Source: Guillardia theta CCMP2712 (taxonomy: Eukaryota > Protista > Cryptophyta). From it: a DNA stretch of 64,000 nt. Numbering within the stretch: the stretch's first letter is position 1; every line of letters starts with the position of its first letter. Positions 1 to 64,000 of this stretch are shown here, one piece after another. The notes beneath the pieces were generated by a model. That model did no database searches. It had not been told where the DNA came from and worked only from the letters and a program-made list of their open reading frames with translations. The stretch lies in NCBI RefSeq assembly GCF_000315625.1, contig NW_005434664.1, positions 464,167 to 528,166 on the forward strand. The letters are read 5' to 3'. The position numbers and the translations under genes were made by a program.

Positions 1-195
1 TCCTCTCCTCCTCTCCTCCTCTCCTCCTCCTCTCCTCCTCTCCTCTCCTCCTCTCCTCCTCCTCCTCCTCCTCCTCCTCTCCTCCTCTCCTCCTCCTCCT
101 CCTCTCCTCCTCCTCCTCCTCTCCTCCTCTCCTGCTCTCCTCCTCTCCTCCTCTCCTGCTCTCCTCCTCCCCTCCTCTCCTTTCCCCACCCCTCC
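1..195. repeat. (CTC/CT)-type pyrimidine microsatellite
   Basis: Almost pure C/T degenerate CTC/CCTCT repeats at the window start. Confidence 0.9.
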
Positions 196-585
196 TGATC
201 GCATGCTCGGCCTCCCTCACTCGTTTCTCTCGACACCATTCCAGCACAGCACGTGAAGGTATCCGGAATGTATCCGGGAACTCACGGATATTCACGGATA
301 CGGATAGAGTGTTTGTCACGGATGCTAGGAAAACAGGGGTAGGGGGGTATTGAGTTAGACCAGTAAGCCTTTGAAGGAGGGGTAGTATACATAGTAAAAC
401 TTGCTGGTAAGGAGGGGTGGGCTGAAAAATGGAGGGTGGGGTCGGAGGAGTGACAGTACGGTGATTTTGCAGGCATGCAGGGCAAGCAAGGACGAGGTCG
501 GGGAAGGGGAGGAGTGGGAGGGGGGGATGGAGGAGGAGGAGGAGGAGGAGGAAGAGAGAGAGGAGGAAGGAGAGGAGGAGAAGGT

Positions 586-1356
586 ATGAAGCGAGAAAGG
601 GGAGCCGACGATGTTGCAGTAGAGAGGGTGCCTGAGGTCTCACCAAAGAAACGGAAGAGCAACGCCCTTAGAGAACTTTTCCGAACGTACTCGAAGAACG
701 AGACCGAGATGGATCTCGAGGGCTTCATCAGACTCGGTCAAGACCTCTCTGCAAGTGACGAGGAAGCATCCTCGCCTGAGCACACGGCATTTCTCTTCTT
801 CCTCTGCTACAAGATGGGGTGTACCCGGTTTGGTCACCTCGACCAGGACTGCTTCGTGCGGGTATCCGAGTCGCTGAGGTGCTGGCACGTCGACGACTTC
901 AAGGCCAAAAAAAAGGAGATGCTGAGGGAGGCTGCCAAGAACTTCGAGATCTTGTACCCCTACGTCTTCGAGATCCTCCAGGCCGAAGGGAAGAAATATG
1001 TAGAGAAGGACATGGCTATCCTTGCGCTGCAGGTCAGCAAACCCTCCAGCTCCGAGGGCGTGTGGCTCACTTGTGCTGCAGGCCATGTGGAAGGGGCTCC
1101 CGGGGAAGGTCTCGCCGCACGTGGAAAATTTCTCAGAGTTCCTCAACTCCGACGACAAGATCCTCAGCATGAACAAGGACCAATGGCGGAGCTTCCTGCA
1201 GTTCTCAAGGTGAGAAGCCGATGGCTGCGCGGGAGGTGACGGTGAGGCGGCAGGGAGATCGACCAAGAGTTCTCGGGCTACAGTGAGGACGATCCCTGGC
1301 CCAGCCTCTTCGACAGCTACTTCCAGTGGTGGAGGGCGAGACTCCCCAAGGAGTGA
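586..1356 (+). CDS. DCN1: DCN1-like (cullin neddylation, PONY domain) protein, 3 exons
   Basis: Motifs LFRTY..MDLEGFIRLGQDL and FEILYPYVFEIL..GKKYVEKDMAI. After introns at about 1033-1081 and 1210-1253 the frame reads MNKDQWRSFLQFSREIDQEFSGYSEDDPWPSLFDSY, the DCN1 C-terminal D-x-WP-x-x-x-D motif. An alternative start exists at 475. Confidence 0.85.
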
Positions 1357-1477
1357 AGTCTCAGTGGGAGGGGAGGGGAAAGCGGGAGAGGGAGGAAGGA
1401 GGAGGAGGAAGGAGGAGGAGGAAGGAGGGAGGGACCAAGGAGGGTGTAAATAAAGGGGTGTGAGGAGAGGTCTTGCT

Positions 1478-6128
<4,651 letters not shown>

Positions 6129-6485
6129 ATCAGAATTGAAGAAGCGGGGATGAGGGTAATGAAATTGAACCAGGGATTGAGGGGGGAGGAGGGCTCACGG
6201 GAATTTCCATGGTTTCGTGCGAGCCATGGGAGCAATGACGTGGCGGGGGAGAGCGAAGATGGTGGGGGAGGAGAGGGAGGGAGGGGAGAGCCATGACGGT
6301 GATGAGCTACTCGGCATGTCTAGGGTGAAGAGCTCTGCACGATACTAGGAGGGAGAGTGCCCGGGGAAGGAAGAAGGAAGAAGGATCCACAGGAGTGGAG
6401 CCAAGGTCACGAGCGATCCGAAAACCTCGGAAAAGAGCTTGAGGGGCAGACTTCTCAGATGCACTGCTGACCTGTCACACTGAAG

Positions 6486-8510
6486 ATGATCAGCAACGAG
6501 GACGAGGACCTTGAGGTCAACCCTGTGATGGTGACGCTCAAGTTGAAAGCGCCTGACCTGTACAGACGAGCAGCAGACGAGCAACTTCTTGTCTGCATCC
6601 CCTGCGCTGCATCCTCCCAGGGCCTCCCGCTCAATCGTACCACTCTAGAGACGCATCTGCTGAAGCCTTCGCCCTTCTTTGCGGGGCTCTACGAGTCTAT
6701 GAACGGGAAGACGGTGGAGGTGGAGGAAGGGATGCTAGAAACACGGTCCGGGTTCCTTGACAACAGGAGAGTTCGAATCCTCTTTGAGGAGCTCCATTAC
6801 AACGAGAACTTCAAGCCCTTCCGTGTCGTCTGCATCAGCCAGCCCCTTCAAGGAGGTGTGCGTCCGCTCGAGGACAGGAAGAGGGGAAAGGATGCTCAGG
6901 CGCAGGTTGACACTATGGAACAGTGCAAGACCTTCCTGTACGCTCTTCATCTCGTCGACATCTCGCCCATGACAAGAGCCAAGACGTCCATCCGAGAGTT
7001 CTTCCACACCTACCGGATCTTCGCCAAGGGGTACCTGGGGCACGTGACGCCGAAGCTGTGCTCGCTCTTCGATCAGGTGGCGGATGAATTGATCCGCAGC
7101 AACCGCGACCGGCTGGAGGACTACAGCAGGGGGGGCAAGAAGTGGAGCATGTTCCGACGGAGCGTCGAGGTTGTGCTGATGGAGGACACGAAGCTGGCTC
7201 GCAAGTAACAGAGCTCGAACTCCTCCAGCCGCTGCTGCTGACTTTTGAGCCCGCAGGGATCAGGAGGTAGGGGTGTCGAGAGATTCGGAGGACGTCGTGA
7301 ATGCGCACGAGAAGCTCTACCTACGTCTGAGAGATGCGTACAAGGAGGAGGACGCACGTATGAGCCCCGACTAGCATGCTGAACCTGACGGAACCCTCGC
7401 AGGGATCGAAAGGGCCATCACTCTGCTGAAAAGCGACTCAGTGAAGGACTTCGGTGCTGACCCGGTGCTAGAGAAGTGCGACTTCGCTGGACCCGTCAAG
7501 CTTCTGCGGGACTTTCAGAAGCTTCCCTGTGCTCTGGACAAGGTGCTGAGCAATGCCCCCCACCTGTTTGTCACATGCGCGATGCAGGCCTCTACACTCA
7601 AGGACGTGACCAACGCCATCCACGCGGTGAGTTATGGAGAGCGTTCCGTGGTGCTTCTCACTTGTGCCAGTCTGTGCTGGAGGCCATCGAGAAGGGACGA
7701 GTGCCAGAGCAGACGAAGATCGGATCAGACGACCTGCTCCCGCTCTTCATCTTCGCTCTCGTGCAGGCCTCACCGAGATGCATCTACTCGAACGCCGAGT
7801 TGCTGCAGGTGAAGTGGAGGATCTCTATAGTTGTCTTCCTGTCCCTCACAAGCATGGCAGCACTTCACATCCTTCGGCTCCATGGACAGCGAGATATCGT
7901 TCCATGCGGCGAACCTGAGGGCGGCTGCAGACTTCCTGCTGCAGAGCGGTCTCATCCCCTTCGAGCATTCTTCTTGTTGACTGAGCAGACTCTTCAGCTT
8001 CTCACGTCAAGCAGCCGAGCCGATACACGCCGAGCACTGGAGTTCCGCCTGAAGAAGCTCTGACAGACGAGGGTCTGGAGCTTCCGGGACTACCAGCAAC
8101 CAGCAAACCGAGCAAGAGACACTCGGACTCAACGCTGCCACGTCAGCGAGGAATCGACCAGAACGAACACGAAAGTGAGATGGCTTGTTGCCTTGCCTCT
8201 CCTCCCTGCCATGCTCTCATCACCCCGCACAGAGTCTTCGCGCAAACCTTCGGATCCTGTCACGTCGACTGACGTGCGCAAGGCTGGGCCAGAGGAAACG
8301 GTGAGATCTGCTGCAGCACTTTCTTCCTACTGCGCTCATCCAGTGTAGACACAGAAACTACCGACAAGGTCGCTCACGACAAGACAAGGAAGTTTGAATT
8401 CATTTGGTGCGATCAAGGACGAGGAGGAGGAGATGCAGCTGGGGGAGTTCCTGCTGGCGCTCAAGTCTGAGGATCTGCCCACGTCATCGGGGAGGGGTGT
8501 ACCCTTCTAG
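6486..8510 (+). CDS. VARP/ANKRD27-like VPS9-domain Rab GEF, multi-exon
   Basis: The N-terminus (EDLEVNP..LVCIPC..SMNGKTV..ILFEELHYNENFKPFRVVCISQPL) resembles the ANKRD27 N-terminal domain. A VPS9 core follows: IGSDDLLPLFIFALVQ..SNAELLQ..EISFHAANLRAAADF. The 3' end is approximate. Confidence 0.8.
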
Positions 8511-8642
8511 TGACATCGAAACTGTTCTATTAAAGCTCACGACAAAGCGAAGGCAGTGGGAAAACTACTTGACAAGGAGGGTTCACGGGAAAAAGACGAA
8601 GCTTTGACGCGACGAGGATGGAGGAGAGAAGGGATCTAGTTT

Positions 8643-9515
8643 CTACATACGCTCTGATACTTTCCTGTGATAGTCATGGGCAATAACTTCTCCTACGAAG
8701 TTGCCATCGCAGTACAGCGAGAGAGGCCTCGTTACATTGACGTTGAGCCTGTTTCCTTCCTCTTTCTGCACAACCCAGATCGGCTGGTTGGGGCTGCCAT
8801 GAAAGCTGCGTCCAAGTGAGCAGGGGGGAGGGAAGCGAACATGAAAGTACCTTGCCATCTCCTCTCGGACCTTGTCATCGACGTCCTTGAGGTTAGGGTC
8901 TACCCATCGCATGTAGTCCTTGAACCTGCATCTCGCCCCTCACTCTCCGCGTGGCACAACCTCCTCCCCTTACGGCTCTCGCATCGCCATCATGTAGTAG
9001 GCCAACGAGTCAAACGGCGAGTCGATGAAGTCCTTCCTGAAGTTCTTCAGGCAGTCAACATACCTAAGGAGGCAGGTCAGCAGAGCCTCAGGAAACAACA
9101 CCTCCAATCCTGAACTTACGGTCTCAAGCTCCTTTCCAGCCGCGCCGCCGATGCCTTGGCGATCACGCTCCCATCGACACCATGCTGCATCTGCTCGTTG
9201 ATCTGTCCAGATCATCAGGAACAACTCGCATGCACAGAGTTGAACAACCTCTTTCACCCAGTATGTCACCCCCTTTGTCGTCGCTATGGTGATCTTACAC
9301 ATCCTGCCCATGTCCTCCAAGTCCACTCCGCTGATTCCCTCGCGCTGTTTCTCCACCTGCGATAGGATGCTGTGCACCTCCTCGTACCACTCAGCAACGG
9401 AAGGCGCCATCCCGTCCTTGGGTCTGGCAGCCTTCTTGAGAGACTGCATGGCATCTGCGAGGGTGTGAGACTTCTTTGGAAGCCCCCCCTGAGGACTGCA
9501 GAACGACTGGCCCAT
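8643..9515 (-). CDS. Hypothetical protein, multi-exon, N-terminus MGQSFC
   Basis: Consecutive coding-like ORF segments separated by short GT-AG introns. No family recognised. Confidence 0.6.
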
Positions 9516-9609
9516 CTAAAATTCACGCGGTCAGTCAGATGCAATCGTCAGATCTTCGCCCATTCTCTCTCATGCACCATCTCGCATATCTCACAACCTC
9601 CTTTTCCTT

Positions 9610-9708
9610 CCTCATCGTCCTCATCGTCCTCATCGTCCTCATCGTCCTCATCGTCCTCATCGTCCTCATCGTCCTCATCGTCCTCATCGTCCTCATCGTC
9701 CTCATCGT
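9610..9708. repeat. (CCTCATCGT)11 tandem repeat
   Basis: 11 copies of a 9-mer upstream of the 8643-9515 gene. Confidence 0.95.
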
Positions 9709-9943
9709 TCTCTCCATGTCGTCTCCTCGCATTCGCTTGCTTTGCTGTCTTCCCCCATGTCTTGTCACACTCCCCAGGAATAACAAAATCAAAAGATCAT
9801 TCGATTTAAGTCACAATTTTACAGAAAATTCGATTAAAATCAGATCAGATCAGTCCGCGATCGATTCAAACCATAGCTTTGAGGCGGGCTTGAGAAATAG
9901 GTGTATGAGGGCGATGAGGCAAGCCTGGGGAAAGGATTTCGAA

Positions 9944-10072
9944 ATGGCGGGTGAGATGGTGAGGGCGGCGGAGGATCTAGGAATGCAGGTGAGCTGACGA
10001 TGTTCAATGTCCATGAGAGACGAAGGGGACAGAGACAGAGACAGAGACAGAGACAGAGACAGAGACAGAGAC

Positions 10073-10113
<41 letters not shown>

Positions 10114-10990
10114 ACTTTAGAGCAGTGCATGCTCCGTGGTCAACTGGCTCCTTCTCTGTCCAGGACCTAGAAGCTTTTTTGTGGCAGGTCAGCATGTCAC
10201 TGATCGTTTCATCAGGCCAAGCAGGACAGGATGGACGGAATGCTCTTTTCTCTCGTTGACCGTGTAGACTCCTATGCCGACAGTCACGCCTCCCTGTTGG
10301 AGTGCGAACTACACAATTCTTCTCGTGCGTTGAATGCACTTTATGAGGACCTTGTCTCCAAGAGCGCAGTGCAGAAGAGAACAGAAAACACGTTTGTTGT
10401 GAGCGAGCACGTCCGACTGTTTCACCAGCTTCCAGCAGCAGACATCAAATCGAGGATCCAGGGGAAATTTCTGTCTCCTCATTTCACGATGGAATCCAGC
10501 AAACATCAAGAGCTGCTCACTGCTTTGGACAACGCTTTTCACGACGTCTGCAGAAGCTCCGACGACATCGATGTCGTGAAATGGGTGCACAACGACCAGA
10601 ATCACTCCTCGGACTTGGTGAGTGCTGCATAACACCTTCTCCTCATTCTTGCCGATGACATCTTTGTTACTGACCTCTGATTTTATACAGGCAAAGACTT
10701 GCAGTCAGACTGAAGAAAGCTTGAAGGTCGCACAAGAGAAGCTCCGAAAGGTGATGATATGAAAGCGGTGGAACGTCTGAGTGAATTTCTCGCAGATCCT
10801 CCTCGTGCGTCAGTCGTTCTCACAACTATCAACATCTCTCAACCAGGAGAACAAGGCGTTTGCATGAAGGATCAGCCTTGGCCGCATGGAAGTAAACAGC
10901 AGCGGTTTTGCTCTATTGCCTATCTGATTCAACCTCCTCCATGTACTGTTACGTCCTCTCGTCATCCAGTCATCATGGTCACAGAGCCTC
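9944..10990 (+). CDS. Hypothetical helical/coiled-coil protein, multi-exon
   Basis: MAGEMVRAAEDLGMQ followed by a GTGAG donor, a 133-aa internal exon at 10231-10617 and further short exons. The end is uncertain. Confidence 0.45.
10027..10112. repeat. (GAGACA)n/(GACA)n microsatellite
   Basis: Directly visible repeat, probably intronic. Confidence 0.9.
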
Positions 10991-11013
10991 GGAGCTCAAT
11001 CATCATGACTCCC

Positions 11014-11425
11014 TCATATTCTCAGCTTCCCTTCAATCCGATCCTGCAAGGCCGACAGACTCTGTGATAGTTCCTGACAGCAATGTAAGTCACTGTCAGG
11101 CGTGACAGTTGAGTAGGAGTCAGACGTCAAACTCCGTCTTGCTTTCTCTCAGCTGCTCCTCCTCGATCTCGTTTCCAACGGGAACCCATTTTCTCCTCCA
11201 TCTTCTCGCATCCTCCTCCTTCGCTCCCTCCGCTCCTCCCCCATCTCTCACTGGTTTCCTCGACTGCACATAAGATATGTGCCTCCCCCTGTCGTGCCGC
11301 GCCAGAGTCGATGCTGCTGCTGTCCGAGACAGGGAGGCAAGGATTGTCGGGGAGACAGTACAGCTAGCGAGAAGCGAAAGGGAAGGAGGCGAGGCGAGAA
11401 CAGACGAGAACAGAGAGCGAAACAT
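11014..11425 (-). CDS. Small hypothetical protein with a Ser/Arg-rich presequence-like N-terminus and a C-terminal coiled coil
   Basis: MFRSLFSSVLAS...EEEQLRESKTEFD, then a short intron, then ELSQSLSALQDRIEGKLRI*. Confidence 0.4.
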
Positions 11426-11715
11426 GTCTGGTCTCAACTTCGCCAGCGTTCCTAGTTGAGCTGTAGGAGCATCGTCTGTGTGAGCCTGCTGCTTGCGGGG
11501 AAGCAGGGGATACGAGAAGATCAGTGTGTCCGTCTCTCCCTCTCTCTCCTCTCCTCCTTCCCATTGCATCGCTCCCGCTCCCCCTCCCCCCAGCCCTCCC
11601 CCCGGCCCTCCCCCCGCCCCCCCCCCCCCCTTTACCTTGGATTCCTTTTCCCTCACAACAAACTCCCCCACAAATATCCCCTGTGGTCCCCCTACTACCC
11701 TTAAATGTACGTAAA

Positions 11716-11815
11716 NNNNNNNNNNNNNNNNNNNNNNNNNNNNNNNNNNNNNNNNNNNNNNNNNNNNNNNNNNNNNNNNNNNNNNNNNNNNNNNNNNNNN
11801 NNNNNNNNNNNNNNN
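11716..11815. other. Assembly gap (100 N)
   Basis: N run. Confidence 1.
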
Positions 11816-11910
11816 TCCCCTCCCCTCCCATCCACTTCCCCCTCACCTTTCCCCCTCCCCTCCCCCTCCCCTCCCCTCACTCCTCCCCTTGGCTCTCCTG
11901 CTCCACCTCC

Positions 11911-12260
11911 ATGTTATGGTGCAACGATGTTGTCGTGGTCAGGCACAAGACGAGCGACGGTGAGGAGAAACGAGAGAGCAGAGGAGGTGGTCAGCTCTTG
12001 TAGGGGATGAGGTAGAGAGTCGTGAGGAAGAGGAGGCAGAGGAGGTGGTCAGCTCTTGTAGGGGATGAGGTAGAGAGTCGTGAGGAAGAGGAGGCAGAGG
12101 AGGTGGTCAGCTCTTGTAGGGGATGAGGTAGAGAGTCGTGAGGAAGAGGAGGCAGGAGAGTGACAAGGCACAATGGATACCTGCTCACCCTCCCCCATCC
12201 TCATCCTCATCGTCGTCATCAGTATCGTCGTCATCGGAGTTGTAGTAGTTGAGGTTTTGT

Positions 12261-12292
<32 letters not shown>

Positions 12293-15200
12293 CAGCAGTA
12301 CCATTCATCGTCAGCATCATCACTCGTATCATCGTCATCATCATCACTTTCATCGTCGTCATCGTCATCACCATCAACATCATCCTCAATATCACTATTA
12401 TCATCGTCGTCGTCTTCATCATCACCACCACCATCACCATTGCCCCCTTCTCACATGTGATTTTTGTTTCTCTGAATTGCTTGTAGGAGCGACTGTCCTG
12501 CGATGCACTTCGTTCAACCTCTACTGCGGTCTTCCGGCTTCTCCTAACAGACCTCCCTCCCTCCCTCCCTCCTTCCTTCCCTTCCTCCTTCCGCCTTTCT
12601 CAATGCATTTTTCACACCTTAGCTGCCCTCTTCTCTCCTACCCTATCCTATTCTATTCCATTCTTCCCCTTCCCTGTACCCACTCCCTCCTCTCCTCCCT
12701 CCTCTCCTCTCTCCTCTCTCCTCTCTCCTCTCTCCTCTCTCCTCTCTCCTCTCTCCTCTCTCCTCTCTCCTCTCTCCTCTCTCCTCTCTCCTCTCTCCTT
12801 GCTTCGCTCTTCTCCCTCACTGCGTGTGCTGCAGGAAAGAGCTCTCTGTTCGGAGCAGAGGTTCTCCTGGCGGTGGAAGGGAAGGAGTATGCGGAGCTGC
12901 GGTGATGACCCTCCTGCTGTCCTCCAGCTCACCGGCTCCTGCAGCATGCGCGTCGAGTATGACGGCTACGTGAGGTTCAAAGATGGAGGACAGAAACCAT
13001 CCATGGTTGAGGAGGAGGAGGACGAGGAGGGGAAGGGGATAAGATGGGAAGAGGAAGCGATGCGGCGGCGCAATGACAGTGGAAACAGGAGGTGCTTGAA
13101 TCACTTTCGCTGCGTCAGGGAAAGAATTCCCTCGAGGCGAGGATACATCACCCCTCCTTCCTGGGGAGACGACAGGGGGTGGCGTGCGCTTCAGTGTGGG
13201 TAAGAACAGGATGACGGGATGAGGATGGGGAGAGGGGAGAACCAGAATGGGAGGCAAGTGGGAGAGGGACAAGAGGAGGATGGGACGAGGATGTACGGAA
13301 AGTGACTGCAGCGACAGCTGTGGGAGGAGGAGAACGAAGTTTGTGTGGTTGACGTGGATGGGACTATCACCCTGTCTGACAAGATTGGACTGTTCGCCTC
13401 TTCCTTCCTCTCCGCTTCTAAGTAATTCCATCCTATCACTCCTCTCCTTTCCCTCCTTTCTCTCCCCAGTACTCCCTATCCCGTCCTATGCCTCCCACTC
13501 CCCTTCTCCCTTCCCTCCCTCCTCTCCCCAGTATACCTGCTCTTCTCCTATCCCCTCCTATCTCTCCTATCCCGTTCTCTGCCTCTTCTCTGTTCCCCTG
13601 CCATGCTTTCCAATTCCCTCCTCTCATCTCCCCTCCCCTCCTCTCTTCTCCCATTCTCTCCTCTCTCTCCTTCTCTCCTCTCCCCTCCTCGCCCATTCCC
13701 GTCCATCGTTCGCCTCCCTCATCCCCTCAACTTTCTTCTGCAGGAAGATAGGGAGTGTGTTGTCGCGAACGAGATGGAGGAGGGAGGAGGATGCAGAAGA
13801 AGCGGCAGGGGCCTCGTCGACTTCCAAGATGTCCTCCCTTGCAGATGCGTTGCGCAATGGATACGTACATGAGCATGTGAGGAGGAAGGGAGAAAGGAAG
13901 AGAGGGGGGGAAGAGGAGTGAGGGAAAGGGCGGGGGGGGGAGGAGGAGCGAGGAGGTCGAGTTTGATGCTGCGATCAGGTCGACCAGGTTCTTAGAGTCA
14001 TCGGGTCTCTCAATGTTCGCTTGCTCTACCTCACGGCGAGGCCGATCAGCCTGACCATGAGGACGAAGACCTTTCTCGATCATATCGGAGCTCCGGTCTG
14101 AAGAGGAGGATAGACGCGGGAGGGAGGAGAAGCACACAGGACAAGGATCGAAAGAGGGGGGGGGACGAAGTAGGAGGAAGGGGGGAGTGGGGGGAAGATG
14201 AGAAGGAGGATGGAGAAAGGAGGCTGACAAAGAGATAGGAAGGTGCCGTGATCACAATGCCACATCCTGTTGTTCGATCGCTTGGAACGGGCCATGAAGA
14301 CTTCAAGGTCTCCGTTCTACTCCAGGTCTGCTGCTGCTGCTGCTGCTGCTGCTCCTCCTCCTCCTCCTCCTCCTCCTCCTCCTCCTCCTCCTCCTCCTCC
14401 TCCTCCTCCTCCTCCTGGTCGCGTGTGGGAGGTGAAGACCGACGACAGGTGCGCGATGCCTTCCTGGATGCGAGCCCCTTCGTGGCCGGGTTTGGCAACC
14501 AGGTGAAAAAGAGGAGTCGGAAGAAGATGAAAAGTAGAATGAAGGGAGAGGCAGGCAGAGAAGTGAAGAGAGCAGGGGGAGGAAAGATTGCGGAGGAAGT
14601 AGGGGCAAGGTGAAGGGAAGGGGGGCGGGGCAGGGGCAGGGGCAGGGGCAGAGGCAGAGGCAGGGGCAGGGGAAGAGGCAGAGGCAGAGGCAGAGGCGAG
14701 AGGCAGGGGCAGGGGCAGGGGCAGGGGCAGGAGTAAGGGAGTGCAGGTGGATTGAAGGTCAGGAGTGACCTGAGCGAGGCCGCAGACTTCGGACGTACAG
14801 GCTTACCTGGCGGGAGGGGTTCCAAGGTCGAGAATCTTCATAGTAGACAAGACTTCCAAGGTGAGCAGGGTCCCTTCCCCCTTCCCCCACAGACGTCCGA
14901 AATCACTCTCCTCCCCCTCCCCCTTCCATTGTTTCCCCTCCTCCCTCATTCTTTCTCTTCCTATCCCCTGTTTCCTACTTCGCTTCTCCCCCTCTTCCTA
15001 CTTGTCAACTCTCCCTCCTAATCCTGACATCTCCTCCCTAATTCTTCTCTGCCCTCCACTCACCCTTTTTCCTCTGAGTCCACCGTGCTGCAGATTCGTA
15101 CGCCAGCGGGGCAGCACGAGTTCTCTTCCTACCTAGATCTCAGCGAGTGCTTGCCGGAGCTCTTCCGAGACGAGCGAGAGAGGAGAAAAGCTGCAGCAGC

Positions 15201-15360
15201 AACGTCGGCAAGGGCGGAGGAAGGAAAGCAGGAGGAGAGTGAACGAGTCGAGGGGGAAGAGGAGGCTGAGGGGGACAGCCGCGAAAGCGTTGGGCGGGAA
15301 AGGGGAGGGGAAGGAGGAAGAGGGGAGGGAGAAAGCGAAGGGGGCAAAAGCGAGATGTGA
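11911..15360 (+). CDS. PAH1: Lipin/Pah1-family phosphatidate phosphatase (N-LIP + C-LIP), many small exons
   Basis: Exons read MLWCNDVVVVRH, MRVEYDGYVRF, EVLESLSLRQGKNSL, LWEEENEVCVVDVDGTITLSD (catalytic DxDxT), LLYLTARPI, EDFKVSVL, FVAGFGNQ, SRIFIVDK and FSSYLDL. Confidence 0.85.
11978..12151. repeat. 58-bp tandem repeat x3
   Basis: GCAGAGGAGGTGGTCAGCTCTTGTAGGGGATGAGGTAGAGAGTCGTGAGGAAGAGGAG at 11978, 12036 and 12094. Confidence 0.95.
12195..12440. repeat. CAT/CGT/CAG degenerate trinucleotide tract (intronic)
   Basis: Mixed (CAG)n and (CAT)n runs. Confidence 0.85.
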
Positions 15361-15423
15361 ATGTAAAAAACTTGTACATTAAAGAACCGGATTATTTTTG
15401 ATTGATCCTCCCCCTCCTCCTGT

Positions 15424-18400
15424 CTAGTTCTCCATCTCCGCCACTCTCGCTGTGTGCATGTACTTCTGCGAGTAGGGGCTCGTGTACTTGTTGCCTGCCC
15501 CTGCCGCCGCAAACTGAAAGACCAACGTGAGACAGTAACCATACACCACCTTCCTCCCTCCATCCCTCCATCCCTCCATCTATCCCTCTCCTGCCCCCCC
15601 TCCCNNNNNNNNNNNNNNNNNNNNNNNNNNNNNNNNNNNNNNNNNNNNNNNNNNNNNNNNNNNNNNNNNNNNNNNNNNNNNNNNNNNNNNNNNNNNNNNN
15701 NNNNACGCCCCGGTTGCCATGCATAGTAGCAGCGAGGCCTTCACGCCTGACTACACGTGAGCCGCGGACCTATGAGTGGGCGACTCGACCGGAGTGTACC
15801 TGTGGTCACTGCGGCATGGCATGACTCAGTGAGTGGTGACAGGCATGCTGAGCTGACTGGTGAGTGACCCCTCATTGTAGGGTTCCCCTCAACTCTCTCA
15901 TCCTCCAACAACTATCTCCTCCTCACCTCGGTTTGCTGCAGGCTGCACCACCTGCGATCCGAAAGCTCCTTGCATGCCTTGAATCTGAAGTTGAACATCA
16001 ACAGGCTCCTCTCCCCTCCCTTCCTCGTCACTCCCTCCTACCCTCTCTCTCCTCCCTCCTCCCTCTTCCCCGCTCCCTTCCTCCGCTCTCCTCCTCTTCC
16101 TGCTCCTCCTCTCACCTGCATCGGTACTCCAGATCCTATCGCTCCCATGCCTGCTGGGCGTCAGCTCGGGTTTCGAGCACGCGAGCTCACCTGTTGAGGT
16201 CCCGTACTTGTTGCTGGTTGGCAAATTGCCCAGCACCTGGTCAAGCTGTGAGCGACGGGGAAAATGCAGAGAAGAAGAGAGGGGAAGCGGAAGCGGAGGG
16301 GGAACGGGAAGGGAGGAAGAGGTCAGGAAGGAAATCAGCATCGATAGACCGAGGGGAGGGCAATGAAGTGAAGATGCAACGGAGGAGAAGAGCAGAGAGA
16401 AAGGTGGAAATGAGGAGAAGAGGAGATGAAGAGGAGGAAGAAAATGAGGCGATGAGGAGGAGAGGTGGAGAGGAGAAGAGGAGGAGGGGAGGAGAGGAGG
16501 ATGAGGAGAAGGAAGAGGAGGACGAGGAGGGAGACCTTGCTGGATTTCTTGGGGAAGGTTCCATGCTTCTTCGAGCTCTTATAGTTCACGTTGCTGGTCT
16601 TGTTTGCCTGCTGAGTCATCAGCCTCACTCGAATCTCCTCCTTCCCTCTCACCACAGCGCGAAGGGAGGCGGAAGAAGTTAAGTCGGGGAGCGCAGGATG
16701 CAGCGAAAGAGATTTGCCGGGTTTGTCCACTGCCTTCTGCTGCTCAACGTAACTCGTTAGATGCCTCTGATCCAAGGCAGTGGAGGGACGAGACGAGAAG
16801 AGACGAGACGAGACGAGACGAGACGAGACGAGAAGAGACGAGAAGAGAAGAGAAGAGAAGAGAAGAGACGAGACGAGACGAGACGAGACGAGACGAAAGA
16901 AGAGGAGAGGAGAAGTTCAAGCTGGGTGTTCACCTGATGGTGGTGTGTGTGCTGCGGAGGTCCTGGCGCGAGAGGAGGTTGAGCAATGCTCTGATTGATG
17001 TAGGTTGAACTCTGCAGGCAGAGTCAGACTGAGAGAGCAGGAGGAGCGGGGAGACAGAGGAGAAGGACAGGGGAGGAGGTGGACGCAAAGAGAGGATTGT
17101 TGGGAGGGGGTGGGCGGGGTTTGTTAGCGGAAGAGGAGGAGGCAGTTGGGGGGGGGGGGGGAGAGGCACTGGCTCACAAAGTCGTGAGTGTGGGAGCCCT
17201 TGATGGTCGGAAGCGCTCGCTTGCTCAGCGTGTCCCCTCGAGCTGCCTCCTCCTCCCCTGCCTGTTGCGCTCGCCGGTGAGTGCGAGGGGCCACCGGCTG
17301 CTGGGAAGCGATCAGAACAAAGGAGAAGACAACAGGATGGAGTGAGAGGAACCAGGAAAAAGGAATAGGGAGGGAGGAAGGAGGGAGGAGGAGGGAAGGA
17401 GGAGGGAGGGAGGGAGAAGGGGGGGAGGGAAGATGGGGGAAGGAGGGGGAGCGAGGGCGGAGTGGCGAGGGACTAGGGACCAAAACGCAGGTATGGACCT
17501 CCTGGTGTACACTCTGGTTTGAGCTTGTTGCTGTGCCTGGAAGAGCCATGGCGTTCTCCTGCGAGAGAATGTCAAGCGAGGAGGATGGGAGGGAAGGGAG
17601 GGAGGGGAGGGGTTGGACGGCGCGGAGGCGAGGAAAGGAAAGTCATGAGCAGGAAGAGGAGAGCAGACTCTTCTTCACCTTCTGAGCCAGAAGTTCGCGC
17701 TTTACTCTCTTGTCCATGTCCCGCAGATCCTTGAAGAAGGCGTGCCGTAAAGCCTAAAGCAGGAGTTTGAGAGGAAGGAGACAAGGGGAGAGGAGGAGCA
17801 GGAGGAGCACAAGTGAACAGTCTCTCATGCGATCACACACGGAGGGCACCTGACGAGCGGAAAGTCGATCCTCCGGGTTGTAGGTGAGAAGCTTGAGGAT
17901 CAGATCGATACAGTCCTGCTCAGCGTGTTAGAACGAGAGAAAGACTCTTCCCTCCCTCCCCTCCCCCTCCCCTCTCCTCCTCTTCTTCGCATCTCACCTG
18001 ACCATCTTCCCACTGAAATTTCGAGAGGCGCGAGAACAACGGATGAGCACCGGGCGAGGCAGGAGAGGAGACGGTCACCTCGAGCGCGTGGGGGATGAGT
18101 TTCATGACGCCGCTGCCTTCCTTGGGAGGGAAGTTGAGCTCCTGCAGAAACAGTGAGGGGAGGAAGAGATGAAGACCAAGAGCAAGCAGACAGATGCTGA
18201 GCAGACAGGGAGGGCAGGGAGGGCAGGGAGTGGACCATGTGAGTGGCGTGCCGCTTGAACTTCTCGAGGATCTCTTGGGGAGGAGTTCCTGCGCTCGCCA
18301 GTGAGATGAGAGGGCAAGCAGCTCCTCCTCTTACCCAGGATGTTGTGGATCTTGTGAATCTGATCCAGCTCGTTGGTGCCTGCTGGAGGTCAGTCCAGCT

Positions 18401-19024
18401 GGAGTCGAGCTGGGAAGGACCTGGGAAGAGCGGGTAGAGGCTGATGATCTCGAAGAAGACGCAGCCGACTCCCCAGAGGTCCATCTTGTAGTTGTAGTAG
18501 CCGTCCGTCAAGAGACACTCCGGGGCCCGGTACCAGCGGGTGGAGATGTACTCCGTGTAGGGCTGGAGACGAAGAGAGGAGGATGAACGGCAGGGGAGAG
18601 AACCAAGAGAGGAGGAGAGAAGAACAGGAGGGAGGGAGGAGAGCAGAGGCGAAGGAGGTCAGCATGGTATACTGATCGTTTCTTCCTCTACCTGCTTCGA
18701 GTAGATTCCTCGACAGGACCCGAAGTCAGCCAGCTTTAGCACCTGTTGTTGGATCAGACCTTGCACGAGGGAGAAAGCAGTGGAGGGGGGAGGATCTGAA
18801 GGAGCGAGAGAAGGAGAGCGATCCAGCGGTGAGAGGGGAAGGAGGTGGGTAATACGTCATCGGAGATGAGAATATTTTCAGGCTTGATGTCTCGATGAAA
18901 AATTCCATTTCCTTCAAGACCTTGTCATAATCTCGTCAAACCTCATCTTCTTCACTCACTGTGCATGTGATCCATCGCCTTGATGAGTTGGTACCTGGTG
19001 AGCTTTGAGTAAGTAGCTAGCAAG

Positions 19025-19074
<50 letters not shown>

Positions 19075-19741
19075 TACATGTAAGATTTGATCCTCGCTTC
19101 AGGGAGGTACTGCCGTCTCCCACGTATCAGCTCGTAGATGTTCATATCCATGAGCTCGAACACCTGGTCGCCATCAGCTCCTCTCCTCCTTCCTCTCTTC
19201 CACATGCCAGTGCCAGTCGACCCGTCGGCTGTTCGTAGAGAACTTCGACCAGTTTGATGATCCCGGGATGTGGCCTGCGCAATGTGGAGGTGAACGCACA
19301 GAGAGCGGCAGGAGGGAAAGAGGCAGACAGAAGTCCTTACGAGAGTCGCCGCAGAGCTTGAATCTCTCGGAGATTGTTCACCTACATCGCCACGTCAGAT
19401 CAGGAGCAGGAGCAACACGTCGCCGACCTGCTCTTCGCTTTCGAACTGACTCTTCATGCACTTGATTGCCGTCATCTGCTCCTCGTTTCAGCATCTCCCC
19501 CCCGCAGCGCCAGCCTCCTTCACCTTGCCGTTCTTGACGCATTGTGCTTTCAGCACCTGCAGGCTACAGTTCACTCGGACCGTCAAGGATCCCAGGAGGG
19601 AGGGAAGCAATGGGTGCTGATGACGTTGAAGGTACCTCGGAGAAGGTGCCTTCTCCCTTTTTCGCTATCAGACGATACTCTACATGCAAGGCGTCAATGA
19701 CTTGAGTTGCCTCACAGCAACACTTGTTGCTCACTGTGCAT
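15424..19741 (-). CDS. MOK: MOK/RAGE (LF4-like) flagellar-length MAP kinase, many exons
   Basis: MHKYRLIAKKGEGTFSEV, NLREIQALRRL, FELMDMNIYELIRGRR, HRDIKPEN, ADFGSCRG, PYTEYISTRWYRAPECLLTDGYY. The last exon KYTSPYSQK lies across the gap, so the 3' end is less certain. Confidence 0.92.
15605..15704. other. Assembly gap (100 N)
   Basis: N run. Confidence 1.
16787..16910. repeat. (GAGAC)n/(GAGAA)n pentanucleotide repeat in a MOK intron
   Basis: Directly visible repeat. Confidence 0.9.
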
Positions 19742-20534
19742 GGTTGAAGCAGACTCAGCGATCTGCTACAAGGAGCTGCTCTCGAAGACCGCAGGTATCA
19801 GTTCTCATCACCCACACCCTACATGCCATTTCGAATGAGCTGCGCCTGACCCAGAGAACGGAGGGACTCACCGAAACGTGTGGTGAGCGATCCATGAGAC
19901 TGTGAGCAAGCCTAGCGAAACTGCATAAGGATAGTCAGATCGACATTCAAGACTGCTCGAAAACACCAGCTCTGGCTGCAGTGAGCCAACATTGAAGCAA
20001 CCAGGACAGAGAGCAAGAAGAAGAGCAGGAAGATGGAAAGAAAGGTTCATGAAGGAGACCAACAACAAGGTAGCAACGATAGGATAGAAAAGAGAGAAGA
20101 AAAGTCTTTGCTAGGGTTGATGCAGCGCGGGTAACGAATGGCAACGAGTCTACGGGGGTCGTGATCGTGATCTCAGGGTAGGAAGGCAAGGTTGCGGGAT
20201 GGGAATGTGAGGAGATAGTCAACACAGATACGATTCAACATCAGGAGGAAGACGCAAGAACATCGCGTCTGCATGGAGAAGCGAAGGAAGGGAAGTTCAA
20301 GGTAGCATGTCCAGCATTGCGAACTGTGATCGTTATTAACCGTTGAAAGAAGAAAAACCAATATAACGGTCAGCCGTTTGTATCTGACTCGTTGGGCCGT
20401 TAAACCGTTGCACGCCGTTTTTAGAGCAGCAATGATGATGGCAGAGCAGAGCAGAGCTTGAGGGGAACAGTGGGGGGAAGACACAGGTGGAGGCCTGGGA
20501 CGTTGATGAAGAGATGTAGCGAAATAAGTACCAT

Positions 20535-21840
20535 ATGTCGGGCAGTCACCCGTTCACTTCAATGATGCAGTTGCAAGCTTGACAGGAGGTTGTCTACATA
20601 GCAAGAGTGAGCAGAAGAATGCAAGTTCTCACCCCTATGAATGTGCCAGTCAGGCGCGATGCATAAAGAGACACCCCTGACAATGTTTTCAGGAACAAGG
20701 ATGTTCGCCCTGGCCCGGCGGGCTGTCAGTTCGAGGGGGTTTTGCATGTTGGAGGAGTCGGTCAAAGAGGATCCTAGCATCGGGTCGCCATGGGTTGATG
20801 GTATCGTGAAAGATCCCTTCGTTGAGGATTGCGGTCCTCTCATCAACAACTGCGATGGGTCGCCGTACCTCCAGGAGGACGGGAAACCGGTCGAGTCGAC
20901 AACTTCATAGATGCGGCAACCAAGAAGATCGGGAGCATCCGTGACAGCAAGAGGGGGGGAGGGACTTTGTGAAACTAACAAACAATCGTGTATAGACTTT
21001 TAATAGATATCTTCGATGATCCTTACATGAAGTTATGCTGCTGGCGGTGCTCTCCTTGCGAGTAGAGCGAACTGCGCATGCTCGTCATGGCAGACCTCAC
21101 ACACAGGTAGACATACTTTGAAAGAGGAGAGCATCTTCTCGAGGAGGACTGGCAAGAAGAGGACGATCTGTACCGGGAGAGACATTGTGCCTGTTGAATC
21201 TTAGAGCTCGAAACATGTCAACTCACCCCAGACCTGAGCCTCGGCGGAGCTGAGAAAGGAAGCCAGTGAGGGCCACGACATAGGTGATCCCTCCGGCAGC
21301 GACATGCTTCGGGTTGAAGTTTGCTGCCACCTGTTGGCAGAGCTCAGAGCCAAAGAAACCTTGATGTCCCCCCACCTTGTGCAGAAGAGCATGATCCGAT
21401 CGAAGAGCAAAACGTTTGAGCTGGTGCTGCACATGGACCAGGGCAACGTCCACAACAAGCTGCAGCATCCTTCGGTCATAAAGAACATGCAGGTCATCGG
21501 GTGACCTGTGCCCCAAGCATACATCCCGAGAGAATGTTCACTACACTCATGGTCAGCAGCCCGGCCGCCATCCCCATCCCCTGCAGCAAAAGGTTACGAG
21601 GTAAAACGTTGGATCGAGCTCGTCAACTTCAGAGGCATGAGTCGTCAGCGTGTCCACCCAGAGCCTCATGCGCGCGCTTGTTAGGGCCTTGAGCCTCTTG
21701 TCGGTCATGACGTAACGACGAAGGAAGGGCTGGACGTGGCTGAACACAAAAGTTAATCCTGAAAGTTGCTGGGGTGAAGCACCGGTCGATGCTCTTGCCC
21801 AGCGAGAGACCAACTCCAGCGGCTCCTGTCAAAGAGTTGA
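20535..21840 (+). CDS. Hypothetical protein, multi-exon
   Basis: Coding-like segments (VKEDPSIGSPWVDG.., ELVLHMDQGNVHNKLQHPSV, YEVKRWIELVNF) separated by short introns. Both boundaries are uncertain. Confidence 0.35.
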
Positions 21841-21879
21841 TGAGGCCTCGGAGATCAGGCGGCAGACGTCTTCGTACCT

Positions 21880-22818
21880 GCCAGTGGGGAGACTACCGAG
21901 GCTAGGCAGGAGACAAGGCCATAGTGAAGGCCCCGGAAGGCCTCAGTCACCTTGACCACTCACGTTAGCAAACAGGCCCCGAGCAAACAGGCCCCGTGAG
22001 ATTGAGGAGACTTTTACCTGCTCGGGATGCAATGCAGCGCCCACAGCTTTGATAGCGTTCGCCGACCTCTTGTCCATACTAGAAGTGTACGCATGATATC
22101 TAGGTAACTCCTTCAGACTCGACGGCGTTAGCGACAAAGATTCACCCGATCCCGAACTTGCAGATCGCCTTCCAAAGCAGCGGCCAGCCCGAGATATTGA
22201 AGGAGTGTGCAAACAGGATCACATGAGCGAAGCTCCGTCCGTAAAACAACAATCCCAATCCGAAGAGAAGCTTGATCGGGTCAACAGCCTGTCCATTCAG
22301 GTCATGTGAAGCCGTATGAGGAGGAAGAGCTTCACCGGACGTATAGCAGCAAAGATTGCTTCCATCTTCGCCACAGAGACATCCAAGTGCCCAGAACTTG
22401 TCGGCATTCCGTCGCTACTGTAGCTCGATTCTCGATCTCCGTACAAATGCTCGTGCGTTTGCCCCATTTTCACCTCCTCTCTCGGCAGCTTCATGCTCCG
22501 CGTATCCTCCTTCTCTTGCCCGCGCTTCAACTCCATCTGAAAGATCCCACCATCGTCATCAAGGCCCATCACAACTCGCGTACTTTTGTGACTCACCTTT
22601 GCCGCCCCTCCCTGACTGTCGTCACTCTTCTCCAACTCCTCCAGGTCTTCAAGGTCAAGCTTCTTCAATGCCGAGCAGTGATGAGCAGAGAGGAACACAA
22701 CCAAAACCAGCAACGATAACGTAGGGATGTATCCAAACCTGCTCCTCCCACCATGCACTCTGACGTGCTTGCCATGTTGTCTCCCATGGGAACCCCGCAT
22801 TTCGTTCGCAACGCCCAT
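21880..22818 (-). CDS. Hypothetical membrane protein with a signal/TM segment
   Basis: Hydrophobic LSLLVLVVFLSA, then a second exon AVDPIKLLFGLGLLFYGRSFAHVILFAHSFNISGW. The 3' end is approximate. Confidence 0.5.
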
Positions 22819-23277
22819 ATCCCCCGTTATCCTAACAGCAGACCAACCATCAGGACAGATTCATCATCACACAAAACATAGTCAGTGTTCCCCCCCTTGT
22901 CTGCTCGTGTTTGACTGCTCCTCTGCAACTCGTTGGTCTCCGTCACTATTATCATCCACACAATCCCTTCGCCATCCTTGAGCTTCTCAACACCCTGATG
23001 TCGCCTGCTCTATCTTACTTGACGTGCCCTCCTATCATGATCATCCCCCCATGTCCCCCTTCTCCCCCTCCCTCCCTCCACCTTCCCTCTCCTTCTTCTC
23101 CTGCCCTGTCCCCTTCCCTCCCGCCCTCTGCATGGCCACTTCCAAAATCCCACCCCCACCCCCCCACCCCCAACATCAAGCAGAGCACCCCACCCTGCTT
23201 TATTACCCCCTTTAGGAGGCAAACAGGGTGGAGCAGAACCGAGACACGACGGAACGAAGGAGCAGCAGGGACTTGCG

Positions 23278-24018
23278 ATGCCTCCGGTGATGCCCTCGAG
23301 CGCGTCGGTGGCCTTCCAGCAAGTCCATGTGCCATGCACGGCGCGAGGAGCGTCATTGTTGGCCCATGGTCAAGCTTCTGACGCTATGAGATCGAACCGA
23401 CGGTCCTTTGCCTTTCCCGTGCTTGTTCCCGTCGTTCAGTCTCTCTGCTTCCCCGTAGCGGATCGCAGGGGCATGCAGGTATCAGATGCCTGCATCCAAA
23501 GCATAGCAAAGGAGTGCAGACCCATGATCGAGGCCGTGAGAAGGAGCGGAGGACACTTGCTCTACCGAGGATACGACGAAGCGACATGCAAGAGGGTGAA
23601 GGAGGAGGCAGATCTTCTCGATCCTGCTACCTATGGAGAAGATGGTGCGAGGTTCTTCCTAGCGATGGAGCAATGGCTCAAGGAGCGCCCTAGCTTCACG
23701 CGTTCGGTTCGCCCCTCGTGCGGCCACATCGGGTCAGCGGACCACAAGGTTGCGGCAAGGTGGGGTATCGCGCACTCGTGCTGGCCTGCAGGAAGTTTCA
23801 GCTACGGGTGGTTGAGGGGCTCGGACATCTTCTATCCTCCTAGCGTTGATGTAGGGGAAGAGAATGCCGGCCATCGAGACTTCTTCGAGCGCAACATGGT
23901 GGTCGATGAAGGTCTTGACTTCGCCCTCCGCCATGGCAAGGAGATCATGTTCGCTAGTGATCATTACTGGATCGTTCCTTCGGACTGCGACGGCAGGATA
24001 CGGGAGCTCCTGACGTGA
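23278..24018 (+). CDS. Hypothetical protein with an ADP-ribosyltransferase-like motif pattern
   Basis: 246-aa ORF (may contain an in-frame intron) with LLYRG, GHIGSADHKVAARWG and GKEIMF. Confidence 0.65.
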   Translation: MPPVMPSSASVAFQQVHVPCTARGASLLAHGQASDAMRSNRRSFAFPVLVPVVQSLCFPVADRRGMQVSDACIQSIAKECRPMIEAVRRSGGHLLYRGYDEATCKRVKEEADLLDPATYGEDGARFFLAMEQWLKERPSFTRSVRPSCGHIGSADHKVAARWGIAHSCWPAGSFSYGWLRGSDIFYPPSVDVGEENAGHRDFFERNMVVDEGLDFALRHGKEIMFASDHYWIVPSDCDGRIRELLT

Positions 24019-24234
24019 ATGCAGGCTACTTGAAGGCACAAGACGGTGCTGGATAGCGCAAGGACTGTGAACCCGGTGCCGCATCCTGACGAGTGACTCG
24101 CCGTTGCAAATTGGAGAGGAGATTGCACAGTCATGGCGTGCCAATCTGATGCAAGCATGCGACGAAGACATCGCCACAACATACCAAAGGAATTTTGTAA
24201 TGAATACTTAGCCCCATCAAATATTTAGCTAGAT

Positions 24235-25530
24235 TTACACTGGATGTTGCATCGCCGTCCAGACTGGCAAGATTTCACCCTGCAGCGGCTGATGAAACGC
24301 AATGGCCACCGACGGCACCGGCTGTTCCACATTCATTTTAGCATCGAAGTGCTGCGGCTTTTCCTCGATGTCGGACTCAGAGGATGCTCTGCTTCCTGGC
24401 GCGAACCGAGTGAAGAGGGTTCCCCTCTTGTAGCGCTTGAGAATTATCGTGACGACCAGGAGCCAGAAGCAGAGGTACGCCAGGGCCTCGATCAAGGTAG
24501 GGTTGTCCGAATACCCCAACAGCACACGAGCAACGGCCCCCCATCCAGTGGTGTGAGTCCATCCAGGGCCCCAGGACTCGGTCAGATCGTACAGGGAGCG
24601 CATTATGACTGGATCGTTCCTATCTGCCGCCCACTCGGCAGCAAGCTCCTCGAACTCGTGCGAACCGTATCTTGAGAGCCCGGCCGCGATGAACAGGATG
24701 AAGACAGTCGTCAGATTGAAGAACATTGACACATCAACCAGAAAGTACTTCCCGATCACCATCACCAGGTAGCCGAACACGATCCCACACACGCTCCCCA
24801 CCGCACCACCGAGGGCAAGACCTCCAGGATCAGCGTTGACGAAAAGAAGCATGAAGACCGTTTCCACTCCCTCGCGAAAAAGCGACGAAAAAGCGATGAA
24901 GAAGATCATCCATGGAGTGACCCCGCGCGACCTGACATCCTCGTCAATAGCCTGATGTCTGATTGAGAGCATGTCCTTGAATTGAGCAATTTTCTGCTTG
25001 ACCCATGAAGTCTGCGCATCAGGTGCTTTGACGTTTTCGCGGTTGAAGAGTTTGTTCTCCCACTTCTTCTCTAGATCCTTGAGCCTCAAGAAACCAAGTC
25101 CAAGAGCTGCTAGAATGAAGGAGGCGAACAGAGCAAGGATTCCTTCAAACACGTACATAAAATGTTCGGGGACGGAGGACTTGATCGCGTAGAACACGCT
25201 GATAAGAATTGCACCAACCACAATGAAGCCAGCGATTCCAGAGCACGCTCCAAACCAAACCCATCGCTTCAGTTCGTGTAATCCCGTCTTATCGAGCATG
25301 TTCAACAGAAGAGATATGATGACACATCCCTCTAATGATTCCCGAAAGGTAATGAACAGCGCTGGAACGTTGAACTTGCTGTCCGACGACGAGCTCGATG
25401 TAGTAGTGGACTCTTCCGCGAAGACAGCGCTCAGTTCACATAAAAAGATAAGGCCAATAAGACCTGAAAAGGACATCAATAAGGGCCCGCCTTCCATGAA
25501 AGATTCAAGTGTGTTACCTTGATACTTCAT
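24235..25530 (-). CDS. FTR1: High-affinity iron permease, FTR1 family
   Basis: Two RExxE motifs (FITFRESLEG, FREGVET), multiple TM helices and LLGY..P..E near the C-terminus. Single-exon ORF. Confidence 0.93.
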   Translation of the reverse strand: MKYQGNTLESFMEGGPLLMSFSGLIGLIFLCELSAVFAEESTTTSSSSSDSKFNVPALFITFRESLEGCVIISLLLNMLDKTGLHELKRWVWFGACSGIAGFIVVGAILISVFYAIKSSVPEHFMYVFEGILALFASFILAALGLGFLRLKDLEKKWENKLFNRENVKAPDAQTSWVKQKIAQFKDMLSIRHQAIDEDVRSRGVTPWMIFFIAFSSLFREGVETVFMLLFVNADPGGLALGGAVGSVCGIVFGYLVMVIGKYFLVDVSMFFNLTTVFILFIAAGLSRYGSHEFEELAAEWAADRNDPVIMRSLYDLTESWGPGWTHTTGWGAVARVLLGYSDNPTLIEALAYLCFWLLVVTIILKRYKRGTLFTRFAPGSRASSESDIEEKPQHFDAKMNVEQPVPSVAIAFHQPLQGEILPVWTAMQHPV

Positions 25531-25829
25531 CCTATCGAGCCGAAGCGGATGGTATACCTCAAGAGTGGATTTCTATCAAAGGGGGAAGAGATCTTCACTC
25601 GGATCCAGAAGTATTCGTCGTACAGAGGAAGAAGAGGAGGAGAGGAGGAGGAGGGGAGCACTAATGGGCACTGTCAGTTTTCCTCTGCTCTCCTTGCCTC
25701 CCTTCTTGTGTTCGCTTCTCCTTCTTTTTTCCTGTTTTTTTATTTGACCAGGAGACATACTCATTTGACCAGTGAGCAAGGTTGTGAAAACTAGTCTTTT
25801 CGCCTTTCTGGGGGGCCTGGGCGACCCAC

Positions 25830-26580
25830 ACTAGCCTAGTAGGACCCGGCGGAGGCCGCGCCCGGCGGCGGCCGGGGCCGGGCCGCCCGGCGGACACTGT
25901 GACTGAGCCTGGCTCGGACTCCCCTCGGATCGGATCGAACCATTGGACCGCCGCCCCTGACGGACCGCGCGGCGGCCGCGGCGAGTCTGGCGCCGCGGCG
26001 AGTCACGCCGGCAGGGCCTCACTGTCACTGTCACACCGTTCACGTGACTCAACTTAGCAGGCGGGCCGCGGCCCGGGGCGCGTCGACCCGCGACCGCCGG
26101 TACCCGGCACTGCAGTGGCGCCACAGTGGGTCACCGGGTGACGGCAGTGTCACCCGTGTCACCCCGGTGGCTCCGCGGCTCACAGGCTCCGAGCCTGGCA
26201 GCCCGGCCTGTGAGTCGGTGGCATCATCGGCGGCGGCGTGTCTGAGTCGGACCGGCGGCCCCGGGCCCTGCGGCCCCCTTGACTTGAAGTACGGGCCGGT
26301 GTCAGTGACGGTGAGTCGCACAGTAGAACTCGGAACGGCGGCGGAGCGGCGGAGCGGCGGCTGGCGGCGGCCCGGGCCGGGCCGGCCGGGTCACTGGACG
26401 GTGGCAGTGCCATCATGGCATGATCATCGGATGGTGGGCATTTGGCGAAACCGTTCAGCCAACCCGCGAGGCAGAGAGGACTATCACAGAGTAGCCTGAG
26501 AGTCGAGGAGTGACCCTGACGACTGTCCGATGAGATCGAACTTCGGAACTGGCATGGGGCGGCCCACTGATGGCATGCTA
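25830..26580. repeat. CpG/GC-rich shuffled-motif island
   Basis: Dense CCGG, GGCC, GTGAC/GTCAC, CTGAG and GGCATG words. No credible ORF. Confidence 0.7.
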
Positions 26581-26640
26581 GTACTTGGCAAGTTGGTTGT
26601 TCAATGTGAGCGAGTACTGATCTGACTGCATCCGAGAGAA

Positions 26641-27671
26641 TCAAATTCCAAACCCGCCTGTCACCTCCAACGTGTGCCCTGTGATGTAGCTCGCCCAAGG
26701 AGAGACGAGCATCATCACGCCTCCAGCAGCCTCCTCGTCCGTTCCGATCCTTGCAAGAGGGACGGCCTGCCGCAGCTTCTCGGGGTCCTGGCACAGACAA
26801 GTCAACAACAACAAGATGATGCCGACGATGCTCTTCACCATCAGGAGCTTCAAGACGTGAGGAGGAATCCCTTGCGTGACCGTCTGATTCAGCCCCTCGA
26901 CCACCTCTCCCTGCTCCGTAGACCTTGTGAGCCGAGTACTGATCCACCCGTAGGCGACGGCGTTGCATCGGACGCCGAAAGGACCCCATTCCTTGGCTAC
27001 GGTCTTTGTCAATCCAATCACCCCCATCTTTGCTGCTGCATAGTTGGCTTGTCCTACGTTTCCATGCAAGCCTGACGTGCTCGAGATGTTGACGATGCTC
27101 CTGTCCTTGGGCGCCTCTCCCGCTTGCAGCTCCTTCTTCCCCAGGTCCCGCATGTATGGAGCCGCAGCTCGTATCATACGGAAAGGGGAACTGACGTGGA
27201 CGTTGATGATTACATCCCACTGCTCGTCTGTCATGTTCTGAATCATCCCATCCCAGGTGAAGCCTGCAAACTGATCAGCAATGCCATGGCATCCACTATT
27301 CCTGGACGCGCGCACCAGCATTGTTCACAAGAATGTCAACAGAGCCGAACTCCGAATTGGCTTTGCTGAGAATCTTCATGGGAAACTCAGGCTCCATCAC
27401 GTTGCCTGCGACTGAGATGGCTGTTCCACCTTGGTTCCTGATGCTACTCGCAACGTCCTCCGCTACCTCGGGGCGTATGTCGTTGACGACAACTCTGGCT
27501 GAGACAAGACGGCAGCGTCATGCACGTGTCTGCCCTGCGTCTCCTCACCTCACCTCTCTGTGCTGCTAGTAGACGCGCTGTCGCTGCTCCGATCCCTCGC
27601 CCGCTGCCGGTAACCACTGCCACTTTACCGCTCAGCATCGCGCTGAGATCGCCAAAGTACTGGTCAGCCAT
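26641..27671 (-). CDS. Short-chain dehydrogenase/reductase (3-oxoacyl-ACP reductase-like)
   Basis: TGSGRGIG, NNAG (split by an intron), NISS, YAAAK, NAVAYGWI and ITGHTLEVTGG. Confidence 0.93.
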
Positions 27672-27888
27672 CTAGCGCGGATTGGAGCACCTCCATGGTA
27701 ATGCGTAGTAAGCAAGAGACTGGTGGGGAGGGGGAGGGGAGGGAGGGAGAAAAGAAGCAAGTATGTGCATGCGAGGAGTCGAGAGAGCGCATCAGAAGTG
27801 TCAAGCCATGGTGACTGAAGCGCAGGAGACTGAATCGGGAGGCGACGAGCATGGAGGAACGAACTTCGAGAATTGAGCCGCCGGTTTC

Positions 27889-29460
27889 ATGCGGCGATTG
27901 AGGAGGCTCACGAAGGCCAGGAGACCTGCTTGCATGTGGCCGCCGTCTTCCTCTGATGTCTTCCAGTCCCTTGTGTTCGTGGCGGTAGCGGTGAACTTAC
28001 TCATCATCGTCCACTTCGCACCATCGATTTTCTCCGAGGCTCTCAGCAACACAGTCGACCTCGTGTCCTCCTACAAGACCGCCTACGATCTCCACGTCCC
28101 CTCCATCCGAATTTCTAACACCCTCAGCGAAGTGGGAGCGCGCAACCTCAGCGAAGCGTTCGAGAAGTTTCCATGGGAGCAGCAGCCGACCAGGCTGTTG
28201 AGCTGGATCAACCTGACCTTCAGACCCAACAAGACAGGTCCAACATGGGTGCAGATGACGAGCTTCGGGCCGCAGGGGATTGCCCTCCTGCATCACATCC
28301 AGAAGCTCGACCTGATCCGCCATACTCGCATCGTCACCGTTGACACTCTCCACCTGTTCCCGGAGACCTACGACCTCATCGCCAAGGCCAAGGATTTCTT
28401 CAAGCTCGGGGACAACCTCAAGGTGTACAAGTCCTTGGAGGGCTCCCGTGAGAATTTCGAGAAGGCCTATGGCAGCAAGCTGTGGAAGGTCGACCTGCAG
28501 TTGTTCGAGTTCTTGACCAAGATCGAACCGACCCGACGCGCCCTCAACGAGCTCGGCGTGTTGGCATGGGTGACGGGAAGGCGGAGGTCTCAGGGAGGCG
28601 AGCGGTCGCATCTCCCCCTGGTTGAAGTCGATCAGAACGACAACCGAGTGAAAGTGAACCCCTTTGTTGTGTGGGAGAGAGAGGATGTATGGAAGTACAT
28701 CAAGAAGCACAACTTGCCGTACAATGCCCTGCATGACCGAGGGTACACATCAATCGGGGACACCATCTCCACTGACAAGAGCAGCGAGTTCGACAGCGAG
28801 CGTGCTGGGAGGTGGAAGAGCGTGGCGGGGAAGTCTGAGTGCGGGATCCATCTGCCGATGAACTACCAATCCCTACAAGATTTCGTGACTCGCTCGAAGC
28901 AGCTCAGGCACGGATACTTGTGGGACTATGATGCGAGAGCAGAGGCCACAAAGCTGGGAATCAAGATTGTATGGAGAGGCGAAGTGCGTGCGAGATGCTG
29001 AGAGTCAACAGGTGACGGAAGAAACCTTCGAGCAGGATGTGGTCACGAGCAAGGAGAACATCCTGATCGACATCTATGCTCCATGGTGTCCTCATTGTCG
29101 CCTGATGGATCCTGAGTTTCGAAAACTCGCGAGCTTGGTGATGAGTCGCGATCTTCGCAAAGAGACTGATCTCTTGCTTTGAGCAGGTTGCAAGTGATTC
29201 CAACCATACTTTTCGCAATTCCTTGAAGCTGGCAAGGATGGATGGATGGCAGAATCACGTGCCAGCAGCATACAGCGACAAGTTCAACGTTGAAGCATTC
29301 CCTTCCCTCTATTTGGTGATGAAGAAGTCGAGGTGAACCACCTTCGCCCTGCATGCCCTGCTTGACAAGATCCTACAGCCTGCGGGTCTCGAGATACGGA
29401 AGTTTCCACCACTCCTCCTTTATCCTCAATTGGGTCCGACAAGAACTAGCTAAACGATGA
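27889..29460 (+). CDS. PAPS/APS reductase (CysH-like, no FeS motif) with an N-terminal TM segment and a C-terminal thioredoxin domain
   Basis: TSFG, DTLHLFPETY, KIEP, GRRRSQGGER, KVNP, YNALHDRGYTSIGD, ERAGRW, KSECGIH. A phase-0 intron at about 28969-29011 joins the frame to IDIYAPWCPHC...FNVEAFPSLY...QELAKR*. Confidence 0.88.
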
Positions 29461-29471
29461 ATTTCAAACTC

Positions 29472-30800
29472 TCACAGTCTCTCTGGCCTTTTCCAGCTGA
29501 ACGATGGAAAGCTGGTATCGTTGCCATCCTCCCATGCTTCATCCCGATAGAAAGTCAGTGGTATCTCGTTGTTGAACGTCGCTCGACAATGACGTTCTAA
29601 CTCGTTCACCACTTCGCGCCTGGCAGTGAGTTCCACGGGTGACCGCACAGGGATGCCGTTTCTGCGTACTTGGCGATTTGGTGTGGGCTGGCTGCTCACA
29701 TTCTCTGACCAACTCATGAGGCTGGGCACCTCCTACATCAATCGCTGCCGGCTGAATTCTGATCAAAGAGGAGTTACTATTCCGTGAGTGAACGCCCTTT
29801 TCTTGATTTCTGCTTTCACCCTCTTGATGAGAGGGCGGAGTCGGTTTCCATTCCAGTGCCTTCCTGGTTGGGCAGGCAATCCGACCTGCTTCGTCTGATT
29901 CTCCATTCTCAATTAGCGCTTGATTCTCGTTGTGGCCATGCCAAACATGATGAAAATATGTTTGAATGTCTTCTTTGACCTTTGACAAAATGAGTACTGG
30001 CATGGTAGAGCTATTGCAATCAGGGAACCACCTCGTGTACGAGTAACTTGGCTGGATCCAGCAGCGTTGTGAGCCCCTGTGGATCCAAAGTCAGTAAAGT
30101 GCACTTGTATCGTGTTGTAGCCACAAGGAGGGAGGAATGCCCCCAACTTCACTCACTTCCGCTGCGAACCTTTCTTCTGTGGGGAGACGATCCATGAAGT
30201 TATTGATCGGGCGAGGAACAATGGCCCTCGCGATGTTGTTCGGATCCATCAGTTGCTGTGGCAGCGGTAAGATCTCAGTAGAGCATGATCTTAGTTTGAA
30301 CCTCGAACTTGTGGACTGCCGTCACTTGCTCATCATTCTTCACCACCGCCATCGAACCCAGCCAAACACTAGAGTGGACGTTCGTATCTACACAACCAAT
30401 CAGCCATGTGAGCTGCAGCAGAGGTGGAGGGCAGCGAGTGCAAACCTTGCGTCCTGGGAAAATTTGTTCTGCAGACAGGGCATGAAGGCTGCCTGTCAAA
30501 CCACGCCTGCGTCGATTGTCTCAAATGAAGGAACACCACACGGTCATTTGAAGGAAACGCACATCGATGCAATCCTCGTGAAAAGAGTGAGTGCACGGGA
30601 GGAACTTCCATCTCCTTTGAGACGGCTTGCATCTCCGTCAGTCGCTGTGCAAGGTGGACTCTTAAGATAGAAGACCTGGTGGCATATTGCGCACGAGACA
30701 TGATCGCTTGTATTGGCATGCCTAGAGGAAGCTACATCATCCTCCATGCACCATGCTGGGATATCAGGATCCTGCGATGACCACGATAAGCGAACATAGA
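29472..30800 (-). CDS. RING-H2 zinc finger protein (putative E3 ligase), multi-exon
   Basis: Spliced CAIC...PCTHSFHEDCID|AWFDRQPSCPVCR. Both ends are approximate. Confidence 0.7.
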
Positions 30801-31169
30801 GCTGAAAATCATTGAAACCTGCGGCTTTAAGATTGAACTAGCAAGATTCACACTGGGCTCGAAGTTCGCGCCTGACGAACCAGGAGATCGGTTAATCACC
30901 AAGATTGCTCTCACTTCTCCTCCTCCCCTTCCTTCCTCCCTCAATCCCTCTGCACTTCTTTCCTTCTCCTTGTCTTCTCTCCTTACATGTCTTCTCGGCG
31001 ATCTTCTCTTGCTTGGGCTTCTGCCGCCTCAACGATGCTACCAACTTTTTCATGGTTTCATGCCGGTCGGGATAGGAAGGGCCATTTCAAATGACTGATT
31101 TTATCTTCAAATTAAATAGTAAATTTTCATTAAGCTCCTAGTCGATCTCCTACCCAGGGGTCATCATCT

Positions 31170-31366
31170 CATTTCTCGAGCCCGCCTCAGGGCACCCATA
31201 CCTGTATCCGATCGGCGAGTTCAACCCGGCCGCCCCGGAGCCCGCGGGCCGGCCGCACAGGCTGCGGCAACCGTTGAACCGTTGAACCGGCGTGGTACGG
31301 TCTCTCAGGCGGCCGCCGGGCCGGGGCCCGCCGGCCCTGAGTGGGCCAGTCAGTGGCCCTGCGGCC
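31170..31366. repeat. CpG/GC-rich shuffled-motif island (left)
   Basis: Same word content as 25830-26580. Confidence 0.65.
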
Positions 31367-31965
31367 TTTTGAAATGTGCTCTATCCCAGGAAGATTCTGG
31401 ATCTTTTTTCAATATTTCATAATATTTTCCATAGCCTGCACTAGGCAGCATATTCAAAGCTTCTACAAAAGTTCTGATCTGAAGATCTTGAATCTTGAAT
31501 TTGCACTTCTCTGTCAAAATAAGTCCTATATGATCTGCTGTTTGTCGCTTGACGGGCGTTTTTTTCTTCTTCTGGACATGCTGGATCTGGGGCTGCTGCC
31601 CCTGCTGCAGTGGCTGATGTACCTGCTGCTGGATTTGCAGGAGCTGTTGCTGAAACTGCTGCTGGATCTGCAGGAGCTGTTGCTGTAACTGCTGTTCCTT
31701 CCGCGGTGGCTGCTGCTGAGTTTGATCATCTTGATCATCTTGATCATCTTGATCATCTTGATCATCTTGATCATCTTGATCATCTTGATCATCTTGATGC
31801 TTCTTCGCTAAATCTTCTTTCTGCTTCCGAAATTTGTTCAATCGATCGACTGGAGAATGATCCGACGCATCATCATCATCGTCATTTCTGCCCGCTTTTC
31901 GTCGACGAAGCCTGTGCAAGTTGGTCTTTCAAAGATTTGACTTCCGACGCGGCCGTCAAGGCGTA
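31350..31965 (-). pseudogene. Orphan Gln/Asp-rich ORF fragment without ATG, possibly frameshifted
   Basis: 189-codon ORF starting at TTG, containing (QDD)8 and a Gln-rich block. AT-richer than its flanks. Confidence 0.4.
31722..31793. repeat. (TTGATCATC)8 tandem repeat
   Basis: 8 copies of a 9-mer. Confidence 0.95.
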
Positions 31966-31967
31966 TT

Positions 31968-32365
31968 AGCCTGGGCTCAGCGCCGATATCCAATCCGATC
32001 GGATGATCGGATTACAGTACCGTGTGTGGCATGGGCCAGTACGGTCACCGTCAGGTCGTTCGGAAGTTGCGGCAACCCGGTTGAACGGTTCCGAGGGGAA
32101 CACCGTCTGAGTTCTAACTCCGCGGCAAGAAAAGACCCGGGCCTGCTCAGCGGCAGTGCCTCCGACGGGACCGGGCCCGCCACTGACGGACTCACTGTCA
32201 GGCCAATTGAAGCCTGGCAGCGGCGGTACTCTAGCCTCCGACGCGAGTGTTCAGTGAGTGGCTCACACTGAGGCTGCGGCGGCGGGAAGTACGGTCCCGA
32301 CTCGGCCGGCCCGGGCCGGGCCCTTCGCCGAGGGCGCCGGGGCTCTGGCGAGTCACCCATCCCAG
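31968..32365. repeat. CpG/GC-rich shuffled-motif island (right)
   Basis: CCGG, GGCCCG, CTGAG, TCACT, TACGGT and GTTGAAC words. Confidence 0.65.
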
Positions 32366-33471
32366 AGTGATTGTTACAAATGCTACTACCCCAGACTACC
32401 CTACTCTGAAGCAGATTCTCCCCTGACCTACCCCCGTCATCTCCCTCGTTCATGCTCTAAAAAGTACCCGTACAAATGCCGACTGTGACTACCCCTACGT
32501 GTTGAACCTCCTAGTAGCCCAGTTATCATCTACTCGAACTGAGGTCACCTTTGACCACCCCACCTTGTTCCCCCCCCTGAATACCACCCTCTTCAACCAC
32601 CCCTGTCCTCTCACCACCCCACCCACGCTCAGTTGCTGCCCTCTATTTCCCACCCATGCAGGTGGCGCTTGCGGCTGGTGATGTTGACAGCAGGTAAGCA
32701 AGGAATGGCGGAGGGGAAGGCGGGGAAGGGGCAGGGATGGAAGGAGAATGGTGGAGACAGAGATGGAGGGAGGGGAAGGCAGAGGCAGACAGTCCAAGAA
32801 ACGCCAAAGGCATGGACCGAAAAGGGACTCTTGGCACCAGAACAAAAGGGACATGGACAGCGTCGGGACAGGTGCAGGCAAAGCGAGAACAAATGAAGGC
32901 GACTGACGAAGCAGTAGTGGTTCCAGCCATAGTAATCAATTACAGTCAGAATAGAAGTAGACTATGTTTAAGAGCTCATGTGATCTTGACCTTTACGTTG
33001 GAAGTTGCAAAGATTTGTGGGAAAAACCGAAGAGATGAAAAAGCCTTTGGGCTCGTTCGGAAATCAGCATGCTCAACCGAACATAGAATTTCATAATCAA
33101 TGATCTTCTTTTTCACACTGATTGTCTCTCGCGTTTGTTTTGCAGGATTGCATGTTGACTGACTAGTCCCCAAGTTTGCGCGCCTTAACAAGATTGGGTC
33201 ATACTCGGTGTGCGACGGTAAACCCTAACTGTCGTCGCAACCTCTTGAAGTATTGTTCTTGAAAGACTACATTCAATCGCATCTGAATGTATCATCTGTG
33301 AACCAAACACCAACCAAGTTGCAGTTTGCAATATCTGTTCAACTATGTACTGATAATTCGACGTTGGCGTTAAAAGGCCATCAAGTGTGTTTGGTTTTGG
33401 ACACCTGTTGCTGTCTCAGATACGGTGTGTGAAAGAGAAATACAGCATTTGTTTCTTTATTGACCCAAACA

Positions 33472-36400
33472 ATGGATCCAAACGTCTCGATCCCTGGATC
33501 ACTGGGCGAGACCAATGAAACGTTGGACACTTCATTGGAATCGCAGCTTGCCCAGGCGTTGTCTACCCTCGGAATAGGAGAGCTCAACATAGACATTCGC
33601 AGACAAGTCCTGAATCAAGTTGGCAATGATGTTGCCCAGGCGGTAGACTGGATCATGGAGAACAGCGACAGATTATCTTCTTGGATGTCGGACATGTCCT
33701 CGAATGCTCTGAATCACAATCTTGTGCAGGGCGCTGCTGTCATTACGAAAGATGGTCATAGTGGACGCATCTCGCAGATAAATGGTATTCAATTTGTACC
33801 TTACTTTTCTAGATACCGTTCGAACAAACACGTGCTGATATTTTTGCGATCAGGCGATGGGACGTTTGACCTAGTATTCGACGATCATTCGCCCCGGCTC
33901 CATCTCTCCAGGGATGATTTTCTCGTCGATGAACATAGGGATGAAGTGCAACTCATTGAGCATATGCAATCGATGTCTGACAACGTAGAAGCTTTGAATT
34001 TCCAGTGAGAGTATTTACTGTGGGAGTGGTTTTGTGATTGAAGTTTTTATCAGACAACTTGAGGAGGATGATGATGAAGACGACGATGACGAAATCGACA
34101 ATGAAGAACAATCAGAATTTGCTCCATCAGATGCTTCAAGGCTCCTCATCAATCTCCGTGACTTCCCCGAACTTGCTACCATATTTATCAGCCATGGCAA
34201 CGCGTTCTCCAGCACAAGTTCGTCCCATACGGAAGTTCCGAATTTCAGAGTCAGCGACAGGGTTCTGCTGTCATCCGAAGCAGGAGCAGCACACGAAAAT
34301 GTGAAGGGACCATTACGAGTTGGAGATATAGGAGAAGTTGTTGAAGTTGGACATCAATTTGTTAAGGTAAGAATCTGTGATAGTCAAGCAACCTGGTGGT
34401 ATCGCAAAGCTAGTCTAGCGCTTGAACAGGATGAATTGATCAATCGAGAAGTGGAGGTTCCTTCTTTGCAAGACGACCTGATCACTGTCTCCAAGCCGTT
34501 TCACAACTTGTCGAAATGTTCAAAAGCTGTCCGAAGAATATGTGCTCTTCTCGGCTTGAGGGATTATGAAATTATTAGCAAGCTATCTGATTTCCAAGCC
34601 ATCAAGCATGTCTCGGAAGCCATATCTTGCTGCTGCGAGCCTACATGTCATGCAAATCCATCTGCTGTACAATATTCCACTGCACTAGAGCTGGTGTTGT
34701 CAGCGTCTATCTGTATGTCGGACTTCTTGTTTCAAGGTATAATCTGAGATCAAATTTCGACTCACTTTCTGTCATGCTAACACCTTGTTTTATCTTGGAT
34801 TAGACTGGAAAGATGATCAAATCATGTTCCAAGTAGATCTATCTTCTTTCCCATCTTCGAGTTCCTAATCCTGCAACTTTCAGGTGGGAGATACTGTTAG
34901 TTGCAGACTTTCCGAAGCGAACGACGTGATTGAAGGCAAAGTGACAGACTACTTGGGTCTTGGAAATTACTGCATCAAGGTGAATGGAACAGGCCGAGTT
35001 GTAACTCGTCCTAAAAGAGGTAGCATTTGTTTTATGCTGGTATTGCAACTCATAGTTTGATTGCTCAGAACTTTCCTTGAAAATTCAAGGCAGTCATGTT
35101 GGATCCCCAGGAATGCTATCAAATTACCTGAATGAACTTTTGGTCTCACGGATTGTACCGCTCGGAGATATTAATGTGATCCAGAGTTTCCTCAGTGATG
35201 GTGCAGACGTGAACGCGACTGACTCCAACGGGAATACTCCTCTAATCATCTGCGTCGAGCAAGATGGTAGCATGGATCTCATTTGCATTCTCCTTGAATT
35301 TGGAGCACGAGTGAATGCAACCAATCTTGCTGGTCGTTCAGCTTTGTCAGCTGCAGCAGAACTCGGTAGGGTGGATATTGTGAAGAAGCTGCTTGCCAAA
35401 GGTGCAAATTTGCAGCTTATTGAGAGGGCGAATTGCAAGGAAGAAATGTTGAAATTTCTTGACGAATATGATGAGAGGCAAAGATCTTTCCTCGATTCGT
35501 CAGAGTTCAAGAGGAAATATTCCGAGTTGCAATCACTGTACATAAGTGAGCTGTTGCCGAAATTGTTGAATACGCAATGCTCTCAATTTTACGCATTTAA
35601 CGATGCATATCACTTTGGTGTAATTGCCAGTGTCATTAACTGCATCGAATACCTCGTCATGACTGATTCGGGTGAACTAGCTTCTGTGAATGTAGTAGTG
35701 CCTTGTTTCTTGATCTGTCAGGACTTGCTTGCAAGCTCTATTCCAAGAAATGTGAAGGCTGGTCTTAGATTGCTCCAAGCAATCGTTCACCACGATAAGA
35801 ACAACGTCAGCTATCTTGGTCGCTGGAACATTTTACAGATTCTTTCTGATTTGGCCAACGCGAAGAGATCGTTAGATTTCAACTCAGTTGAAGATCCAGA
35901 GCCCAGATACTTGCAATATCGCAGCTCTGAACATGGTATCGTGATATATGCCAGAAGTCTCCTGAACGACATTGAACTGAGCATGAGCGTGTTGTGCACA
36001 AGTCCATACATGGCTAAAATGTCAGAACTGGCCTTGCAAATCAGTTCTGGGAATGTTGATGGTCTCAGAAAGTTCGTGGATCTGTTGTTGTCCCCAGAAA
36101 GAGTTACAAGTAAGGAATTGGAAAAGAGCGGCTTGCTGAATGCAATGGTACAATTTCTTCTACCATTGGATGATTCGGATGCGCTAAGAATCAGGGCATT
36201 CTGGGAGGTGTTCGGCTTCGACATGCTCGAAATGGGAGACTTGGACTCGGAGGTCGTAACAGAAGAGGAGAAGCTGGCAAGGAACCTTTGCTCACGTGCA
36301 AACAACGCTTTCTTCATCTTCGTTCGATTGCTTCAGAACATCATCTCGACCTCAGAGGCGCTTCCCGTTCCCAATAAGTCCAAATTTGTGGGCAAACAGG

Positions 36401-39400
36401 GATTGAAGCAACTCTTCATCCCTCATCGCATTTTCTTTGGACCTCTGCACAACTTGAGTGAGGCTGCGACTCCTGATCAACCTGCCGGAGGGTTGCAGAG
36501 TGAACAGAAGTCATGCTCAGGGGCTCTACAGGCGAAGCGGGTCATCAATGTCCTCGTGGAGCCGCTGACTCCGATCTCAGAATTGCAGCTCCACGTTCTT
36601 CGAACTTTTCCCGTCGTGGATGCCAAGTGAGCTATATGACCATAGGTTGAGATGTCCTGATTGACTTTCCCTTAACAGGTATGAAGCATACTGTCAACAG
36701 CTCGTGGGTTCAATCATCCTGGACCGTCCCATGAAATGCGTCGAGCCCGAGATTCCTTACCGTCGTGCAATTGTCGAGAACTATCGGAAGCTTGTTCCTA
36801 GTGAAATCGGAGTTCATCGAGTGAGGTACATTGGGGCAAATCCAGATGTTGAAGAAGTATGCGAGATGATCCTCGCTGTGCGCGACTACAAGGTGACCAC
36901 TGAGAGAGCTGACGATGAAACCATGCGGAGAGGCAGAGAACTGTGGGATGCCAAGATGACGTCGACAGATCGAGCGGATGGAGACGAGCGGATATGCAGC
37001 ATTATGATAACTTACCCGCACGAAGCCATCCCGCTCGAAATCTTTGTTGATAGCGTTATGGGGGCAATTTTGAAGGCTCTGCGGCAGGCAGATCCTGGAC
37101 AAGCGCCCTTCGGCAAGCAAGTGGGTGAAGAGTATGACTTCCCCTCTAGAGGATTTCCAGAAGGTCAGCCTGAGTTCCAGGAGCTATTCACCAATGGCTT
37201 GCGCGAGGAACCTTTCCAAGCTCCAGTTGCACGCGGGCAGACACGGCGAGAGGCTGACACGCTGCTTGCTCGGCTGAACGGGATATGTGAAGCCTTCTTA
37301 AAGGAGGAAGAGGGCAAGAACTACATGCCAAGGATCGAGAAAAGCGCAACTCTCAACATCGGAAGAAGAATTCATAGTGCGAACAGTAGAAGCGAAGGTA
37401 CGATTGGGACTATTATTGGCTGTGAAAGTTCATCGGAACGATACTCGCTGGTTTACGATGATGGGGTTGTAGTTCACAATGTTCCCAGGAACGAGATCAA
37501 GGATCTCATTCGCCCCAAGGTTGAGAACCCTTTCCAATCAGGAATCTTTGCTGCAGGTCGAAATCTCACATTTGCAATTCAGAGGCTTTCGAATCTTACC
37601 GGGAATTTCGAAGAGGATGAGGGACCAGAGCCGTCGGCCCTGACGAGGAAATTCGAATCGTTCATTCGCAAAGGCGACGACGCGATTCCTAACCGATATG
37701 ACTTCACAGAGAAGCAAGACGGTGCACTGAAACATTCCTGCTCAATCAAGCAGTGTCCCTGGGACCCTCTGCTCTCTGATGCGCAAGACCCACCAACGAT
37801 CGAGATCTCGTTCTCCGTCAACCCGCGAGAACTCGGAATCTTCGACACCATCACTCACTGGCATCCGATCACGTTGTCTTCTCAACGACGCACCTTGTAC
37901 GCCATCTCAAACAACGGGACAACAGCACGGAAGGACAGCAAAGACTCTTTCGTTGACACACTCCGCACGTCCACAGGGCTGAGCTCGGGCATTCATCGTT
38001 TCCGCGTGCGAATCGACGAGGCCGCTGGAGATGACTTGTGCAACCACATGGGTTTCATCGCCGGCGATGAGTATCATGGCTCTGCCCTCAACTCGAACGA
38101 TTCTTGCTGCCTTGAGCTCAATGACGGAAAGTTGAATGTGAATGGTCGACTCGCTGGCGCGAACATTTCTCGCAAAGCCGTGGAGGGGGACGTCGTCATC
38201 TTGCAGGTGGATTTCGGCAAGGAAGAGTTTTCGGCTGGAATAGAAGGAGAGGGACTCGCAACCATCCGTTGGTCCTGCCCCAAGCGGCCAGTTTATCTCG
38301 CTGTATCGTTCAGAAGAATAGGATGGACTGTCACGCTGCTCAATGCCGAAGATAGCGGAGAGGAGAAGAAGAACTTCTCGCTTGCCCAGGAGAGTCTGAC
38401 CAGGTTGGATTGCGGCACTCCGACTTATGTTGGCATGCAGAGGGTTTTGCAATCTTTCAAGTCCTCTTTATGCATGTCTGATGAAAAATCTGAGTTGCTC
38501 TCTGCACAGTATCAGGAGGTTTTCGACCAACTCCCATACAGACTTGTCTTTGATTTGGACGTGAGATTTAGCTCAACCGAACCACGGAAAGTTTACTGCA
38601 GCCCAACAAAGGAGCGGCCAGCTGCTGTTCTTGATTCCCGTGGCTCGAACGCAGATGACAAAAGCTTCTGGCAGAGTCTCGAACGTAAACTCTGGAAGCT
38701 TCAGTTTGACCAGCCCTGCTTGAAAGCGATTGAGCTGCTAAGCATTGTCTGGTACTCGAGCTTCGGTGAGGGCTTCGTTCCGCTTGTCTGGTCGGAAGTT
38801 TTCATCAACAAGCAGCTCACCTACAAGTTGTCGGCTGTTCTGGAGGACCTTCTGCCTGTCACATGCGGCGGAATCCCGAGCTGGTGTTCGCTCCTCCCTC
38901 AGATCTGTCCCTTCCTTTTCTCGTTCCAGACTCGCGAGCATCTGCTCAAGTGCACGGCGTTTGGAACTTCGCAGACAATGTGAGTGAGATTGAACTGTGC
39001 GAGACATGATTTGACTTTTGCGTGGCATTGCAGCTATGAGTTGCAGGAGCAGCGAATTGATCCTGGTTTGCGAAAGAGACTGCGAGAAGCCGAGCATGCG
39101 ATTGGGCATGTGACGGAGATGTCGGGAGAGAGAGCTCAACGGGTTTACGATAGGCTGATGCACGCGCAAGAAGCGATAGAGCGACAAAGGATAGGAAAGC
39201 TGAAGAGCGACATCGCCAGGGTGAGGAGAGGAGATTGTATCCTTGGGCAAGCTCAGGAGCTGATGGCCGACCATGCTGGAGTGACGAGGAAACTTGAAGT
39301 TCAGTTTGCGGATGAGCACGGCTTCGGCTGGGGAGTGACGCAAGGGTTCTACACGGCAGTGGCAATGGAGATGCAACGAGCTGACGACAACGTAGAGATC

Positions 39401-40776
39401 TGGAGGGTTTCCAGCCTTGAGAACGCGACGGGCGGGCCTTACCTGCAGGTCGGGTCTGAGGGCTTGTTTCCTCGACCTCTGCATCCTCAAGATCCCGAAA
39501 AGCCGAAGATCTGCGCGAGAATGAAGTTCTTGGGCCGCCTGATGGCCAAGGCGTTTCGCGACGGCTTTCTGGTTCCTCTTCCTCTTTCTCCAGCATTCTT
39601 CGCTGCTTTTCGTGGTCAGAAGCTGGGCAGCAAGGACCTGCCGAGCCCCTCTGCCACTGGCGGCATAGCGAAGAGCATGACGAGGCTGCTAAACAGGCTC
39701 GAGATCATCGGTAAGAGCAACCTGCCGCCGCAAGACAAGAGCCAGAGAATCGCCAGCCTCGTCCACTCCCCCTGCACGCTGCTGCTCCCGGAGTACGTCG
39801 GCCCTGCCCTCTCCGTCGACGAGTACCTGCGAGCCATCGACGGCGAATGGCCGGCGTTCGTCGACCCTGCCGGATTTGTTAAGGACCCGCAGACCCAAGA
39901 GGCGGTCGAGCTCTGCCCCAACGGCTCCAACATTCGGCTGGAGGCGGACGAAGTGAGCGTGAGGAAGTGGGTGGAAGCCATTGTGGACCTCTGGCTCAAC
40001 GTCGGCGTGAAGGAGCAGCTGAGCGCGTAATGCCGTGTGCTTATCTTGACGCTTTTCGCTGACTTGTGCTGACGTGGCAGGTTCCGAGAGGGAGTAGAGG
40101 AAGTCTTCTCCTCTCGCTCTCTCTTGCAGTTTTCTCCCATTGAGCTTCAGCGGATGCTCTGCGGACACCAGCTGGTGGTATGGACGGCCTACATCAGCGA
40201 GGACTGGCTGCTCGGAGGGAACGTGCGAGCCGAGGACGAGCGTCGAGCGCTGGAGGAGAATCTTCAGCCCATAGGCCGCCTGACGCGCGAGAGCAAAGTA
40301 GAGGAGCAGGTGTGACGGGGAGCTGGGAGGGCTGACGATGGTGTTGCAGGTGTTCAAAATGCTGGTAGACGAGCTGATCTCTATGGACAACTCCAGTCGC
40401 TCCAAGTTCCTGGACCTCGTGACGGCGAACCCGCGACTGCCTCCTGGCGGCCTCCCTCAAGCTGGCATCAAGCTCGCTCTCCGAACAGGGTCACGGACAG
40501 TCTGGGCTCAGGTACGAGGAAGAGGAGGAGGAGGAGGAGGAGGAGCATCAAGGATTGACTAGGGTGCAGACATGTGCCAAGACGATGTATCTACCGGAGT
40601 ATGACAGCAGCGAAGATTTGCGAGCAGGTAAGGGAGAAGCGTGGTATAGGGAGATTTGTTCTGGAGAGGAGAGGAGATGGGAAAGAGGTCAAGAAGTGAT
40701 ACGGGATGCAGGGCTGGAGGAAGCATTCGCCAACGCAGCTCTCGGGGGGTTCCACGAGAAGAATCTTGGGTTGTAG
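33472..40776 (+). CDS. Large HECT E3 ubiquitin ligase (HECTD1/TRIP12/UPL3-like) with UBA-like, ankyrin and SPRY-like domains
   Basis: UBA-like GNDVAQAVDWIMEN; ankyrin GADVNATDSNGNTPL; FINKQLTYKL..GGIPSWC..CPFLFSFQTR; HECT LEVQFADEHGFGWGVTQGFY, FLGRLMAKA, TANPRLPPGG, AQTCAKTMYLPEY. Confidence 0.92.
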
Positions 40777-40893
40777 GAGTCAACTGTGCTCCTGCTCTCT
40801 CTCGAGCTCGACAGCTTTTCTTCTTCTCTTTCAGTTGCATACTTTTCTTTTTCTCTAACCGAATAGAACGAGAACTTGTGACGCTTCTCCCCC

Positions 40894-41736
40894 TCACTTC
40901 CCCCTCACTCGCTTCGCGATCACATCCAACTCCTCCTCGAACTTCTCGTACCATCCTGCCGCCTTCAGGTCCCGAAGCGCCTGCTCGTTGATGCCCCCGG
41001 GGGTCTGACTCTCTGCCGTGATGCCCTCGAAGCCTTGCTCGAGGTCTTTGCTGTCCTCCGCGTAGGAGTTGAACAAGGCTCCCACGAACTGACTCGACGC
41101 ACGGGGGCTGACTCCCTGCTTCACTATCCACTGGCTGGTGGTGGCCAGGAGCTGGTAGAAGGGAGCCATGGTGCCAGACACGCTCATGAGCGTCATGAGC
41201 TCATCCTCGGTCTCCACCTGGATCACTTTGACCGCCCGCCCGAAGAGCGAGGATACGACATCGTGCGGGGGGTGCAGGGGGATCCCTCCCACCCGCTTGG
41301 CGAAGGGCGGCATGGGAACAGCTCGGAAGAGTCTGTCGGATCCCCGCACAAGCTCCTTGAGCCTCTCGATCCTCACGGTGGACATGAAGGAGACGACAAC
41401 ATGGTCCGGACGAAAGTTGAGGGCGCTAAGGACGTCAGGCGCGAGCTGGGGCGTGACGGCAATGCAGACGATGTCGGAGTGATCGAGCACTTGCTGGTTT
41501 TCCGCGGCAACACGAACTTGAGCAGGGAAGCGACGAGCAAGAGCCTCGGCCTTCTCCTTGTTGCGCGGAGAAACCTGAAGGAAAGTTACAAGCGTAGAGA
41601 AATAGTGATGACAGGAGCAGAAGCAGGAGCAGGAGAAGCTTACGGTAATGGAGAGATCCTCCGCATCCTTCAAGCACAGGCCTGTGACAACGCATTCGGT
41701 GATCGTTCCTGTACCTACGAACCCAATTCGAATCAT
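40894..41736 (-). CDS. proC: Pyrroline-5-carboxylate reductase-like NAD(P)-binding protein
   Basis: IGFVGTGTI Rossmann motif, VSPRN, NQQVLDHSD, AVTPQ and SQTPGGINEQ. One intron at about 41576-41643. Confidence 0.8.
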   Translation of the reverse strand: MIRIGFVGTGTITECVVTGLCLKDAEDLSITVSFSCSCFCSCHHYFSTLVTFLQVSPRNKEKAEALARRFPAQVRVAAENQQVLDHSDIVCIAVTPQLAPDVLSALNFRPDHVVVSFMSTVRIERLKELVRGSDRLFRAVPMPPFAKRVGGIPLHPPHDVVSSLFGRAVKVIQVETEDELMTLMSVSGTMAPFYQLLATTSQWIVKQGVSPRASSQFVGALFNSYAEDSKDLEQGFEGITAESQTPGGINEQALRDLKAAGWYEKFEEELDVIAKRVRGK

Positions 41737-42154
41737 CTGCAACACGAGATCAGCGCCTGTCCCTCACTCCTGCTCTTCTTTCCTCTCCTCTACTGCTCCT
41801 TCCTCCAGTCCTCTCGCTTCCCTCCTTCACACTTCCATGATCTTCATGTTTTCATGAGAAATCGATCTGCATTCTTTCGTAATGCTGCTGTCCTGCTCAA
41901 CGCTAGAGAGCTGGTAGCGATAGATGCGGCACAAAGGGAGGGAAGGGCACGGCACGGGCCATGGCAGCGAGGGAGAAGGAGGAAGTGGAGGAGCAAGAGC
42001 GAGTGGAGGAGAGGAGATGAGCATGAAGCAGGAGGGGAGGCGGTAAGGAGGAGGAGGAGGCGAGAAGGATAAGCTGTGGGGCTGCCTTGCTTTCGCAGCA
42101 TTTCGGACGTTACATGCGTTACATTGGGGGAAAATGGCAGGGCGAGGAGACGCA

Positions 42155-42946
42155 ATGCTATGGACTGTGGCGAACGGGGTGACGGCAGGGAGGATCGTGA
42201 TGGTGATTGTGTTTGCTGTCTCTCCTCCTTCATTCTCCTCCCTCGCTGTCCTCCTCCTCTCCTTCATCCTTGACCTCGTCGATGGCATGCTGGCTCGGCG
42301 CCTGGGACAGACGAGCAAGCTCGGGGCGATCCTCGACATTCTTGCAGACAACCTGGGGAGGAGCGCAGTGTGGGCGAAGGCGTCGGGGAGGAGCGCGTCT
42401 GTGCATGCCTTCGCTGTCTTCTTCATCTCCCTCGAGTGGGTCACGCTCTTCGCTACTCAGATGACGAGCCACCTGGAGGGAGGCCGGTACCTCTACCCCC
42501 TCCTCCTCCCTTGACATGATTGCCCACCCCCTCCACCTCCCGTGACATGCTTGCCCACCCCCACCTCTTCCCTTGACATGCTTGCCCACCCCCACCTCCT
42601 CCCTTGACATGCTTGCCAGCCATTGGAAGCAGCAGACGTCCGAGGAGCCTTGGATGGTACGAGCCTACTTCAAGAACAACTTCAAGAACCCTCTGGGAAC
42701 AAGCGGCATCCTCGGCCTCTTCCTCCTCCCCACCTACATCTTCATCGATTCGCAATTCCCGTGAGCTGTTCGCCGTTGGCCTCAGAGGGTTGGTGATGGT
42801 TTTCCCGCAGATCCATCGCGAGTTCCTTCCCCCCATCCTTGTGGCTTCTTGTGGGCGTTTGGCTTCTGCTCGGCCGGCTGGCGTCTGCATGTTTGGAGAT
42901 GTACTTTACAATCAGATTCTTCCGCAGGCTGCTCAGCCCCTCATAG
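42155..42946 (+). CDS. CDP-alcohol phosphatidyltransferase, 3 exons
   Basis: ANGVTAGR and the signature DLVDGMLARRLGQTSKLGAILDILAD. Confidence 0.88.
42495..42618. repeat. ~31-bp tandem repeat x4 forming an intron
   Basis: Unit CCCACCTCCTCCCTTGACATGCTTGCCCACC. The last copy ends in the CAG acceptor. Confidence 0.85.
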
Positions 42947-43016
42947 CGCCATGCCATCTCCGCGCGTCGCCGGAGGCCCGAGGCTCCATGAGGGTGGACC
43001 GGTCGATCGGCCGCGT

Positions 43017-45456
43017 CTACCACATGAAACGAGCTACAGAACCATCCGGCCACCTGTAGGACATGCTTGCTTGCAACCTTGAGGGACAGGACAAAGTCTG
43101 ACCTGAAGGTTCGGAACAAGAAGACGTAGAGGTAAACAGCGTTCACCAACGTGTACGCTGCCAGAGTGAGCCATGCCGGCATGTCTCGGCGCGTCTGCTG
43201 CAAGGGATATTTGAGACGGCAATGTATCAGCCTCTCGTTACCTCTCCCTTCTGCGCTCTGCGGCCTCCTGCTGCACATTTGTGTCAGGAGGGCAGAGGAG
43301 AAGATGGTGGGAGGAAGGGAAAGATAGAGGCCTGTACCTCCTTGATCGTCAGGCGGCAGATGAATGAGCAGGAAAGTGACGGGGATGATGAAGTATCGGG
43401 GCTCCAACAAGCCGGTGGGGATCACCGTCAGGACGGAGCAGAAGAGAAACCTGGAGAGAGCAGCGAGTTGGAGCAGCTCGCAGGCAAGAGGCTAGTCGGA
43501 CCACGTGACCCAGACTGAACTCCGACGGCAGCGAAGGAGACTGTAAGTCGAGTACACCTGCTCGATCCCTTCACTTGTCACAGTCGGGGAGAACTCGTCG
43601 GCACTGACAGAGTACATGTAGAAGGGAGCGAGAGCATACCTACAAGACCCTCAGTGTCGTTATCGCCCTTCTCTTCAACTTACCGAGGCCAAGTCCGGCT
43701 TCTGAAGACATTCTTCCAGATGTAAAAGACGTAGTGCCTGTTGTCTTGGAACTCGTTAGAGATCCAAAGGTGCAGCTGGCAAGAATACCAGAGAGAAGGA
43801 AGGGATGTGCGTATGTGAAATTGTGTATCAAGTAAACAATAGCGGCAAGACTGGAACATGTAAGGAAAAAATTGGTTCTGTGGAAAGGTTTCAATGGCGA
43901 CAAGGAACAGGTTTGGTTGCCTGATTGCTGAGATGAAGTTCCGTAACGAAGGCGAGAAGATGTGGAAGGGAGAAGACACCAGCCAAGCAAAGGAACTCAA
44001 GTAAACTAGCGAGTTGAAATCTGTCAAAGTCGACGAGGGATCGGAGCCGCTTACACGCTTGCATAGGGTGAAGTCCAACTTCATGATTGCTCCTGCCGAA
44101 TGCTAAGTGAGGGTCAAGACGAGGAGAGGAGGCGAGCCACTTGTCTCCCACAGCGAATCCTCCGTTCTTGTACACGAAAACAAGAAATCCCAGCAAGACC
44201 AGCAGCAGGGGAAGCGAATGTGCTGTAAAAGAGTTTCAACCAGCCCGACAGTCTCGATGAGTTCGCACCCAACACCCTCCTTAGGTTCTTCCACACGCAG
44301 AGGAGCCTGATGATGCTGATCACTTCCTCCAACAAGTTCTTGTTGTCCTGCGTGAATCTCTTTCAGCTGTCAGCATCACGCGGAGCAGAGCTTGACCTCC
44401 TGAGTACTGCCAAACTCCTGCAACACCAGCACCCCCAGCCCAAACCTGCAGCTCGCTCAGACCCATCGCTCACCTCCCAACGTCTACTCACCCAGTCCAG
44501 ATCACACACGTCTGACGACAGAAGATTGCCAGCGCTCCTAGACACGCTTCAACACGTCGAAACATGTGTGAAAGCGACAGACCGGACATGGCGGCCTGCA
44601 GCGTTCTGCGAGCAAGAAGACGCTCGTAGGTCACGAGAGTCATGAGAGTTGCTATGGCATCCGTGTAGAAGCTATGAGAGATATTAGAGAGCAGAGAGAG
44701 GAGGAGAGCAGGTTACAGGAAGTAGGACGAGAACTGGACGGGAAAGAATATCACAACTGCAACCCTGCCGCAGACCACCATCATTGCGAATCATCGCGAT
44801 GCTCTGACCACCTCAGCAGCGTGCTGCCCCTTGAAAGATCGTGCGAGCCGTTCACTCGCTTCACGAGCATGCACACAACTCCTGCGGTCAGGACGCCGAC
44901 AAACAAGTTGAAAGTCCTTAGCTCCTCCACATCGCAGCCGAGGCCTGGCAGAAGCCCGGACGACGTGGCCTTGCTCGGTTCCAATTCCAACCATCGCAGA
45001 GATCGAAGCAGAGACGTGAAGGCGTTGGAGGCAGGCAAGAGCGCGAGGGACATCCAGTATAGCCCGGGCAGCCTGCCAGCTCGCGTCTTAGACACTCGGC
45101 CCACTCACCATTTGCCTGCTACGTCGAGATCTTGGGATCCCAGGAAGAAAACTCTCCCCTGCAACCAGCGTCAGCACGTGTAGCATAGGAGACTCGTAGA
45201 CCTGCAGTAAGCTTGTGTCTGAGGAATGTGAAAGACCTCATCCATGTATGGCTCAACGTTCTGCCTCTGTGAATCCCGGTCAGCAACGCAAAACTTCCCA
45301 ACACTCGGCAGGAGCGTGAGGGGGATGATCATCACGAGCGAGCAGAAGCTGTTGGTCTGGACATCAACAGCAATTTCTCTTCGGATCTCTCACCGTCATC
45401 ATCATCTTCCCCGCCATCATCCCCGCCATCGCCATCGCCATGGCTTCGACTGCCAT
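43017..45456 (-). CDS. ALG10: Dol-P-Glc alpha-1,2-glucosyltransferase (ALG10/DIE2), many exons
   Basis: PYMDEVFHIPQTQAYC, WDPKIST, PGLY, RQT, AVGDK, HPFLLS-DNRHYVFYIWK, LLEPRYFIIP and C-terminal ARFMW*. Confidence 0.93.
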
Positions 45457-45763
45457 GGCGATCTCTAGCTAGTTGGCAGGGCTTCGTGTGTTCTAGATCT
45501 TGATCTAGATTTGTGATTTATCTAGATTTTTGATCTACTCGACTGATACTGCGACTCCCCGATGGACGGGACGGGAGGCTGAGGAGGGGGGGGAGGGGGA
45601 GAGAGGAGGAGGAGGAGGAGGAGGAGGAGGAGGAGGAGGAGGAGGAGGGAAGAAGCTGCTGCCTATGAATGCGAAGAAGGCAAGAGGTTGAGAGCTGATG
45701 CTTCTTGACACGACGAGCGTATCGCATGACCCTGCATGAAGAGTAGCAACGGGAACAGAGAGC

Positions 45764-48700
45764 ATGCGAGCGAGCGATGCGGTGGTTGTCGTTGTCACGG
45801 CTCTCCTCCTCTTCCATGGAACAGATGAATCCACACAAGGTGAAAGAGACAGTGCCTCGCTGCTCCCTCCTCCTGCTCGTTGGGCGGATCTTAGGACAAG
45901 TTCCATTCCAACAGGCCCTGCCCGGCGATTGCGAGGAGGCGGCGATGAGGTCGAACAGTCGGCTGTGACCTTCTGCCAGCAGCTCCTGCAGGGAAGCTTG
46001 GACGCCAACGAGACGTAGGCGTTCTGATATCCGTGTGTCGGGAGTGATTTTGGTGCACAGAATGATAGTAGAGAACGCATGGCTGTTGTCATCCAAACGA
46101 AGATACGTCCAACAGGCTTTTGATTTGTTGTGCAAAGCTGTAAAGATGTTTCCAAGTAGCGCGCGGTACCCATTTTAGTTGCACGACCATGTGGTTTTGA
46201 TGAATGTTTCAGCATACATCACTCTCTGGGCATTTTGCACCTGCAATGCAGTCAGAACTTTGTGGAAGCAGAGTACCATCTAAAACGGTCGTGCGAGTTG
46301 GAACCAAGCTTCACGAAGCCATGGTCACTTGTCTGCTCTCTGTGGGAGGAGCTGCTGAGAAAGATTCAAGGTGTGGCATCGTCTACCTCAGGTTGTGCGC
46401 CGGAGACATGGAGGAAGCTCGTGCAAGCGTCGAGGACGTCGCTAGGAAGTTTCCTGTCGGAGCTCTGATTCTGTGGCAACCAACGGCCTGAACGACTTCT
46501 TGGCAGGAGGACCCCAAAGTCTGCCATGACGCTGCGATGCTGGTGAGAGGATCGGAGGACGTCGGAGTCGCTGACTCCTCGGCACCACGCAGTCGCTGCA
46601 AATGGGGCAGGAAGCGGATACTGAGCAGGGGAAACGACTGCTCCTGAGGGCCATCGAGTTGAGACCTAATCAGAGCTTGAGCTCAGCCTTGCTGGCCAGC
46701 GTCTATGTGGGTGGAGGATGTAGACGAAGCCGCGTTGACCCTTGAGAACCGCAGCTCGACGAGGAACGTGAAGATGCGGCGGAGAAGGTCCTGAGGGACG
46801 CGTACGTTCTCGAGCCCTCGAGCCCGCTGCTCCTTACCGCTCTTGCTGAGCTGATGAAGAGGAGGCACAAGAACTTCGCCGCCTCTGCTCTCGTGCGCTG
46901 CCGTTGGTGAGGCTGTCTGCCCTGATGAAAGCCTGCAGTACAAGCGAGCGATAGAGGTTGACCCGGGACTCCATCCTGAGATCAAAGTTGGACGTTGAGG
47001 GAGACGCGGCAGACCCTGACATGCGTTGCTGCAGGCAGAGTATGCTAGCTTCTGCACAGACGTCGAGGAGATGAATGAGAAGTCTCATCTTCACGGAGGA
47101 AAACTCTATCGCAAGGCCATTGCGGTTCGCTGCCTGCCGCTGCTGCTTCTTCCTGACCCGCTGCTCGAAGGAAATGTATGAGACGACGGAGTGGGGGAGA
47201 TTGCTAAACAGGTCCAGTCTTGTCCACTACCTGTGCAGGTATGGAAGCATGTTATCGTCTTTGGATCAGCCAAGTGTGCGGAGCTGGTGAGGACGATGCC
47301 GTTGCGGCCTTGAAGCGCGTGACAGGTCACAGGAATAGGGAAAAGAGAAAAGAAGATGAAGAGGACGACGAGTCTGAAGTTGTGCGCGAGTCTATACGAG
47401 GCATCGAACCTCTCTTGGACATGGAAGACTTCCGTCCCTCGAGCATCTCCGAAGTCGTCTTCCGCATCTTCTTGAAAGCATCGAAGTTGGAGCCGAGGAA
47501 TTCAGACGCTTTGAAGGTGAGAAGGTGAAGAGGAAGATGAAAGGAGAGGGAGGGAGAGAGGAAGGAGGTGAAGAGAGAAATGAAAGGAAAGAAGAGGGAG
47601 GGAGAGAGGAAGGAGGTTTCAACGGTTTGATGCTGGCGCAAGGGCCTCGGCAACTCTATCTTTCACTCCAGCAAGGTGACCGACCGTCTCTCGCTCTCGT
47701 CTCACCTCAGGGCATCAGGACTTGAACAAGGCTGAGATGCTCTTCCGTAGAGTCGTTGCTATCGATCCTCAAGACGGTGCAAGGAGTCTGCAGGTGTCAG
47801 GCCGGCTGACTGGCAGCAGGTCACTCGTTCGCCAACATCGCAGCCATCAAACTCTCTCAGTGGCTCAGTCGCGCCGAGTACTCCTTCGCCGAAGAGAACC
47901 CCTTCAGTCACATCACTCCCATCGTTCGCCACGTGCGCGCACTCCCTGCGGTGATGGCTCAGTGACTATGATACCAGGCGGTCCGGCTCGACCCGGCGAG
48001 CGCGTACGTTAAGTACGTTCACGCCGTCTACATGCTGCGGTGCGAGAAGAACGGGAGTGTTGCTGTGGAGGAGCTGCGACAAGCCGTGAGAAGAGACGGG
48101 GCGCATGACGGGGCTGACTGAAGGTCAGGTCATGATGGAGCCCAACAACCAGGTTTACTACGGGCTGCTCTCCAACGCCTTCCTGCAGAGAGCCGACGAG
48201 TACCGGGCGGAGTTGGTGACCGACGCTCAGTCGAGCAAGTGGATCATCAAGAGGACGGAAGACTACGAGGCAGGAGCGACCGCTCTGATACAGGCGAGGC
48301 GCCTGCTGCTCCAGTCTCGGGCTGACGGGCAGATGCAGCACTACAAGCTGCGGCTCAAGGCCGAGGAAGGGATGGACCCCGAGGAGGTCGAGAGAGACCT
48401 GGCGCAACGCGTGGAGATTGAGAAGCAGAAATCCTTCGACATGCAAGCTATCCGGCTGGTGCCTCTCCCCCTCCTCCCCCTCCTCTCCTTACCCTCGTCG
48501 CATCACCACAGGCCATCCAGTCGCTCCGAGACGACACCTACTTCTCAAGCCTCGACAAGAGGACGCTCTCCCGGTCCGACTGGTTCACCACCATCGGCAT
48601 TCAGGTGCCCTGACCCCTCGCGTCTCTCGTTCCAACCGGCTGGCAGGGCGGGACTTTCTTCAACGTGTCGAGGTTGGCCCAGTCAGGGGCGCTCAAGGAA

Positions 48701-49897
48701 GACGAGGAGGCAGAGGGAGGAGGAGACTGACGGCCCGGCAGGGTCTGGAGGAGCAGGACAAGGAATGGATCGAATCGTACACCGAGAGGTCGAAGCAGAG
48801 TAAGCTTCCTGTCTTACTTGCCCTCGCACTGCTGACTCCTGCCTGCCAGTCTCGGTCAACCCCTTGCAGGACGTGACGGGGACGCTGGCGATGCAGCGGA
48901 GGAAGCTGCTGGGACTCACGGGCCGCAACTTTCCCATGCCTGAGGTTGAGCTCAAGTCGCTGGAGTACTTCAAGCACAACCGATCAGAGGAGTCGCAAAG
49001 CTTTTCTGACGCTGATCACGTCAAGGGGGAAGGAGCTGTCGACGCGAGTTCCATCATGACAGCAGATGTCGTGGGATCAGAAGATGTGGAGGCGGAGATC
49101 GAGAAGAAGCTCGCGGTCCTCGCGCAAGCTGAAGCCTCCAAGCCCGTGACTCAGCCAGCCTCGGGCTCTCGCAGGCCGAGGAACCTTGAGGTTGAGAGAG
49201 AGGCCGGGAGCAGCCTCGCGCGGGTGGTGGAGGTCCCAACGGCAGAGAACAAGTGGGACTTTGAGCCGAGCAGCAAGCGTCCTCGCATTCTCCATGATGT
49301 GAGCTCATACCACTGCTTGCTCCCTCCCTCCCTCCCTCTCTCTCTTTCTCTCTCATGCAGCCTTTTAGCCAAACCAAGACGTCCCCAAGCTTCCGGTCGT
49401 CATTCCGGAGCTGAACGCGCCTATTGTCGATGCTCGCATGGTTGCTGAGGAAATCCTGTCTCGATACGTGGAGGAAGATGTAGACGAGACAGTAGCTCGC
49501 TCTTGTTGCCTCTGATCGCGCTCGCAGGTGTTCAGTGTGAGGATAGTGGGGTTGAATCCCGACGTCGACGACGAGAAGCTGGAGAGATTCCTGCAGTCTT
49601 TGCTCGGGGAGAGCAGGGGCAGCATCAAGAAAGTTGAGGTGCACTTCGACGAGGAGACAGGTCAGCTCGCCCCTACAGCAACGAGAGCTGATAAGCTTGT
49701 CATGACGCAGGTGACTCTTACGGTCGAGCGACAGTCAGCTTCACGAGCAGAGCATCGGTGACTTGTTGCCAGTCCTTCCCATCCTGACCCTGCTGCTCCT
49801 CCAGGCTGATCATGTTTGCAACATGCTGCACAACAGATGTCCAGAGGACATTGGCACGTACGGGTCAACGCTGCAAGTGAAACTGCTTCGCAAGTAA
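45764..49897 (+). CDS. TPR-repeat protein with an N-terminal signal-like segment and a C-terminal RRM
   Basis: TPR-like helices (AEYHLKRSCELEP, LLRAIELRP, YKRAIEVDP, AEMLFRRVVAIDP). RRM reads SVRIVGLNPDVDDEKLERF..SYGRATVSF. It could be two genes. Confidence 0.65.
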
Positions 49898-49975
49898 AGG
49901 AGGCTGAGGATATAAGCTAATACCACAATTCACTGCCTCCTCACATCATGTTCATCCTTATTCTACTTCATCGCC

Positions 49976-50435
49976 TTCACTTCGGCGCGGCGTCCCATGA
50001 CATGCCGCAATCGTTCCTGTACGCCTCCTCCTCCGCTTCTTCGAGGCTACATCAACACAACTTCGTCAGCGCAAGAGATCGCGGAGAGTGAAGGTGGCCG
50101 CCGCACCTGCTCATGGGACCTGCTCCTGTAGGGTCGATCCTGATGTAAACGTTGACATTCTTGAGCTGAGTCATTCGGAGGAGCTGCGAGTCTCGATCAG
50201 CTCCTCCCGTCTCCTTTCCCTTCTCTTTTTTCTTCTCCCTTCTGCCGCGTTCTGCCTTCCCCAAGTTCTCCCCGCGCCCGTCTCTCTTCGCTCTTCTTTC
50301 AGCCTGTGCCAGTGTTCTTCCCTCCTCCTCCTCCTCCTCCTCCTCCTCCTCCTCCTCCTCCTCCTCCTCCTCCTCCTCCTCCTCCTCCTCCTCCTCCTCC
50401 TCTTCCCTCCTCCTCCCTTGTCTCTTTCGACATTC
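49976..50435 (-). CDS. Very small hypothetical spliced protein
   Basis: MTQLKNVNVYIRIDPTGAGPMS|LEEAEEEAYRNDCGMSWDAAPK* with a plausible short intron. Confidence 0.3.
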
Positions 50436-50568
50436 ATACCGCAAACATGGCGACGGTGCAGCCGATTTAGAGCGCCGGGCCGCCCTGCGGGCCGCCTCGG
50501 GAATGAGATGAGGGAACGAGGGCGATGAGTGAAATATGAGGGCGATGATTATTAATCAGCGACTGAGC

Positions 50569-51972
50569 ATGGAGGATGAGCTGAGGAAAACTGTAGGGGG
50601 GCACATGCGACGAGTGAGAGGAGGAGAGGAGGAGAGCAGAGAAGCTTCCGAGCGAGAGTTCAAGGCTGCCTGCTCCACCCTCAAGAGGTTCGTCAAGGAT
50701 GGCCCTTCCACTGCTGGCCCCTTGGCGTTCGGGGTCCTCCTTCGCCACCTTCGGTGCTCCAACTGCAAGGTGAGAGGACGAGGGTGAAGGTACCTCCCTG
50801 GTCTTGTCTGTGTAGTTGAGATAGAACTTTCAAATAGATTGCCTTCTCTTGTCACCCTCTGATCGATCTTTGTGTTGCAGGAGCGTTACTACGCCTTCAA
50901 GTTGACAGACTTTGTGTTCTGCAGGTCAGCGTCTTTTCGAAACTGTGTAGTAGAGAATCTAGATGAAATTTTATTGCTGGGAACCGGGCTGAAGTCAGAT
51001 AAGCCTCTCCCCCCTCCAGTTCGATACGCTAAGCTGTTACGGGATGAATTTAGATCTATGCTCAAGTCCTGGGCTACTGAGCATGGCGCCAAATATAAGA
51101 GTCTGAACCTGGGCTTGAGTTATGTGACAAGATCGACAGGTTCTGAGCCATCTAGAAACAATCACATCAATGAGCAGGTGATATCTCGATTGGATGAAGT
51201 TCAAAGAAGAGAGCTCTCAAAAGCTGCAAGGAAGACACTGCAAATCAGCTCTAAGCACACTGGGTCAATGCGCACTTACGTCCTCTCGTTTCGAAGGCGC
51301 CTCGAAGACTCTCTGGACTTTCCAGTATTCTCGATGCTAGAGGAGAACGCCGCAGAGCAGCAAGCAGAACGTGAGAGCGAGGAAAAGGCTTGCAACCCTG
51401 AACAACCGATGAGCTTCGACGATCTCGTTGATGACGATAGTGACAATGAGCATTCTGAGGAGGAGAACGTCGAGCAGTTTGCGAGAGATTTCGGGCTGCC
51501 AGCAGCAAACTATTCCATCAACGTTTCTGTTGGTGGAAGCTCGGAAGTAATGAAGAAGAGAATGACGGACACTGATCGAACTCGATTCCAGAATGAGCTC
51601 AGATCCATCGGCAAACATCTGAATCAATTGTCTGAGTGGGAGCAGCGAATAAATGAAGCAGTCACAAGGAGAACGTTATCCGATGATCAGCTGCATGCGT
51701 ATCAGGACATACAGAAGCTAAAGGATCTCTGTCAAGAAACCTTGACCAGGTGTCAGCAAGTGGGTTTGCATCACGAGGCTTTCGAACAGAATCTATCAGA
51801 TTCAGAATGCGAGATGGAGGAAGTGAACATTTTTCCTGCCTCGCATGTCTCACCGGGAACTCAAGAGCCGTCGGATGTGGCAGGTGAGGTGCACAAGCTT
51901 CAACAGACAATCGTTGGTCATCAGGAGAAGAGACGGAAAACAGGGGCAGGAGTTGTGGGCAAGACCCGATAG
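50569..51972 (+). CDS. UVSSA: UVSSA-like protein (N-terminal VHS-like domain)
   Basis: RYYAFKLTDFVFCRSASFRNCVVENLDEILLLGTG..KPLPPP..W..EHG..YKSLNLG matches the UVSSA N-terminal pattern. Intron at about 50770-50880. Confidence 0.78.
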
Positions 51973-52323
51973 ACACGTTTACAGACTGTACAGAGATATG
52001 TGAGGTTGACATCTGTCGATGAATGGGAACTCCACAAACTTGTGCTCTATGATCGACGGAAAGTGATGTGAAGAGAGGATGATTGAATAGAAGGTATTGT
52101 GAATGAAAGAACGACACACAGCCAGTCGTCAAAATGCAATTTTACTGATCACAGTGACAGAGACGCATAGCCCCAACACTTTAGACTCATTTCAAATGTT
52201 AAAAAGGCCCCGAAAAATCCGTGAGGTAGAAGTCGCGCCATCAAGTCAGCGAAAGATGCATTAAGGATGAGCTGCTGTTCAGAAAACTAGAGCCTTTAAC
52301 TGAAAGATGTGAACATGAGATCA

Positions 52324-52968
52324 TCAGATGCTCTGGTATGAACCGTCGCCGCTGTTGATGCGCGGGCCTCGCTTCTGAACAAACGTCTTGATCCTCTCCC
52401 GGGCATTGTCAACGAAGTCGACAGTGAACTGATCGCCTCTCCGGTAAGAGACGAAGACGAGCGCTGCACAAAAGCACAGGAAGAGAGCCATCCAGAACAT
52501 CTGACTGACTGCTCGGCTGTATCCGTCCGACACGGCTTCCAGCGACTCGTTCCATCTCTCTGCCCTGTCATACCCCGAGATCCTCTGCGAGTCTCCCGCG
52601 TACTCTCCGTTGCCGTAGGAGCCTCTCCCACCTTGGTTACCGCATCCATCTTGCTTGATCCAGGTGGTGTCGCCCACCTGCTGCTGGATGCCAGGCCCTG
52701 AACGAACTTCATACAGACCCACCCCTAGAGAGATCGCTTCGCTGTCGCCGTACGCTGTCTTGGTAATGCCACCGCAATCTGCCAGAGCATTGCAGTGCTG
52801 CTCCGCCTCCTCTAGAGTCTCAAAACTTCTACAATCATCGACGCATCCATCCAGCAACACGCTCTCGAAAGGACCATCAAAGCACTCAAGCGAAGGCTCT
52901 CCGTGAGCAAGGTGAGGTTGGTGACTCAAGATCAAAACAGTGATAACAAGAAGAAAGCGAGAAGCCAT
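52324..52968 (-). CDS. Type I membrane protein with a small Cys-rich extracellular domain
   Basis: Signal peptide, then TLEEAEQHCNALADCGGIT..YEVR..TTWIK, then TM MFWMALFLCFCAALVFVSY. Confidence 0.75.
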   Translation of the reverse strand: MASRFLLVITVLILSHQPHLAHGEPSLECFDGPFESVLLDGCVDDCRSFETLEEAEQHCNALADCGGITKTAYGDSEAISLGVGLYEVRSGPGIQQQVGDTTWIKQDGCGNQGGRGSYGNGEYAGDSQRISGYDRAERWNESLEAVSDGYSRAVSQMFWMALFLCFCAALVFVSYRRGDQFTVDFVDNARERIKTFVQKRGPRINSGDGSYQSI

Positions 52969-53166
52969 GGGGTCAATGCACAGAGTCTGGGATTGGCTGT
53001 TGGCGGAGTTGAATGTTAGAAGGCTGTCCCACTGTAGGAAAACAGACACAAGTCAGATCATTTTGTCTCTCCAAGGGAATAAGTTTGAAAACCAAAATAT
53101 TTCCCGTTATTTCTGCTCACCAGCTCACCGAAGAAATCCTACAACACTAAAACTCATTGCTGCTAT

Positions 53167-53227
53167 CATTACTGCTCTATCCTCTGGGCTTTCATCATTA
53201 CTGCTCTATCCTCTGGGCTTTCATCAT
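53167..53227. repeat. 29-bp direct tandem duplication
   Basis: TCATTACTGCTCTATCCTCTGGGCTTTCA x2. Confidence 0.9.
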
Positions 53228-54029
53228 GGCTAATGCGAATTCTTTTTGCCTTTGCTGATAAAAAAACAGCCAAGGCTTCATTTTTCACGTCTCCTTGTCC
53301 CTGTGCTCTGCCGGTTTATCCTGTCTGATCTACTCTTCCACACATGTCGTCGTACCTGGTCACTTCCTCCTTCACCCTCCCTCCTCGCCCTCTTCCCTTT
53401 CCTCTCCCCCTGCATTCGTCCTCATCGATGACGCAATGCACTGCCACTACCCTACCCCTGTATTTCCCCAACAGAGCAATGAAGAAGACAGAGGTGGGGT
53501 CTTTTTCTATTCTGATCACCCCCAATTCCCTTGCCCTACCCCCTCACTTCCAGTAAACCACCCCTACCCTCAGATCCACGCTCATCTCCCTCATTCCCCA
53601 GCCATGCATCATCGCCCTCATAACCATATCTCTTTTTCCTTCGGCTGTCAGGGCCGTTTGAAGTTCACAAGCGAAAGCGAAGGAGGCGAGGAGGAAGGTA
53701 GCAGAGAGGAGGCGAGGAGGAGGAGGGCCAGGAGACGAGCAGAGGAGCACTGTAAGGAGTGCATGAGAGAAGAAGGAAACTGGTAGTCAAGGAGTTGGTG
53801 GAGGTGGAGGAGGGCAGGGACGATGTGTCGGACGAGTGTTTCAGGTTGGTAGAGCACGCAAGGGCAAAGAATAGGAACACGGTTTGGTGCAGAACAGGAG
53901 CAGGAGCAATACATGGCAGTTGAGGTCAAGGAGAGACATGGAAACTCGCGTGAACTATCATCCTTCAGCCTGAAACAAGAGGGATGGCCGACAGTCCGGT
54001 GATTTGAAGATCTCGCTCCAGCCAGGACT

Positions 54030-57000
54030 ATGGGGCTGCTAAAGAAGTCATCCAAGAAAGCTTCCTCGGACGAGCCCAAGAACAAGATCGACAAGCATGA
54101 CGAAGCGAATGATCCGCTTGGTCTCGGAAGGAACGACTCTCCTGCCTCGGGATCAAGTCGCGGCAAGGAGAAGACAAACGCCAGGGAGGGGATGGAAAAC
54201 CAGGAGAACAATCGGATCGAGCGCAAGACTGAAAAACATGCCAAGAAGATCAAGGCAGAGGCAGAGACCATCATAGCCGCCATCGTCTCCCTCGCTCAGG
54301 TAGCAGGCAACGTCCGCGGAATCTTCGAGGAAGTGAGGCCTGTGGAACAAGCCGCGGAGGTGCTGAAGCACTTTGAAAGTGACGGCCATGCTCCCGGCAT
54401 GCCGCCACAAGACCCTCACGCGATCGCCTCGCTCATCGTCTACTTCCTGCGCGACAAGGAGGAAGCCGTGTGCACCTCCATGCTGAGGGACGAGATCATG
54501 GATGCTTGCTCCCTGTCCGACGACAAGGAGAGACACGAGCGCCTGCGCAGCATCACGCACGCATTGCCCGCGGAAAACCTCTCCTTCCTCCGATCCCTGC
54601 GCGAGCTCGTGCTTGCTGTCTCTGTGGAGCATGAGGCCTTCTATCAAGACGGGCTTGAGACCAGGATCGACGCTCTTGCCCAGCTGTTCGGCCCGCTGCT
54701 GATCCGACCAGCAGCGTCAGAGATGAAGAGGAAAGCACATCTCACCTCGCTATTCGCCCGCCACCTCTTCGCCAAGACTTCCATTCTCGTACCCTCACCC
54801 GTCGCTCCTCCTCCAGCCGCTGCCGAGGACAAGGAGGAGGCTCAAGATGCCCAGCAGGGAAGCGGCAGGAAGCCGGCGATCCCGAAAATCTCCATCCCCT
54901 CCGCCATGACTGCCCGCGCGCTCACGTTCCGAAATGTGCTAGAGAAGGCCGGAGGCATGCAGACGGCGAGAGAAGGGCTGGCCAAGAAGGAGGGGGAGGA
55001 GGGGGATGGTAAAGGATCCTCTAAGTTGAAAGGCGGGGCCTCGAAGAATGATGCTGAACCAGACCGGAGGAAGAACGCCACGATCAGATTCGCAGAGGAG
55101 GACGAGGACAGTGACGAGACCAACTACAACCAAGCCTCCACCCCCCTCGACTCGACGTGGAAGCGACACGTGCAGAGCCTTACAGACGAGGAGAGGAGAG
55201 AGTGCATGGCCGGCGCCATGCAAGGAGGGCCCCTCCTCAAGTACAGCTCCCGCGGTCGCCCGGTCCAGCTGATGTTCTTCAAGATGTCTTCGAGCGCAGA
55301 CTCGCTCTCCTGGGGCCCCGTCGCCTCCCCGGACGACCGCAAGTACTTTCTCTCTCTCCTCAACGTCCAGCTCGTCCTGCCCGGCGACCTTGCCGTCGGT
55401 GAGTTCGCGCATGCCGGGGAAGAGTCGCAGCGGCACCTGCGGCTGGCTCTCGAGCTGAAGGGGAAGCAGAGGCTCGAGCTGGAGGCTCTCAATGCTCCTG
55501 CTCTTCGCATGTGGGGCGTCGCCATCCAGCACGCGATCTTGACCAGGACCTTCTTTTCCGAGGAGACTCCCGGCGAGTCCGCCGCCCTCCCCTTCACCGC
55601 TCGCGACTGGCAGAGGCCCGAGACCGGCGACAGCGAGCAAGGAAGGAGCACGAACCTCTCGCTGCCCCTCCGACCAGCCGCGAGCCATGGCCTCGCCACT
55701 GCTCGCCTGCTCGAAGGGGTCGGAGATGAGCAGGAAGCGGCCGGAAGGTCAGGAGCGACAACATCCCGACCGGTCAGGAGCACGAGCTTCGCTCCTGTGC
55801 CTGCTGGCCCTGCCACAGCCCGCGGACCAGGAGGACGCGATGCGCCGGATCTCTCGATGCTCAACGTGCATGTGCTGCTGAGCAAGGCGAGGCACAACAG
55901 GAGGGAGGATGTGGTGGCGCTGCTGGACAAGGGGGTGCCGGTGGACGCGGAGGACGAGGAAGGGAACACAGTGCTGATCGTGGCTTGCCAGAACAACCAC
56001 AAGAGGATCGTGAAGGAGGCGCTGAGGAGGAGGTGCGACGTGAACCATCAGAACAGGAGGGGCGACACCTGCCTGCATTTCTGCTTCGCCCTCAAGTACT
56101 TCTCTCTCGGCCACTACCTCCTCTCCAAGGGCGCTGACCCTTCGATCCGCAACAAGCTCCAGCAGACCTGCTTCGACCGCTGCGCTCCTGAGTCCTTCGA
56201 CCTCCCCCCGCCCGACGCCCCCGATGCTGGGGAGGACGAAGGAAAGCGGGCATCCGGCAGAGCGAGGAAAAGGCGAGAAGAGGAGCCGAAGCTGTCGAGC
56301 TTCGAGCAGGAGATGAGGGAGCTGAAGGCGAGAATGGAGGCCCTCGAGAAGGAGAACTCCCTCCTCCGCAGCCGTACTGACCAGGAGACGAAGTCATCCG
56401 TTCCCTCCAGCTCCGTCGGAGGAGAGGAAGAGAAGAAGAGGAGGGAAGAGGAGCTCTCTTCGTTGGCTGAGGTGCTCTACTCCTCCTCTTGCTGCTCTGA
56501 CATGTCAGCAGCTCGTCACCCCTGAGTCTCGGGGGAAGTATCAATCGCCGAGCCTCTCCGAACCAGCTTCCACTGTGCAGGTGAGAAGGAGGGGGAGGGG
56601 GAGGGGAGGAGGAGGAGGAAGGGCACAGAGGAGGAGGAGGAGGGGACAGAGGATGGGAGAGGAGGGGAAGGGGAAGGGGAGGAGAGGAAATGATCGAGGT
56701 GAAGGTTGGAGGCAAGTACGAGAGAAGCATTGCGTCATCCTACGACCCGAGCAGAGCTCAGCAGGTGGCTGAGCATGCGACGGGCCTGGGGGAGATGGAA
56801 AGCAACCTGAACGAGGTGAAGAGAGAGGAAGAAGAAGACAACAAGAGGAGGAGGAGGAGGTGGTGGAGGAGGAGATTGCTGAGTGTCGGAAGCAGGTCCA
56901 TGCTGCCATTCACGATGTGGAAGAAGTGTTGTCCAAGGTCACGAGCCCGTTTGCTGTGAGGGAGAGGGAGAGGTACGCGAGGAGGAGACAAGTGTGGAGA

Positions 57001-58075
57001 GAGGAGGGAGCTGATGGAGCATCTCGTGTGTGTGTGTTTGGAGCAGCAAGAAGAGCTCGCGAGCAACGTGGAGGTCGAGAGATCTCACGTCGTTGCCGCG
57101 AACTCTGATGTTTGAGGACGAGCAGCGCGACAAGAGCGTAGAGACGAAGACGAGCAGAGGAGAGGAGAAGGGAGGAGAGGAGAAGATAGGGGGGATGGTG
57201 AAGCGGGATGGTGAAGAGGAGAAGAGCTGGCAGAAGAGAATTCAAGACGCCCGGGAGCTTGCGAAAAAGCTCTCGGGCATCGCAAAACTTCCTCGTCCTA
57301 AGGCTGCGGGCAGACTGGAGGGGCTGGAGGCAAAATACATGCAGCAGCAGCAGCAGCAGCTTGAGGAGGAGGAGGAGGAGGAGGAGGAGGAGAAGGAGAA
57401 TACTCAGAGGTGTCTGGATGCAAGAGCTTTCACCCGCTGATCTAGCATGGCAGAGTCAAGGAGGAAGTTCCGAGCACGCAGTACACGCGGCGAGGAGGAG
57501 GCGGGAAGGAGGACAACGAGTTCCACAACCTCATGGACGTGAAAGAGCAGAGCACTGCCCAGCGATCGCTCAGTGTTAGTGAGGACGCGACGTCAAGCGA
57601 CGAGGATGAACTGGTCGTGCTGGACGTGGCCTGTGATCAGCCTGCTGCTCGTGCTGAAGTGAACCCTCCCCTCCCTCCCCTCCCCTCCCCTCCCCTCCCC
57701 TCCCTCTCCTTCCCTCCCCTCCCTCTCCTCCCTCTCCTTCCCTCCCCTCCCTCCGCTCCTTCCCTCCTCTCCTCTACCTGACCCATCACTGATACATGCC
57801 AACAGCTGGAGGCCCCGCGTGAGCTGGAGGAGGCGAAGTCAGGCACGGCAGGGCTGGAGGAAGCAGCAGAGAAACCAGTAATGATGGACCTGCTCTTGCC
57901 CCCTCCTCTCCCTCCTCTCCCCTCCACCAGCTTCTCTCCTCTGCTGTCTCACTGACTCGGCACAGACTCCGGCGAGGAGGTTGAAGACAAGTATGCGAGT
58001 CAAGGCTGGCACAGGAGCAGCGAGCAGGAAGACACCAACACTGAAATATCCAACGAGAGAGACGAGGAGGTGAAA
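54030..58075 (+). CDS. RhoGAP-like + PH + ankyrin + coiled-coil protein
   Basis: DPHAIASLIVYFLRD..LPAEN..LAQLFGPLLIR (GAP fold), GGPLLKYSSRGRP..LSW..LRMW (PH), EGNTVLIVACQN and RGDTCLHFC (ankyrin). The 3' exons are approximate. Confidence 0.82.
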
Positions 58076-58223
58076 TAAACAAGTCTATTCAATACCATAC
58101 ATCTCATCAGAGTCTTCCTCTCCTCTCTCATCCCCTCCCTCCCCTCCTTCTTCTCTCCTCCTCCCTCCCCTCCCAACTAAAGTTTGGTCCTCTTGCTCTG
58201 CCCTGACTCCCTCGGGATCACAT

Positions 58224-61200
58224 TTACTTCTTCATGAGCTCTGCTCGAAGAGCCTCGACCTCCTCCTCCAGCATCACATTCTTAGTCCTCAGATCCGCCA
58301 CCTGCTGCCCGTCAATACACCCAAGCTCCAGTCCTCTTCGCTTCCTCCGCTCCTCTCCAACTCCTCCCTCTCCATCTCCTCTCCTCTCCTTCTCTTCTCT
58401 CCTTCTCTCCTCTCCTTCTCTTCTCCGCCTTGTCTGTTTCCTTTCTCTTCACTCTTTCATCTCTCCCGCCTTTTCTCACCTCCGCCTCCAGGTCAGCCTG
58501 CGTGCCGCTCGCAAAGTCGCTGATCTGCGAGTCGAAGAGGTCAGACTGGAGAAAGCCAGGGAGCAAATGCACAAGCAGATGAATACAGGAGGAGGAGGAG
58601 GAGGAGGAGGGGGGAGGAGGAGGAAGTAACTTGAATCCAAATAATTATTATACCCAATGTTAAAATCTGTCCAACTACGCTGTCTTCTCAAGCATTGACG
58701 CGAGAGTCTCAGAATGAAGTATTCCTGGATGTTCTGGAAGAGGCTTCTGATGCCGGAAATTCGATTCACAGCAGAAATTAAAGCTTCACGCCGAAATGGT
58801 CAACAGTCCCCGTTTANNNNNNNNNNNNNNNNNNNNNNNNNNNNNNNNNNNNNNNNNNNNNNNNNNNNNNNNNNNNNNNNNNNNNNNNNNNNNNNNNNNN
58901 NNNNNNNNNNNNNNNNGAGGAGGAGGCGAGGATTCACCATAGCGCGGAGGTCATCCTTAGAAAGCTCATCTTGCAGTCTCTTGACCTCCGCCTGTCATGG
59001 TTTTCAGCTTATCTCAACCTTGCCCTCCGTCTCCTTCACCTGCAGCTTCGCGATCTCCGCGTCCTTTGCAGGGTCTCCTCCTCCTCCTCCTCCTCCTCCT
59101 CCTCCTCCCTTCGCCACCTGCGCCTTGAGCTCCTCCACTTGTCCCTGGCATCGCTTGAGCTCAGCCTGCAGTCGCTGGATCTCCGAGTCCTTCCTGCCGC
59201 AGCTCTCGCAGGGCTCGGGGTTAGCGGCAGCCGGCATTGAGCGACTCTCCTTCCTCAGCTTCTCCACGTCGCTTCTCAGCCTCTCGTTCTCGCTCGAGCT
59301 CCGGTCCAGCTGTCGTTGGAGATCCGCCACCATCGCGTCAGAGTTGGAGGAAGCGGCGCGAGGGGCCGCAAGTCCTCTAGTCTTGAGCTCCTGCAGCTCC
59401 TGCAGCAGCCTCTCCTCCACTCGCTGCACCTCCCCGCGACGCTCTCGCGCCTCCTCTTCCGCCATCGCCAGCTTCGCCTTGAGGTCTGCGATCTCCCGGT
59501 TCTGCTGGCTCAGCTTCGCCTGCACTTGCGCGGCTTGTGCGGTGTATCGCTCGGCCTCCTGCAGCGCCTTTTCTGACTTAGCCACGCTCTGAGCCTCCGC
59601 CTCCGACAGCTTGTCCCGCAGCTCCTCGATCAGCTGCTGCTGCTGCTTCTCCACCTCGCTCCCCTCCCCGTCCACCAGCAGCGCCGCGTCGTCCAGGAGG
59701 TCCGGCCGAACTCCCTTGGGCGCAAGGTCCTCGAGCTGGTAGCGCAGGGAGCGGTAGGCCTGGTACAACTTCCTGCTCCTCCTCGCGTACGACATGCCCT
59801 GCTCCCGAGACTTCCGCAGCTCCTCCTGCAAGTGATCTTCGCGGGCTCCGTAAGTCTGCACGAGCTCCTGGAACATGGCGTCCACAGAGGCTCGGAGCTC
59901 AGCCGTGATGATGCTGGTCTCCTGCTCGAGGGTGCCGCTGCTAAGGCCCTTGTTGACCTCGGAGGAGAGGTGAGAAACGTCGCTGATGTACTTGTGCAGC
60001 TTCTCACGGTAGCTCTCCGACAGCTGCGTCATCCTCTGCCTCAGTTCTTGAGTCTCAGACTGTAGCTGCGCCTCTACCATCGCCTTCTCGTTCAGCTCGT
60101 TCTCCATCTCTGCTGCTCGACGAGACGCTTGCTTGAACTGCGCCTGTACTGTCGCCATCTCCTCCTCCAGCTTCTTCATCACTCGCTTGTGCTCTTCTCC
60201 CCGGTCCACCAGCTCCTGCTTCAGGCTCAAGAGTTCTTCTCCCTTGTTCTGTTCGTAGGTGGCGTACGTCCTGTCGGCCACCAGCTTCTGCTCTTGGAAC
60301 TGAACCCTCATCGCTTCGAACTCCAGCCTCGCCCGCTCCTTCTCAGTCTTGAGATCCTCCACCTCACGCTGCAGCTGTCGGATCAGTTCCGCGTTCTCCT
60401 TCAACTCCGTCTGACTCTCTGCCATCCTTCCCTCTAGCTCTGAGTTCATCTTCAGAATGTTCTCCCGCTGCGCCTGCAGCTGCTCGCGCTCTCTCATCAG
60501 CGCGTTCTTGGTGTTGACGAGGTTCAGCAGCTCCAGGCTCAGCTCCTCCGACCTCGCCTTCTCCGCGTCCAGGTCGTTGAGCACTGAGCTGTAGTTGGAT
60601 CGCACTGCTGCGATCTCATCCTGGCAATCTTTCACCAGCATTGTGTCGTCGCGGTGCTGGGACTGTAGCCGTTCGATCTCCTTCTGCTTCGTCTGCCCCT
60701 TCATCTCCAGTTCCACGATGTTGTTCTCAAGCTGCAAGATGCGGTTCTGCAGCTGGAACTCGGTGTCCACCGCCTGCTCCATTAAGTTTGTGTTTTCGAT
60801 CTGCAGGTCCACCAGAACTTTCGAGACCTTGAGTTTCTCCTCTTCGCTCTGGATGCGCTCCTGCTGTAGCTGGCTCTTCTCGGACAGCAGCTGGTTCACC
60901 CTCGCGTTGACTTGCGCCAATTTCTCTCGCAGCTGCTCGCGCTCCTCGATCAACGCGAGTCTCGCCTTCTCATCTTCGATGATCTTCTTCTCCAGCTTGT
61001 GGATCTCCAGCAGATGATTCGTCAGTCGATCGTCAACGTCGAGCCCTCCAAAGCCGGCGGCAGCAAGCTGCTGGCGGAGAAGATGCATCTGATTGTTGTA
61101 CTTCCGTAGCAGCGCAATCTGTTTGCCGTCATTGACAACAGGGAAGTTGCGAATTTTGCCGAAGAGCTGCGAAAACTGGAGAACAAACGAGTTTGCACGA

Positions 61201-62252
61201 TAATCAGCTGGGGGGATGGTAGTGAAGATGAGGGTGCGACTGCTTCCTCCAAGTACGTCGGGGAGGAGGGCAGTCAGTTTTGATTGCCCAAAGTCGATGA
61301 ACTCCATATCCTGCACGTCATGCGCCTGAGCCAGCGCCTTCACAACTTGACCAAAGGATGTGATACTCTGATTGAGTGTAGGGCCCTCGCGAATGCGGAG
61401 GGTCGTCGCGTCTTCAGCGAGTTTCTCAGCTCCAGGCAGGTCGATGACGAGGAAGCGGGAGAAGAGGTGCTCCTCCACCGGCTTCAGCAGCCCGATGGCC
61501 GAGTGAGTCACCACCTGGTGGAGCTCCAGGCTGAAGATGCTGGAGGATCGCTCGCTCAGGTTTCCAAACTCATTCCTCAGGGTTGTGCGGGACGACTGAC
61601 CAACGCGAAAGTGATGGTAGAGCTCATCTTCCGAGTCCACCCACTTCCGCGTCAAGTTCCTGATCCCCAGGCCGTCGTTGATCCCAAACTCGTTGATCTC
61701 CAGCTCCATCTTCTGAGGGTTCAGCAGGTCGTTGATCTTCTCATCCACGATTTCTATGTACTGCACGCTCAGCTTGAACCGCCACTTCTGCGACTTCTTG
61801 CGGAGAGTTTGCTTCCCTGCTCCGAACTCCTCTGCCTTGCTCCTGATCCCCTCGAACACTCCGTTGATCAGGCACGGGATAACGCCATCCCTCGAAGCTG
61901 GTCCAGACCCTTCGATGGTGTAAGACTTCCCGCTCATGGAGTTGCCGAAGGCAACGATCGAGCAGTTCACTCCTTCGAGGAAGCCTGGAGTTCCCTGCTC
62001 GTCTCTCGTGATCATGGGAGACATTGATCTCTCATACGCTTGTTCAAACCCGCTGTCGATATAAGTGAAATCATTCGGATACTCGTCAGCAGTGGTCCCT
62101 TGCACCTTTCCGACATCAAGAAGTACGATTTTCTTCTGGTTGTCAATAACCCTCAGATCTCCAGCCCTTCCTTCATCAGGAAGCAGAGGTCGGATTCGAA
62201 CTACGTTCAACACCGGAACCCCCAGGCCTGACAAGTTGGTGCCTGCCTCCAT
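58224..62252 (-). CDS. Divergent kinesin motor fused to a CCDC78-like (DUF4472-like) coiled coil
   Basis: VVRIRP, FGNSMSGKSYT, YIEIVDEKINDLL, IDLPGAE, LNQSI, SKLTALL..LGGSSRT. The coil carries EEEKLKVSKVLVDLQIEN, TYGARED..YQAYR and ISDFASGTQADLE. Confidence 0.88.
58817..58916. other. Assembly gap (100 N)
   Basis: N run inside a kinesin intron. Confidence 1.
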
Positions 62253-62631
62253 CTTCTACAAGGTGACTATCTGTTCCACTGCTCTGTTCTTTCTCAGTCT
62301 CTTCGCCTCCTGGGCTCTCACTTCCTCGGGTTTGCTCTCTCTGCTTCTCCTCTTCTTCTCCGCCTTCTCTCGCTTCCCTCCCTCCCCTCCACCATTGTTC
62401 CTTTCCCTGCCGTTGGCCGTTACGAAGAGCGGTTATCATTGTCGGATTGATGTAACACGGATGATGGGTGACCTTTTACATTTGACTAAATTATTTGTAC
62501 CAGACATCATAGCTCAATAAAGTTGAGTAAATAAATAAAGAGTTGAAGTTGGTAGGAAGCAACGGTTGGGCATGGTGCGGGTAGGATGGGCAACGGGATG
62601 CGCCCGGCCGGCGGTAGGGATGAAGGTGAAG

Positions 62632-64000
62632 ATGGCAGGAGCTCTGGCGAGTCGAGGAACAGGAACCATCGTTAAGGTTTGGAGCTCAGGCTTAGCTCAG
62701 CCAGCATGCAGGTTTAGCGTCTGCCCTCTTGCGTGACCAGAGTGACGGAAGAGCAGAGTGAAGTGGGAGGATGGAAAAAGCGTTGACTACGTCTCCGGAC
62801 TGGCGATCTCCCAGTACGGATAGCATGTTTCATATAGATCATGCTCGCGTGCGCCTGACGAAGAGAGCTGACACTTGCCTGATCGCAGAGGGGCTTCGCT
62901 CCGAGGTCAACACCCTGATTTGGATGATAGCTTGATACGACGATGGGCAGCTCGAAATGAAGTCGATGAAAGAGTCCTGGAGACGCTCTCACTCCATCAG
63001 ATTCAGAATCTATCGCCGAGCAGGATCTCAGAATTGATAGGAAAAGACCTGGACAAAGACGAGATCGAAGAGCTGAAGCGGCTGGCGAGCCAAGTCTACG
63101 AGGTGAGCAAGAAGTCGCCGGTGTGGGTGACATGACCTTCTCATGCGAGGCAGACTCTCAGGCACAAACGTCCTCGATTCCTCAGAGTCAACTCTGACGG
63201 GCCGGGACATGATTGGGTCTGGCCAGGGGGAAGTGGGTCGATACTCCCGCTAGTCCAGCTAGACATGAATATCCCTGCATACACCTTGACAGGCATCTTT
63301 GCTGTGATAGACTCTTGTGTGTCTGACATTCCCTTCATAGATTCAAAGAAACAGTTTTTCGGCAAATCAAAATATTTGCAATTACACGTCAACATCGAGT
63401 CGAAAGGTGAGTCGTGGGTGCTATAGTTGGTAGAGTGACGGAAACTTCAAGGACCGATGTCGCTTTCACGAAAATGTCCCAACACCTTGTTTCTGCTCAG
63501 CAGCAAGCGCCGATGACGTCTTGGTGTATCAGACAGCAGAACCGACAATAACTCACGTCTCAGTACATCGTCTCAGTACAATGGAGGCGTCAGCAGATTA
63601 CAGACAAGACCAACAATCATTCCGATCCCCGTCCCAATAATCTGCATAGTTTGTTAGGCTTCTTCGTGTGGCAGGTCGGCACATTGGCTGACATATCCGA
63701 TCGTGCCAGTCAAGACAGCTGATGAAATCTTCTCGGTCCAGCCCATCACCCCGGCCATGGCGGCAGCTGTCGCAGGACCTGACCACATGTTCAACTAAGG
63801 TAAGGCAGCAAGAAAGGAGACCTCCTATCGCAGCGTTTGACGCCAGGAGGAGGTCTCGCACGTCAATTTTCAATAATCTGTGGCAAGTCAGTTGTGTTGG
63901 CACAAGTTCAAGGCCATGCTTCGTACCGCCGCCCAAGTAGCGCCATCGTTGCTCCGTGTACAGCTAGAATTACAGCTACGAATAGCAGCAGAGGAGCGAT
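62632..64000 (+). CDS. Hypothetical multi-exon protein, probably incomplete
   Basis: Coding-like exons (GTGTIVK..VKWEDGKSVDY; DLDDSLIRRWAARNEVDERVLETL..). The gene structure is unresolved. Confidence 0.35.

What the first reader, a model, noticed from the sequence alone, without database searches (positions are those of the whole stretch)
27889..29460. FeS-less PAPS/APS reductase with an N-terminal membrane anchor and its own fused WCPHC thioredoxin
Seen: all core CysH motifs including the catalytic ECGIH, but no CC/CxxC iron-sulfur ligands (FEFLTKIEP and TSIGDTIS where FeS-type APS reductases have CC..K and SIGCxPC). An in-frame spliced PDI-like thioredoxin domain follows (APWCPHC..FPSLY), and a long hydrophobic helix (LVFVAVAVNLLIIVHFA) sits after a basic N-terminus. 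Known: plant APRs have FeS plus a fused Trx domain, while PAPRs and APR-B lack FeS and typically use free thioredoxin. Inference: this is a hybrid, self-reducing, possibly endomembrane- or plastid-envelope-anchored sulfonucleotide reductase. The ORF track splits the fusion in two.
Basis: partly seen in the sequence, partly recalled or inferred. Interest (0 to 1): 0.75.

Follow-up and report, generated by a model that had tools for sequence, protein, structure and literature searches.

The report
Algal FeS-less sulfate reductase–thioredoxin fusion
This is a real, correctly spliced gene of the cryptophyte alga Guillardia theta for a sulfate-assimilation enzyme (an iron-sulfur-free APS/PAPS reductase fused to a thioredoxin domain), but this domain combination has been described in microalgae since 2008, so it is an ordinary member of a known family.

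Summary
Window 27889-29460 (+) is a four-exon gene with three GT..AG introns of 43, 49 and 46 nt. Five intron-less transcript contigs match the exons exactly. The 477-aa product is already in UniProt as a Guillardia theta protein.

It has:
- a basic N-terminus followed by a 26-residue uncharged helix;
- a PAPS_reduct domain with the catalytic ECGIH, and no other cysteine in that domain, so no [4Fe-4S] site;
- a C-terminal PDI-type thioredoxin domain with WCPHC.

The "new hybrid" reading does not hold. "APR-B fused to thioredoxin" in eukaryotic microalgae is described in Patron et al. 2008, Bromke 2013 and a 2024 J Exp Bot review. The two substitutions seen here, FxxxxK and GDxxxT, are the signature those authors give. 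All 31 thioredoxin-fused homologues examined share it. They form one clade apart from fungal and cyanobacterial PAPS reductases.

The basic-plus-hydrophobic N-terminus is also family-wide. It is most simply the signal-peptide half of a bipartite plastid-targeting signal, but an uncleaved signal anchor is not excluded. G. theta has a second paralogue whose presequence looks more transit-peptide-like.

Verdict: a new member of a known kind, of low interest. The practical gain is a corrected gene model, since NCBI annotates only a 205-aa fragment.

The parts
27843..27888 (+). 5' UTR as far as the transcript contigs reach. It contains a 16-codon upstream ORF (27851-27901) that overlaps the first ATG.
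   Evidence: Transcript contigs L001-L005 start at window 27843. The uORF was read directly from the sequence.
27889..28968 (+). Exon 1 (aa 1-360): basic N-terminus, hydrophobic helix, linker, reductase domain, catalytic tail and most of the long linker helix. An alternative start is Met16, at 27934.
   Evidence: P0123 starts at 27889 and P0001 (the JGI call) at 27934.
27958..28035 (+). Uncharged hydrophobic span, aa 24-49 (VFQSLVFVAVAVNLLIIVHFAPSIFS). It is the h-region of a signal peptide or a signal anchor, with F44-A-P at its end.
   Evidence: KD 19-mer mean 2.32 and N-flank charge +7/-1. AlphaFold2 models a helix at aa 21-43 with pLDDT about 78-87.
28249..28776 (+). PAPS_reduct (PF01507) domain, aa 121-296.
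   Evidence: Pfam E=3e-43. NCBIfam TIGR00434 cysH scores 212 bits against a cutoff of 165. Foldseek matches yeast PAPR 2oq2 at TM 0.86 and moss APR-B 4bwv at 0.83.
28504..28521 (+). FEFLTK (aa 206-211). It takes the place of the CCxxRK FeS-ligand pair of FeS-type APRs.
   Evidence: The signature Y/FxxxxK is as defined in PMC2275785.
28750..28773 (+). SIGDTIST (aa 288-295). It takes the place of the SxGCxPCT FeS-ligand pair.
   Evidence: The signature GDxxxT/S is as defined in PMC2275785.
28837..28851 (+). Catalytic ECGIH (aa 317-321). Cys318 is the residue that carries the S-sulfo intermediate.
   Evidence: E317, C318, G319 and H321 are invariant in 31 fused homologues. The mechanism is as summarised in PMC11350084.
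28969..29011 (+). Intron 1: 43 nt, GT..AG, phase 0, exactly at the start of the thioredoxin domain. If retained, the frame stops at 28999-29001 and gives a 370-aa product without thioredoxin.
   Evidence: The retained-intron product exists as database protein P0122 (UniRef/MMETSP).
29012..29137 (+). Exon 2 (aa 361-402): first half of the thioredoxin domain. WCPHC has its cysteines at 29087-29089 and 29096-29098.
   Evidence: Pfam Thioredoxin E=2.3e-12 on this exon alone. P384, C386 and C389 are invariant in the family.
29138..29186 (+). Intron 2: 49 nt, GT..AG.
29187..29332 (+). Exon 3 (aa 403-451, last codon split): LARMDGWQNHVP and the cis-Pro loop region FPSLYLV.
   Evidence: The ERp57 a' domain aligns here (IAKMDATANDVP ... 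FPTIYF).
29333..29378 (+). Intron 3: 46 nt, GT..AG, phase 2.
29379..29460 (+). Exon 4 (aa 451-477 plus the stop codon at 29458-29460): last strand and C-terminal helix of the thioredoxin fold.
   Evidence: AlphaFold2 models strand 453-457 and helix 463-475.

Best explanation
This is a nuclear gene of Guillardia theta for an APR-B-type (iron-sulfur-free, PAPR-derived) assimilatory sulfonucleotide reductase with a C-terminal PDI-type thioredoxin domain. It belongs to the algal 'APR-B fused to thioredoxin' family that is already described.

Shown here:
- the gene model and its splicing;
- the two domains;
- the catalytic ECGIH;
- the absence of any FeS-ligand cysteines;
- membership of one clade of thioredoxin-fused algal enzymes;
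- a second paralogue in the same genome.

Inferred mechanism, from the established chemistry of the family: Cys318 on the flexible C-terminal tail attacks the sulfate of APS (possibly also PAPS) and forms an enzyme S-sulfocysteine. The fused domain's Cys386 thiolate then releases sulfite and forms a disulfide. That disulfide resolves to a C386-C389 disulfide, which is re-reduced by glutathione or a plastid reductant.

Inferred targeting: the N-terminal basic region plus hydrophobic segment takes the protein co-translationally into the ER / chloroplast-ER. The most likely reading is that it is the signal-peptide half of a bipartite plastid-targeting signal, so the enzyme works in the plastid. 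That is where G. theta's single ATP sulfurylase is predicted to make APS.
For: Identity and gene model:
- Transcript contigs match the exons at 100%, with three GT..AG introns.
- The spliced product equals P0001 and P0123. P0123 is UniRef A0A6U5WAN2, 'Thioredoxin domain-containing protein, Guillardia theta'.

Domains:
- PF01507 at 5.5e-43 and PF00085 at 2e-15.
- The cysH subfamily TIGR00434 is passed.
- The AlphaFold2 model has pLDDT 87.8 and pTM 0.79. Foldseek matches the reductase part to PAPR and APR-B (TM 0.83-0.92) and the C-terminal part to PDI a-type domains.

No FeS site:
- FEFLTK and SIGDTIST sit at the two ligand positions.
- C318 is the only cysteine in the reductase domain (read directly).

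Known family:
- PMC2275785, PMC11350084 and PMC3901274.
- All 31 thioredoxin-fused homologues carry the same signature.
- They fall in one branch with SH-aLRT 95, separate from 75 cyanobacterial and fungal PAPRs.

Targeting:
- Patron et al. report signal plus transit peptides on sulfate-assimilation enzymes of secondary algae.
- The bipartite-signal rule, with an aromatic residue at +1 of the transit peptide, is given in PMC3101018. F44-A-P lies at the end of the hydrophobic segment here (F-I-S-P and F-A-S-P in paralogue 2 and in Hanusia).
- The G. theta ATPS is listed as plastidial (PMC4220642).
Against: - Substrate is not settled. By sequence the reductase domain is nearer to fungal PAPS reductases (7rge 169 bits, 2oq2 152 bits) than to moss APR-B (4bwv 126 bits). 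Its best NCBIfam model is the PAPS_reductase equivalog, though below cutoff.
- The N-terminus is not a textbook cleavable signal peptide. If Met1 is used, the n-region is 23 residues at +7/-1. The uncharged span is 26 residues, which is transmembrane length. No small residues sit at -1/-3 before F44.
- The 30 residues after the helix hold 3 acidic residues, against 0 in paralogue 2. That is poor for a transit peptide.
- Those residues are 29/30 identical to the ortholog-like P0002, although the two proteins are only 81% identical overall.
- No targeting predictor or localisation data were available.
- The electron donor of the CPHC domain is unknown.
Confidence: 0.85

Rival explanations
1. The hydrophobic segment is an uncleaved type II signal anchor. 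The enzyme would then stay tethered to a membrane of the chloroplast-ER, periplastidal or envelope system, with the reductase and thioredoxin domains on the non-cytosolic side. G. theta's two paralogues would serve different compartments.
For: - The uncharged span is 26 residues and follows a +7/-1 flank.
- A basic-then-hydrophobic N-terminus is found in 22 of 24 full-length fused relatives. One of them is labelled Pyramimonas, a green alga with a primary plastid that would not use an ER signal for plastid import.
- The post-helix stretch is acidic and is more conserved than the protein average (29/30 against 81% overall with P0002).
- The thioredoxin domain is closest to ER-lumenal PDI a/a' domains (75 bits) and far from the Arabidopsis APR1 C-domain (28 bits).
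Against: - Many of the long n-regions come from longest-ORF calls on transcripts. They shrink if an internal Met is the true start; here that is Met16, which the JGI caller chose, and a uORF overlaps Met1.
- An aromatic F lies at the end of the helix in both paralogues and in Hanusia, as in bipartite plastid signals.
- A reductive enzyme in an oxidising ER-type lumen makes little metabolic sense.
- The Pyramimonas row sits on a long branch (1.29) and could be a contaminant or a gene transfer.
- No predictor or experiment was available.
Confidence: 0.2
2. It is functionally a PAPS reductase, not an APS reductase, with a tethered thioredoxin. It would reduce PAPS made by APS kinase.
For: - The best sequence and structure matches are fungal PAPS reductases.
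- The best NCBIfam model is TIGR02057 PAPS_reductase, at 213.6 bits.
- The P-loop reads TSFGPQG, close to the TAFGLTG of fungal PAPRs (alignments).
Against: - Moss APR-B is equally PAPR-like yet reduces APS.
- Extracts of algae that have only this enzyme type show very high APS reductase activity.
- A dinoflagellate homologue is fused to ATP sulfurylase, which points to APS (PMC2275785; PMC3901274).
- The TIGR02057 score is below its cutoff of 254.2.
Confidence: 0.25
3. The fusion is an assembly or annotation artefact. The reductase (ending at the stop at 28999-29001) and the thioredoxin would then be separate products.
For: - A 370-aa intron-retaining product (P0122) exists in MMETSP/UniRef.
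- The NCBI genome model is a 205-aa fragment without thioredoxin (P0121).
Against: - Five transcript contigs are spliced in frame at all three introns.
- The exon-2 frame has no start codon near the thioredoxin domain apart from Met residues inside the reductase's linker region.
- The same fusion is found in at least 31 homologues from cryptophytes, diatoms, dinoflagellates and others.
- AlphaFold2 models one continuous helix (aa 329-355) leading into the thioredoxin fold, with pTM 0.79.
Confidence: 0.03

Closest known systems
Algal APR-B-like reductases fused to thioredoxin (for example the two Thalassiosira pseudonana APRs; Patron et al. 2008, Bromke 2013, J Exp Bot 2024 review Fig. 5)
   Same: - The order of parts: N-terminal presequence, FeS-less PAPS_reduct domain with Y/FxxxxK and GDxxxT/S, ECGxH, then a C-terminal CxxC thioredoxin domain.
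- The same clade in my tree.
- 32-50% whole-length identity to named diatom, dinoflagellate and cryptophyte members.
   Different: - This is the cryptophyte (G. theta) member, which those papers did not sample; 'Guillardia' occurs 0 times in PMC2275785.
- Its CxxC is CPHC, where diatoms and dinoflagellates mostly have CGHC.
- It lacks the extra linker CxxC that the diatom/dinoflagellate subgroup has.
- It is one of two diverged paralogues, about 55% identical.
Physcomitrium (Physcomitrella) patens APR-B (PDB 4bwv)
   Same: - FeS-less, PAPR-like fold. Foldseek TM 0.83 and phmmer E=2e-35.
- The same signature at the former FeS positions.
   Different: - Moss APR-B has no thioredoxin domain and uses free thioredoxin (PMC11350084).
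- It has a longer insert before ECGIH (alignment).
- The window protein scores higher against fungal PAPRs than against it.
Fungal and cyanobacterial PAPS reductases (Met16/CysH; PDB 2oq2, 7rge)
   Same: - The closest solved structures and sequences for the reductase domain: 169 and 152 bits, TM 0.86-0.92, and 40-46% identity to many PAPRs.
- No FeS cluster.
   Different: - They are stand-alone proteins of about 240-320 aa, with no N-terminal hydrophobic segment and no fused thioredoxin.
- They form separate clades.
- The window protein is below the TIGR02057 equivalog cutoff.
Plant-type APS reductase (Arabidopsis APR1-3; TIGR00424)
   Same: The overall idea is the same: a plastid presequence, a reductase domain and a fused C-terminal redox domain that makes the enzyme independent of free thioredoxin.
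   Different: - Plant APR binds a [4Fe-4S] cluster through CC...CxxC, which is absent here.
- TIGR00424 scores 67.7 bits against a cutoff of 553.
- The redox domains are only distantly alike: 5yry scores 28 bits, against 75 bits for PDI A3/A4. The two fusions may therefore be independent.

Membership tests
Sulfonucleotide reductase (CysH/PAPS_reduct) family | PAPS_reduct fold (PF01507 / TIGR00434). | tested here: met
   PF01507 scores 148 bits against a cutoff of 22.5. TIGR00434 scores 212.4 against 165.1. Foldseek TM to PAPR, APR-B and APR structures is 0.79-0.92.
Sulfonucleotide reductase (CysH/PAPS_reduct) family | Catalytic Cys in the C-terminal K/R-E-C-G-L/I-H motif. | tested here: met
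   KSECGIH at aa 315-321. E, C, G and H are invariant in 31 homologues.
APR-B-type (FeS-less APS reductase), including the algal thioredoxin-fused form | Y/FxxxxK and GDxxxT/S in place of CCxxRK and GCxPCT (Patron et al. 2008). | tested here: met
   FEFLTK and (SI)GDTIST. C318 is the only cysteine in the reductase domain.
APR-B-type (FeS-less APS reductase), including the algal thioredoxin-fused form | Groups phylogenetically with algal FeS-less isoforms and moss APR-B rather than with bona fide PAPRs. | tested here: inconclusive
   It groups with all 31 thioredoxin-fused algal proteins, apart from fungal and cyanobacterial PAPRs (SH-aLRT 95). Moss APR-B and plant APR could not be put in the tree, because no sequence of them was available by reference. 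By phmmer, moss APR-B (126 bits) ranks below fungal PAPRs.
APR-B-type (FeS-less APS reductase), including the algal thioredoxin-fused form | Uses APS as substrate. | not testable with these tools
   This needs an enzyme assay. The literature infers APS use for the algal clade from extract activities (PMC2275785).
APR-B-type (FeS-less APS reductase), including the algal thioredoxin-fused form | C-terminal thioredoxin moiety with CxxC (algal sub-type). | tested here: met
   PF00085 scores 57 bits against a cutoff of 23.5. WCPHC is present. The in-frame fusion is confirmed by transcripts.
Plant-type FeS APS reductase (TIGR00424) | Two Cys pairs that ligate a [4Fe-4S] cluster. | tested here: not met
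   Both pairs are replaced. TIGR00424 scores 67.7 bits against a cutoff of 553.2.
Thioredoxin-dependent PAPS reductase equivalog (TIGR02057) | Score above the curated equivalog cutoff. | tested here: not met
   213.6 bits against a cutoff of 254.2.
PDI-type (a/a') thioredoxin domain | Thioredoxin fold with a WCxHC active site and a cis-Pro loop. | tested here: met
   The best PDB sequence hits are PDI A4 and PDI A3 a/a' domains (E about 1e-20). The alignment includes the APWC-HC and FP(S/T)(L/I)Y motifs. Foldseek TM to single PDI a-domains is 0.76-0.83.
Bipartite plastid-targeting signal of cryptophytes (signal peptide plus transit peptide) | N-terminal hydrophobic signal sequence. | tested here: met
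   KD 19-mer mean 2.32 at aa 29-47.
Bipartite plastid-targeting signal of cryptophytes (signal peptide plus transit peptide) | Aromatic residue or Leu at +1 of the transit peptide after signal-peptide cleavage. | tested here: inconclusive
   F44 lies at the end of the helix (VH-FAPS), but no cleavage-site predictor was available and the -1/-3 residues are not small. The rule is from PMC3101018.
Bipartite plastid-targeting signal of cryptophytes (signal peptide plus transit peptide) | Ser/Thr-rich, acid-poor transit-peptide-like stretch. | tested here: inconclusive
   The next 30 residues hold 8 S/T but 3 acidic and 2 basic residues. Paralogue 2 has 10 S/T and 0 acidic residues.

The most novel reading that the evidence does not exclude
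The basic-plus-hydrophobic N-terminus, conserved in nearly all algal APR-B-thioredoxin enzymes (and present in one labelled as from a green alga with a primary plastid), could be an uncleaved signal anchor rather than a cleaved signal peptide. The family would then be membrane-tethered. In G. theta the two paralogues would have split roles: paralogue 2 in the stroma, with a clean transit peptide, and this one tethered in another compartment of the complex plastid or endomembrane system.
Probability: 0.2. Interest if true: 0.45.

Novelty: new member of a known kind. Interest (0 to 1): 0.15.

Why it matters
There is little conceptual gain. The FeS-less reductase plus thioredoxin fusion is an established variant of assimilatory sulfate reduction in microalgae.

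The practical value is threefold:
- A corrected four-exon model for a G. theta gene that the genome annotation gives only as a 205-aa fragment. The paralogue GUITHDRAFT_72734 is likewise truncated, to 280 aa.
- The observation that cryptophytes keep two diverged paralogues with different-looking presequences.
- A reminder that no purified member of this fused class appears to have been characterised for substrate (APS or PAPS) or for electron donor. If it expresses well, this well-modelled protein (pLDDT 88) would be a reasonable candidate for such work.

Tried and rejected
- Rfam scan of the whole window: no hits.
- Literature search for a reported transmembrane anchor on algal APS reductases: nothing relevant. 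Dorrell 2017 and the T. pseudonana metabolic-model preprint add nothing on architecture.
- The APR-B crystal-structure paper (PMID 24100135) is not held. One paper reading failed on a term with an apostrophe and I did not repeat it. Residue-level APS/PAPS determinants therefore could not be checked against a source.
- Plant APR and moss APR-B could not be put in the tree. No tool gave me their sequences under a reference, and I did not type them in.
- The family scans, the first search and the literature had already settled the identity.
Exons were searched separately by reference. All whole-protein steps used the stored database proteins P0001 and P0123, which are identical to the spliced product.
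- Separate reductase and thioredoxin genes: rejected (see rival explanations).
- The window is Guillardia theta nuclear DNA, not human. No restricted material was involved.
This is the same report with that field added and one garbled coordinate in the observation check corrected.
Full report
**What is there.**
- ORF 27889..29001 (370 aa) begins MRRLRRLTKARRPAC-MWPP... and is followed by the hydrophobic LVFVAVAVNLLIIVHFA.
- It matches Pfam PAPS_reduct at E=3e-43 over aa 121-296 and ends with the catalytic ECGIH.
- NCBIfam places it in the cysH subfamily: TIGR00434 scores 212 bits against a cutoff of 165.
- It falls below the PAPS_reductase equivalog cutoff: TIGR02057 scores 213.6 against 254.2.
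- It is far below the plant FeS-APR model: TIGR00424 scores 67.7 against 553.
- A second frame downstream encodes APWCPHC. That 42-aa exon alone matches Pfam Thioredoxin at 2.3e-12.

**Gene model and organism.**
The word-index protein search with exon 1 returned a 462-aa protein (P0001) that is 100% identical and carries PF01507 plus PF00085.
- P0001 is encoded without interruption on five transcript contigs of JGI sample 3300017164 (L001-L005).
- Exact-block mapping of these contigs onto the window gives 100% identity from 27843 onward.
- The three gaps resolve to canonical GT..AG introns: 28969-29011 (43 nt), 29138-29186 (49 nt) and 29333-29378 (46 nt).
- The exons are therefore 27889-28968, 29012-29137, 29187-29332 and 29379-29460. 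That is 1434 nt, or 477 codons plus a stop.

The cluster look-up names the organism.
- The 477-aa member P0123 is UniRef A0A6U5WAN2, 'Thioredoxin domain-containing protein, Guillardia theta'.
- The NCBI genome model P0121 is a 205-aa internal fragment on a 1.14-Mb scaffold.
- P0122 (370 aa) is exactly the unspliced ORF, that is, an intron-1-retaining transcript.

Exons were searched by reference, and all whole-protein analyses used the stored proteins P0001 and P0123. The window is cryptophyte nuclear DNA, not human.

**No iron-sulfur site.**
Patron et al. 2008 define the two ligand positions. FeS-type APRs have CCxxRR/K and GCxPCT. FeS-less isoforms have Y/FxxxxK and GDxxxT/S.
- The window protein has FEFLTK and (SI)GDTIST.
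- C318 is the only cysteine in its reductase domain. The others are C15 and the C386/C389 pair of the CPHC.

**Structure.**
An AlphaFold2 model built on a 31-sequence alignment is confident: mean pLDDT 87.8 and pTM 0.79. It shows:
- a helix at aa 21-43;
- a low-confidence linker, with aa 57-68 below pLDDT 50;
- the reductase domain from about aa 81;
- a less confident tail around ECGIH;
- a long helix at aa 329-355;
- a thioredoxin fold at aa 359-475.

Foldseek matches the reductase part to yeast PAPR 2oq2 (TM 0.86), Candida auris PAPR 7rge (0.92), moss APR-B 4bwv (0.83) and FeS-APRs 2goy and 7lhr (0.81-0.85). It matches the C-terminal part to PDI a-type domains.

By sequence, the reductase domain scores 169 bits to 7rge, 152 to 2oq2, 126 to moss APR-B and 77 to Pseudomonas FeS-APR. 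The thioredoxin domain scores about 75 bits to PDI A3 and A4, counting both catalytic domains of each chain; the ERp57 a' domain alone gives 52 bits. It scores only 28 bits to the Arabidopsis APR1 C-terminal domain 5yry.

**Is the architecture unusual? No.**
- Of the 120 best relatives, about a third carry PF01507 plus PF00085. They come from cryptophytes (Hanusia), diatoms (Amphora, Cylindrotheca, Epithemia), dinoflagellates (Durusdinium, Symbiodinium) and others.
- All 31 thioredoxin-fused sequences I inspected have Y/FxxxxK and SxGDxxxT/S and lack the FeS cysteines.
- In a maximum-likelihood tree of the reductase domain (114 rows, 216 columns, quick search), all 31 sit on one side of a branch with SH-aLRT 95. 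Eight shorter or fragmentary rows sit with them. The 75 cyanobacterial and fungal PAPRs are on the other side.

The literature states this outright.
- Patron et al. 2008 report FeS-less, plastid-targeted isoforms in chromist, chlorarachniophyte and dinoflagellate algae. The legend of their Figure 4 tree defines a symbol for a C-terminal thioredoxin moiety.
- Bromke 2013 says both T. pseudonana APRs have a C-terminal CxxC thioredoxin domain, lack the FeS cysteines, and that extracts reduce APS at very high rates.

Guillardia itself is not mentioned in Patron et al.. I found no paper describing the G. theta enzymes.

**Paralogues.**
G. theta has a second copy: P0125, 462 aa. Its NCBI model GUITHDRAFT_72734 (P0124) is truncated at 280 aa. 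P0124 appears to read into an intron at the same linker/thioredoxin junction; this is inferred by comparing P0124 with P0125.
- P0125 is 61% identical over the reductase columns, and Hanusia phi P0003 is its ortholog.
- The window protein is sister to that pair, with support 93.
- P0002 (81% identical) looks like the window gene's ortholog in a related strain or species.

**The N-terminus.**
- The window protein has a 23-residue flank of charge +7/-1, then a 26-residue uncharged span, then 30 residues with 3 acidic, 2 basic and 8 Ser/Thr.
- Paralogue 2 has a similar helix followed by an acid-free, Ser-rich stretch. That is a much better transit peptide.
- Of 24 full-length fused relatives, 22 have a charged N-flank, net positive throughout. 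All 24 have a 19-41-residue uncharged span (KD 19-mer means mostly 1.8-2.9). None of the stand-alone fungal or cyanobacterial PAPRs has one.

Points in favour of a bipartite plastid signal:
- Patron et al. report signal plus transit peptides for these pathways in secondary algae.
- An aromatic residue at the start of the transit peptide marks stromal proteins in cryptophytes and diatoms (PMC3101018).
- F44-A-P, F-I-S-P and F-A-S-P sit at the end of the helix in the three cryptophyte sequences.
- G. theta's only ATPS is listed as plastidial.

Points in favour of an uncleaved anchor:
- the length of the span;
- the strongly basic flank;
- the lack of small -1/-3 residues;
- the acidic and unusually conserved post-helix stretch (29/30 identical to P0002, against 81% overall);
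- the same feature in a sequence labelled Pyramimonas, which has a primary plastid.

A caveat applies to the anchor case. Start codons in transcript-derived ORFs are uncertain. Here a 16-codon uORF (27851-27901) overlaps ATG 27889, and the JGI caller chose Met16.

I could not run a signal-peptide or transmembrane predictor. I rate the bipartite-signal reading as more likely (about 0.6) and the anchor reading at about 0.2.

**Mechanism.**
The two-step chemistry is the established one for the family, as summarised. The sulfate group is transferred to the conserved Cys, giving an S-sulfocysteine. Sulfite is then released reductively by thioredoxin, glutaredoxin or a fused C-terminal domain.
- Shown here: both catalytic elements are present, invariant across the family and joined in one polypeptide.
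- Not shown: self-reduction, the identity of the external reductant, and APS or PAPS preference.
- The sequence leans PAPR-like. But moss APR-B shows that PAPR-like, FeS-less enzymes can be APS-specific, and the algal clade is inferred to use APS.

**Verdict.**
This is a new, previously mis-annotated cryptophyte member of a known kind. Interest is low (0.15). The residual open question is whether the family-wide N-terminal segment is a signal peptide or a signal anchor.

Noticed in passing
window 29539-31000 (- strand); L001-L005 beyond position 1480: A convergent minus-strand gene with a RING-finger domain (zf-RING_2, 7e-11) overlaps the 3' end of the reductase transcript. The non-stranded transcript contigs fuse the two genes. 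Its introns read CT..AC on the + strand (29980-30031, 30256-30301, 30507-30562, 30626-30675 and others). The five contigs differ by retention of 30077-30156, 30388-30445 and 30626-30675, so there is alternative splicing or intron retention. The gap at 30777-30823 has no canonical boundaries.
   Followed up: partly
window 26641-27671 (- strand): A divergent short-chain dehydrogenase/reductase gene lies upstream. ORF 26641-27321 matches adh_short_C2 at 8e-33. ORF 27444-27671 begins MADQYF...GKVAVVTGSGRGIGAATA, the Rossmann TGxxxGIG motif, and is probably its first exon. Only about 170 bp separate that ORF's start codon (27671) from the 5' end of the reductase transcript contigs (27843), which suggests a shared bidirectional promoter. 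The gap includes a purine-rich GGGGAGGGGGAGGGGAGGGAGGGAGAAAAGAAG tract at about 27726-27758.
   Followed up: partly
window 27851-27901 (+): A 16-codon upstream ORF in the 5' UTR overlaps the first in-frame ATG (27889) of the reductase gene. It may shift initiation to Met16 (27934), which would remove the strongly basic n-region.
   Followed up: no
window 28969-29011; database protein P0122: An intron-1-retaining transcript product (370 aa, ending ...IKIVWRGEVRARC) is in UniRef/MMETSP. It would give a reductase without its thioredoxin domain. It may be unspliced pre-mRNA or a real isoform.
   Followed up: partly
G. theta paralogue P0125 / P0124 (GUITHDRAFT_72734), not in the window: There is a second APR-B-thioredoxin paralogue (about 55% identical) with a more transit-peptide-like presequence. 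Its NCBI model also stops at the linker/thioredoxin junction, which suggests a conserved phase-0 intron at the domain boundary in both paralogues.
   Followed up: partly
homologues P0013, P0017-P0020, P0022-P0029, P0058, P0071, P0108: The diatom/dinoflagellate subgroup of the family carries an extra conserved CxxC (for example LPCSSC, LPCDTC) in the linker about 30 residues before the thioredoxin CxxC. It is absent from the cryptophyte subgroup, which instead has a conserved GYxWD...A...G(I/V) linker helix.
   Followed up: no
whole window: All confirmed introns in this part of the window are very short (43-80 nt). There are no Rfam hits at gathering score anywhere in the 64 kb.
   Followed up: yes

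What the first reader, a model, noticed from the sequence alone, without database searches (positions are those of the whole stretch)
58224..62252. Switch-degenerate kinesin fused to a CCDC78-like centriolar coiled coil
Seen: the P-loop is intact (GNSMSGKS), but switch I reads NLSERSSS instead of NxxSSRSH and switch II reads DLPGAE instead of DLAGSE. The H(V/I)P(Y/F)R motif reads FIDFG. The tail carries three collinear blocks recalling vertebrate CCDC78 (SKxLVDLQI, Y.ARE..AYR, DF..GTQA.LE). Known: CCDC78 is a centriole/deuterosome-associated protein without a motor domain in mammals. Inference: this may be an ancestral pseudo-motor form of CCDC78 that binds nucleotide but may not hydrolyse it or move, acting at basal bodies.
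Basis: partly seen in the sequence, partly recalled or inferred. Interest (0 to 1): 0.7.

Follow-up and report, generated by a model that had tools for sequence, protein, structure and literature searches.

The report
Kinesin-headed CCDC78 with degenerate switches
This is a real gene of the alga Guillardia theta for the ancient, kinesin-headed form of the ciliary-tip protein CCDC78; this domain fusion is already published for Tetrahymena, but its motor-like head lacks the standard catalytic switch I in every relative examined, so it probably holds on to microtubules rather than walks.

Summary
On the minus strand, 62252..58224 encodes a four-exon gene for about 1129 aa in Guillardia theta. It has a kinesin head (Pfam E 1.9e-50), a full-length DUF4472/CCDC78 domain (E 3.3e-23), and two further blocks shared with vertebrate CCDC78.

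The assembly gap (58817-58916) lies in intron 2. In five orthologues the residues of exon 2 and exon 3 are contiguous, so no coding sequence is lost.

All motif readings are correct:
- The P-loop is kept.
- Switch I reads SERSS instead of SSRSH.
- Switch II reads DLPGAE.
- The L12 motif reads IDFG.

Within the same genome, 25 of 29 other kinesin loci keep NxxSSRSH; only this gene was seen to carry altered switches.

None of 55 distinct CCDC78-linked heads has SSRSH. Only 36 keep the Walker A motif, yet the heads are as conserved as the tail and form one clade (SH-aLRT 99).

The fusion occurs in cryptophytes, a glaucophyte, a rhizarian, a stramenopile, Mantamonas, ciliates, invertebrates, a lungfish and a caecilian. 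It is therefore ancestral.

The fusion itself is already published for Tetrahymena I7LVY1, a ciliary-tip cap candidate. Published evidence points to the ciliary tip rather than basal bodies. This is a new member of a known kind. The family-wide pseudo-motor state is a modest new point.

The parts
59040..62252 (-). Exon 1: ATG to ...AKLQ, 1071 codons, followed by a GTGAAG donor. It holds the kinesin head, the neck, DUF4472 and most of the coiled-coil tail.
   Evidence: ORF list; exon end and donor; orthologues P0002 and P0003 start with the same MEAGT... residues.
61170..62198 (-). Kinesin motor-like head, residues 19-361.
   Evidence: Pfam PF00225, E 1.9e-50. PDB phmmer best hit KIF13B, E 2e-32. 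AlphaFold2 model with pLDDT 91.7. Foldseek matches kinesin motors with TM-scores of 0.8-0.88 normalised to the target.
61917..61949 (-). P-loop FGNSMSGKSYT, residues 102-112. Walker A GxxxxGK[ST] is intact, but the Q of the canonical GQT is N.
61533..61568 (-). Degenerate switch I FGNLSERSSSIF, residues 229-240. The canonical N is G, SSRSH is SERSS, and the Arg is kept.
   Evidence: In-genome control.
61410..61448 (-). Switch II VIDLPGAEKLAED, residues 269-281. D, G and E are kept; A is replaced by P and S by A.
61272..61304 (-). L12/alpha5 motif EFIDFGQSKLT, residues 317-327, in place of the canonical (H/F)(V/I)PYRDSKLT.
61059..61154 (-). Neck: the conserved N-F-P-V-x-N-D motif, then a helix at residues 376-398 in the model.
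   Evidence: Family-wide conservation (P in 54 of 56, N in 44 of 56). Secondary structure of the model.
60528..60848 (-). DUF4472 / CCDC78 signature domain, residues 469-575, containing SKVLVDLQIEN.
   Evidence: Pfam PF14739, positions 1-107 of 107, E 3.3e-23. It is the only such locus in the genome.
59718..60020 (-). Second CCDC78 block, residues 745-845: SESYREKLHKYISD ... YGARE ... LYQAYRSLRYQLEDLAP.
   Evidence: Aligned with bowfin CCDC78 inside a 458-residue BLASTP alignment, E 4e-25. Conserved in alignments A1 and A4.
58992..59039 (-). Intron 1: 48 nt, GT..AG, with an in-frame stop at 59004-59006 if it is read through.
   Evidence: Orthologues continue ...KLQ|A(E/R)VK... without the read-through residues.
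58938..58991 (-). Exon 2: 18 codons, AEVKRLQDELSKDDLRAM.
   Evidence: per-exon alignment to five orthologues.
58525..58937 (-). Intron 2 (GTGAAT...GCAG), which contains the assembly gap 58817-58916.
   Evidence: in five orthologues the residues of exon 2 and exon 3 are contiguous, so the gap hides no coding sequence.
58480..58524 (-). Exon 3: 15 codons, ISDFASGTQADLEAE. This is the third CCDC78 block.
58302..58479 (-). Intron 3 (GTGAGA...CAG), GA-rich and of low complexity.
58224..58301 (-). Exon 4: 25 codons, VADLRTKNVMLEEEVEALRAELMKK, plus the TAA stop.

Best explanation
This is the single Guillardia theta orthologue of CCDC78 in its ancestral, kinesin-headed form. It is a four-exon gene for about 1129 aa.

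Shown here:
- The N-terminal 400 residues fold as a complete kinesin motor domain with a neck.
- The rest is a long coiled coil that is homologous, block by block, to vertebrate CCDC78.
- The head keeps the Walker A P-loop but lacks the canonical switch I, as does every relative examined. In many relatives the P-loop, the switch I Arg and switch II have also decayed.
- The head stays as conserved as the tail.

Inferred:
- The head works as a nucleotide-holding microtubule-binding module, static or rigor-like, and not as a stepping motor.
- The coiled coil dimerises it and recruits partners. In frog the partner is CCDC33, which the authors of PMC12796433 suggest is the orthologue of Tetrahymena C2D1.
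- By transfer from Tetrahymena and vertebrates, the site of action is the distal tip of the 9+2 flagellum, probably at the central-pair plus ends or cap, where it would stabilise or bundle microtubules and help set flagellar length.

G. theta keeps Walker A, the switch I Arg and the switch II D..G.E triad. Its head may therefore still change microtubule affinity with the bound nucleotide, even if turnover is slow.
For: - Domain content.
- Gene model and gap.
- Single DUF4472 locus in the genome.
- Tail homology to vertebrate CCDC78 over 458 residues. A tail profile finds 699 proteins at E<=1e-3. These include named vertebrate CCDC78.
- C-terminal block conserved through to vertebrates.
- Among the 157 CCDC78-tail proteins then held, 88 carry a head or part of one.
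- Motif counts in 55 distinct heads: SSRSH in 0, Walker A in 36, switch I Arg in 17, switch II D..G.E in 21, and all three in only 11, G. theta among them.
- Canonical kinesin-3 sequences aligned to the same profile show SSRSH, DLAGSE and PYRDS.
- In-genome control: 25 of 29 other kinesin loci have NxxSSRSH.
- Head identity among close orthologues is 61-71%, equal to that of DUF4472.
- The heads form one clade, SH-aLRT 99.
- Every carrier that has a name builds cilia or flagella: Guillardia, Cyanophora, Plasmodiophora, Hondaea, Mantamonas, Blepharisma and animals.
- Literature: I7LVY1, a kinesin with a CCDC78 domain, is reduced at least fourfold in FAP256/CEP104-knockout cilia and is proposed to bind central-pair microtubules in the cap (PMC10522465). 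[quoted passage not shown]
Against: - No biochemical or localisation data exist for G. theta.
- The tip assignment for Tetrahymena rests on proteomics of a mutant, not on imaging of the protein.
- G. theta and its near relatives conserve S-E-R in switch I and DLPGAE in switch II. This argues for a still-working nucleotide pocket, and possibly for hydrolysis.
- Vertebrate CCDC78 also sits at deuterosomes and apical foci, so a role at the flagellar base is not excluded.
- Outgroup sampling in the tree is small: 15 kinesins.
Confidence: 0.6

Rival explanations
1. It is still an active, though unusual, plus-end-directed motor that carries itself and its coiled-coil cargo to the flagellar tip. On this view the switch I variant S-E-R-S-S supports hydrolysis, with the Glu standing in for the Mg-coordinating Ser.
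For: Walker A, the switch I Arg and the switch II D..G.E triad are all present in G. theta and in 10 other heads. S-E-R is conserved among the close orthologues. The neck-linker motif N-F-P-V-x-N-D is among the best conserved parts of the head. The fold is predicted with high confidence.
Against: No head out of 55 has SSRSH, and the N of NxxSSRSH is a conserved Gly. In most lineages the Arg, Walker A or switch II have been lost while the head is retained, so the shared function cannot depend on catalysis. The L12 PYR microtubule-contact motif is also altered.
Confidence: 0.25
2. One reading: a pseudo-motor that acts at basal bodies or centrioles, as vertebrate CCDC78 does at deuterosomes.
For: Vertebrate CCDC78 localises to deuterosomes and apical foci, and its knockdown lowers centriole number (cited in PMC10522465 and PMC12796433).
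Against: Deuterosomes are a speciality of animal multiciliated cells, and G. theta is a biflagellate. The only protist datum, from Tetrahymena, comes from isolated cilia and depends on the tip protein FAP256. Vertebrate CCDC78 is also at the extreme distal tip, where its loss disorganises all other tip proteins.
Confidence: 0.12
3. An artefact: a chimeric assembly or gene model that joins a kinesin gene to an unrelated coiled-coil gene across the gap.
For: An assembly gap lies inside the stated coordinates, and the public model GUITHDRAFT_65705 is partial.
Against: Head and DUF4472 lie in one uninterrupted 1082-codon ORF well away from the gap. The same architecture is found in dozens of independent assemblies and transcriptomes. 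The exons on either side of the gap match contiguous orthologue residues.
Confidence: 0.01

Closest known systems
Tetrahymena thermophila I7LVY1, a kinesin motor catalytic domain protein with a CCDC78 domain (PMC10522465; PMC12796433)
   Same: The same two-part architecture and a similar length (1066 aa against about 1129 aa). I7LVY1 is the only member of the headed form with published data: it is depleted from cilia lacking FAP256/CEP104 and is proposed to bind central-pair microtubules in the tip cap.
   Different: A different supergroup (ciliate against cryptophyte). A ciliate relative, Blepharisma P0176, shows FGPLSDKATT in switch I and DLPGMEKL in switch II. The papers do not discuss degeneracy of the catalytic motifs.
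Vertebrate CCDC78 (Pfam DUF4472, PF14739), a protein of deuterosomes and of the extreme distal tip of motile cilia
   Same: Tail homology is collinear over about 450 residues (E 4e-25 with bowfin), and the C-terminal [DE]F..NTQ..LE block is shared. The family profile finds named CCDC78 of fish, snake, echidna and manatee.
   Different: Mammalian, snake and most fish CCDC78 have no head. The lungfish (P0178) and caecilian (P0179) proteins named CCDC78 still carry it. The head was therefore lost within vertebrates, not before them.
Kinesin-3 motors (KIF1A/B, KIF13B, KIF16B, unc-104)
   Same: These are the best sequence and structure matches for the head. As in kinesin-3, a helix follows the neck linker.
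   Different: Identity is only 24-30%. There is no FHA or PH domain. The switch I, switch II and L12 motifs differ. The CCDC78 heads form their own clade, apart from the kinesin-3 sequences sampled.
Non-motile or catalytically impaired kinesin-like proteins (KIF26A/B, KIF7, Vik1/Cik1); named from general knowledge, not tested here
   Same: A kinesin fold kept for microtubule binding while stepping is lost. KIF7 is cited as a cilium-tip organiser in PMC10522465.
   Different: They are unrelated lineages within the superfamily, with different tails and different patterns of motif loss. No shared ancestry is implied.
Kinesin-17 and Kinesin-16 of Wickstead et al. 2010, cilium-restricted families without known function (PMC2867816)
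   Same: Restricted to organisms that build cilia.
   Different: The Kinesin-17 entries seen in their table have canonical, high motor-domain scores of 449-500 bits. The family motifs LPGAEK and REGPTL are absent from the part of their alignment files that is held. The CCDC78 heads were probably left out of that classification as 'divergent'.

Membership tests
Kinesin superfamily (PF00225) | Motor-domain sequence and fold | tested here: met
   Pfam 172 bits against a cut-off of 29.3. AlphaFold2 pLDDT 91.7. Foldseek E down to 2.6e-28 against kinesin motors.
Kinesin superfamily (PF00225) | Walker A P-loop GxxxxGK[ST] | tested here: met
   GNSMSGKS at residues 103-110.
Kinesin superfamily (PF00225) | Switch I NxxSSRSH | tested here: not met
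   Reads GNLSERSS: N is replaced by G, the second S by E, and H by S. None of 55 family heads has SSRSH. 25 of 29 other G. theta kinesin loci have it.
Kinesin superfamily (PF00225) | Switch II DLAGSE (minimal form DxxGxE) | tested here: inconclusive
   DLPGAE keeps D, G and E but not the consensus A and S. Whether this supports catalysis cannot be told from sequence.
Kinesin superfamily (PF00225) | Microtubule-stimulated ATPase and motility | not testable with these tools
   Needs purified protein.
CCDC78 / DUF4472 (PF14739) | Full-length DUF4472 above the gathering score | tested here: met
   82.8 bits against 26.6, positions 1-107 of 107.
CCDC78 / DUF4472 (PF14739) | Collinear homology to vertebrate CCDC78 outside DUF4472 | tested here: met
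   BLASTP over 458 residues, E 4e-25, with bowfin CCDC78. C-terminal block shared.
CCDC78 / DUF4472 (PF14739) | Localisation at the ciliary tip or deuterosome; binding to CCDC33 | not testable with these tools
   Known only from PMC12796433 and PMC10522465, for other species.
Kinesin-3 | FHA domain after the neck, and clustering with KIF1/KIF13/KIF16 | tested here: not met
   No PF00498 hit. The heads lie on the other side of a 99% SH-aLRT branch from three kinesin-3 motors.
Kinesin-17 (Wickstead 2010) | Clustering with their Kinesin-17 sequences | tested here: inconclusive
   Only indirect: family motifs are absent from the held part of their alignment, and the Kinesin-17 entries seen score as canonical motors. 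No joint tree was built.

The most novel reading that the evidence does not exclude
The CCDC78-linked heads may be a separate kinesin family that dates back to the last eukaryotic common ancestor and is restricted to ciliated organisms. [quoted passage not shown] Vertebrates such as frogs and mammals later shed the head, while lungfish and caecilians kept it. That would make CCDC78 a 'pseudokinesin', and would explain how the tip complex recognises microtubule ends.
Probability: 0.45. Interest if true: 0.6.

Novelty: new member of a known kind. Interest (0 to 1): 0.42.

Why it matters
[quoted passage not shown] How it finds and holds microtubule ends is not known.

The headed form is the ancestral and most widespread form. 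The head has lost the canonical catalytic switch in every relative examined, yet remains strongly conserved. Together these give a concrete, testable idea: the tip module was originally anchored by a rigor-like kinesin head.

The work also corrects the public G. theta gene model, which is partial and has a doubtful internal intron. It further shows that some vertebrates still carry the head.

Tried and rejected
- RNA evidence for the introns. The look-up of sequencing runs listed 15 runs that hold the stretch or part of it (13 hold half of its words or more), from six studies, none on record as RNA.
- The joined, spliced protein was never sent to a search tool. Exons were compared one by one, and all searches used exon 1 or parts of it by reference.
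- A full-text search for 'DUF4472' found no paper.
- PMC12258958 (Legal et al. 2025) is not held. Its preprint, PMC11642885, does not mention the kinesin-CCDC78 protein.
- Kinesin-17 identity was considered and found unlikely.
- The Tetrahymena I7LVY1 sequence itself was not recovered by any search, so its motifs were not read directly. A ciliate relative (Blepharisma) was used instead.
- Chimeric assembly was rejected.
- Complex prediction was not used, because no specific partner sequence from G. theta was in hand.
- The search of earlier findings returned nothing on this gene.
Full report
**What is there.** The window comes from the nuclear genome of the cryptophyte alga Guillardia theta CCMP2712. 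The nearest database protein is the partial model GUITHDRAFT_65705, at 96-98% identity. On the minus strand a single open frame runs from the ATG at 62252 to a stop at 59004 (1082 codons). Pfam finds a kinesin motor domain at residues 19-361 (E 1.9e-50) and a complete DUF4472, the signature domain of CCDC78, at residues 469-575 (E 3.3e-23, positions 1-107 of 107). Both domains lie in one uninterrupted exon, so the fusion cannot be an assembly or gene-model artefact.

**Gene model and the gap.** I tested this first, as asked.
- The frame leaves exon 1 at 59040 (...AKLQ, donor GTGAAG).
- Three short exons follow: 58991-58938 (AEVKRLQDELSKDDLRAM), 58524-58480 (ISDFASGTQADLEAE) and 58301-58224 (VADLRTKNVMLEEEVEALRAELMKK, then stop). 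All are in phase 0 with GT..AG borders.
- I aligned each exon separately to five orthologues (P0002, P0003, P0004, P0005, P0008). Exons 2, 3 and 4 land on directly adjacent residues in all five, for example P0002 1083-1100, 1101-1115 and 1116-1140. In P0003 and P0008 the end of exon 1 also abuts exon 2.
- The gap 58817-58916 therefore lies inside intron 2 (58525-58937), and no coding residue is missing.
- The predicted product is about 1129 aa, against 1128 and 1141 aa for P0003 and P0002.
- The joined spliced protein was not sent to any search tool; all searches used exon 1 or parts of it by reference.
- RNA support could not be obtained. Nothing from those places was sent anywhere afterwards.
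- Thirteen sequencing runs, from six studies that hold the stretch, each hold half or more of its sampled words, but none is on record as RNA. That is no evidence of expression.

**The motifs.** HMMER alignment to KIF13B, and alignment of canonical kinesin-3 motors to the same family profile, give this comparison:

| Element | This gene | Canonical |
|---|---|---|
| P-loop | FGNSMSGKSYT | YGQTGSGKSYT |
| Switch I | FGNLSERSSSIF | MNETSSRSHAVF |
| Switch II | IDLPGAEK | VDLAGSER |
| L12 | FIDFGQSKLT | FIPYRDSVLT |

- Walker A is intact.
- The Asn of NxxSSRSH is Gly. The second Ser is Glu; from general knowledge of kinesin and myosin active sites, this Ser is the Mg-coordinating one. The His is Ser.
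- The switch I Arg and the switch II Asp, Gly and Glu are kept.
- This is not a habit of the genome. Among 29 other G. theta kinesin loci, 25 show NxxSSRSH and 27 show DLAG.E.
- An AlphaFold2 model of residues 1-421, built on 52 family heads, has mean pLDDT 91.7. It matches kinesin-1, -2, -3, -4, -5 and -7 motor structures about equally well, with TM-scores of 0.8-0.88 normalised to the target and 23-28% identity. The fold is complete, but the head belongs to none of those families.

**The tail.**
- A profile of residues 405-875 and the matching parts of seven relatives was run against 1.84 billion representative proteins. It found 699 proteins at E<=1e-3 and 69 at E<=1e-30.
- Named members include CCDC78 of bowfin, electric eel, cobra, echidna and manatee.
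- The G. theta tail aligns with bowfin CCDC78 over 458 residues (25% identity, E 4e-25).
- The third block, in exon 3, is the cryptophyte version of a family-wide C-terminal motif, [DE]F..[NG]TQ..LE followed by a short coiled coil. That motif is also present in bowfin and echidna CCDC78.
- G. theta has only this one DUF4472 locus.

**The family.**
- Of the 157 tail-bearing proteins then in hand, 88 carry a head or part of one N-terminal to the tail.
- Pfam confirms Kinesin plus DUF4472 in Cyanophora paradoxa, Plasmodiophora brassicae, Hondaea fermentalgiana, Mantamonas plastica and the hemichordate Glandiceps.
- Further headed members, by the Pfam hits precomputed for the search database or by the family head profile, are the ascidian Phallusia, the flatworm Macrostomum, the jellyfish Sanderia, the ciliate Blepharisma, the lungfish Protopterus and the caecilian Geotrypetes.
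- All named carriers build cilia or flagella.
- In a maximum-likelihood tree of 71 motor domains, the 56 CCDC78-linked heads sit on one side of a branch with 99% SH-aLRT support. On the other side are eight G. theta paralogues and seven kinesin-3 or other motors.
- The fusion is therefore old and arose once. The headless form of mammals and many other vertebrates is derived. Because lungfish and caecilian keep the head, it was lost within vertebrates.

**Degeneracy across the family** (55 distinct complete heads).
- None has SSRSH.
- The Gly in place of the switch I Asn is present in 48 of the 56 aligned rows.
- 36 keep Walker A GK[ST], 17 keep the switch I Arg and 21 keep the switch II D..G.E triad.
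- Only 11 keep all three, among them G. theta, its close relatives and Cyanophora.
- Structural and family-specific motifs stay well conserved: FGP, LPGAEKL, REGP.LN, SKLT.LL and the neck motif NFPV.ND.
- Among close orthologues the head is 61-71% identical to that of G. theta, the same as DUF4472 and more than the rest of the tail.
- A domain that is kept under selection while its catalytic residues drift is the usual signature of a pseudo-enzyme. The shared function of the head cannot depend on normal ATP turnover.
- G. theta sits at the least degenerate end of the range, so a nucleotide-dependent switch, or slow hydrolysis, remains possible in this species.

**What is known.**
- The fusion has been published. 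Legal et al. 2023 (PMC10522465) list Tetrahymena I7LVY1 as a predicted kinesin that also contains a CCDC78 domain. [quoted passage not shown]
- Hong et al. 2025 (PMC12796433) show that frog, mouse and human CCDC78 occupy the extreme distal tip of motile cilia, bind CCDC33, bundle microtubules and control cilium length. They note that the Tetrahymena relative has a kinesin domain absent from vertebrate CCDC78.
- Neither paper discusses the state of the catalytic motifs, the breadth of the fusion or its retention in some vertebrates. My searches found no other paper that does.
- The cilium-restricted Kinesin-17 of Wickstead et al. 2010 is not this family, as far as can be told. The Kinesin-17 entries seen in their table score as canonical motors, and the family motifs are absent from the held part of their alignment.

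**Verdict.**
It is probably wrong about where the protein acts: the flagellar tip is better supported than basal bodies. It is unproven on catalysis.
- The most likely mechanism is a coiled-coil dimer whose two kinesin-like heads hold microtubule ends at the flagellar tip, while the CCDC78 tail organises the tip module.
- For G. theta this makes a new member of a known kind.
- The family-wide loss of canonical switch I, the single origin of the heads, and the retention of the head in lungfish and caecilians are modest new points. They make the anchoring idea directly testable.

Noticed in passing
window 59925-59985 (minus strand, inside exon 1): The public model GUITHDRAFT_65705 (P0001) is truncated at both ends. 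It also splices out 19 residues (VSHLSSEVNKGLSSGTLEQ) that the window's ORF keeps. Orthologues P0002-P0005 keep the matching KYISDVSHLS... segment, so the annotated intron is probably wrong.
   Followed up: partly
P0178 (Protopterus annectens) and P0179 (Geotrypetes seraphini): The lungfish and caecilian proteins named CCDC78 still carry a kinesin head (942 and 943 aa, PF00225 plus PF14739). In the caecilian the P-loop has decayed (LGEWDSKKSQM). The literature describes vertebrate CCDC78 as headless.
   Followed up: partly
P0012 (Ciona intestinalis F6Z7A4) and P0025 (Lottia gigantea): These invertebrate models are headless, although another ascidian (Phallusia, P0009) has the head. They may be incomplete gene models rather than true losses.
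   Followed up: no
window 57650-57780, 58090-58180, 58330-58480, 62330-62400: Long CT-rich (GA-rich on the other strand) runs of low complexity, of the CCCTCC type, fill the introns and intergenic spacers around the gene. One of them (58382-58423) tripped the reads tool's filter.
   Followed up: no
window 57533-58080 (+ strand): ORF fragments on the + strand (for example 57533-57781, acidic and Ser-rich) suggest a convergent neighbouring gene that ends about 150 bp from this gene's stop codon. It was not analysed.
   Followed up: no
genome G000: G. theta gives 99 exon-level matches to the kinesin profile, with at least 30 distinct loci fetched. Among the loci matched over nearly the whole profile, the CCDC78-linked head scores among the lowest (176 bits, against 300-390 bits for the top-ranked, mostly full-length, matches).
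   Followed up: partly
window 59070-59105 (minus strand, exon 1): A run of 11 Gly codons (GGA repeats) lies near the C-terminus. Orthologues P0005 and P0008 have a poly-Gly run at the same place, so it is a conserved flexible linker before the last coiled coil and not an assembly oddity.
   Followed up: no
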